Below, in pieces: positions 1 through 50,063 of a stretch of DNA of 50,063 bases. The DNA comes from Basidioascus undulatus. Its lineage: Eukaryota. The translations under genes were made by a program, and so were the position numbers. The notes beneath the pieces were generated by a model that was not told the origin of the DNA, ran no database searches, and was given only the letters and a program-made list of their open reading frames with translations. The stretch spans positions 1 to 50,063 of the forward strand of contig JTLS01000017.1 in assembly GCA_000826855.1 (NCBI GenBank), read 5' to 3'. Position 1 is the first letter of the stretch; each line of letters starts with the position of its first letter.

Positions 1-1196
1 GGGGGTGGCGGTCGCGGTCGACTTGGGCGTCTCTGCCCCGGCGCCGGCGCCGGCGGGCGAGGGCGAGGGGGGCACGACGTCCAGCCGGAGCGCGGCGTCC
101 ACGTTCTCGATCGAGCCTTCCTTCTCCCCCATCCCCTTCCCCTTCTCCTCTTTCTCCACCGCCTCCGCCACGTCCATCTTCTCTTCTTTACCCTGCTCCT
201 CCGCCGCCTCCACCGCCTCCTCCTTAGCGCTTTCGCCCTCCGCCGGCGCGGGCGGTGCGACGTCGTCCTCAGCTAGCGGTTGGGAAGAGGAGGGGACGAC
301 TTCGACGGAGGGCTGCACGTTTGGGTGCTGGGCCGGCACCGGGGCGGGGGAGGGCTCGGGCGTCTCGAGGTCCATCGGCTCGCCCTCGGACATCAGCTCT
401 GCGGGCTCCGGCGGCGGGGGCGCGAGCGAGGACGTTAGGGAGGTGGAGAGGCGCTCGTCCCAACGTCCGGAGCGGATGTCGTCGATATCTTGCACGAGGG
501 TCCTGTAGAAGGATGGAGGTGTGAGAGGGGAGAGGAGGAGGCAGGGGAGGGGAAGGATGGGGAGGGAGAGGGACGAACTTGAACTTGGACTCTGCGGTGT
601 AGATCGAGGACTTGACCTCTTCGACGCGCAGGCGATAGTACTTGCGCGCGAGCTTGAGGTGCGGGCGGGCTGAGAGAAGCGTGCGTGTGAGTGAGTACGC
701 CAAGAGTCTCGAAACGTCGCTGAGTGAAGAGCGCACCTTGGGGGTTCTTCGGCTCGGGAAGGGGCTGGGACCTGCATGCGAGCGGTTTGAGCGGTTTAGA
801 GGAACAAAAGAGGAGAGACAGCGCACGCACATATCGAACCCCAGCTCGCCCATCAGCTCCTTATACGCCAACTCGCATCGCTGCCCATCATTCCCTCAAT
901 CAGCCCCTCCATCGCCCACCTCAGCAACCCACATTTACCTCAGGCGCAAAGAACCCCTTCTCCCTCGCCAGCAGCGGGTGCCCCTCCATAATGCCCGACA
1001 CAGCGGGCCAGTTCTGGTCGCCGACGTCATGTACGGACTGGGCGATGAGGAGGCGCTCGAGGACGGAGAGCGAGGCGGTGAAGTCGGAGAGCGGGGTGGG
1101 AGCGGCGGGGGCAGGGGTGGAGTCGGTTTGCGGAGGGTTGGATGTAAGTGTGTCTTGGGGCGCGACTGGTGGTGGGGGGTCCGCGGTGGTCGCCAT
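1..1196 (-). CDS. BRD8/Bdc1-like NuA4-associated bromodomain protein, N-terminal part (runs off window start; 4 introns seen)
   Basis: ATG at 1196. The spliced product contains LERLLIAQSVHDVGDQNWPAVS and RVEEVKSSIYTAESKFKTLVQDIDDIRSGRWDERL, which resemble the BRD8 N-terminus (GDQNW motif plus coiled coil). An acidic low-complexity linker follows. The bromodomain itself is not in the window. Confidence 0.72.
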
Positions 1197-1591
1197 GCCG
1201 GGCAAGACAACGCGTGATGGTGAGCGTTGCGCGAGAGACGCGAGACGCGAGCAGGCGAGCAGCGAGAGTGGGCGGGTGGGCGGCCTGTGAGTTCAGGTTG
1301 CTTGAGAGAAACCCCAAACTATTTGTGCCTCTGCTTGCACACCGAGCAGTTGTTCCTCGAATATCAGTCCATGTTTTTGGTATTTCTATATTAATCAAAC
1401 ATGATGGAGTTGACTTCCAGGCTGAATATATACGCAAGTTACGGAGATTGAGCATTCGACTTGCAGGCGGGTGTATCGCGACGTCAGCTCCCGCTGCCCG
1501 TTGCCGTTGCTCTCCCTCCCCCGACTGCGACTATCGCAGCCCACCCACGCAACCACACACCTTCCTCTACCGCTTTCCACCGCATCCCACC

Positions 1592-3424
1592 ATGTCCGAC
1601 CTCTCCTCCCAACTTTCCGCGGCAGCCGCGCTCCCGCAAAAAGACAAAGTGACTGCCTACGTCTCTCTCCTCTCCTCCCTTCTCTCCTCCACGCCCGCGC
1701 CCGCGCTCCCCGCCTCCCTCGCATCCTACATCGAGCACGTCGTCCACTCCGACGCCGTTGGGCTCGTCATTGCCCGGCAGGTGCTGGGGGAGGTCGTGCG
1801 CGCCGTGGCGGGCAAGCAGGGCGCGCTGGGCGAGGGCACCGTGCGGCGGGAGGTCATTGAGCGTGCGCTGGAGACGCTCCAGCCTAGGGTTGTGAGCTTT
1901 GAGGAGCAGGTAAGTGGGGTGCGGGAAGGTACGACGGTTGGGGGATGGGTACTGATGTTTGTGATGGGGCGGGGGCAGGCTGGGGCGTTGAGAGAGTGCT
2001 TGTCCGATATTCAGCAGGAGGAGGAGGAGTGGACCGAGGCGGCTCGGACGCTCATGGGGATCCCGCTCGAATCAGGACACCGGTACTTTCTCTCCTTCTA
2101 CTTCCCCCCCTCCTTCCTCCTTCCCACTAACCCCCTTCCCTCCACCCCTCTCAGCTCCGTATCCGACGCGTACAAGCTCTCCATCTACAACCGGATCGTG
2201 CGCCTGCTGCTGCAAGATGAGGACGCGGTGCAGGCGGAGGCGTACCTGAACCGCATGGCTGTGCTAATGCACACCACGTCTGACCGCGAGATCCAGCTCG
2301 GGTTCAAGCTCTCCCAGGCGCGCGTCATGGACTACAAACGCCGCTTCGAGCAGGCCGCGCAGCGGTACCAGGAGCTCAGCTGGGCGGGCGAGCTTGATGA
2401 GGGGGAGAGGCTGCAGGCGCTGTGGGTTTCCCATCCGTCTTCCTCTCAACCTTTCCACCTCCCCCCCCGCCTTTCTTCCTTCCCCTCCCTTTCCATCCCG
2501 TTTGTCTTACTGACACCGCTTTCCTCCCCAGCGGCGCCGCCGCGACCTGTGCGATCCTCGCCCCGGCAGGGCCGCACCGCTCCCGGATCCTCGCCTCGCT
2601 CTACCGAGACGAGCGCTCCTCGCAGCTGCCGAACGCAGGTATTCTCCGCAAGATGTTCCTCGACCACATCCTCCGCCCGCGCGAGATCGCCGCGTTCGAG
2701 GCGACGCTCCTCCCGCACCAGCTTGCGCGCGTCGCGGAGTCGTCAAACGACGTCGCCGCAGTGGATGTGTCCGACTTGGGCGAGGGCGCGGAGGAGGGTG
2801 GGGAGCAGGTTTCGAAGAGGACGGGCCCGACAACTGTGCTTGATCGCGCGGTCATGGAACACAACCTTTTATCCGCCTCAAAGAGTGCGTTCTCTCCCTA
2901 TCGCCCCTCCCTTCTCCCCCCACTAACCGTTCCTCCCCACCTCCCCGCAACAGTATATCTAAACATCACCCTCCCCGGCCTGGGCGCGCTGCTCGACCTT
3001 CACCCCTCCGCGGCGGAGACTATTGCGCGCCGGATGATTGCGCAAGGCCGGCTGCGCGCGACGGTCGACCAGATCGCCGGGCTCATCACGTTCGACCCCG
3101 CCGTCGACGCGCACGACGCCCTCGGCGGCGCAGCGGGCGTCGCAGCCCCTGCTGGAGAAGAGGATGACGGAGGGAGGGCATATGATACGGCTGATGCGCC
3201 GAGGACGGAGAGGTGGGATGAACAGATTCGGAGGACGGCAGCGAGCGTGAGTGGGGTTTCATTTCTCTCTCGCTTCAAAACATCCTTGCCTGGTTCTGGG
3301 GCGTGGCAGCTGACGGGGGTGGAACGCACAGGTCGAGGCCATCGCGCTCATGATCGAGCAGAAGGAGCTGATGCCCCCGCAGCAGCAGGCGGCCGTGCCG
3401 GCGGCAGCTTTGGGGGCGGCATGA
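1592..3424 (+). CDS. CSN4: COP9 signalosome subunit 4 (PCI domain), 5 introns
   Basis: Motifs LQPRVVSFEEQ, IPLESGHR, CAILAPAGPHRSRILASLYRDER, LDRAVMEHNLLSASK-IYLNI and AETIARRMIAQGRL. All introns splice GT-AG in frame. TGA at 3422-3424. Confidence 0.95.
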
Positions 3425-4447
3425 GGGCTCCGTCTGAGCTGGAGAGTCGTAGCGGTGAGGGAGGGTGTACGCTAGATGAGAAGCAGAGGCAGAGCATTGA
3501 ACGATTGAGCGATGCGTGGGTTGGGTTGTTGCGCAGGTGTAAGAGGATGGGAGGGGGAGGGGATGCGCTGGGGAGATGGAGAATGGGCATGGAGATATGC
3601 GCGGAGGGTGGATGCGTTGGAAGAGGGTTGGGTTTGGGAAGCGGAGGTGAACTCGTGGGGGTTGGTGTGGGTCTCTACTGAGCAAGGGGCAGGTGGGGAG
3701 TTGCACTGTGACTCGACTTCCGCGTGCAGCAACGCAGAGTCACGCTTTGAGACAGCGCTTGTAATCTCAGCGCAGTTCGTCTCGGGGCAGCTGGACCCCT
3801 ACAATCAGTTTGAAGTCTCGCAAGCAGCTCAGTCGACTTTGAACAGACGTTCGCACTCGCGCTAATCATTGATGGACTTCGTCTGGGATACGTGTCTCCG
3901 GGTTTCCCCTTTTATCGGAAACCGGGGAATTGCACTACAACGATATTACGGCTTTTACACTATATAGGCAATACCTAGGAGGTGTGTCTCGTTGCATCGA
4001 AAGGACGACGCGTTCGATCGCTACTTTCCCCCCTCGCTTTTGCGGATGCTGCAGGTTCTTTGCCTACAGTAGAAACGGCTTCCACCGAAATCTGAGGGTA
4101 ATTAGGCAGTGTAAATTCTGGGAATAGTAGCTAGCAACAGTGAGAGACGAGATAAGGGCATGCCATGGTCTCGGGCTTTGGCATCGACATAGTCAGGCGT
4201 CCACATGTCTGCTCCGCGTCGCGGAAGATCTCTCATGCAACGTCGTCTCCCAGTCAACAGAGAGCAGCGAAGCCTTAGCTCCTCAATAATTGCGAACTAG
4301 AGCACGAGGCCGGCTCGCACTTGCGGACTCGGCAGCAGACGTGGACATGGTCCGAATCCGCTCACGCGAGCACGATGAGGCGAGAGAAGGCATGGCCGTT
4401 TTTGGGCACATCACTACTATCCAGCCATTACTCCTGGTTGAGACCAA

Positions 4448-4831
4448 ATGACCCGACGTCTTCATCACGACCTTCCCGACACCCCCGCCTGGCCTCGTCG
4501 TCGTCGAAATGATCGGCGTCGAATCGAAACGCATTGCAGCAGGATCGCCTTGGCTGATCATCGCCGGTCAAATCGGACGAACTTGGGAATAAAACACCAC
4601 GAGGTTGACCCAACCCTCGAGGAAGGCTTCGACGCCGCTTGCTACGGCTTGAAACACAAGGCCGCGGAGAAAGGTGGGAACGCCATCCTCGATCTCAAGT
4701 GGTCCGTCGTTCCGCACGGCACGGGGGTCCCTGAGATGATGGTCCACGATTGGCACAAGAAATTCCTGGAAGGTGACTGGTTCGTCACGGGAAACATCGT
4801 GCGCGTCGTCCCCTCGCCGAAGGTGGAATAG
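4448..4831 (+). pseudogene. YbjQ/UPF0145 (putative heavy-metal-binding)-like gene, split over two frames
   Basis: The frame at 4455-4592 reads DVFITTFPTPPPGLVVVEMIGVESKR...IAGQIGRT. A second frame continues LGIKHHEVDPTLEEGFDAACYGLKHKAAEKGGNAILDLKW...FVTGNIVRV. Together they match the YbjQ pattern (xxTT..G..V...G / A..LGANAVVG / V.GTAV). No credible intron joins them. Confidence 0.55.
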
Positions 4832-5416
4832 AGGACAGGTGGTCTGCTGCTGGAGGCTGAATACGGATTCGATTTGGCTGTTTGAGTGTAGCAGGGCCCG
4901 GCATATCCTAAGTCAAGGGGGTAGAGAAAGGTGTTGAGAAAGAGGAAGGTGCTGCGGCATGAGCGCGAAGCCCAGGGAGATGCCCTTTGCGTCTTTCGCT
5001 GTCCCATTCACACGCCCGGAGGGGACTCTGCATCCTTCCCCGGGATAAATTCGGGAAAGTCCAGCCCGTGGGTAAGCCCAAGAGGCAGATTGGCTATCAT
5101 ATGCTATGGAATCGAAGTATGATTGCGTCGCGACATCATCTGTTGCCCTGTAGGTCAGGACTAGGTTTGAAGCGAGTACGTGAGCCGTCCTACTTGATTG
5201 AACATAATTAAAGCATGTTTACCAAAGGCCTTGTACCTCAGTCAACAGTAAAAGCCGCACCAAGCATAACCTTTCAGAGCATGCAGCGAAATGGGTCCCA
5301 CTGGCAGTAGCAGCAAGCCGTCAACCCGAGATTCTTTAGTTTTGGTTCAACTCTCTCTAAGCAATGATAAGCACACAAATGAAGGGATCGGTACCGGGCT
5401 TGAAGCACGCCTGATA

Positions 5417-6484
5417 CTACAGAGCAATTGTATCGCGCTCAACTGTGTCCTCCGTCACATCCACATCTCTCCACAAGAGTGTCCCCATAGAGCGCGCGAG
5501 CCTATCCCGCAAGATTCGGTGCGTATTGCGCACGAGCAGGTCCGGCGACGGCGAAGGTGCGATGCCAACGGGATACGTGAACGACAGGAAGTCATGACTG
5601 CGTAATGAGAGGATATTCAGCCAGATATCACTGAACCGGTAGAGCACCGTGGACATACTCGTCGCCCTCCCGGAAGCCCCTAAGAGTGAAGCGGACAAGT
5701 CGGAGAGCGCGGCCGCCCAGGGTGTTGCCGTTTGAGTCGGGCTCGAGGACGTAGCATACCGGGTACTCCAGTAGCCACCCTGCAAGCGTGATGGCGTCTT
5801 CGGGGTGCGGTGCTGAAAGGGAGAGACCGTACTGTCTCGGAGAGGAAGTTGGGGCTAAGCTGGTGCGAAGATGATTGAGGAGATTAGTGAGCGATGGCGG
5901 TGGGGACGGCATCTAGCAGACTTGTCTGGTCAGTTGGGTCAGGGAGGAGCAGCGCGGAGGGGCACTTGCAAGGAAAGGCGCAGATGGCGATGTTACGGAT
6001 ACGAAGAAGGAGGGGACAGACTCTGATGAAGAGCTGAGTCGAGTGGAGAGCAGATTTCGGTTGACGAGGAACAGCTGGGAGGTCGTCTCCTCATGGACAT
6101 GGTCCAACTCAGCGAAGTTCGCGGGATCCGCCTTCCATTGCAACAGGAGAAAATCAGCATTAACATAATTAAACTGCACGACATGAACTAACTTCGTTTA
6201 ACCGGGTTATTAGTGCCCTCAACGTGCCCGTCTCCAATGCGAAGGCGTCGAGGAGGTAACGCATTCTGAAGGCGTCGTCAAAGTCAAGCACGATGAAAGG
6301 GATCGAAGAGGAGGATCAAGATACAGACGCACCTGACTCCGAGCGACACAGCAAGCAGATCCTTGCAGAATCGTGTGCGGTTCCGAGCGGGAGGCATACG
6401 CCTGGGCTGCCCTGCGGATAGGACGTCTTGAAGAGTAGACTCGACGAGAGGAAGAAGAGCATGAGATCGATCGGAGTGCGACAT
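5417..6484 (-). CDS. DUF4504 / UPF0739 (C1orf74-like) protein, 4 introns
   Basis: ATG at 6484. Motifs DLLAVSLGVR, TLAGWLLEYPVCY..NGNTL and FLSFTYP resemble the family's LFGxLLGYPVxY and YSFSVP signature. Confidence 0.7.
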
Positions 6485-7069
6485 AATGACGGTCGATTTT
6501 GAGAACCGGTCAGAGTTTCAGTGAGTTTGAATGAGGGTATGGTGGCCAGATACGAGGGTAGAAGACGATCGAGGACGACCAGCTCGAGCGCGTCCGCGAC
6601 GCGAGGCCCTCTTGCCTTTGACGCTCACCGCCCACGTTGGTCTTATCCTTCTCTTTCGCTACCCACGATAGTTTCGTGATAGCATCGGTTCGAGGCGGCG
6701 GGCTGCTTCGTAGAAACGTGAGTCCATCTTTGAGGCAATGAGGGAGATCAAGGGGCGGCCGAGCGAGGATGCGCATGCGCATGCACGTGAACGCGACCAG
6801 GGACGGCTTCTCTCGAAGGAGCAGCTGTTCGCGGTTCGCACAGCTCTTCACGTCGCCGGTGTCGATAATGAAAGGTCCCATAAGATCATGCTGGGTCGGG
6901 GAGGCTCTTGACTGGGCGAACTTCTTCGTCGAGACGTCGCTGACCATCCTCCATTGGCGTTACAGCTCACCTTCATCTCTCGATCGCCCTCTCGGGCTCG
7001 ATTATCGCTCACCCACATCGCACCGAATAGTCCTAACATCTCACCCTACACCTCTCCTACACTCCCAAC

Positions 7070-10000
7070 ATGTCACGGCCGGTGACGTGCACCTACCACG
7101 GCCCGGCCTCTATCCTCTCCTCCACCGAATGGACTGAGATCCTCAGAGGGCTCTATCGGCAGCTGCCCCTTCGCTCGCTCGCCTGGCGCCCGGCGTCTGG
7201 CAAGCCCTCGCGGGTGATACACGAGCTCACTGTCGAGTTTAAGCCGTGGCACGCGATCAAGGACGAGCCGCCTGCGCCCCAGATCCCGGTCAGCATACTC
7301 GAGCGGCCGTTCGTACACATGTTCTTCGTTCAATGCGAGGTGGGGAATTTAGCTCCTGAAGACGATGTTTGGAGCTTGCTTATGTCTGGACGGTGCCTAG
7401 GACAACGACACGTACAAGGCGACGGTGCGCAAGCAGATCAAGGACTGGCACGCCGCCGTCACCCAGCGCAAGAACCAGGAGTGGCTCATCGTCCTCGTTG
7501 CTCGGCCGGACACGCGTCCCGGAGCCTCTCGCATCTTCGCGATCAAGGGCGCAGTCATCGACAAGATCAGAGCCGACTTTAACGTCGACAAGAGAGATCG
7601 GTGCGTCTGGTTGCTTCCTGACTCCGCGTGCCGCCCCGCCCATCCGTTCACGCTTCGCTCTCGCAGGTGCATCCAGCTCTCGCGTCTTACTCCGCACGGC
7701 GTCGAGGACCCCTCCGCGTACTCCGAGCTCGTTGGGAAGCTCAAGGACGGTATCGTCAGCAGCTTCGAAGCCGGTATTGCGACGAAGGAGGAGGACGTCA
7801 AGCGAAGCGATGCTCAACGTCTGCTGCCCGGCTGGAACTTCTGCACGTTCTTTATTCTCAAGGCGCGCTCTTTAAATAAAAGTATACTCTCGACAGCTTT
7901 GACTTACCTTCGCGGTCCGCAGGAAAGCCTCGCTCACTCGTACGAGGGCATGACCATCTACGAGGACGCGCTCGTCCAATACGACGAACTCGAAGCTGCC
8001 TTCTACGAGTCTCTGCGAGGTGCGGGAAATAACTTTAGAGAAAGCCTGTTCCTCGGCGGCACTGACACCGCAACAGATCACAACCATCTCTCTCAGTTCG
8101 CGCTCTTCGGTGGCACGCAGCACGGCGATGATTCGGCGCCCCTCCTCTCATCCACCAAGAAGCCTTACCGCGACATGATCCTCTCCAACGTCATCTCTGT
8201 CTTCGACTTCCGTTCATACGTCTTCGCGCGTCAGTGTGCGATGCTCGGCCGCCTCGGCCTCGTCGCGGAGGTCGCGCGGAAGGGAAGCTACTTCATCAGC
8301 ACGTTCGCGCGGACTTTGAGAGATCGCAAGGTGCGTTCAGAACGTCGCCGTAATCAGGAATAGCTTTACCAAGAACGCGAGGTGGTATAGGACGAGCTGG
8401 CGCCGCATTTCGTCGAGTCGTGGACGTACTCTTCTGCGCTCAACCTCGTCGAACAGTGCGAGGCGTGGTCGCGCACATCCGTCATCGACCCCGCTATAGC
8501 CGCGTCTTTCAACGCCGTGCGCGCTGAACTGTTTGAGCTTGCACGCAAACAGGTTCGTCCTTGTCAGCGTGGAACGACGACAACGAGCTGACGCAAGTTC
8601 GCCTGACAGCTCGACAAGATCGGCATTCAAGCCGGTCATCTGCCAGCCGCGCACCCGTTCAACATGTCGCTATCTGAGGAGACGGTCGCCACCGCCGCAG
8701 CGTCGCCCTCGGCGCCGGGAACGGCTGAGCAGGATCTCCCTCCGCCTCCCATGAGCATCACTCGCGCGGACCTCCTCCAGGCGATGGGCGACGCCGAAGC
8801 TTTCGACAATCTCTACATCGACGTCACGCGTCGCACCATCGAAGGTTACGCAGCTAGTAATCGCAAGCGTAACGCATGGAAGCTTGAAGTCTCTCTCGCA
8901 GCCCTCGATCGGTACGGATGATTCTCCAGCCCTTCGTAGAGCTGAAAAGCTGAGAACGTGCCGCGCACTTCAGGCACCGCGGCCGCCTTGCGCCTGCGCA
9001 TGCCGTCTTCTCCGTCCTTCCGACACGCTACGCCGCTCAGCACTGGTCAGCGATCGAGGCTTGCCTCCTCGCGGACAACCTCGACTGTCATGCTCGTCTC
9101 GGAGGACAGCGCGACCGGGCGTGGTTAAAGTCTGCGCTCTCGCTGTTACGAGCGTACGCTGGTACGGGAGATGAGGAGCGGAAGGCGATCGGGACTTTGG
9201 GTGGCGGTGGGGAAGACGGGGGCTTGGGTGGGGTCGAGGACTTCATCAAGCAGATACGGGATACGTCGGCTGGATTGGATCGAGGTGAGCATGACGGCAC
9301 ATCAGCCTAGCTGGCGGGTATCACTGACCATATATCTCAGAGCTTGCCGATTCTGGACAACGCGTCCTCACTGTCAACGTCGCGCAGGAGTGGGCGGATC
9401 TTGCAGAGGACGAGGACGGATCGACGCTGAAAATAATAGTTACGAACGCCTTGCCCTGTGTGAGCGAAAGTTCACGGTAGACACCTTTCGCAGCAGCTGA
9501 TGTTTACTTCCAGGTCGTACACGCCGACGAGGTCCGGCTCTGCTGGTCATCCGCGACCCATGAGCAGCTTTGGTACACGTGCGGCAAGGTCGAGCTCGCT
9601 CCCGGCAACACGGAAGTCACGGTATCCTGTCCGGTACGCTGCATTCATCACTAGTCAGCCTCACCGTGCACACTAAAGAATAACTGGCGGGCAGATGCCG
9701 GTGCACGGCACCTTCTCGCTCGACATCTCTCAAGTTCGGCTCTCGCGCGTCCTCTTCCAGAACGTTCACAACCCGCAGTCCGCGTCCGGCCCTTCTGCAG
9801 CGCTCGTACGCCGTCCAACGGTTCACGTCCCGCACGACCCAAGATCTCTCGATGTCCGCCTGTCGATGCCTTCCGAAAGTGAGATACTTTGCTTGTCAAG
9901 GGACAGTCAAGTTCAATTTCGCTGAACGGCTGTCGACTTTAGTACGCTTGGACGCTGAGAGCGCCGTCCTGCTCTACATCTATGCGGGGCGAAGCAACAT

Positions 10001-11924
10001 CACTCGGGCGACCATCGAGCTCAAGGAGTCTTCCGGTGAGATCGTGTTCAAGCACGATGCCGCAACTTTGACCGAAGGAGGTGCGCCTTTCGCTACTTTT
10101 TCATCGCGCGGGCCTGTACGCTGACCTCGCTCGGGGGCTAAGCGGCGGAGATCACCCCATCTTCGACGCCCGAGCGACTGTGCATTCAAGGACTTGCCCC
10201 CGAAACGAGCGCGGTCATGTCCGTGCCATACACCGGCACTTCACGAGAGTCGCGGATCCAGGTCAGCCGTCCTATTCGTCGAACTCGCTCGCACGCCGTC
10301 TGACAGCGCAAATTAGGTCTCGATCTCCATCGACTACCACACTGACCGCAGGGCAGGACAGCGTCGCACGCTGCGGAGGACGCGTGATGTTCAGCTTGGT
10401 CTCCCACTCAGCGTGAACGTGCAGGACTTCTTCCGGCGCTCCTGGTACGCCTTTTCTGTCCTCCCGAGATCCAGACTTCCCAAACAAAGGTTCCTTTTCA
10501 GTCTGTTCTCCAAATTCACTGTCACGGCCGACAACAACCAGCCGCTCCGCCTGCGCTCGGCTCAGCTCGAAGGCTCATCAGACGCTTTTGAGATCCAGTG
10601 CGCTCAGGCGGCTGCTCGCGAAGCGATCGTACGCCTCCCTCTTCCGAACTCGACCGTAGTCAGCGCTAAGACCATCGCTGCAGGCTATCCCTGCGCAAGA
10701 GACCGGCTCCTTCGTCTTCAGAATCAAGCGCCGCGCCGAGTCTCCACGCGGTGCGTATCTTCATGCATCGTATAGGCATCAGGAGAGTCTCTGATCTCGA
10801 ATGAAGATGCTGCAGAGGCTTCTTCACTCCGTTTCGTCCTCACCTACCGCACGATGCGGGAAGGTGAGTAGTTGATTGCCGTGCTTGAGTTGATGCCATT
10901 GCTCAAGTAAAACTCCAGAAATCGACTACACCATCGAGGAGCGCGCGTCGACCATCCTGGCTGGTCGGGGCCTCGCGTCGCACACGGCATGGGTGCGCAG
11001 TCAGATGGCGGCGACGCTCGACCGCAATCCGGACTGGACGTCGCTGTACGCAGCGACGGGCGAGCTGGACATCGGCGACTTCGAGCGCGAGGCTTGGAAG
11101 CTGACTGCCGAGAAGTACGAGCGGCGCCCCGAAGAGCGTGAAGAGCTTCTGGAGGCTGCCGAGGAGGTATTCGAAGTGCGTCGGGACGCTATCGCCGCTT
11201 TCAACACACTCACTAATTCGTATCACGATGTCCAGTCCGTCGCCAATTATACATATTACGAGTCGCTCGAGGACAAACGGTGGCGAACGTTGAGCGTTCC
11301 AGTCGGCTTGCAGACGGCCGCGGTAAGCGCGAGCTGTCGTTCCCCGGCCTGCCCGATGCTGACGCATTCGCTTTATGCAGGTCGTCAACGCCGTCCGACT
11401 ATCGCTTCCTCGTGCGCGCCCGATCTTCACCGGTCAAGCGCTGCCGGTAACGGTTTCCATCACGCCTTCCTTCGCATGGGCGGATGCCACCGCGACCTCA
11501 CAGCCCCGCCGCTTGTGCTACGAGGTGCAGCCCGACCTGGACTCGTGGTTGCTGAGCGGGAAGGCGAAGGGAGAGTTCGAGGCGATTGTGAGCCTGTCCT
11601 TCCACTGTCCTCTCAGTCGCATGGGCCGTCTGCTCAAGACCCCGCGCTAAACAGGAGAACGAGACGGTGTCCGTGCCGCTGTGCTTCATCCCGCTGCGCT
11701 TCGGCTCGCTCCCCCTCCCCCGCATTGTCATCTACGCCGCGCCCGAGCCGACCAGGGACAGCGGCTCGTACTTCCCGCCGGTGCAGCTCACGGCGTGCGA
11801 GACGTACCTCGAGAATGCGGCTGAGAGCGTCGAGGTCCTCCCACGCAGCATCGGCGGCGCGGGGTGGGGGGCCGAGATGCCGAGCCGGGAGCATCTCAGC
11901 TGGCCCATGTCAAGCGCCGCTTGA
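7070..11924 (+). CDS. TRS130: TRAPP II complex subunit Trs130 (TRAPPC10/TMEM1), about 20 introns
   Basis: Motifs QLPLRSLAW, LERPFVHMFFVQCEDNDTYK, QRLLPGWNFCTFFILKESLA, YEDALVQYDELEA, ISVFDFRSYVFARQ, WLLSGKAKGEF and IPLRFGSLPLP. Manual splicing gives a continuous frame to TGA at 11922-11924. Confidence 0.93.
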
Positions 11925-12592
11925 TCGCTGCTCTCTCATACATCTTTCGCGTTTCGCATGTTTTTTAACAAGCTGTCGTGTCGTTGCAGGTGCACCTTGC
12001 AGCGCTAACAGAGAGGCCCGTCCCTTAAGCGTGTAGTGACATTAGCGAGGATAAGGAGGACGACCTGCGACGTTACTGAGCAAGCTGGATCCTCGTGCAA
12101 ACACGCTGGACCACTGTAAGTCGTGCAACGCTCGAGCATTGGACGAAGCTGAAGCAGCTGTCCGAAGCATGGTCCGTTAACATTGATCTATCAACTGTTA
12201 GAACTTTCAATTTGTCGTCTGCGACGGTTCGCCTGAGCAGACAAGCAAGGATATAGGAGCGGCGGAGAGGACAATGTCGGACGAGGAAGGGAAAGCAAAG
12301 ATGTTCGGCTGAGAAAACCCACGGCGACTGACACCTTGAATGCGCCCAACGACGCCTGCCACTGCGACAATGGCAATTGCATCTGTTGTGTGAGAAACGT
12401 ACTCAACATACACAGGAGAGCGCTGCAAGAGCACATTGTCAGCACCGCTTGTCGAGCATTCACGATGCCGCTCGCCGCTCGCTCCATTTAACTGGGGCTT
12501 CCGTGTGAACCATTCGTCCGTGCCAGCCGGCTTTCCATCTGAAACTCCAACGCTTTGATTATGGCACTCATTGTGATCCGAAGGTATTCATC

Positions 12593-13298
12593 CTAAAACC
12601 TCAAAGGTGTAGGGTCATACGGCTCGTAAGCTGGCGGAGGCGCGCCCACAGACGGGCTGTCGAGGTACCCTGCCGTTCAAGTGCCGTCAGTGCCAGTCGA
12701 CGGCCATGAACGGTTTGGAGGAAAGCTTACCTGCTCGGATGTCCTCCCGGTCGCGTTCGGCAATCGTGCTCAAGTCGCTTCGGCCAAAGTACGCGAGCCG
12801 GCGAAGGACGTCGTCATCTGTCAGATTCGGATTGCACGCCTTCTCGAACTTAAAGTACGCGTTCCGTGCATATTGGAGTCCTAGAAAGAGAAGACGACAA
12901 AAAGAAAACCGCTTCCAAGGGAAAAGACGTGACTCACCCAACCCCTCAGTATCGCATCTCCGAACCAACCGCCTTGCGACGGTCTCCGCCATCGCCTTCC
13001 TCTCCCTATCGTTCCCCTCATGCACCTCCGCCTGCGCCCGCTGAAACACCGCATAGTCCTGCGCCTGCTCGCGGGCCATGCGCGCCATCCTGCCCCCCCG
13101 GCACGCGAGCTCGAACAGGTCCTCGAGCGCGAGCGACCAGACAGGCTCGGCGTGGCGCGGGTAGACGCGCGTGAGGTCCGTGAAGTTTCCCATGACTATG
13201 GGGCGCAGCTGAGGGGGGATGAGTTCCGCTAGTGGTGCGGGGATTGAGGAGGGTGAGGGAGCCGCGGCGGGCTTAGGGGGGGCGGCGATGCGGAACAT
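12593..13298 (-). CDS. Small hypothetical protein (2 introns) with Pro-rich N-terminus and C-terminal PPxY motif
   Basis: ATG at 13298. Introns 12937-12881 (GTGAGT..TAG) and 12730-12670 (GTAAGC..CTGAC..CAG). The last exon reads YLDSPSVGAPPPAYEPYDPTPLRF* with the stop at 12593-12595. Codon usage is GC3-rich. Confidence 0.7.
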
Positions 13299-14447
13299 GG
13301 GGGGTGCGGGGAGGAGAGAAATAAACGTTGGGGTAGCGTGGGGTGAAATGGAAAGGGAAGAGAGAGAAAAACACAAAAAGGGAACTGGTAGCGTTTGGGA
13401 TCAACATCCCGAGGGGTCAGCGAGACTGTATGGGCGAAGGTTGAAACCGGGCCGGCGTTGCCGCCACGCCGTCGTTACGAGCGATGCTTATGGCGTGGCG
13501 GCTGTCCATCGTGCAGATCTCTGCGATAAATTTGTCTGCTTGTCGACTCTTGTTCAACGCAAGGCAAAATACGCTGCACTCGCCAGGGCACGTTTGGGCC
13601 CTGGAAAGCCGTTGCCACTCACGACAGCGGCGATATGCGGTGTCAACAGTGTTTTTTGGTGTTGACCTTGTGCGCCATCTCCCTGGATCTATGTAAACTT
13701 CCCTAGCAGCGCGAAGCCGGGAAATATGGTACAGTTATCATATCGTCGAGGCCCATTTCTGACGCGGACTCAAGATGGGAGGAGGTGCTAGCCTACGGCA
13801 CTTGTACCGTAACTGACTCCTCATTCGTTGAGTCAGGCGCACACTGCATCCAGATGGACAAAGAACAGGTACTGAGGTCGACCGCGAAATCGCATGGTAA
13901 TTATCAGCATGTCAAAGAAAAAGCCTTGCTCAAGGGATCCGTCCATGAGGAGATTCCCTGAGCGGTGCATACTATTACCTTGCGGCACGGTGTCCGACTT
14001 GCAAAACGGCATGGAATGATCAACCGCCGTCTTTGGACCCGTGCCATACGCAGAAACTTCCGTACACAACTTACAGGGAGAGTTTCGTTCAAAAGATGGG
14101 TGCCTCGGCAATGGGAGTCAGTTGCCGTTCGCAGCGGCTCTCGCTTGCGGCAGTGCTATGCAATGCCATGCTTCGTAAGTTGCAGCGTATTTGACTTGCC
14201 GGGTTCGGCTGAACATGATCATCTTCATCTACAGAAGAACCTTTACGCAGCCCCACAGAGAGCATCTGAGCTCGCCGATGCCCAACCTTCCTTGAGAACG
14301 TGTGGTCATGCCGTCTGCAAATCGCGTGAGCTTCTCGTGCAGTATCGATATCAGCAGTCGCGCGTATCAAAAATAATGGGTACTATCGAGGCAACAAGGA
14401 AGGGAAATCGAAAAGCAAGAAAGTCCTGAGTCATCCCCAAAAACAGT

Positions 14448-17400
14448 TTACTCCCCATCCGACCCGAGCAAGCTGTCCGCGATCTCCGTCTCATCGTCCT
14501 CCTCCAGCAGGTCATCCACCTCCTTATCCGAATCCTCCTGCGCCTCTGCCTGTTCCTCTCCATCCTCCTCTCCACTCTCCTCCACCCCATCATCCTCGTC
14601 CACCTCATCATCATCGTCCAGCTCCGGCTCCTCCTCCTCTTCCTCTGACTCGCTCGCCGCCTTCGCAGCCTTGCGCCCCTTCTTGGCAGCACCCGCACCC
14701 GCAGGGGCCCGCGACTTGGGCTTGGGCTTCGGCCGCGCCGCCCGCTTGGGCGTCGCGTCCTCGTCTTCATGCGCCGCAGAGATGTTGCTTAGGAACTGCT
14801 CGAGTTCCTCCGGCACAGGCGCGGGCTCGTCGGACGCGAAGACGTCCGCGTGCCGCTTGCGCAATGAAGCGTCGAAGCGCGTGAGCGCGTTGCGGGAGGC
14901 CGCGTCGGCGAGGGGGTGGAGCTGCGGTTGAGGCGGGTGCTTCAGCAAGAGGAATGTGAGGGAAGAGGATGGAACGATGGGAAAGCACCTCTTGCAGCTT
15001 GCTGATGAGCGTTGCAAGCTTCTGGATCTTGCTCGGGGCGGGCTCGGGAGGGATGTAGAGCTTGCCTAGGATCTGGACGAGCGTCTTGCGCTGGTCCTCT
15101 GCGCGAATGCGAAACGGTGGATTATCAGAACGGAACAGGGCGGAAAACGACGGCACAACGACGTACTGCGATCCTCGGTAAACAGTTCCTTGAGCACCTC
15201 AATGGCGAGATCGAGCTGGACGTCCTCGTCCGCTGGGAAGCCTTCGCGCTCGCTGTGAAATGACATGAATTGACACGTCTGAGCATGCTGAAAGAAGGAC
15301 GAAGGGTGCAAGAAACGCACACGCCGTGCCTCGGGTCCGTCCACTCGGCGAGCATGCTAGCGACCTGCGTGACGGGGAAGACCTCGAGCTCGTCCGCGTC
15401 GCGGTCCCAGTGGTCGCTCAGTGCAGTCAAGAAGATCTGCACCACCACCGTCCCCACCACCGTCCCCGCTGTCAGCGGGGAGTGAAATCAGAAGGGGACT
15501 GGAGACGCACGCTCTGCATCCGTCTCTGGTTGTCCGGGTTGGAGTAGCAGAAGACGGGGAAGAAGTACGCGAGGCACTGCTTGAGCGGCTGGTTGTCCGC
15601 GACCTCGGGCGAGAAGTAGACGAATACGAGGCCGCGGATGAGCTTTCACGCGAGATTTATATTCCATTAGCATGCCATCGCGGGAAGGTAGAGGAGTGAG
15701 GAGGAAGGCCGCACCTCCTCCTCGGCGACCATCCCCGCCAGCATGAGCTTCGCCAGGCCCTCGCACGCGATGGCTTGGAATTCGGGCGAGTGCCCGTCCA
15801 GCGTTCGTAGCAGGAAGCTCTTGATGACCTCGTTCTGCGGTATACGGCGTTAGCTTGAGGGAGGGGTTGGGGAAAGATGGGCGGGTATTTGACGCACCCC
15901 TGCGCCCTGCGAGAAGGACGCAATGTCGTGCGCCATGAGCAGGTCGAAGATGATGCGCAGCGCCTGGATCCCGAACGGGTCGGGCGCCGTCTCGGCCTGG
16001 TTCATGAACATCGTGAACGAGCCGAGCGCGAGGTCCTGCGATGCGAATGACGCTCAGTTCAGTCGCGTTCGGTTTCTTCGCCCTGGGTAGGGCGAGGGGA
16101 CCAAACGGCGGGACGGACCTTAGCGAGCAGGCTGACGAGCCCGAGCGCGTGCAAGCCGCGCTCGCGGATCGCGGGGGCCTTGTTCCGCACGGAGGGGACG
16201 ACGAGCTGCGGGAGGAGACCGCCGAGCATGGTGTGTTCCGAGAGGGACTGCGCCCGGCGCCCACCCGTATATCATCAGCTACGGCCGCCTAGCGCTGAGG
16301 AAGAGGCGGGAAAGTGACGAACGCCGTTGACGCGCTCAAAGAGCGCAATGACCACCGCCAGGCAGCGCAGGTCGACGCTCTCGTTGTGCGCGATCTCCTC
16401 CGGCGTCAGCTCGCGCCTGGGCACGGCCGGGCGCGCGTCGAACACCGTGCTCGCTGCGTCGTCCGGGGCGGGCTCGTCCTCCAGTTCTTCATCGATGCGC
16501 TGCGGGGCAAATGCGAGTCGAGTCAGCCGTGGTACGCCATCGATGGGCGGATGAATGGGAATATGGTAAGGGTTTCTCACCAGGTCCCGAATTTCGGAGG
16601 ACAACTCGACGCCGAGGAGGAGGAAGTCGCGCTCGGAGGAGGAGAGCTTTAGGAGGATGTCGAGCGCGAGGGGGATGAACCGCTCTGGGAGCTCAGGGTG
16701 GGTGACCATCTCGCCTGTGCGCGGCATCATCCCATCCCATCAGAATCAGCACGCATGTAGCTCGAAAGTGATTGCTGAGACGCTGAGACGGCACGCACGA
16801 ACGAGCGTGAACATCTTGCGCCGCCCGATCTCGTCGCCGTAGTCGAGGTTGAGCGCGAGCTTGAGGAGCTCGGCGAGGACGAACTGTCGATTCGCGAGCT
16901 GGACAAGGACCTCCTCGTCGTCTGCTTGTTCAGAGGACGCGGTCACTACGTCGAGCAGGCGGTTGTACTCGTTCTGCAGTCGGAAGGCGAGCGCGGTCAC
17001 GACGGGGAGGGAGGACTCGAGGCGCGCGTCGTCCTGTTATCGCGGGACGGGGTTAGCGGGGAGGTGGGAGGCAGGGGGAGGAGGGCGCACGGAGGTGGAG
17101 ATGCAGTGGTCTACGAAGATGCGCACGAGGAAGGCGGACTCGGGGTTGAGGGCGGACCAGAAGCCGTCTGGTTGGGCGGGTGAGTAGGAGCGTGAAGGGG
17201 ATATAGGTGTGGTGGACGTGGCGCACCATCGAACACCACTGCTGCGAATATGTCGGGCCGGTTGGAAAAGATGGAGAGGAGCGCGTCCTCGGCGACCTTA
17301 GACTCGATCACGTCAAAGTACTCGAGGAACTGTTGCGCGTTCCCATTTTAGTGATGCGAGCCGGAACACCAGACCTGCGACACACACCTTGACAAGATCC

Positions 17401-18563
17401 CCCTCCGCCTCCTCCACCCACGCCGCAACAAGCTTGCTCGCCGCGCGCCGGACCGTCTCGTCGCGGTCGCCGAGGCCGTTGCGGATGAGGTCCTCGCGCT
17501 GGCCGAGGCGCGTGTTGCCCACGCCCGCGAGCGTCTGCGCGAGGGCCGAGCCGTCAAACACGGCGCGCCGGATGGACGGCTCGGTGTCGCGCGCGCGGGT
17601 GAGGAGGATTGGCAGCCCGGCGGGGGAGGGGAAGAGGTTGTACAGCGCGGCGCGGCGGACTTCGCTGTGGTCACAGGAGAGGGGTTAGAGGTTGGATGGG
17701 AGGGATGGGGAGGGGACGCACGCGGAGGGGTCGTGCTGCAAGATGTGGAGCAGGACCGAGGAGACGCGGCCACCCCCGCCAGGGAGGTCCTCGTCTTCCT
17801 CCTCGTCCGCATCCTCGTCGCCCTCGTCCGCGCCTTGCAGCTTGCTCAGCCCCAGCACAGCCTGCACGCGCACAGAGACCTCCTTGTCCCGGAGGCGGAG
17901 CATGAGGGAGTGTTTGAGGGTGTTGAAGAGGTCGTCGCTGGAGGGACGGTATGGGAGTGTTAAGGGAGAGCGCGGTGTGGGAAGGGAACAGAACGCACTC
18001 GATGGAGCCGAGGGAGGTGACGATGAGGCCGACGATCTGCACGCAGCGGAAGCGCACGTTCCTGTCTTTTGCGCCGAAGCCCTTGAGGAGATGCTTCAGG
18101 AGCGAGGTCGCCAGGCGCGTCGCGGACGTTTCGTCGTCGTCGTCCTCCTGGGCCTCGCCCTTCTCGGCTCTTGCCTGCGCAGCTTCGCGGTCTGACACCC
18201 CACGTAAGCGCAGAGTCCCCAACAGACACACAGAGCTCACGACGCACCCTTATCCACAGCAAATGCCAGATACCCCCCCACAAACTTGACGACCTTTTCG
18301 ACGTTCTGCGTGCCCTTCTTGAGCGGCAGCGTGCGGTCGACGCACCCAATAAACGCGTCCCGGAACGCGCGCTCGCCGATAAGCTTCCCAGACTCGGGAT
18401 CATCGGTACGCGCAGCGGACTCGTGGAGCTTGCGGAGGGCGACGCAGTTCTTGCGGTGGTTCGCGAGCGAGTGCTGCGTGTCGGTGAAGATCGTGCCCAC
18501 GGAGACAGGGAGCGCGTCGAGCTGCTCCTGGGTGGGCACGAGGGATTTCGTGCGCGCTGGCAT
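14448..18563 (-). CDS. YCG1: Condensin HEAT-repeat subunit Ycg1/Cnd3 (NCAPG), about 15 introns
   Basis: Motifs QHSLANHRKNCVALRKLH, GFGAKDRNVRFRCVQI, LRDKEVSVRVQAV, DYGDEIGRRKM, ACEGLAKLMLAG and NQPLKQCLAYFFPVFC, plus an acidic tail. All introns are GT-AG. Confidence 0.95.
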
Positions 18564-18927
18564 GGTGGTGGCGGTGGTTTGGGGGCAAGAGCGTGCGCCC
18601 GCTGTGGGGCGGGGATATTGAGCGTGTAGGTGTGAGATGGTTGAACGGAAAGTCAACAAGCTGAGCGCGAGCGCGACGCGTCGGATGGGCGGCCACTCAC
18701 CGGGGACAGTCCGCGGCGAAATTATGAGCAGCACGTGCAACGCATTTCCTCGAGCTCACATCCAACGTCTTCCCTCTCACAAGTCTTGCAACGCTTACAC
18801 ACTTTAGATCTTGTTCTGAGAAGGGAAGGAGACAGAGCTCTCAATTCCTGCTTATTATCCGACATCCCCCTCAGCTCCTATCCCCTTCGGCCCTCTCCAA
18901 CCCTCCGCCCCTCACTCTTCGCCCCCG

Positions 18928-21900
18928 ATGGCCAAGGACCGCTCGGCGCGCTTCAACGCGAAGGCCCGCCAGTCCACAGCGGGCGGGTCTAAATCCAAAA
19001 AGTCCCAGGGTAAGGGCAAGTCGTTCGTGGATGCCGAGCCTGTCGAGGCTCAGACCCAGGCGGATGTCAACGCCGAGGTCATCGTGCCGATGTCCAAGGA
19101 GGAGAAGGAGGAGCACCGGCGGAGGAAGGAGGAGATGCGCAAGGAGGTGGGTGGGCTAATGAAGCTCTGAGGAAGGTTGGGTGGGTGTGCTGATACCGGA
19201 CTGGCGCGGCAGCTCGCGGCGGAGCAGAACTCGAAAATGTCCAACAAGAAGCGAAAGCGGCTGGATGCGTACATCGTGCGTTCGTCTTGTCTCTTTCCGA
19301 ATGCACATCTGTTTCTAAATTCCAACACACCCTCCCACCAGGAACGACAACTGAAGAAAGAAGCCCGCATCGAGCTCCTCAAGAAGCTCTCGTCCGTCAC
19401 CACTCTCCCTCCCTCCTGTCCCATCCCTTCTCACCCCCCTCCCCCCACAGCACCTCCCAAGCTCCCATCGGGACGACCTCCCTCCAGTCCTCCTCCACCC
19501 TCGGCTCCCGCCAGTACTCGACCACCTCCGAGCGCCTCACCGCGCAGGAGCAGACCGCGCTGCGCAAGGCCCTGCGCAAGGGCCTGCGCAAGGGGAAGGG
19601 ATGGGCGCAGGGCGCAGGGGAGGAGGGGGAGGAGGAGGACGTGGACGCGGATCTCGATCGCGAGGGCGAGAACGAGCCCGAGCCTGAGCCGCTGGCCGGC
19701 CCCTCAACGTCCCGCTCGCCGCCGCCTCAACACGCCCCGCCCCCCAAGCCGGCCGTCGTGGACCCGAGCACGGTCCAGTTAGGCGGGGCGCTTGCCCGGA
19801 ACGCAGAGGGGCAGGCCCAAGCGCCCGTGTTCGTCCCGCGTAAGAAGCGCAAGCCCAATCCCGCTGTATGCCCTCTCTTCTCCCCGTCTCCCCCTCTCCC
19901 ATCCTGCGCTTCAAGCTGAGCGGACGGTCCAGGGCCCGCACTTCTCCCATCAGTGGAGAAAGCCGGAGGCTACGCCGGCCAGGGAGGAGTCCGGCAGCGA
20001 GAGCGATAGCTCGTTCGACTCGTCTGACTCGGCGTACGATGAGAACGAGAGCGCGGACGAGGCGGGGAGCTGGAAGGGGATGGGGAGCGGGAACCAGGGG
20101 GGCGAGACGGAGGCTGCATCCGGCTCGGAGGAGGGCTCGTCGAAGGACGAAGATGAGGACGACGACGACTCGGACTCAAACGAGCCCGCGCCCAAGCGTA
20201 GCACGGGCTTCAAAGCCTGGGCGCTCTCGCAGATGGCCGCAGCAGGCGCGCCGATCCCCTCGAGCGAGCTGGCGGACTCGTCCACGCGTGCGCGCTCGCC
20301 GACCCCGCCGCCCTCCTACCCGATCGTCCCCGCCGGCGTGCCCCTCCCCGCCGGCCCGGCCCGCGCCCTAGCAGGCAAGGTCGAGCTCCCCGCGCACTCG
20401 CTGATCTCGCTCGATCCGTCCGGGGGTGCAAAGTCTTCGACGACCAAGCACGTCCCTGTGAAGCGCTCCGAGGAGCTCCAGGCTGCAAGGCTCCTCCTGC
20501 CCGTCGTCGAGCTCGAGCAGGAGATCGTGGAGGCTATTTTGATCAACCCCGTGGTCGTCATCTGCGGCGAGACCGGCTCGGGAAAGACTACGCAGGTGCC
20601 GCAGTTTTTGTACGAGCGCGGGTTCGGGTCGGCGGGCAGCGGTGCGTCGTTCCCGTTCCATTCCCTCAGTCCCCTCACGCCTGCCCTGACTTACTGAATG
20701 GCAACAACCAGATAACCCCGGCATGATCGGCATCACCCAGCCGCGCCGCGTCGCAGCAATCTCGATGTCCGCGCGCGTCTCGTCCGAGCTCTCGCTCCCG
20801 GCGCCGCGCGTCGCGTACCAGATCCGGTACGACGCGACGACCTCGCCCGAGACGGCGATCAAGTTCATGACGGACGGCGTGCTCCTCCGCGAGCTCGCGC
20901 ATGACTTCCTCCTCGCGCGATACTCGGTCGTCGTCGTCGACGAGGCGCACGAGCGCAGCGTCAATACCGACATCCTCATCGGCGTGCTCAGCCGCGTCGT
21001 CAAGCTGAGGGAGGAGATGTGGAGGGCGGGGAAGGAGGGGGTCAAGGTGCGTTTCTCCATTATTCCGCCTTCCTTGCTTTCGAAGATTGTCTGACGAGCT
21101 TTCGCGTCTGTCGAGCAGCCCCTCCGCCTAGTCATCATGTCCGCGACCCTTCGCGTAACGGACTTCACGCTGAACACGACGCTCTTCCCTACCCCGCCGC
21201 CGGTGATCAACGTCTCAGCGCGGCAGCACCCGGTGACAGTGCACTTTGCGCGCCGCACGCGGCCGGACTACCTCGACGAGGCGTTCAAGAAGACGGTCAA
21301 GATCCACGCGCGCCTCCCGCCCGGCGGCGTCCTCGTCTTCCTCACGGGCCAGGGCGAGATCCAGACGCTGTGTCGCCGGCTCGAGAGGCGGTTTGGGAAG
21401 AAGGCGGTGGAGGAGAGGAGGGAGAGGGGGAGGAAGGTCAGGGAGGCGTGGAGGAGCCGGATGGGCGAGGAGGACCGCGACCGCGAGAACGACGCCGCGG
21501 ACGTGCCTAGGATAAAGGTCACCGCTGCTACTGGTGCGTTTGGCTGAGAAGAGGGAGACGAGACTGTCGCGTGAAGTCATTTACTGATCAGGATGCTATG
21601 CGGGGTGGTTTACAGGCGACGTCGAGGCGGAAGAGGTCGACCTCGGCGAGGACGCGGACCTCGCGCTCGACGTAGACGACGGTGCCGAGCTCGAGCAGGG
21701 GCTGGACTCGGACTCGGACGACGAGTCGGGTTTCGAAGAGGCCATCATGGACGAGGATGACTCGGAGAGTGCGCTGCTTTCCTGCACCTCAAGCAATTCA
21801 ACCGCTGACAGGTGACTTTCCAGCTCCGATGCACATCCTCCCGCTTTACTCCCTCCTCCCGAGCGACAAGCAAATGCGCGTGTTCGAGCCCCCGCCTGAG

Positions 21901-23740
21901 GGACACCGCCTCGTCGTCGTTGCCACTAACGTCGCTGAGACGTCGCTTACGATTCCTGGGATCCGCTACGTCGTGGACGCCGGGCGGGCGAAGGAGGTGC
22001 GTTGCAGCTCTATCCATACTCGCTAGGGTCAATGTCGCTCACTCGTCTTGTTACCGCAGCGCCATTACGACGTGACGAGCGGAATCCAATCCTTCCGGGT
22101 CTCGTGGGTCTCCAAGGCGTCCGCGGCGCAGCGCTCCGGTCGTGCAGGCCGTACCGGGCCGGGACACTGCTACCGCCTGTACTCGTCCGCAGTATTCGAG
22201 GACCACTTCGACGCGTTCGCGCAGCCCGAGATTCTGCGGATGCCGATCGAGGGCGTCGTCCTCCAGATGAAGAGCATGAACATCGACGCGGTCGCGAACT
22301 TCCCCTTCCCGACGCCGCCGGACAAGCCCGGCCTCGCAAAGGCCGAGAAAGTCCTCACGTACCTCGGGGCGCTCGAGCCCGTCGAGGCTGGCGCGCGCGT
22401 CGGCGCGGTCCCCGGCGCGGGGTCGACGTCCCGCATCGGTGGGCGCGTGACGGAGCTCGGCAGGGCCATGGCAATGTTCCCCGTCGCGCCGAGGTTCGCG
22501 AAGATGCTCGTCGCCGGGCAGCAACACGGCTGCCTGCCGTACATCATCGCTATCGTCGCGGCGCTCTCCGTCGGCGATCCGTTTATCCGCGAGGCGGTCC
22601 TGGCTGCCGAGGAGAACGGCGGGGCGGATGACGAGAACGACGTTCTGAGCGCGGCGGAGATCCGGAACATCAAGAGCGCCGAGCTCCGGGAGAACGAGGA
22701 GCGCAAGCTCAGGCGAAGGAAGTTCTTCAAGGTCCAGCAAGTGCGTAATCGGTGTGCTTGCTTCACCGTGAAAGCGAGTCGCTGAACGAATGCTTGCAGC
22801 TCTATTCCGCCCTCGGAAACGCTTCGAGCGACATGTTCAAGCTCCTCGTGGTCATCGGCGCGTACGAGTACGCAGGCGGCGGCGAGAAGTTCTGCACGGA
22901 TAACTTCGTCCGGTTCAAGGTGAGCTGTGCATCAAGACGATGCTTCGTTCAAGAACGGCGACTTAAATTTTCTTTGCAGGCTATGCAAGAGATTCACAAG
23001 CTGCGGGCCCAGATCAGCTCCATCGTCCAGTCGACTTTCCCGGGCGTAGACACCGGCTTCGTACCGAAGCTGCAGCCTCCGAACGACACCCAGGTGCGCT
23101 GTCCACCCTTCCCACCGCCATTCTGCGTACCGAGTCGGTGCTGACCCGGGCCCCTTCCCCTCTCCAGCTCAAGGTCCTTCGGCAGCTGCTTACGGCGGGC
23201 TTCATCGATCAGGTCGCCGTGCGGAAGGATGTCATCGAGCCTTCCTCAGCGACGGCGGGCGCCAAGTTCGCGTCGACTCGCGGAATTCCATACCGGGCGA
23301 TGGGCGTCGCCGGCGACGTCTTCATCCACCCGAGCTCCGTCCTGTTCCACAACGCGCCGCCCGACTTCGTTGTCTACACCGAGCTCCTCGAGACAAGCCA
23401 GGTCTTCCTGCGTGGTATGTGCTGTCTTTCTAATATCCTGGCCCTCATGTCCCAGTCGGCTCACGCTTCTCCCCCTACTCGTTCAGGCGTGACCAAGATC
23501 AACGCCGCGTGGCTGCCGACGCTCGGTCGCGCACTCTGCACCTTCTCCAAACCGCTCGACATGCCAGCGGGCGCTGCCGGCGTATTGCGGAAGGACCATG
23601 CGGCTTCACGAAAGCCTGGCGACCCGGAGACGCGGGAGTGTTTTGTCGAGCCGAGCTTTGGGCCGGGGCTGGGCTGGAAGCTGCCGCCGATCAAGGTGCT
23701 GCAGCGCAAAGAGCAGAGCGGGCGCTGGGTCTTCATATAG
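18928..23740 (+). CDS. DHR1: DEAH-box RNA helicase Dhr1/Ecm16 (DHX37), SSU processome
   Basis: Motifs [72 protein letters not shown] and [20 protein letters not shown]. The N-terminus RFNAKAR and [13 protein letters not shown] are Dhr1-like. Confidence 0.95.
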
Positions 23741-23907
23741 CATGCATTTGTTGTAGACTGTACAAGCTCTGTCTGAGTGTGGTCCGCTTCCGTGTATAGA
23801 ACGCATACTCCGCAATCGCACATAGAGGTCATTCGTAATCCATGAAAACAACATCAAGCATTCAAGTGTTCATTGGTCTACATCGTCGTTCGCGAACAGC
23901 AGCCCAT

Positions 23908-25960
23908 CTACAGCTTCGGAGGCATCGAACCGCTCGGGTTGTAGCGCAGGGCGCTCGGGGAGATGTCTTCCTTCACTGACCGGTAGCCTGTAGTCCGAGT
24001 TAGCAGTTTCCTTTCCGTGACCACGCTACACCGCCACCATGAGGCGCGTACCTGATACAGTCATGGTGATGTCCAGGTCGGCCAGAAGCGACTTCATCAC
24101 ATGGCGGCAACCCGCCTCGCCCTGTGCATTCGCCATACCCCAAACTACAGGCGAGAGTGGCGTTAGCGAAAGAGCGATAGGAAAGCAGGACTTGTGAATA
24201 CGACGTACCCCACATCCGACCGATCATGACTGCTTGCGCGCCGAGCGCCATGGCCTTGAAAATGTCAGGGCCAGTGCGAACGCCGGAGTCAAACAGGATG
24301 GTTGTCTCTGTTCAAGGGAAGACGCTGCGTTAGCGAACACATTCTCTTTGGGAGCGCTCAGAAACAGACGTACTGTGGCCGACCGCCTTGGCGATCTCGG
24401 GCAGAACCTCGAGGGAACCGACAGCACCATCGACCTAAGAGCGGAACCCAAGTACTGTGAGCGACATTGCTAGGGAATACGAAAACTGCAAACTTACCTG
24501 ACGGCCGGCGTGGTTGGTCACGACAATGCCGTCGCAGCCGAGCTCGATGGCCTTCTCGGCATCCTCGACGTTCTGAATTCCCTTGAGGACGAAGGGGCGG
24601 CCCCCGGAGACTGACCAAAACCTACGATGAGTAGGAGATAAAACAAATGCAAGTCCGATTCGCTTACTCCGCTTCCACTCCTTGATGAGCCAAGGCAGCT
24701 TTTGCCAAGAAAGTGGCTTGCCTGTATAACGATGGGTCATTATCTACCACTGCGTCCGTGAATGTACAAGGAAAGCGCACCATGCCAGACAGAAGAGTCA
24801 ATCCAGCGGCCGGGGTCCTTCTTGAGCTCTTCCCCGTGCTTCTTCATGAAGACAGGGTCGCTCCGGCCCATCTCGTTGCCAACGGTGCCATAGTAGAAGC
24901 TGTGAGATGGCAGTTTGTCAGCTGGATTACGATTGTGAAAAATACGGACGAAAGTACGCGTAGTTCGCAATGTCAATGTCGGTCGGCTGCAGATTGAAAT
25001 CAGGTACTCCGTTGCCGCTATCGCGTTAATAATATAACGCACCCGCCACCCAAGCTGGAAGGTGTCCGTCGTGAACATGAGGACGTCGAAGCCGCTATTC
25101 CAGGCACGCGTCATGATGCTGGTGGTCTGTCTCAAATAGCATCTAAACACTGTACGCAAGCAAGGAAGGACATTGAGTCTCACAATCTCATCGTCCGGTC
25201 CCGCATACAGCTGGAAGAAGCGAGGCCCCTTCGCCTTGCCGCCGTTCGGGCCGTCATAATTGTGCACGCTGTTGCTCTCGTTCTTCTACTCAAAGCACTT
25301 CGGGATTAGCGAACACTCGCAGTGCAAGTTTCAGGGCATACGCACCACGCTCGATGCCTCATCGTGCACGCGCGCGACGTCCTCGAGCGGCTGGCTCGCC
25401 GCGGTCGAGAGGCAGTAGGGGAGGCCGAGTTCGCCAGCGACCCGCGCAGGGACGAGCTCGCCGCGCGGGTGGTAGATCTTGTTGATCCCGATGGGGGCGA
25501 AGAGGATCGGAGCGGGGATGGTGTGCCCGAAGAGGTTGACGGTCAGGTCGCGCGTGTTCGTGTCCCGCAGCGCACGGGGAATCTATCATAAGAAGAAAAA
25601 AATCAGTTTGTACTGAGTTTAGCAAGCTGGGTTGAAGATGATCGATCGCAAGACGCACGATACGCCAGCGGTAGAACGCCTCCCGGTTGGCACGGTCCGT
25701 CCAGCCCATGCCGGCATTCGAGCTCGCGTACCAGAAGCCGCGGCTTGTAAGTTCCTTCTTTGCATCGTCCTGGAGCTTTTCAGGGTGGACCGAGAAGCCG
25801 GGGACTGCACATGCGAAAGCTCAGCAGAGGACGCTGCGTGTCTGCGAGCGAGCCAATGACGCAACGCACAGTTTCCGTTGTCGGCCCCGTTCTTGAATAC
25901 CTCGCGCTGATAGAGGCTGTAGTGGGGCTGGGGGCCTTTGCGCTTGTTGTAGGGGTCCAT
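23908..25960 (-). CDS. FMN-dependent alpha-hydroxy acid dehydrogenase/oxidase (lactate 2-monooxygenase-like), about 12 introns
   Basis: Motifs [48 protein letters not shown] (catalytic His) and [20 protein letters not shown]. The protein ends GSMPPKL*. Confidence 0.92.
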
Positions 25961-26561
25961 GAAGAGTGTGTTTGGTCAGTGGTGTATGAGATGTGAAGGA
26001 AATCAGGTTGAAGAGACGACGAGGCGGCGACTTTCAAAAGAGTTGAACTACACAGACAGAATCGATGATGTTTCGCGGCCCTCCTACGATCCTACAATGA
26101 TGCAGTTCGCGTCCTGCTCGCTGGCTCGCACGATTTGTATTCGTACTCGGAGTTCCGCTCGGGATGTAGGGATGCCGGCGACAAGTGGAGGTGATCAGGG
26201 TGATCGGCGGGATCAGATCGCTCGAAGAGTCGGTGTTCCGCCACCGGTTTGATTGCACACGGCTGGGTGAAATATTACTTGGAAGTGCTGCGCGCTGCTT
26301 CAATAGCGGTTCGGTTCGGATTGCGGCAAGCTCGTGCTGTAAATATGTGCAGGTTGCGAATGGTGGATCCACCTTTTCAAGTCGATACACGGCCGTCAGT
26401 GCTCCCGGCGCTCGGTCTCCCAAACGTTCTGATGGGCGGGCACCCACGAGCTGCGTACACAACTTTGCATAGAAACAGAGACGGCAATTCACCCACACAC
26501 GCTGTTGGGTAAAGGGACCGGAGATGTCCTGAAGACAAGCTATTCGGATCCATAGCGCTCC

Positions 26562-28202
26562 TCACCGCCGCTTAGGCCTGACCCTCCTCCCGTCGTCCTT
26601 CCTGCGGACCTCCATCTCGCGCCCCACAACCTCTCCCATACCCTCAAACACCTCGTCCAGTTCGCCCTCGCTCTCGTCCTCCCCCTCCTCCGCGGCATCC
26701 GCATCCCGTCCGCGCTTAGCCGTGCCCGCCGCAACCGGCTTCGGCACGACCCCGTCCCACACGATCGCCGTCGGCTGGGACTTGACGAAAACCTTGCAGA
26801 GCGTCTCGCCCTTCGTCGTGGCGTTCTGTCCGGCCTTGACGGGCGCGGACGGAGCGGTGTGCAGTCTGACGAAACGGTCGAGGGAGGCGGAGGCGAGGTA
26901 GGAGGGTGCGGAGGCGGTGCGGGAGGTCGACGCCAAAGACGAGATAGAGCCGGCGAGGCCTGGTTTATCCCATGCATCATCATCAGAGTGGGTTAACCTC
27001 TTTGAGAGAAATTCAAGTATGGACGAACCTTTGTGGTTGCCCAGGACATTCCCGTTCCGCGTGTCGACCGTGAAGAGATTGCTGCGGTCATCGCAAACGA
27101 AGACCTCGTGCTCCCCCGCGCCCTTCTCGACGCGCCGCACCGAGCCCTCGCGCACGATCTTGTCCCACACGCCCACCGGCCGGCGCGCAGCCCGCGTGTC
27201 GTACAGCCGTACTGAACCATTCGCGTTGCCGGTGACGAGCGTCGCCTGCGCGGGCGCCAGCGAGGCGGAGAGGTAGGCGAGAGAGGTGATGTGTATGGGA
27301 ACGCGGAGGGAGAGCGAGTCGTTGGGGAGCTATACAAAGGCCATCGGGGCGTCAGTAAATTTGAAAACTGCAGTCCATCGTGAAACACGAAACGAAGAGG
27401 ACGTACGTTCTTGGCCCGCCAGACTTCACCCCAAAGCAGTTCCTGCGCCTTTGCCTTCCGCAGCTTCTTGGCCTCCTTCCCAGTGAGGCCCTCGTCCCCA
27501 GGCGCGCCGCTTGCGCCCTCTGTGGGTGCGCCCTGGCCCGCCCGCTCGACATCCCACAGGGAGAGGTCGACTTCGTTCCCTCCGTAGGCGAAGGAAGCCT
27601 GATTGGGGGAGAGGCGGAGTTCGGAGAGGCGGGAAGAAAGGGAGAGCAGCGTAGGGGTGGAGATGGAAGATGCGGAGAGGGTGGGTTGGAATCGGAGGAG
27701 GCCGGAGGAAGTGCAGGTGAGGATGCTGCGGGACCGCCCGTGTGAGCGAATTATGGCGCTGGCGATCATTAAGGGAGGCAAGTACTTGTTAGAAAGCTGG
27801 TCCAGACCAACGAAGGCGTCACCCTTTGCAGAAGAGGAGGGCCGGTCCTCCGTGTACTGCAGCACGGTCTCGACAGTAACGCCCTTGCCCCTCTCCAGCT
27901 CCGGATCCTCGTCCGTCACGCTCAGTACCTCCACGCTCATGTTCGCGCGGGCGACTACGAGCTATGTCCAATATTCCAATATCAGATCCCTATTCCCTGA
28001 AGGTTTGAGTAGCCTTAGAACGCACCTGCTTTGTCTCCGAGTTCCATGCCAGGCGCTGCACCTCGCGCTCCTTTGCGAGGGGAGGGTTGCCAGCCAGCAG
28101 CAGCTGCCGGGGCGCGACGTCGTCGGTGGGCGAATTGAGTGGCAGTGCTATGGACTTGAGCAGTCCATTGGCGTCTCCGGTGAAGAATCGAAGGGAAGAC
28201 AT
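26562..28202 (-). CDS. NSA1: Ribosome biogenesis protein Nsa1 / WDR74 (WD40)
   Basis: Motifs MSSLRFFTGDANGLLKSI, FAYGGNEVDLSLWD, WRAKN-LPNDSLSLRVPIHIT, RLYDTRAARRP, GSISSL and LASASLDRFVRLH. Confidence 0.9.
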
Positions 28203-28339
28203 GGCGGTTGAGGAACCGGAGGCAAGCAGGGCAGGAAGAGAGCGAGCAATCTCGTCCAAAAGCGCGGGAAAAGTTGAAGTGCCTTCGCTGTCGAATACCG
28301 CCTTCAACTTCGATCGTCGACGCGCTTTGCTTCGCTGAC

Positions 28340-28652
28340 TGGCTCAAGACGCTCTGTGAAAGCAGTGTGGTCCCGCTACCAAAAAATTGAATTGATTAGC
28401 TGGGGCTCGTAAAATGCGCGAGATGGGACTCGAACCCATACGCCCTCTCGGGCACGGGATAACTTGGGTCTGCAAAACCTTAAGGCCCGCTCGGCTAGCC
28501 ATTTCGACACACGCGCTGTTTTGAGGCAGGCGTCGATAAACAAATAAACTGTTGAATTCCAGTCCGCATCTCGCGGATTTTACGAGCGCCAGCGAATCAG
28601 TTCAATTTTTTGGTAGGGGGACCGCACTGCTTTCATAGAGCGTCTTGAGCCA
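28340..28652. repeat. Imperfect inverted repeat, arms 28340-28434 and 28557-28652 (~95 bp, ~90% identical), overlapping and enclosing the tRNA
   Basis: The reverse complement of the right arm aligns to the left arm with 8 substitutions and 1 indel (TGGCTCAAGACGCTCT...CTACCAAAAAATTGAA...CTCGTAAAAT.CGCGAGATG.GGACT.GAA). Confidence 0.95.
28415..28516 (-). tRNA. tRNA-Leu(UAA) with an 18-nt intron (28478-28461) after position 37; atypical structure
   Basis: The minus strand folds as GCGCGTG-TG-TCG AAATGGCTAGC CGA-G-CGGGC CT TAA G[intron]A TCCCG-T GCCC GAGA GGGC GT-ATGGG TTCGAGT CCCAT-CTCGCGC-A. It has a long variable arm, discriminator A and downstream T4 and T6 terminators. Confidence 0.85.
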
Positions 28653-30414
28653 ACGTGAGCCCGGGTTGAATAGAAACCTGCTCGATGTACGCGATGAGAG
28701 TGAAGTTTGAGTGAAAGATAGCTGGATCCTGGATCTCTCGAACATCGAAAAAACTTGCTTTCTCCTAATTACACCATTTCTGGGACGTTTCAATAATCAC
28801 TTAACGCTTGGTGAGGTGGTTGTGGATGTGCGGCTGGCACGGTCCAACGCAGGCGCAGCCTGTCGCTCGCCCTCAGAGGCGGGCAATGTCAGATTGCAGC
28901 ACGTATTTTTGTATTCCTTCTAGATGATGCTGCTATCTATTTACTTGAAAGAGTCTTTCTTCAAAGTGTTAAAACCCTTTTCTTTTTCACCTCGTGCACA
29001 GTAGGTGTCTATCCTGTCTAATGCTGTGGAGCGTGGTGTCTTTGCTGAGTTGACGCCGGTACGAACAGAAAAAAGGCTTTGATAAATACTGACAATCACT
29101 GCTGGACAGACAGAACGCTATCTTTTGATTTGAAACTTTGTACGCAGTCCCTCTTTCAACAGCGGTTTCGAGTCCCACAGACAAGCTTCTTTCCTTGACT
29201 TGTTCCTGAAGTGGGTGAGCTGGGCCTGCACACATGTTTCAGAAAGGTGTAGGGTTTCGTCCCGCGGTGAGATCTTTCTCATACGTGGAATCGGTAGGCC
29301 TGCTCCAACCGCCTGCAGCTTTTCTCGAAACCACGCAGGAAAGCCTACATATACAGGTCTTCCGAGCAGGTTGACGTGGTAACATGACAGTATGGCGAGA
29401 GTTGCATCTGCTGCCCAATTTTCTTCTGCAAGAGCTTTGGTGTCACTTCCCCTTTCAGCATTGCAAGACCTCTCAGCACTGAGCAAGGGTGTCTGGATCA
29501 TGCGACAACCTTCCCTGTTCACAGCGCAATCTCAGCTCCTCAGCTCCACCTTGTGCTCCCTTAGCAAGACATTTAAGTATCCTGTGTCAGAGACTATTGC
29601 TTAGCTCATCTCTCTATGCAGCCTACCGTTTTGCCTGTCTGATGCTGTTCGCATTCAATTGGACACGCTTGGGACCCGCCGCTCCTTGGTGACGGGACAG
29701 ACCTGGTTACCGACGTCCTAATACTGCCGTGGACAGAAAAAGCCACGTTTATAAGTAAGGCGCCTTTGTTACTGCATCCCGTTTCGTCAGTGACCGGACT
29801 CTCCGCCGCGGATCTGATCGCAGCCATCAATCTGCCGATCCAGAAGGATGCCAACACCTCGATGGTGAGCTGCCTTGCCGTGTTGAATGAAAAAAATCAG
29901 ATGTAAGAGGTAATTTATCTAGGTGCTTCTCAATCTTTAACGGAGCGACCTGTCCGAGAGCGACTACGCACTCCCAGCACCATTACATTGCGCCTCTGCC
30001 TTACTTCCTGTTAAAGCCACTTGAGCCTTCCGCCCTAACCCGATAAACATTTTTATTTCTTGAATACTATCATCCCGGTATTAACTTCTCCTTCTCCTCG
30101 CATTTATAGTGGTTGTACGCTCGTTGAGCTTAATGCGTGTTTCTCTCACTGCAAGTGCTAAGCAGATGAAGATGAGCTGATGCCCGTGACGGCTTCCGGG
30201 AGCGTACGAGACCCAATTTCGCCCAGCGGAACGTTTCATGCGTGCCGCTTAGACTAAAGAATCAAAGAATTCAATGGCCATTAGCCAGCGAGGGGCCACG
30301 TCCAGTCGCGCCACATAGGGACGATCTTCTCGGTCCGTCGATTAGGCACTGGATACCTCAACCTTTCAGCGATCTTCTCGATCTTCTGCCTTGCTCCCTC
30401 TCTTGTTCACCGCC

Positions 30415-32357
30415 ATGGGAGACAATTTACACCCCGAGATCGGCCTTCTGGCTGCTTCGCTCATCCGGACCCGGTGCTGGCCGCTGTGCACTTTACGCAG
30501 TACCCCGATGCGGCAGTCAGACATCTCCGGGCACTCGCGCCCGAGGCGGACCACACCGCGCTGCGGAGAGGTGTGGATACAGCGTTACACATGTCCAAGA
30601 CACTCGTATGTCGCTTCATGTGCCTGATAACTCCTTCATGCGTCAGATTCTCATCGGTAGGATTTTGACACGCGACTGTAGCCAGCCCACCAGCGCGCCG
30701 ACTTTCAGAGTCGCCTCGAGGACGCTGAGATGCTACCGGCGCTCATAGAGCGCGTTCTTGTCTCGCGATATCGGAGACCGCAAGTTGCTTCCTCTGGCAA
30801 CAGCAAGGTAGGGGCAGTGCGCATGCTTCATTGCACTTTGGTTGACGGTCCACCGTTCCCACCATGGTTGCTGCCGCTGATGGCCCTACTGTCCTTCACA
30901 AACACCGAGTTTGGATAGAAGCCCTCGGCTAACTAAGCGGACGTATTCACATACATGTCCGGATCTCGTCAATAGGGCGAGCTGCTCGCGAGTCTGCAGG
31001 GCCATCTGATGGCGGGACTCCGCGGGAGCGAAGCTTTGGGAGGAGAGGGCTGAGCTCGAGGTGTTAGGCCGGTCTGGAGAGGGTATACGCTTCTTCCCAA
31101 GCACAGTGTTCATCCAGGCGATAATAGCATTCGACGCCTCTACAACGTACGTTGACTTCACAGTTCATTTCCTCTTTCTCCGTCTACCTCGGTACTAAGT
31201 GGCGCATAGTTTCTCGAAAGTCGAAGCCGCCATCCCGCTCGCGACGACCATCTGGCTACACACCTCTGCTTCAGGCTCGAACCTCCGCGATTCGATCCAG
31301 GCGCTCCACCGCCTCCACGAAGACGGGGGGCCTTTCGCTCAGCGGGGAGCAGCCGTGCAGAGCGTGCTGTCGGTCGCACCGTTGCAACGCGTGCTCGAGC
31401 ATGTGGCGCGGTGCCTCAAGTTCCAGCACCCAGAGAGCCGGGTTGATCTACTGGCGCTTCTCATCGCTCTCAGTGATCCGCTTCGAAGCGATGAGCATCA
31501 CCGCGCTTTCCTCCAGGCCGCGCTAGATCACCCGTCGCTATTCAAAGCCGTGATCGGGACGGTCATCGACGAGCTCGAGACGACAAGTGACATGCCCCCA
31601 CTTTTTGTTCTTGCTGTGGTGCCACAGTTGCTTTACTGTCTATTGATGTAGCGAAATATCCAAGGTATGTCTTCCCTCGGGCGGTTTGCCTTTGGGTGAG
31701 ATGGTTTCGTACTGCTAACAACGTCGCGTTTGAACGTCAGGCCAGTGCTTTGCAGTCGGATCGATGCCGGATCGTGGTGGGTGCTGAGCGGCTTAGGCAT
31801 CTGGATGTCGATTATACCACCTGAGCTCCGAGGTAATGTACTGTCACAAACCTTCAGCTCGGAAGCCTAGCTGTCTTTCCCACTTCGTGCGCTCAAACTT
31901 GCATGCTTCTGCAGTCGTCTGCCAGCCCCTCCTCTTCCGAATCAACGACTATCTGCTGCGCCATATCATTCTGCGGGACCACTCTGGGCCTCATGTTGTC
32001 GTCACCGAACCCTCAACCTCTCGCACGCTCAACCCACTGATGGTCCGTGCCGTAGATGCGCTCAACATCGTTCTCGGACTCGACGATCGCATCCCACTCG
32101 TGTGGAACTATATACTCACCTTCGTCCTCGACGGGCGAGAGTGCGGACTCCCCGGGTGCGATGAGCAAGCTGGGAAGCGGTGCGGGAAGTACAATGGTGG
32201 CCGGTATTGCTATGAGGAACATCAGCGGGCGTACGTCTCTTCTACCTTTCTCAGAAGAATGCACTGCTCATCAGTCGCCTGGACGCACAGACACTGGTCA
32301 TGCCACAAGCGGTTCTGCCGCAGGGCGGCGCACCTGAAACCTACTGTTACTCAATGA
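30415..32357 (+). pseudogene. MYND zinc-finger protein, disrupted
   Basis: The C-terminus ECGLPGC..KRCGKYNGGRYCYEEHQRA-HWSCHKRFC is a MYND finger with one Cys replaced by Tyr. There is an apparent frameshift near 30462, an in-frame TAA at 30930, a stop or frameshift near 31196, and a TAG at 31649 just before a GTATGT donor. Confidence 0.65.
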
Positions 32358-33489
32358 CTGGTGGATGCTTGGCTACTGGCATTTGCTTCTGACTGTTCGG
32401 CCTAACGCTGCGGTGCAGTGGTTCACCGGACTGATTTGCGCCTGGACTGGGATACGAGTCAGAAGACGCGGTGGTGTCAAGTTCGCACACCAATAACCAA
32501 TCAATTCATTTGGATGGACTTGTGGTCGGGAAGGGAATACTTACTGAGGCTTGCGACTGTTGCCACCACCACTGCTCAAATCATTTCCGCTGTCATTTCG
32601 GCATATGCGTGCTTGCCTTCTCTGCAGCTGCTCTGGCCTTACACATCATGTCAACGACATCCTCTCACATACACCTCACTACACTTCTGAGTTTGGTACG
32701 TGCCAGTCGTGAGTCTACCGGTATATGCCGCTACACGCCGTCAGGCAGCCAATGTTGACGACATCTGCTCTATACCGCCAAGTGCCGCCGCAATGGCGAG
32801 ATGCCCTTTATTGACCCAAAAATAGGGGAAGTAGGAAATCGGTTGTAGAACGTTCAGCCGTCGTGGTCTACTGAAGACGGACATCGCTGAGATAGCAGCT
32901 TGGCTGAACTGCTACTCACAAGGAGCCCGACTGACTCTGTGAAGGCACGAGGCGCCGATAGAAGGATGAGTCTCTGATATTGCTTGGCTTCGAACCCGAG
33001 CCAGTTCTCCTTCGGGCCGATGTACATTGAGTATACGGTTTTGCGAAGACGAAAGCACTCGGCTTGTCTTGTGGTGTCAGGGTACAGCGCATAGCATTCT
33101 ACGCGAACTCTTTCCTTGTGGTTTTGCGACCGTTAATCGCTTGATCGCGGGGTCGGAAAGTCCCGTACAGATCTTGGTACTAGTTCGTCTCGATCGAGGT
33201 TGAGGCACGCAATTGCGAACCACCGGTTTTCAACACGAAGACCCCATTGGCGACATTCTTTCCCCTTGAGGCACAACTACCACGCGCATGATGTATGAAC
33301 AGCCACTCTCTGCTGGAATACTTTTTCGGATACACTTGCTTAGTCGAGTGAGGCCGCTGCACAGCCCCACAGTCAAAGCACGCTTCGAGGGTCTGTCCAC
33401 AAGTATCGGACCCAGACAAACAAACGTCACAACAGCATTTCATTACACAAGAAGCTGCCAGATCCCCCAGCTCCTTCAACCCCAATTGC

Positions 33490-34649
33490 TCATGACAACT
33501 TCTTCTCCAGCGGCAGTCGGGCGTACAGCAGCGCGCGCTTCTTGGCCATGCGAGCGGCAGCGGCCGGGGACTGGACGGCGAAGCAAGACATGTTGGAATG
33601 AGGAGAGTCAGTTAAGACGCCCCAGCGCTGCGAAGGCGCGAAGAAGGTCCTTACCCGAAGGGTCCGGCTATTGCGCCGTTCTGGACTTTCATGAGGCACG
33701 CGTCGCCGTTGGGGCCGCCCGTGCACTCGATGCCGGGCGCGAGCTGGACGACCATCGGCTGGTCTGTGGAGTGGAAGCGGAATGAGTCGAGGGTGCATAG
33801 GTATGAGAGTAGGAGAGGGGTATGAAGTACGCACCCGAAGCGTTCTCGCCGCCGATGAGGGAGAAGCGCCCGGGAGGCTAGGGACGCCCAAGGACAAACA
33901 GTCAGCGTGCGATAGACGACGTCAGGGAAGTATCTAGGATCTGAAACGCACGCTGAGTTCAACATCGGCAGGCTCGAAGTTGTTGCCAGTGCCGGTGGTG
34001 TCGACGAAAGCCTTGTAAGGGCCTGTCAAGACAAGGGCGAGTCAGAACGCAGCCTGCGTCCAACTGAAATGGAAAGGACCAACCAGCGCCGTCCGCATTG
34101 ATCTGGTGCACAGATGCGAAATGAGCGAGAGCATCGGTATCTGCCTTCTCCAAACGACGGAGGGGACGAGGATCGAAAGACTCACTCAGCGAGACCTTGC
34201 CCGTGCTGTCCGGCGTCGGCAGCTCGCCCCCGCCGGCGTCCAGCATCGACGGGAACTCCTGGTCGATGTTGACCGGGCCGCCCAGCACGGTCTTCCCGCA
34301 GCCCGTGTCCTGGCGCAGGACGGAGGTGTCCGCCTGCGATGCCCTACCCGTTTCCGTGCGGCTGATGGAGGCGTCGTTTGCGAGGCTGATGACTTCGACG
34401 CCATTCTGTGACAAGGGGTTCGTTGGGTTGCAGGATAAGCGTCAAAGTGAAGAGGGAGAGTGAGGGAAAGAAAGACGCACGTCACCGTTGACCTGAGTGG
34501 GAAAAAAACGGAATAGAGGACTGTGTCAGTGGACGGTTGCGCTCTGCGTGGACGAGCGCCGCGAGACGCACCGCGGTAACGAGACCGTGCACGGCAGCGG
34601 AACCAGCGGGGACAGCGACCAATGCGAGCTTGGCGGAGTGAGCGAGCAT
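33490..34649 (-). CDS. Secreted Egh16/GAS1-like (DUF3129) protein; two acceptors are CAT rather than CAG, so possibly decaying
   Basis: Signal-peptide-like start followed by HGLVTAVNGDNG, GCGKT, VHQINADGAGPY, CTGGPNGDACLMKVQN and AGPFG-SCFAVQ. These are hallmark Egh16-family motifs. Confidence 0.8.
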
Positions 34650-35219
34650 CGTGACGGCTACGATAAAGAGATAAGTGTGGAAGTAATGTGGGTTGCCTGG
34701 CGACGTGCAAGAGGGACTATGACGGCGGGGTGTCGGACCAGCGACGAAGGCAAGCAGATGCGATGTGGGGCGCGAAAGAGAAGCGAGCGGTGTGAGGAAG
34801 AAGAGGGGGAGCGACTCGAGGAGGCTTAAAGGCGGACGAGGCGGTGTGGGATCTGGGGGAAGTCGGGCGTCGCTAGGCCAACAGGAGCGACGTTGGAGGG
34901 TCGGTAGCTTTGGTTCCTCCTTCACAGCCTCGTTGGCGTCATATTCGCCAAATGAATTGGAGGCCCGTTAAAAAAAGGAGCGAGTTCGCGGTCCCGATAC
35001 TTCAAACGACAGCGGCGGGGCGTTTCGATGTTGAATGGCACGAGCCGGACGCGGGATGACCAGGCGAAAGATGGGCCGTTCGGGAGAAAATGAAGTTCAT
35101 CAGGAACGGATGATCGGAGGTCAGTGAGCGTGCATGAGTGAGTACGTGTACGGCATCAGCGAGCTCGAGTCCAACAATGTCAGAGACGCAAAGCGTTGAG
35201 CCTGCCCCGAATCCATCGC

Positions 35220-35641
35220 TCATATCGGCTGGGAGACGCGCTCCACCCTTCCGCAACCTTCGACCCCCCTCACGCAGACATAGGTCCCTTCCCCGCCGGG
35301 GATGTAGCATTTGCGGTCTTCGCGGTAGGGGCACGGGCACTCCTCGGGTCGGTTGACGCAGGCGAGCGTCTCGGGGCAGAGGTACGCCGGGCAGGGGACT
35401 GATGCCGCACAAGACTCAGCTATCTGGTTGGGATTTGACGATGGTGGAAGGACAAAAATGGCCTACTGTTGTCGGCCTCAGCGGACCAGCGCGTACGCGC
35501 CGATTCAGCATTCAACGGCTGCTGTTGCTGCGGCTGCTGGCCGTGTGCGTTCGGGTGCCCGAAGAAGCCCTCGAACGGGTTGAAAGCGAGCGCGGACAGC
35601 GTACATAGCGCGAGTGCGCAGAGTGAAGTGAGTAGGCGCAT
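35220..35641 (-). CDS. LCL2: Long chronological lifespan protein 2 (Lcl2)-like small secretory/ER protein, 1 intron
   Basis: Signal peptide, FNPFEGFFG plus a Q-rich stretch, and CPAYLCPETLACVNRPEECPCP...KC...YVCV...GC. Stop at 35220-35222. Confidence 0.85.
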
Positions 35642-35866
35642 TCTGGTAAAAGAGATGGTTGCGGTTCGAAGCAAGAAGACGAGCACACGCGTTGACGGTC
35701 GCTCCTCGGGCTATCCGCGATGACGTCGGCGCCATTCTCCACAGTTCCGTGCAGACAGCCCCCTCTGGAAGTCTTTCGAATCAGGTGTTCCTTGCTTCAA
35801 GTTCGATAATTGTACATCATTTAACCTCAACAAATGCAAATGCGAAAGTGTCCCGCGCCCCCACGC

Positions 35867-36624
35867 TCAGCGGCCCCCGCCGTGGCCAGCACCGGTCCCC
35901 GAAGTGCCATGTGCGCTCCCGCGGACGTCGATGATCGGCCCACCCTGCGCCAGGTTCTTGTTGCTCCGGCTGCACAAGGGAAGTCGCTCGGATCAGCATC
36001 CACCGTATAATGGGCGGGGAAGGACACGAGGCGCCGACGTACGTGTAGCGGTCGAGGTCCGTCGACTGAACGTCACCCATCTCAAGAATCGCCTTGACGA
36101 CCTCATCGTCATTGTGAGTACCCTGCAGGTGGTTCAATGTCAGTACCTTCCTTCAGCTACAAGGCCAGAACACCGAGCACAACGCACGAAAACAGAGTCC
36201 AGCTGCTGCTTGCTCGCACGGCCGAGGTAGCCTTGGGAGCCTTGCTCAGAGTGGAAGATGTCGAAGGCTGTACGACCCACCCCCGCTCAGCAACCTGATC
36301 CGACAACACCCTGAATATTCCACCAAACGAGATTGGTATCTCACAGTCGACGACCTCGACCAGGGGGATGGTCCTGTGGAACAACGGCACAGAAGTCAGC
36401 CTCGAACGGACCGCGAGCAGTAAGGTGTGCAACAGAAGACGCACTTGTCACCAGCCTTCCACTTCTGCAGCTCCTCCGGGTAGACGATGACCGAGAAGGT
36501 CTCCGTGGACTGCGAGTCGGGCTTGTAGACGACGTGGGTAACAGGCTTGCCCTGTGGGAGTGCGAGCGGCGCGGGGTGAGTCCGATGAGCACACCTCGGG
36601 GGGGTTACGCGCAAGACTGACCAT
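35867..36624 (-). CDS. RTC3: Rtc3/YHR087W-like SBDS N-terminal-domain protein, 5 introns (first coding exon is the ATG only)
   Basis: Motifs VVYKPDSQSTETFSVIV, KWKAGDKTIPLVEVVDSFDIFHS, GSQGYLGRASKQQLDSVFGT and VVKAILEMG. Confidence 0.82.
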
Positions 36625-36737
36625 GGTTGTTGTTATTTACTGAGACAGCAGAGAGGGTTGACGCGTAGTGTGTGTGTGTCGCTGTGAGATGGTCGTGGTT
36701 CTGGGAAGAAGAGCAAGTCGTGCGCCAGCGAAGAGGG

Positions 36738-36853
36738 TTATAAGGTCCAGCACCCCTCGCGGAGCGGGCGAGAGTTGACGTCATCTTGCACCGCCCGGCG
36801 ACTTGCGTCTTGACTTCTCATCAGCCCCTCTTGCCCCACACTTGACAACGTCA
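36738..36853 (-). promoter_or_regulatory. Putative stress-responsive promoter of the RTC3-like gene: TATAA, CRE and two STREs
   Basis: TTATAA at 36738-36743, CCCCT at 36753-36757 and 36825-36829, and a perfect TGACGTCA at 36776-36783. All lie within about 210 bp of the ATG. Confidence 0.5.
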
Positions 36854-36951
36854 CCTCAAGTTTTTCTGGAATATTCTTTTGAAGCGTTGTAATGTCGGTG
36901 GTTCACCCACACACACCCAGAACTGCGCGAAACGAGCAGTTCAAATGCGGA

Positions 36952-39900
36952 TCAAGAGAACGCCGCCCAGTCCACCGTTCGCTCCCAACCCGCGTAACCA
37001 TTCGCTAAAGAGAACATGCGCGCTGCGCCGAAAGCGTTCGTATCCAGATCCATAATCGGTACGAGAGAAGGTCTGGAAAGCGAGGTCAGATACACAATCA
37101 GCCTTCTGGGGCCAGCATCGTGTGCTTGATACAACAGACGCACCGCCCGTGTGCGCACTGGAACGGAAAGACTGTGTCCGCCAGCTGCGCGAGAAGACGC
37201 TCGCACTGCTCCGTCGAAAGCGAGTCGCCAAACATGATAGCTCCTGCATCAGTCCACCCTCGCGTGTCAGTCTAGCGTTGGTTAAAAGAGTAGCGTTTAG
37301 AAGAACACCTCTGCAGGCCTTCGAGTTGACGAGGTCGAGCAGCACCTTCGGACACGCACGCAGCGCCCTCAGCCAGTCATGCTCCGCGTCGTCCTCGACA
37401 ACCACGCCGTCGCGCCGCACGACTCCCCCCGCGCCCGCCATCGCTGCGAGATGCTCCTGCAGGAGGTCCTGGAGCATCCGCTGCTCGCCCAGTCGATCCT
37501 TAACGACGGCCGGGACGCTCTGGACCCAGACCTGGGCGTAGTTGCCCTCCTTCTCCTGCAGCCCCTCCTCCACCTCCACCCTTACACCCCAGCGCGCGAA
37601 CTCCGCCCGCTCCGCCTCGCCGCGGAGGCGCTCTGCCTCAGGGCGCGCGAGGAGCACCCCCAGCGGGGGATCGAGCTCGTGCGTCTCAAGGTGCGAGTGG
37701 CGGAGGTAGCCGAGGCACAGCTCGCGGAGGAAGCGCTCGACACGGATCCGCTCGTCCGCCGCGTGCTGGTCGAGCAGGATGAGCGAGCGCTCGAGCACGC
37801 ACGCGACGAACTTGCGATCGATCTGGGCGATGACGCGCATTGTGCGAAGCGACGAGGAGGAGAATCGCTGCGATGACGACCTAGGCTCCGAGGGGAGGAA
37901 GAAGCGAGAGAAGGCGGATGGGCGCGGCACCGTGCGCGACGATGGCATGGGCGAAAGTGTGGGAACGTCGGTTCCAGTGGGGACGAAGACAGGGTTCTCC
38001 CAGCCCTACGTAGGGGCGGGGAAGTCAGTTCGTCGGCGCTGCGACCGTTCAAGCAACGAACAGACCTGCAGCACTGCGCCGAGCCACTCCGGCATAGGTT
38101 CGTCCCGCGCTGACGGCGTCAACGCGCCGCCTAAGCTTCTGCGGGTCGCAACGGTCTGTGGTCGCGTCGCATCGGGTTCACCGAGAAGAGACGGCCCGTC
38201 TGCCGGGAATGAATGACCGGTGCGGCGGTCAATGAGGAAGGTCCGCTGAGTGGTAGGGTCGGTCCAGCGGATGGGAGAGGCGCTCTCTGCTTCGTCATAG
38301 GATGCAGTCGGCTTTGAAAGAGAAGAACAGTCAGCCTTGGCCCAGCGAGCTTATTGGAAGTGACCCACATGAACGATAGGCGTGTTGGGCACCTCCGTCC
38401 TCGCTCTCTTACACCTCGGAAAGCTCGGACTCTCGTCCTCCTCTCCCTCACCGTGCCTGCAACCCCCGCAACATCCTCCGCGCTCCGCATGCGCTCGCTT
38501 CGCCAGAAGCGGCATCTCTGCCACAGCCGGTGCTGCACGCCGGCGGGTCTTGGCCGAGTCCGTCTGGGCTGCTTCGGCGGCAACGGCCGAAAGGAAGTGG
38601 TGTTTGACGAGGAAGTCCGAGACGATGCGGGTGAGGAGAGCCGTCAAAGCAGAGGCGTCCTGTAAAGATCGACCATGCGTCAGCGGAGGGTGCGGCTCGG
38701 ATAACGGGAGCGTGAACCTACCTCGAAGAACATGGCCGACTTGGTAGGCTCGAGCAAGTTGTCGAGCTGCGATGGCGGTAGGGTGACGGAGAGGACGTAG
38801 ATGGGCCGGCGCTCGGCTGCCTTGCGAGGCGTCCGTTTCGAGGCGGCTGCGGGAAGGTCTGTATGAAGAGAGGTCTAAAAAACGACAGAACAGCAAGGAC
38901 GTACATTTCGTTCTTTCCGGTGTATTCTCGCGGATAGCGTCATCCGCCTGGATAGCAACTCTTTGTCAGCTTTTTCAAGCTCGCGTCGGTTAAGGAGAGG
39001 CAACACACATGCTTGGAGAACGTCGACCTAGCAAAGACGCCTGAGATAGCGCGGTGCAGATCGGACGAAGCGAGGAGATGGTTGTTGACGACTGGCCATC
39101 AAAGTCGAGTGAGTCCTAACTCGCGAGTAGGGCCGTGAGGAATACCAACATATGAACTGGTAAGACTGTCGTTGTCTGCGTGTGAGCGCCCGGGAACCGA
39201 AATGAAGAGCTGGCTTGGCGCACCTTGCTATATACGCCTTGGAAAGAGATGAACCCCTGCACGCGCACGGCGCCTCGTTCCACCGAGATCTCTTCGACCC
39301 GCTCCGCCGCCGCCTTGCCGTATAACGCCCGGAAAGCTCCAAGCGTAGACTTCGTCTGAATCGCGAAGAACCATGAACCTTTCGAGCCTCTGCTCTTGAT
39401 TGTTGAAAAACACATACCCGCGGAATCGTCCGCACTGGTGCTTCGCGCCCGCGCTCGGAGATGGTGAAGGTGACTTGCGGAAAGAGGAGCGCGCACGCCT
39501 CGACACCACGCTTGATCTTGTCCAGCTCAGACGCCTGCGGAGGAGCCGATTTTCTGCGTACTGGGAACTGAAACAGGCTGGGAAACGTTGAGTTCTGAAG
39601 CATCAGACATAGCAGAACGTGTACGGGACTCCCCTTGTAAAAGAGATCTCGGACAATGACCGTCGTACCGGCGACCGCACGGTGGCCAGACTTGGTCGGA
39701 CCAAAATACAGAGTCTCTCCGCCCTGTTTTCCTGTATTTTAGTCCACTCCTCTCAAGGTACGAGAACAAATCCTCGGGCGGACCTTCAAGATGAGCGTGT
39801 GCGAGTCCGGCGACGACTCGTGCCGGCTCGTGATCTCGATCATGGCAAGGTCGGCCGTGCTCGCGAGCGCCTCGCCGCGGAAGCCGAACGTCGACAGCGC

Positions 39901-40230
39901 AGCAAGGGAGCGCACGTCGTGAGATTTGGAGGTCACTGTCGTACGTTGCCAGGGTGAGCGAAGCTTGGCTGCGACAGCACCACCAGACGCCGCACCATAG
40001 CGCCTCCCGAGCTCCTTCAAGTCACGGCGAGTGATACCAGTGCCGTTGTCGTGCACTCGGGCCCCCCAATTCTCGATATCGGTGAGCACATCGACGGCTG
40101 CCGCCTGGGCGTCGAGAGCGTTTTGCACGAGCTCGAGAACGAGCTGTGCCAGCGAGGTGACGACGAGCGAGGATCGAAGATGCGATGTGATGGCGAGCGG
40201 CAATGGTGAGATGTGCGAAGGGGTAGTCAT
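36952..40230 (-). CDS. MLH3: MutL-gamma subunit Mlh3 (mismatch repair / meiotic crossover endonuclease)
   Basis: GHKL motifs ELVQNALDA, DNGTGI, TSK and TFGFRGEAL. Endonuclease motif DQHAADERIRVE. Also SKACRGAIMFGD and FPFQCAHGRPSLVP. One donor reads GG (see findings). Confidence 0.93.
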
Positions 40231-40835
40231 GTCATCAAGGAATCTCGAAAATATTATGTCAGTCGCGGCTAGAAAGTGAAGTGGTGAAAAAAGTGGGTGG
40301 GAGAAGGAGGAAGAGTGGCAATGGCCCCCATACAGTAGTGCTATTAGGCAGACGTCAGGGCGGACTTGGTTGCCCTCGCGAACGTCAAGTAAAATGGTGT
40401 TGAAGTGCGAGAATAGCGCGTGTTGTCCGCCTCACATGCACTTTAGTTAAAAAGGTTATTTAATAATTTAGGCCTTTCCGGTGTTTCCCAGTACGGCGCC
40501 GCGAACGCAGGATGGGGCCTCGTGGCTCGGCAGGCTGAAAGTCTGAAACGACTCCGCAGCGTGCCGTCGTTTGACCCGTTTCTTTTCCAGATCGCTCAAT
40601 TTTCCGATGTCAATTCAGGCGGAAAAGGTATGTTGGCCCGGTAGCAGCGGCGTCCAGAGCCTTACTCCTTGCCTGTTACCTCTCTTCCACTCGCCATCTC
40701 GACAGGACGTTGCATTCACGCAGACTGGCTTCTCTTCAGCCTATGTTCAAAGAGTACGACCTCTTGAAAGGTAAGGTGATGGCCGAATCTAAACTCTACC
40801 AACAATGCTGACTGTTTCCGCTCGGGTAGGAAACG

Positions 40836-43805
40836 ATGGCCACCGCCTCTCCCTCGGCCGCTGAGAAGGTCCGGCACTTGCTCGCGCTCTAGTGGAGATT
40901 TGATGCTAAGAGTCGACCCGCGTATGTCGGGCTGTCCGCAGTTGAGATACGAGGGCATCAAGGACACCGAGACTCTTCAGCGGATCAGACTCGCCGCCGA
41001 GCTGTCCAAGTTCGCCTGTGCGTCCCAACGCGAGAAATGACAAGCCCGGGATGGATGCTGACGAGTTATGCTCACGTTGTACCAGACGTAGTCGGTAACC
41101 CAGCTGCTGCACCACATGTTTTCCCCGACTACAGCACCTCGACCCGCATCTGCGATCTTTCCCAGCGCCCAGCGCGGGCGCGCAAACCTCTCCCGCCCGA
41201 GCTGCTCGCGAAGTCGCCTGGCCCCAGCATTTCTCGGGCCGAGCATGAGCCATCACACTGGCTCGAAGCCAGAACTCGCGGCTCCGATCCTGCGCGACAG
41301 CCCCTACCGGCTCCCCAGCGCACACCGACCCTCGATCGCACTTCCAGTGCTGTTCCTCCTCCACCGCCTGCGAAGCCGCTGCTCATGCGCCCCGACGAGC
41401 CAGTCCGGGAGCCTCAGAACCCGGTCGGCCAGTTTTCGGGATGGAGGAAAGCCTTGGAGAGGGTGAAGACGCTCTTCCGCTCGAGCAAGGCCTTTCAAAG
41501 CGGGGTACAGATGGGCGAGGTGGAGCTAAGTCTGGGGAGGAAGAGAAGGTCCAGATGGTGCAGTGGGAGATGGAGAAGGATAAGGCTTTCAAAGCTACGC
41601 TCGAGGAGATTCTGTCGAACGATGGTGACAAGCACGGTCGCGGCGAGGTTCGCGTGGGAGAGTTCAAGCGCATCTGGTCGCACAGCTGGGTGCGCTCAAA
41701 GTGATTGTCGTGGAGGTTTCAAGCGAACACTGACGTTGAACTGAATTAGATCTATGAGACGCCCCAGGTACGCTTTCAAACAGTCACCCCGCGGCTGCGC
41801 TTGAAGCTCACGCGGAAGGAAACAGGACCAACCTCGCTGGCTGCGTTCCGAGATGTTCGTCGCGCGCTCTTACGACTCGCATACCAACTTACAGCGCGTG
41901 ATCGTAGCCTGCCGAGGTAATTATCCCCGATTCATTGCTTTCCCTCTTGCCTCTAACGTTGACGCATGTGTTCAGGGACCTGGATGGACAGCGAGACTGT
42001 AAGGGCTTTCCCAGAGCGCGGTCGCGTGCACGGCCAGACCCGGGATAGTGAGTTCCTCATGGAGGAGGATTTTTGCACACTACCGATCAGATCACCTCAC
42101 GGACAGATTGGTTCGCCAAGTTCTGTGGCTCGATTCTCAACGTGATCCCCGTAGGCGCCCTCCGAAAGCGTCCATCGAAAGGCTGAGCTACCTTTCTAAC
42201 CTTCCCGAAACTCTTCAGGAAAGGTGGCTAGGAGTGAGCAGTCTGATATTTGGAACGCTGTCGGGAAAGTCCCGTGAGGCTGACGGTGTTGAGGTGCGCA
42301 GGCGGGAACTGGCTGGGCGGACCTCATCCACGATGTACTTCCGCCAAACCCGCTGTTGTTTGCTTGTCGAGTCTGACAGTATTACACAGCTGCTCTTCGT
42401 CCGCGTGTTTTACCAACGTGGCGTCGCCCACCGTACCCGCGCCGAGCTCGCGATGCTCGCCCTTCGTCTGCCGCTCAACAGCTACGCTTACAGAGAAAGC
42501 ATCTATCGCTTCGCTGGTGAGTCAAGTACCTTCGTTTACAGCCATTGGAAGCTTATCAGACTGAGAATCCGACAGGGTTTCTCACTACGAAGATGGGAAA
42601 GGTAAACGCGTCTGGTCTCCAACCCGGCGTAGCTCCTCAACCCGTTCCCCTTCAGGTTCACGTCGGTTTTTGGGCTTTGTGGGCGGGGCAGCGTGGTTTT
42701 GCGTAGGTCATGGCCTCCGCCTTGTAGTGGAATCTTTCTAACAGCCTCCCGTTTCCACAGCGGATACCAGGAGGATCCGTGAGTAGCCTCGACCGTCGCG
42801 GCCGGAGCGTTTATCTTCTTCTGACACCAGGGAGTACAGTCAGGACGCTTCTCTCCGGGAGGGGTACGCGTTGGAGTTTGTCCGTGACGCTCTCGAGGAC
42901 GGCCGTGCCCGCGGGAGAAGGTCAGAAGTGCTTGTCTGCGGACATTCGCTGGGCGGGGCGATATCCTCGTGCGTCTCCGGATCAGGTTTGGGAGTCTTGA
43001 AAGGATCATTCAGACCGACTAACGGTTTCTGGAGTGTGATTTTAGTTTTGCAGCCCTCGACATCGCTCGTCGAATGGACATGTCCCGCAAAGCACTCCAT
43101 CTCCGCCTCCCCAAGACGCCGCTCTTTCACATCTCGTTCGGCTGTCCACCTGTCGGCGACGCCGCGTTTTCGAGGACGTTTGAAGCCTCGTTTCCTCCTA
43201 TTCTTCCTCATCGCGGTTCATCGACGCCATCCCCTATTACGCGTCGCTCGCTGGCTGTCGCCCATACAGCAGACATTATCCCGCGCATCTATGAGTACCT
43301 CTGGAGGTGAGCTACTTGACCGTCTAATTGTAGGACACGGAATATTATTAAACTGTGCTGTAGGTTCAAGAAGAAGCTCTTCCCGTACGCTGCGACTAAG
43401 ACAAAAGACCTCAAAGGGACTGTGCTTGCGTAAGCGGTTTCGATGAGGGTGAAGAACGTTCGACTGACGGTTTCTTGCTGGCAGTTCCAGCTCCTCTGGC
43501 GCATTCTCTGGATGGACAGGTGTCGGAGAAGCGGTGGAGCTCGGGGACCGGTGAGTGTTTCCAGCTGAACAGCATGTCGTAGAGCGCGACGCTGAGCTGC
43601 GGGCTCTGGTTCCGCAATGCAGGAAAGACGGCGATAACTGGGATGAGGTGGGCTTGGAGTTTCAGTGAGTATTACATGCCTATAATTTAGGAAAGGGACA
43701 GATGAACAATCCCTTGTCGCCAGTGCGCTCGCAAGCTACGCTGCACTCGTCGGGGCCGGAAGGATGGGGCAGGACAGGCCGTACAATGAAAATTCTGTCG
43801 AGTAG
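40836..43805 (+). CDS. Class 3 (fungal-type) lipase, very intron-rich
   Basis: Motifs ELSKFAY, VIVACRGT, KVHVGFW, GHSLGGA (nucleophile Ser), SFGCPPVGDAAF, ADIIPRI (Asp) and EFHALASY (His). The start codon and one internal intron near 41463-41554 are uncertain. Confidence 0.8.
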
Positions 43806-44166
43806 GAGGTTTTGAACATGGCTATAGTTGATGTAAAACTTTTACGCTAATATTTGTTGGCCAACTCAAACACTTCGCGGCCGCTGGAAAACCGCTTCGA
43901 AAAATGGCAACGCTGCTCACAATGCTGAGTCTCAGATTATTCAGCAAGTCTCCCTTAGCCAAAAGAATCTTGTCCTCCTGCCTTCGCGCCCCTGCCTTCC
44001 TCCTCCACCAGCGTCTTCGGCGGCGCCGCTCGCACTCTTCTTCGCACCTTTCATATTCTTGCCGGGCGCCCGGGGACGTCTTCTCTCTCTCCTCGCAGCC
44101 CACCTTCAGCTCTCCCCGCCTCGCCTCCCTCTTCCCCGGCTCGCGCCACTCTTCTCGCTGTCCAGC

Positions 44167-47100
44167 ATGGCGCCCGTTGCGATCGACCCTGTGTCGATGG
44201 ACGTCGACTCGTCCCCTGCCGCTCCCATTTCCTCCAAAAAGGCGTCCAAGAAGGCCAGCGCCGGCACCCCCTCCGCCTCCTCCAAAAAGTCCCGCCCCTC
44301 CACGGTCGCTGCCGCCGCCGAGGTGGACCCCGAGACAGCCAAGGCCGAGCGGGCGGGACACACCTTCAACACCCTCCGACGCGAGCGGACCTTCCGCCAG
44401 CCGACCGAGCTCGGGTCGGACTTCCCCGCGCTGCACGAGCTCGTCGCGCCCCACATCGAGAGCTTCAACATGCTGTTCGAGGACAGCGACGGCGGCAAGG
44501 GGCTGCTCGAGCGCGCTGTGGAGGACATTCCCTCCAAGGTCATTTTCGATGGGAAGGGCGAGGTGGGCGTGGAAGGGCGGAATTGGGGGAACCGGTTGGA
44601 GAGTGAGTCTCGTTCATTTCAGTGCCATCTCCATGTCCGGTTGCGAGCGTGCGAAGACGGCTTGTGTTCCGCACGGTCACGGCTGCAGCTGCTTTCGCGA
44701 GAGCGATGAATAGTCGGCTGATGCATTTTCCGCAGTTCGGATCGCTGGCGTCACGATAGCGAAGCCGATGGTGCCAGAGAAGGACAAAACTTCTACGGAC
44801 CGTCGTGTCTACCCCTTCGAGGTTCGCAGTTCACTGCATTTCAAACTGGATCGAAATGCTCACCCTTACCTCAACGACTTCAGGCTCGAGAACGTCTGAC
44901 TACCTACCGCTCGAAGATGACGGCGAAGCTGCGGTGGTCGGTCAACGGCGGTCCTGAGCACGAGGAGGTGCGCGAGTGTGGGCTGGTGCCGATCATGGTC
45001 CGGGTGCGTTAGCTTTTCCCATAATGCTGGATTTTGCGCCGCGCATGGCTGAACATGAGGATTCCAGTCGAACCGCTGCAACCTCCAGCGTGCCACGGCG
45101 GCGCAGCTCGTCGCGAAGCACGAGGAGGCGGAGGAGATGGGCGGCTACTTCATCGTCAACGGCAACGAGAAGCTCGTCCGCTTCCTCATCATTCCTCGCC
45201 GTCACCACGTCATCTCCATCATCCGTCCCTCCTTCGCCAACCGCGGCCCGACGTACACGCAGTACGGCACGCAGATCCGCTGCGTCCGTCCCGACGAGAC
45301 CGCCGTCACCAACACCGTCCACTACCTCTCGAACGGCGCCGCGACGCTCCGCTTCGCCTGGCGCAAGCAGGAGTACATGCTCCCGATCGTCATGGTCCTC
45401 AAGGCGCTCATCTCCGCCTCAGACCGCGACATCTTCGAGTCGATCGTCCAAGGCGACTACGAGAACACGTTCCTCACGGACCGTGTCGAGCTTCTGCTCC
45501 GCGGCTTCAAGCCCTACGGCCTGTACACGGGCGAACAGTGCCTCGACCACCTCGGCGAGAAGTTCCGCGTCGTCCTCGGCTGCCCCGATGACTGGCCGAA
45601 CATGATGGTCGGCGCATTCCTCATCCGCCGCGTCGTCCTTGTCCACCTCGAGGAGCCGCGCGACAAGTACCAGATGCTCATGTACGCGTTGTATCTGCGC
45701 TTGGAGGTGTGAGCTCTTACTGACAGTCGCCTTCGGTTTCACAGCTTCATGCTCCAGAAGCTCTACTCGCTCGTCTCGGGCAAGTCGTGCGCGGACAACC
45801 CCGATTCGCCGCAGCACCAGGAGGTCCTCCTCCCCGGTTTCCTCTACGGCCAGATCATCAAGGAGAAGCTCGACGAGGCGCTCATGGGGGTCACCGCTCA
45901 GCTCCGTCAGGACGTTCGCCGCGAGTCTGCTGGCGTCGACTTCCGGGATAGTGAGTCGCCGTGCGCCTGCTGTTCCGAGTTTCTAGCGCACTGATCCATT
46001 ACTGCCGCCTTTAGACCGCTACGTCAACAGGGTCGTCCAGAAGACCAACTTCGACATCGGCGCGAAGCTCAATTACTTCCTCGCGACCGGCAACCTCGTC
46101 TCGCCGACCGGTCTCGATCTTCAGCAGGCGTCCGGCTTCACCATCGTCGCCGAGAAGCTCAACTTCTACCGCTACATCTCCCACTTCCGCTGCATCCATC
46201 GTGGTGCCTTCTTCGCCGAGCTGAAGACCACCACCGTCCGCAAGCTGCTGCCCGAAGCGTGGGGTGCGTCTCGTCGATTCCCACTCTGAGGAGCGTTGGG
46301 CTGACATTGCCTGCTGCAGGCTTCCTCTGTCCCGTCCACACGCCCGATGGCTCGCCCTGCGGTCTCCTCAACCACCTCTCGCGCTCGTGCCGAATCATTA
46401 CGAGCAACCTCTCCGCGTCCGCGTCGAAGATCCCCGCGCTCCTCTCCGAGCTCGGCATGACTCAGGCGTTCGCCCCTCGCGTCGACGGGCTCAACAACGT
46501 CGTCGTTCAGCTGGACGGTCGCGTCATCGGATGGGCGAGCTCGCGCCTCGCCCGGCACATGGCGACCGTGCTGCGGATATGGAAGACCGAGTGCCGCCGC
46601 GACGTCCCGCACGACCTCGAGATCGGCCACGTCCCGCTCAGCAAGGGCGGTCAGTTCCCCGGTCTCTACCTCTTCACCTCGCGCGCGCGCATGATGCGCC
46701 CCGTCAAGTACCTCCTGAACGGCCGCGCCGACTCCGTCGGCTCGTTCGAGCAGGTGTACATGGACGTCGCGTGCGTGCCGGACGAGATCGAGAAGGGCCT
46801 GACGACGCACGTCGAGGAGACGCCGACGAACGTCCTGTCCGTCATCGCGAACCTCACGCCGTTCTCCGACTTCAACCAGTCCCCGCGTAACATGTACCAG
46901 GTGTGTCTCATTGCTATCGCAGCTGTGGCTTTCGGCTGACGTTGGTCTACTTCCGCAGTGCCAAATGGGCAAGCAGACGATGGGCACGCCCTCGACCGCG
47001 ATCACGCGCCGGACGGACAACAAGCTCTACCGCATCCAGACCGGCCAGACGCCGATCGTCCGGCCAGCCCTGCACAACAAATACGGCATGGACTCGTTCC

Positions 47101-48789
47101 CGCAGGGCGCGAACGCGGTCGTCGCCGTCATCTCGTACACCGGGTACGACATGGAAGACGCGATGATCATCAACAAGTCGGCGCACGAGCGCGGCTTCGG
47201 CTACGGCACGGTGTACAAGAGCCAGATCGTCGACCTCAAGGAGATGCGCGGCTCTGCCCGCGCGAGCTCCGCGCCGACGCTGCACTTCGGCCTCGGTCCG
47301 GACGCGAAGGAGGACTGGAGGGCGCGCCTCGACCCGGACGGTCTCGTGCCGATCGGGATGAAGGTCAAGAGCGGCGACCCCCTCGCGGCGTACATCGACG
47401 AGACGAGCGGCCGCACGCTCATCGCCAAGTACAAGGGCGACGAGGAGGCGATTGTTGACCAGGTTCGGTTGCTTGGTACGTAAAACGCGTCGCCGCCTCC
47501 CGTCTCTTTCGCTTGCTGACGAGTCGGCTGTTGTTCTGCAGGCAGCGACGCCGGCGACTCCGAGGCGCAGAAGCTGCACATCATGCTCCGCATTCCTCGT
47601 TCTCCCGTCATTGGCGATAAGTTCTCGTCACGTCACGGCCAGAAGGGTGTCCTCTCGCAGAAGTGGCCGACGATCGACATGCCCTTCAGCGAGACGGGCA
47701 TGCAGCCTGATGTCATCATCAACCCGCACGCGTTCCCTTCGCGTATGACTGTGCGTCGATCTGTCCTCGCCATTTCGTTGTTCGAGCAACGCGCTGACTG
47801 CTGTTCTTTGCTGCGCACAGATCGGCATGTTCGTCGAGAGCTTGGCGGGCAAGGCCGGCGCGCTGCACGGTATGGCGCAGGACGGCACGCCTTTCCAGTG
47901 CGTTCTTCTTTTCGCAATCTCTTTACCATCTCAGTGCTGACGGGTACGTTCGCTGCAGGTTCTCGGAGAGCGACACGCCCGTCGATTACTTCGGCGAGCA
48001 GCTCAAGGCCGCGGGCTACAACTACTACGGCAACGAGCCGATGTACTCAGGCGTCACGGGCCAGGAGTTCGCGGCCGACATCTACCTCGGCGTCGTCTAC
48101 TACCAGCGTCTCCGTCACATGGTCAACGACAAGTACCAAGTGCGGACGATGGGCCCCGTCGACCAGCTCACGCGGCAACCCGTTAAGGTACGATGCATCC
48201 CACCTTCCACGTTTCGTTTCGTACTGCGTTGTTTCTTGAGGCTGACGTTTTGTCCGCAACGCAGGGCCGCAAACGCCACGGTGGCATCCGCTTCGGCGAG
48301 ATGGAGCGCGACGCGCTCCTCGCACACGGGACGGCGTTCCTGCTGCAAGACCGGCTGATGAACTGCTCGGACTACTCGACGGCGTGGGTGTGCCGCGACT
48401 GCGGCAGCCTCATCACGCTCGGCTTCAACGACGAGAACGACACGGCGCACGCGCACCTCCCCGCGGGGCCGAACGGCGAGTACTGCCGCGTCTGCCGCGC
48501 CGACGCGGAGGTCGACGCCCAGCGCGAGCGCGCAGCCATCGACGGCGAGGTGGGGCCTGCCCGCCCGACGCCGGATATCCGCATGCCGGTGCCCGCCAAG
48601 CAGTGGGGCAAGACGCTCAAGGGCGGTAACCTCGTGCGTTCACGCTGCCCGCGTTCCTCCTCGTCTACTCAGCACTTACGACTTTCCTTTGCCCTCTTCC
48701 AGGACGTCGTGGCCGTCCCATTCGTGCTCAAGTACCTCGTCAGCGAGCTGGCGTGCATGGGCATCCGGATCAGCTTGGAGGTTCAGTAG
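44167..48789 (+). CDS. RPA135: DNA-directed RNA polymerase I second-largest subunit (A135/RPA2)
   Basis: Motifs [86 protein letters not shown] and [11 protein letters not shown], plus a C-terminal Zn site. Confidence 0.97.
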
Positions 48790-49362
48790 GACGTTGCACG
48801 CGCGAACTTCCACTTCACTTCTCTCTCTTCCATTTACCCTTCGCTTCACCAACGGATTCGCTTGATATCGTGTATTTTCTCCCAGTTGCATCGCATATTC
48901 CCTCCCTTTTGGCATCGATACTTGATTAGAGATACGGCTTGGTTTTTCTGCCGGCTGCGTGGTCTGCTTGGCGGGCTGAGGTGCATGAACGGCTCTTGGT
49001 CTCTTGGGCCTGACCGACTTCAAAGCTCCCGTCATCTAAGGGGGGCAGAATGAAAGCGGTGCATTAGCACCCATCGACACGAGAAGGTGATGAAGTGTTC
49101 GATGGCTTAACGGCTGCTGTGCGAGCACCCGCACGGGGAGACGAGCACTCTCGTGGCGCGCAAAAGGCAGAGCATTCCAAGGCGTGCAACTAATGAGTCG
49201 CAAACGGGTATCCGTATTCGTCAATAAGCAAGCAGGCAACGCATCCCAACTCCGCAGTCGGCGTTCCCGAATACACAAACGAAACAAAGAAAAAGAACCG
49301 TCTCCCCCCGCCCCACGCGCCGCATTCACCCTCTATGTCCATCGGCCTTCCCCGCCGCCCAC

Positions 49363-50063
49363 TCAGAAGTCCGCCCACTCCTCATCCCCGCCCCAGCTGC
49401 CCTTCTTCTTGTGCCCCGTCTCCTTCTCCTTCCCCCCCGCCGCAGCCGCCGCGCTCCCCTTATTCTGCACCGTCTCCTGCCCGCCTCCCGGCACAGGGAC
49501 CGCGTAGCTCCCGTCTCTCGCGGCCGCATGGTGCGCCCCCGCATCGCCATCGAAGCTTGCAAAGAAGTCGTCCCCGTCCCGTGTCCCGCTCCCGCTGGGC
49601 CTAGGCGGGGGGGCGACGGTCGACCCGAGCCTGGAAGCGTACGTGTTAACGTCGACCCCGAGCTCGCGCTTGCTCCACTCGTTGCCCTTCTGCGCGGCGT
49701 CGCCCACCCACTTCCCCGCCGCGTCGAGGTAACCGCGCACGTCGTTCGAGAACGCCGGGTCGCGCACGCGCTCCAGCCCGGGCGCGACAACCCCGTCTTG
49801 GATGGCTTTCGCTGCGCCGCCCACCGCCGTGCTGAAGAACCCCCAGGACTTCGTCAAAGCGCTCATCGGGTCCCGCTGGAAGTCGTCGAGCGAAGGAGCG
49901 GCGCGCGAGGAGAGCGCGAAGGACGGGTGGGACGCCGCGTCGTCGGATGCGGGTGCGGGGGCAGGGGTGGACCCGAAGCCGACGTACCGCCCGCCTTGGG
50001 AGGGGGGGGGGTCGGCCGAGCGCGACGCGTTGGGCGCGGCGAGGGAGGCGAAGGAGTTCTCGT
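49363..50063 (-). CDS. GCS1: ArfGAP Gcs1/ArfGAP1-like protein, C-terminal part only
   Basis: Motifs NASRSADPPPSQGGRYVGFGSTP and DPMSALTKSWGFFS, and the terminal EWADF* are typical of Gcs1 C-termini. The zinc-finger GAP domain lies beyond the window. Confidence 0.8.
   Translation of the reverse strand, partial: ENSFASLAAPNASRSADPPPSQGGRYVGFGSTPAPAPASDDAASHPSFALSSRAAPSLDDFQRDPMSALTKSWGFFSTAVGGAAKAIQDGVVAPGLERVRDPAFSNDVRGYLDAAGKWVGDAAQKGNEWSKRELGVDVNTYASRLGSTVAPPPRPSGSGTRDGDDFFASFDGDAGAHHAAARDGSYAVPVPGGGQETVQNKGSAAAAAGGKEKETGHKKKGSWGGDEEWADF

Follow-up and report, generated by a model that had tools for sequence, protein, structure and literature searches.

An inverted partial copy of a tRNA-Leu(UAA) gene and its trailer in Basidioascus undulatus, a probable scar of local templated duplication

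In the nuclear DNA of the basidiomycete Basidioascus undulatus, a tRNA-Leu(UAA) gene is enclosed between its own 3′ end with the adjoining trailer and an inverted copy of the same sequence, next to an NSA1-like gene. Such an arrangement raises the question of whether the two arms serve as a hairpin RNA or simply record a past event in the DNA. The original prediction left both readings standing: either a hairpin RNA that could regulate the tRNA or NSA1, or a scar left behind by fold-back or by an insertion event; the evidence presented here leans towards the scar, and the hairpin RNA found no support. The window, by which we mean the whole stretch of DNA that was analysed, is contig JTLS01000017.1 of assembly GCA_000826855.1 and comprises 50,063 nt. 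Searches of an open-access library listed no title or abstract opening about a tRNA gene of a fungus that its own trailer encloses as an inverted copy. In kind, the feature is an ordinary one.

The tRNA-Leu(UAA) gene and its inverted partial copy

The tRNA-Leu(UAA) gene is the sole tRNA gene detected in the 50 kb by ARAGORN with introns allowed (Table 1). It carries a 24-nt intron (window positions 28455–28478) at the canonical site after position 37, that is, after the G next to the anticodon TAA, and ARAGORN run without introns found no tRNA in the window. A local scan with the Rfam model RF00005 returned the same coordinates as ARAGORN with 37 bits, where the gathering score is 29; the gathering scan with this model over the whole window missed the gene, presumably due to the intron. 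Two mismatches are present, U6·U67 in the acceptor stem and A13·C22 in the D stem. These aside, the sequence looks like that of a normal working gene with an intron. An A/T-rich block lies at about −20 to −33, within the 40-bp region upstream of the tRNA. The T4 run directly behind the tRNA is taken here to be the likely Pol III terminator, and the T6 run further along the trailer its likely back-up.

Table 1. Coordinates of the features at the tRNA-Leu(UAA) locus (window positions).
Feature	Position	Strand	Remarks
NSA1-like gene, first exon	28026–28202	−	ATG at 28200–28202; exon end predicted at the first in-frame GT before the stop
Left arm, presumed template	28340–28434	−	3′-terminal 20 nt of the tRNA, then 75 nt of trailer
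T6 run	28381–28386	−	Trailer +29 to +34; copied into the right arm at 28604–28609
T4 run	28411–28414	−	Trailer +1 to +4, directly 3′ of the tRNA; read from the sequence
tRNA-Leu(UAA) gene	28415–28516	−	ARAGORN with introns; Rfam RF00005
Spacer (hairpin loop), 122 nt	28435–28556	−	5′ 82 nt of the tRNA (28435–28516) and 40-bp upstream region (28517–28556)
GTTGAAT, inner copy, candidate direct repeat	28551–28557	+	At the right arm's inner edge
Right arm, inverted partial copy	28557–28652	+	Sense on the plus strand; repeat search, blastn and local alignment
GTTGAAT, outer copy, candidate direct repeat	28665–28671	+	13 nt past the aligned end of the right arm

The tRNA part of the left arm consists of the T loop, the 3′ strand of the T stem and the 3′ strand of the acceptor stem. 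A repeat search delivered a core of 86 nt with 92% complementarity (28340–28425 versus 28567–28652), and blastn together with local alignment extended it to arms that are identical at 87 of 96 columns (90.6%, E = 2e-32). The right arm occupies −41 to −136, with a gap of 40 bp to the tRNA 5′ end, and 137 nt lie between the end of the left arm and the NSA1-like ATG. The original prediction had described an inverted copy, some 95 bp long, of the T-arm, 3′ acceptor strand, terminators and about 75 bp of trailer, placed roughly 40 bp upstream of the gene, with the left arm about 140 bp upstream of the NSA1 ATG, and each of these measures is borne out. It had further reported 8 substitutions and 1 indel spread along the arm, a copied B box broken from TTCGAG to TTCCAG and three transitions that would all be G·U wobbles in a plus-strand transcript. 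Alignment over the 96 columns gave the same counts and the same wobbles, and the altered B box is visible in the sequence.

The 601 bases from 28200 to 28800 recur with 0 differences in one contig each of two public sequencing runs, dated 2014 and 2025, of which at most one is independent, since either may be the source of the window. The inverted repeat is therefore real DNA and no assembly quirk of the window. Other inverted pairs in the 50-kb window do not exceed 49 nt or 77% complementarity, and blastn detected no further copy of either arm there. The word AAAAAATT occurs twice in the 50 kb, once in each arm (28381–28388 and 28604–28611). A 14-nt segment at 29164–29177 is 93% complementary to the T arm of the tRNA; blastn rates this match no better than chance (E = 8.4), and no tRNA was called there.

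The 8 substitutions between the arms comprise 3 transitions and 5 transversions, and with the single indel they amount to a divergence of about 9% (Jukes–Cantor distance 0.089). Three of the differences fall in the 20 nt of the tRNA part and six in the 75 nt of the trailer, a difference in density that rests on small numbers. The 3 transitions, wobbles on the plus strand, are mismatches on the minus strand; by chance, all three would be wobbles with a probability of 1 in 8 for a named strand and of 1 in 4 for either. At the remaining 6 of the 9 differences (the 5 transversions and the indel) pairing is broken on both strands. The 3:5 ratio of transitions to transversions is the opposite of what a stem under selection would be expected to show, and with six differences that break pairing on both strands the pattern bears no signature of such selection. 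RIP-type mutation was ruled out as well, transitions making up only 3 of the 8 substitutions and the repeat being short; RIP has a repeat size requirement. As a side observation, G↔C transversions account for 4 of the 8 substitutions, an unusual spectrum in a small sample, and the plus strand carries G in the right arm at 6 of the 8 differing sites, again a small number.

Towards its far end, the copy runs from the 3′ strand of the acceptor directly into the T4 run and 75 nt of genomic trailer, not into CCA. Since the genomic trailer is present and CCA is not, the source of the copy is DNA or a precursor transcript, and an origin from mature tRNA or from the primer-binding site of a retroelement is excluded. 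At its other end the right arm starts in the T loop and consequently has no A box. Neither ARAGORN nor Rfam called a tRNA in it. Lacking an A box, with a broken B box and with no tRNA call, the copy is no independent Pol III gene and is predicted to be inert. Nor does it contain the internal Pol III promoter (A and B boxes) by which a tRNA-derived SINE is recognized, and an A-rich or simple-repeat 3′ tail is not present.

Origin of the inverted copy

The repeat is probably the fixed, neutral and non-functional scar of a single local inverted templated duplication, of which the neutrality and the mechanism of origin are what we infer. A break or a stalled fork would have arisen upstream of the tRNA gene, and repair of the break or restart of the fork would have proceeded by fold-back or template-switch synthesis on neighbouring DNA in inverted orientation. 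About 96–107 bp, corresponding to the template strand of the 3′ end and trailer of the tRNA-Leu(UAA) gene, would have been copied to the region 41 bp upstream of this gene. The insertion would have been tolerated because it spares the tRNA gene, the terminators and, between −20 and −33, the A/T-rich block, all of which are intact, and the arms would then have drifted apart to their present divergence. As is characteristic of a local fold-back insertion, an inverted copy is found near its template, separated from it by a 122-nt spacer, and no other copy occurs in the window. The microhomology at the inner junction is today at most 2 nt (TT/AA), to which it may have been reduced by the subsequent divergence of about 9%; the fold-back mechanism has no direct footprint in the present sequence. 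One point that speaks against a scar is the 90.6% identity of the arms, which could also reflect constraint or homogenization between them.

In yeast, templated inverted insertions are formed at DNA breaks by fold-back synthesis adjacent to the break, and these events, taken from experimental repair products, are mostly 5–34 bp long (Yu et al., 2024; PMC11724301). The present locus resembles the yeast insertions in being a single locus at which adjoining DNA served as the template of an inverted copy. It differs from them in its length of 96–107 bp, its 122-nt spacer, its fixation in a natural genome and its divergence of about 9%, and in that microhomology at the junction is unrecognizable here (PMC11724301).

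A second partial tRNA 3′ end near a tRNA gene is also known from the attL/attR partial tRNA duplicates of prokaryotes, which are direct repeats of the tRNA 3′ end around an inserted cargo. The copy described here, unlike those, stands in inverted orientation on the upstream side of its gene, takes in 75 nt of trailer, encloses no cargo and resides in a eukaryote. If it is a scar, which is the most likely case, its importance is slight, and its interest would be that of a clean natural example of a templated inverted insertion of about 100 bp beside a tRNA gene. Close inverted repeats beside a Pol III gene also constitute a potential fragile site.

Instead of a duplication made in place, the locus might owe its structure to a mobile element, which we consider unlikely. 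Either the 313-bp unit or one of its arms would then derive from a dispersed MITE, foldback or SINE family, or a retroelement would have inserted at this position; for the latter, the right arm would be a 5′-truncated copy of a read-through tRNA precursor, placed by an element whose targets are upstream of Pol III genes. In other eukaryotes, retroelements that target tRNA genes insert in a zone that includes about −41, where the insertion point falls here, and the truncation of the copy at its 5′ side would agree with such an origin. The copy, however, has no A-rich or simple-repeat tail, and its T4 and T6 runs would stop Pol III. Like MITEs and foldback transposons, the locus is short (313 bp) and non-coding and has a long inverted repeat at each end (96 columns, 90.6% identical). 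Unlike these elements, it shows no flanking target-site duplication and no sign of other copies, and one of its arms is part of a working tRNA gene. That the tRNA between the arms has the look of a normal, intron-bearing gene also speaks against a mobile element.

Target-site duplications, for which the original prediction had suggested a search, were not found around the unit as a whole, where no word of 6 nt or more is shared between 28300–28348 and 28645–28700. The 7-bp direct repeat GTTGAAT surrounds the right arm alone. This pair could be the target-site duplication of a 107-bp insertion but is no more than a hint of one, since in a lenient test the probability that windows of this size in this sequence share a 7-mer by chance is about 0.1 (10%). 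Contigs that match the stretch at 80% likeness or more number one in X1 (2014), one in X2 (2025) and none in X3, so that the two runs, of about 34 Mb each, yielded no further contig. As a measure of copy number this search has weak power: the second arm of a contig is itself unreported, and short partial matches may escape.

A two-step history, in our view quite unlikely, would begin with a larger inverted duplication that gave rise to two divergent tRNA-Leu genes arranged head to head. A later deletion, taking the 5′ 80 nt of the right copy together with part of the shared upstream region, would have left the remnant from T loop to trailer that is seen today. This would account for a right arm that starts within the body of the tRNA and continues into the trailer in the manner of a truncated gene copy, and the denser differences in the tRNA part (3/20 versus 6/75 nt, small numbers) would fit a copy freed from selection. 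Against it, two events are needed where one suffices, the copy and the tRNA 5′ end are only 40 bp apart, and by blastn the spacer shows no residual similarity to the 5′ part of the tRNA. The single local inverted duplication remains the preferred account of how the copy arose.

The two arms as a hairpin RNA

That the locus is a functional hairpin RNA gene appears very unlikely. Such a gene would produce a Pol II transcript across both arms, with an imperfect stem of about 95 bp that is diced into small RNAs, which would have as their target either the tRNA precursor or trailer or the 5′ region of NSA1. Folding of 28340–28652 was proposed in the original prediction, and both strands do fold into a long stem, at −205.3 kcal/mol for the plus strand (z = −17.8) and −191.6 kcal/mol for the minus strand (z = −15.5). 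The stable fold is no independent evidence, because any inverted repeat with 90% identity folds in this way, and it follows trivially from the repeat. The difference of 13.7 kcal/mol between the strands arises because the 3 transitions wobble on the plus strand. That all three transitions keep plus-strand pairing, and that the plus strand folds better by this amount, agrees with a hairpin RNA and is a point against the scar. At 6 of the 9 differences, on the other hand, the pairs of the stem are lost whichever strand is transcribed.

Pol III promoters of the tRNA type (type 2) start transcription downstream of the −41 to −136 region occupied by the right arm, and a Pol III transcript would terminate at the T4 or T6 run, no more than 34 nt into the trailer. 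Judged from this layout, an RNA with both arms could come only from Pol II; the best candidate would be a plus-strand transcript that diverges from the NSA1 promoter and is antisense to the tRNA. An orthologous locus was searched for in metagenomes with a 23-nt pattern of the tRNA 3′ end, and none was present among the loci listed, at least 103 in number. Their matches to the window cover only 28–45 nt of T arm and acceptor and represent unrelated tRNAs.

A precedent for a stem that encloses a tRNA gene is provided by pri-milR-4 of Neurospora crassa (Yang et al., 2013; PMC3547838). There, milR-4 is situated between two tRNA-Ala genes, with the star strand behind the second, and its precursor is a Pol III transcript that is processed by RNase Z; the upstream tRNA-Ala gene drives it, and it is transcribed together with both tRNAs (PMC3547838). 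Both are tRNA-linked fungal loci in which the arms of a stem flank a tRNA gene. Compared with milR-4 as presented there (PMC3547838), the B. undulatus locus has one tRNA gene in 50 kb, its arms copy the tRNA's own 3′ end and trailer, one of these arms contains terminator runs, and it is known from its sequence alone. The milR-4 route does not fit here because the 50 kb contain no second tRNA gene, and hence none upstream to drive the transcript, because the right arm lies upstream of the transcription start and because the T4 and T6 runs stand inside the left arm; all of this speaks against a milR-4-type hairpin made by Pol III. Should RNA data reveal a diced hairpin, the locus would be a basidiomycete counterpart of the tRNA-linked milR-4 pathway. 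The boldest version strikes us as highly improbable: in it, the one tRNA-Leu(UAA) gene of the window forms the loop of a hairpin of about 95 bp that Pol II transcribes on the plus strand, diverging from the promoter of NSA1, a ribosome-biogenesis gene. This self-targeting relative of milR-4, made from the tRNA's own trailer, would yield small RNAs that link RNA interference to NSA1 or to the supply of a rare-codon tRNA.

Host DNA and neighbouring genes

Eukaryotic genes are distributed across the window and include PCI/CSN4, TRAPPC10, MutL and RPA2 domains. The best matches of the RPA2 fragment (45995–46936) are to basidiomycetes of several classes, with an identity of at most 73%. From such comparisons, the fungus seems to represent an isolated lineage of basidiomycetes, its own proteins being absent from the protein collection and a close annotated relative lacking. 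The NSA1-like fragment (27371–27940) has three protein homologues with 36–50% identity, likewise from basidiomycetes of several classes; one of the three is named NSA1 in UniRef, and together they speak for this name. Neither the 322-aa nor the 315-aa open frame of the NSA1-like gene has a match to Pfam or to solved structures.

To the right of the repeat, 12 open frames between 29121 and 32354 contain no Pfam family above the cut-off. Candidates for this stretch of about 2.5–3 kb are an extended intergenic region, a gene for a non-coding RNA and a decayed element. The word GCGATGAG at 28691–28698, about 490 bp upstream of the NSA1 ATG, resembles the PAC motif of yeast ribosome-biogenesis promoters. 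With 7 occurrences in the window versus 3.8 expected, its frequency is not significant, and GCGATGAG was rejected as a ribosome-biogenesis promoter signal. The G+C content between 28500 and 30500 is 0.47–0.52, versus about 0.60 for the window.
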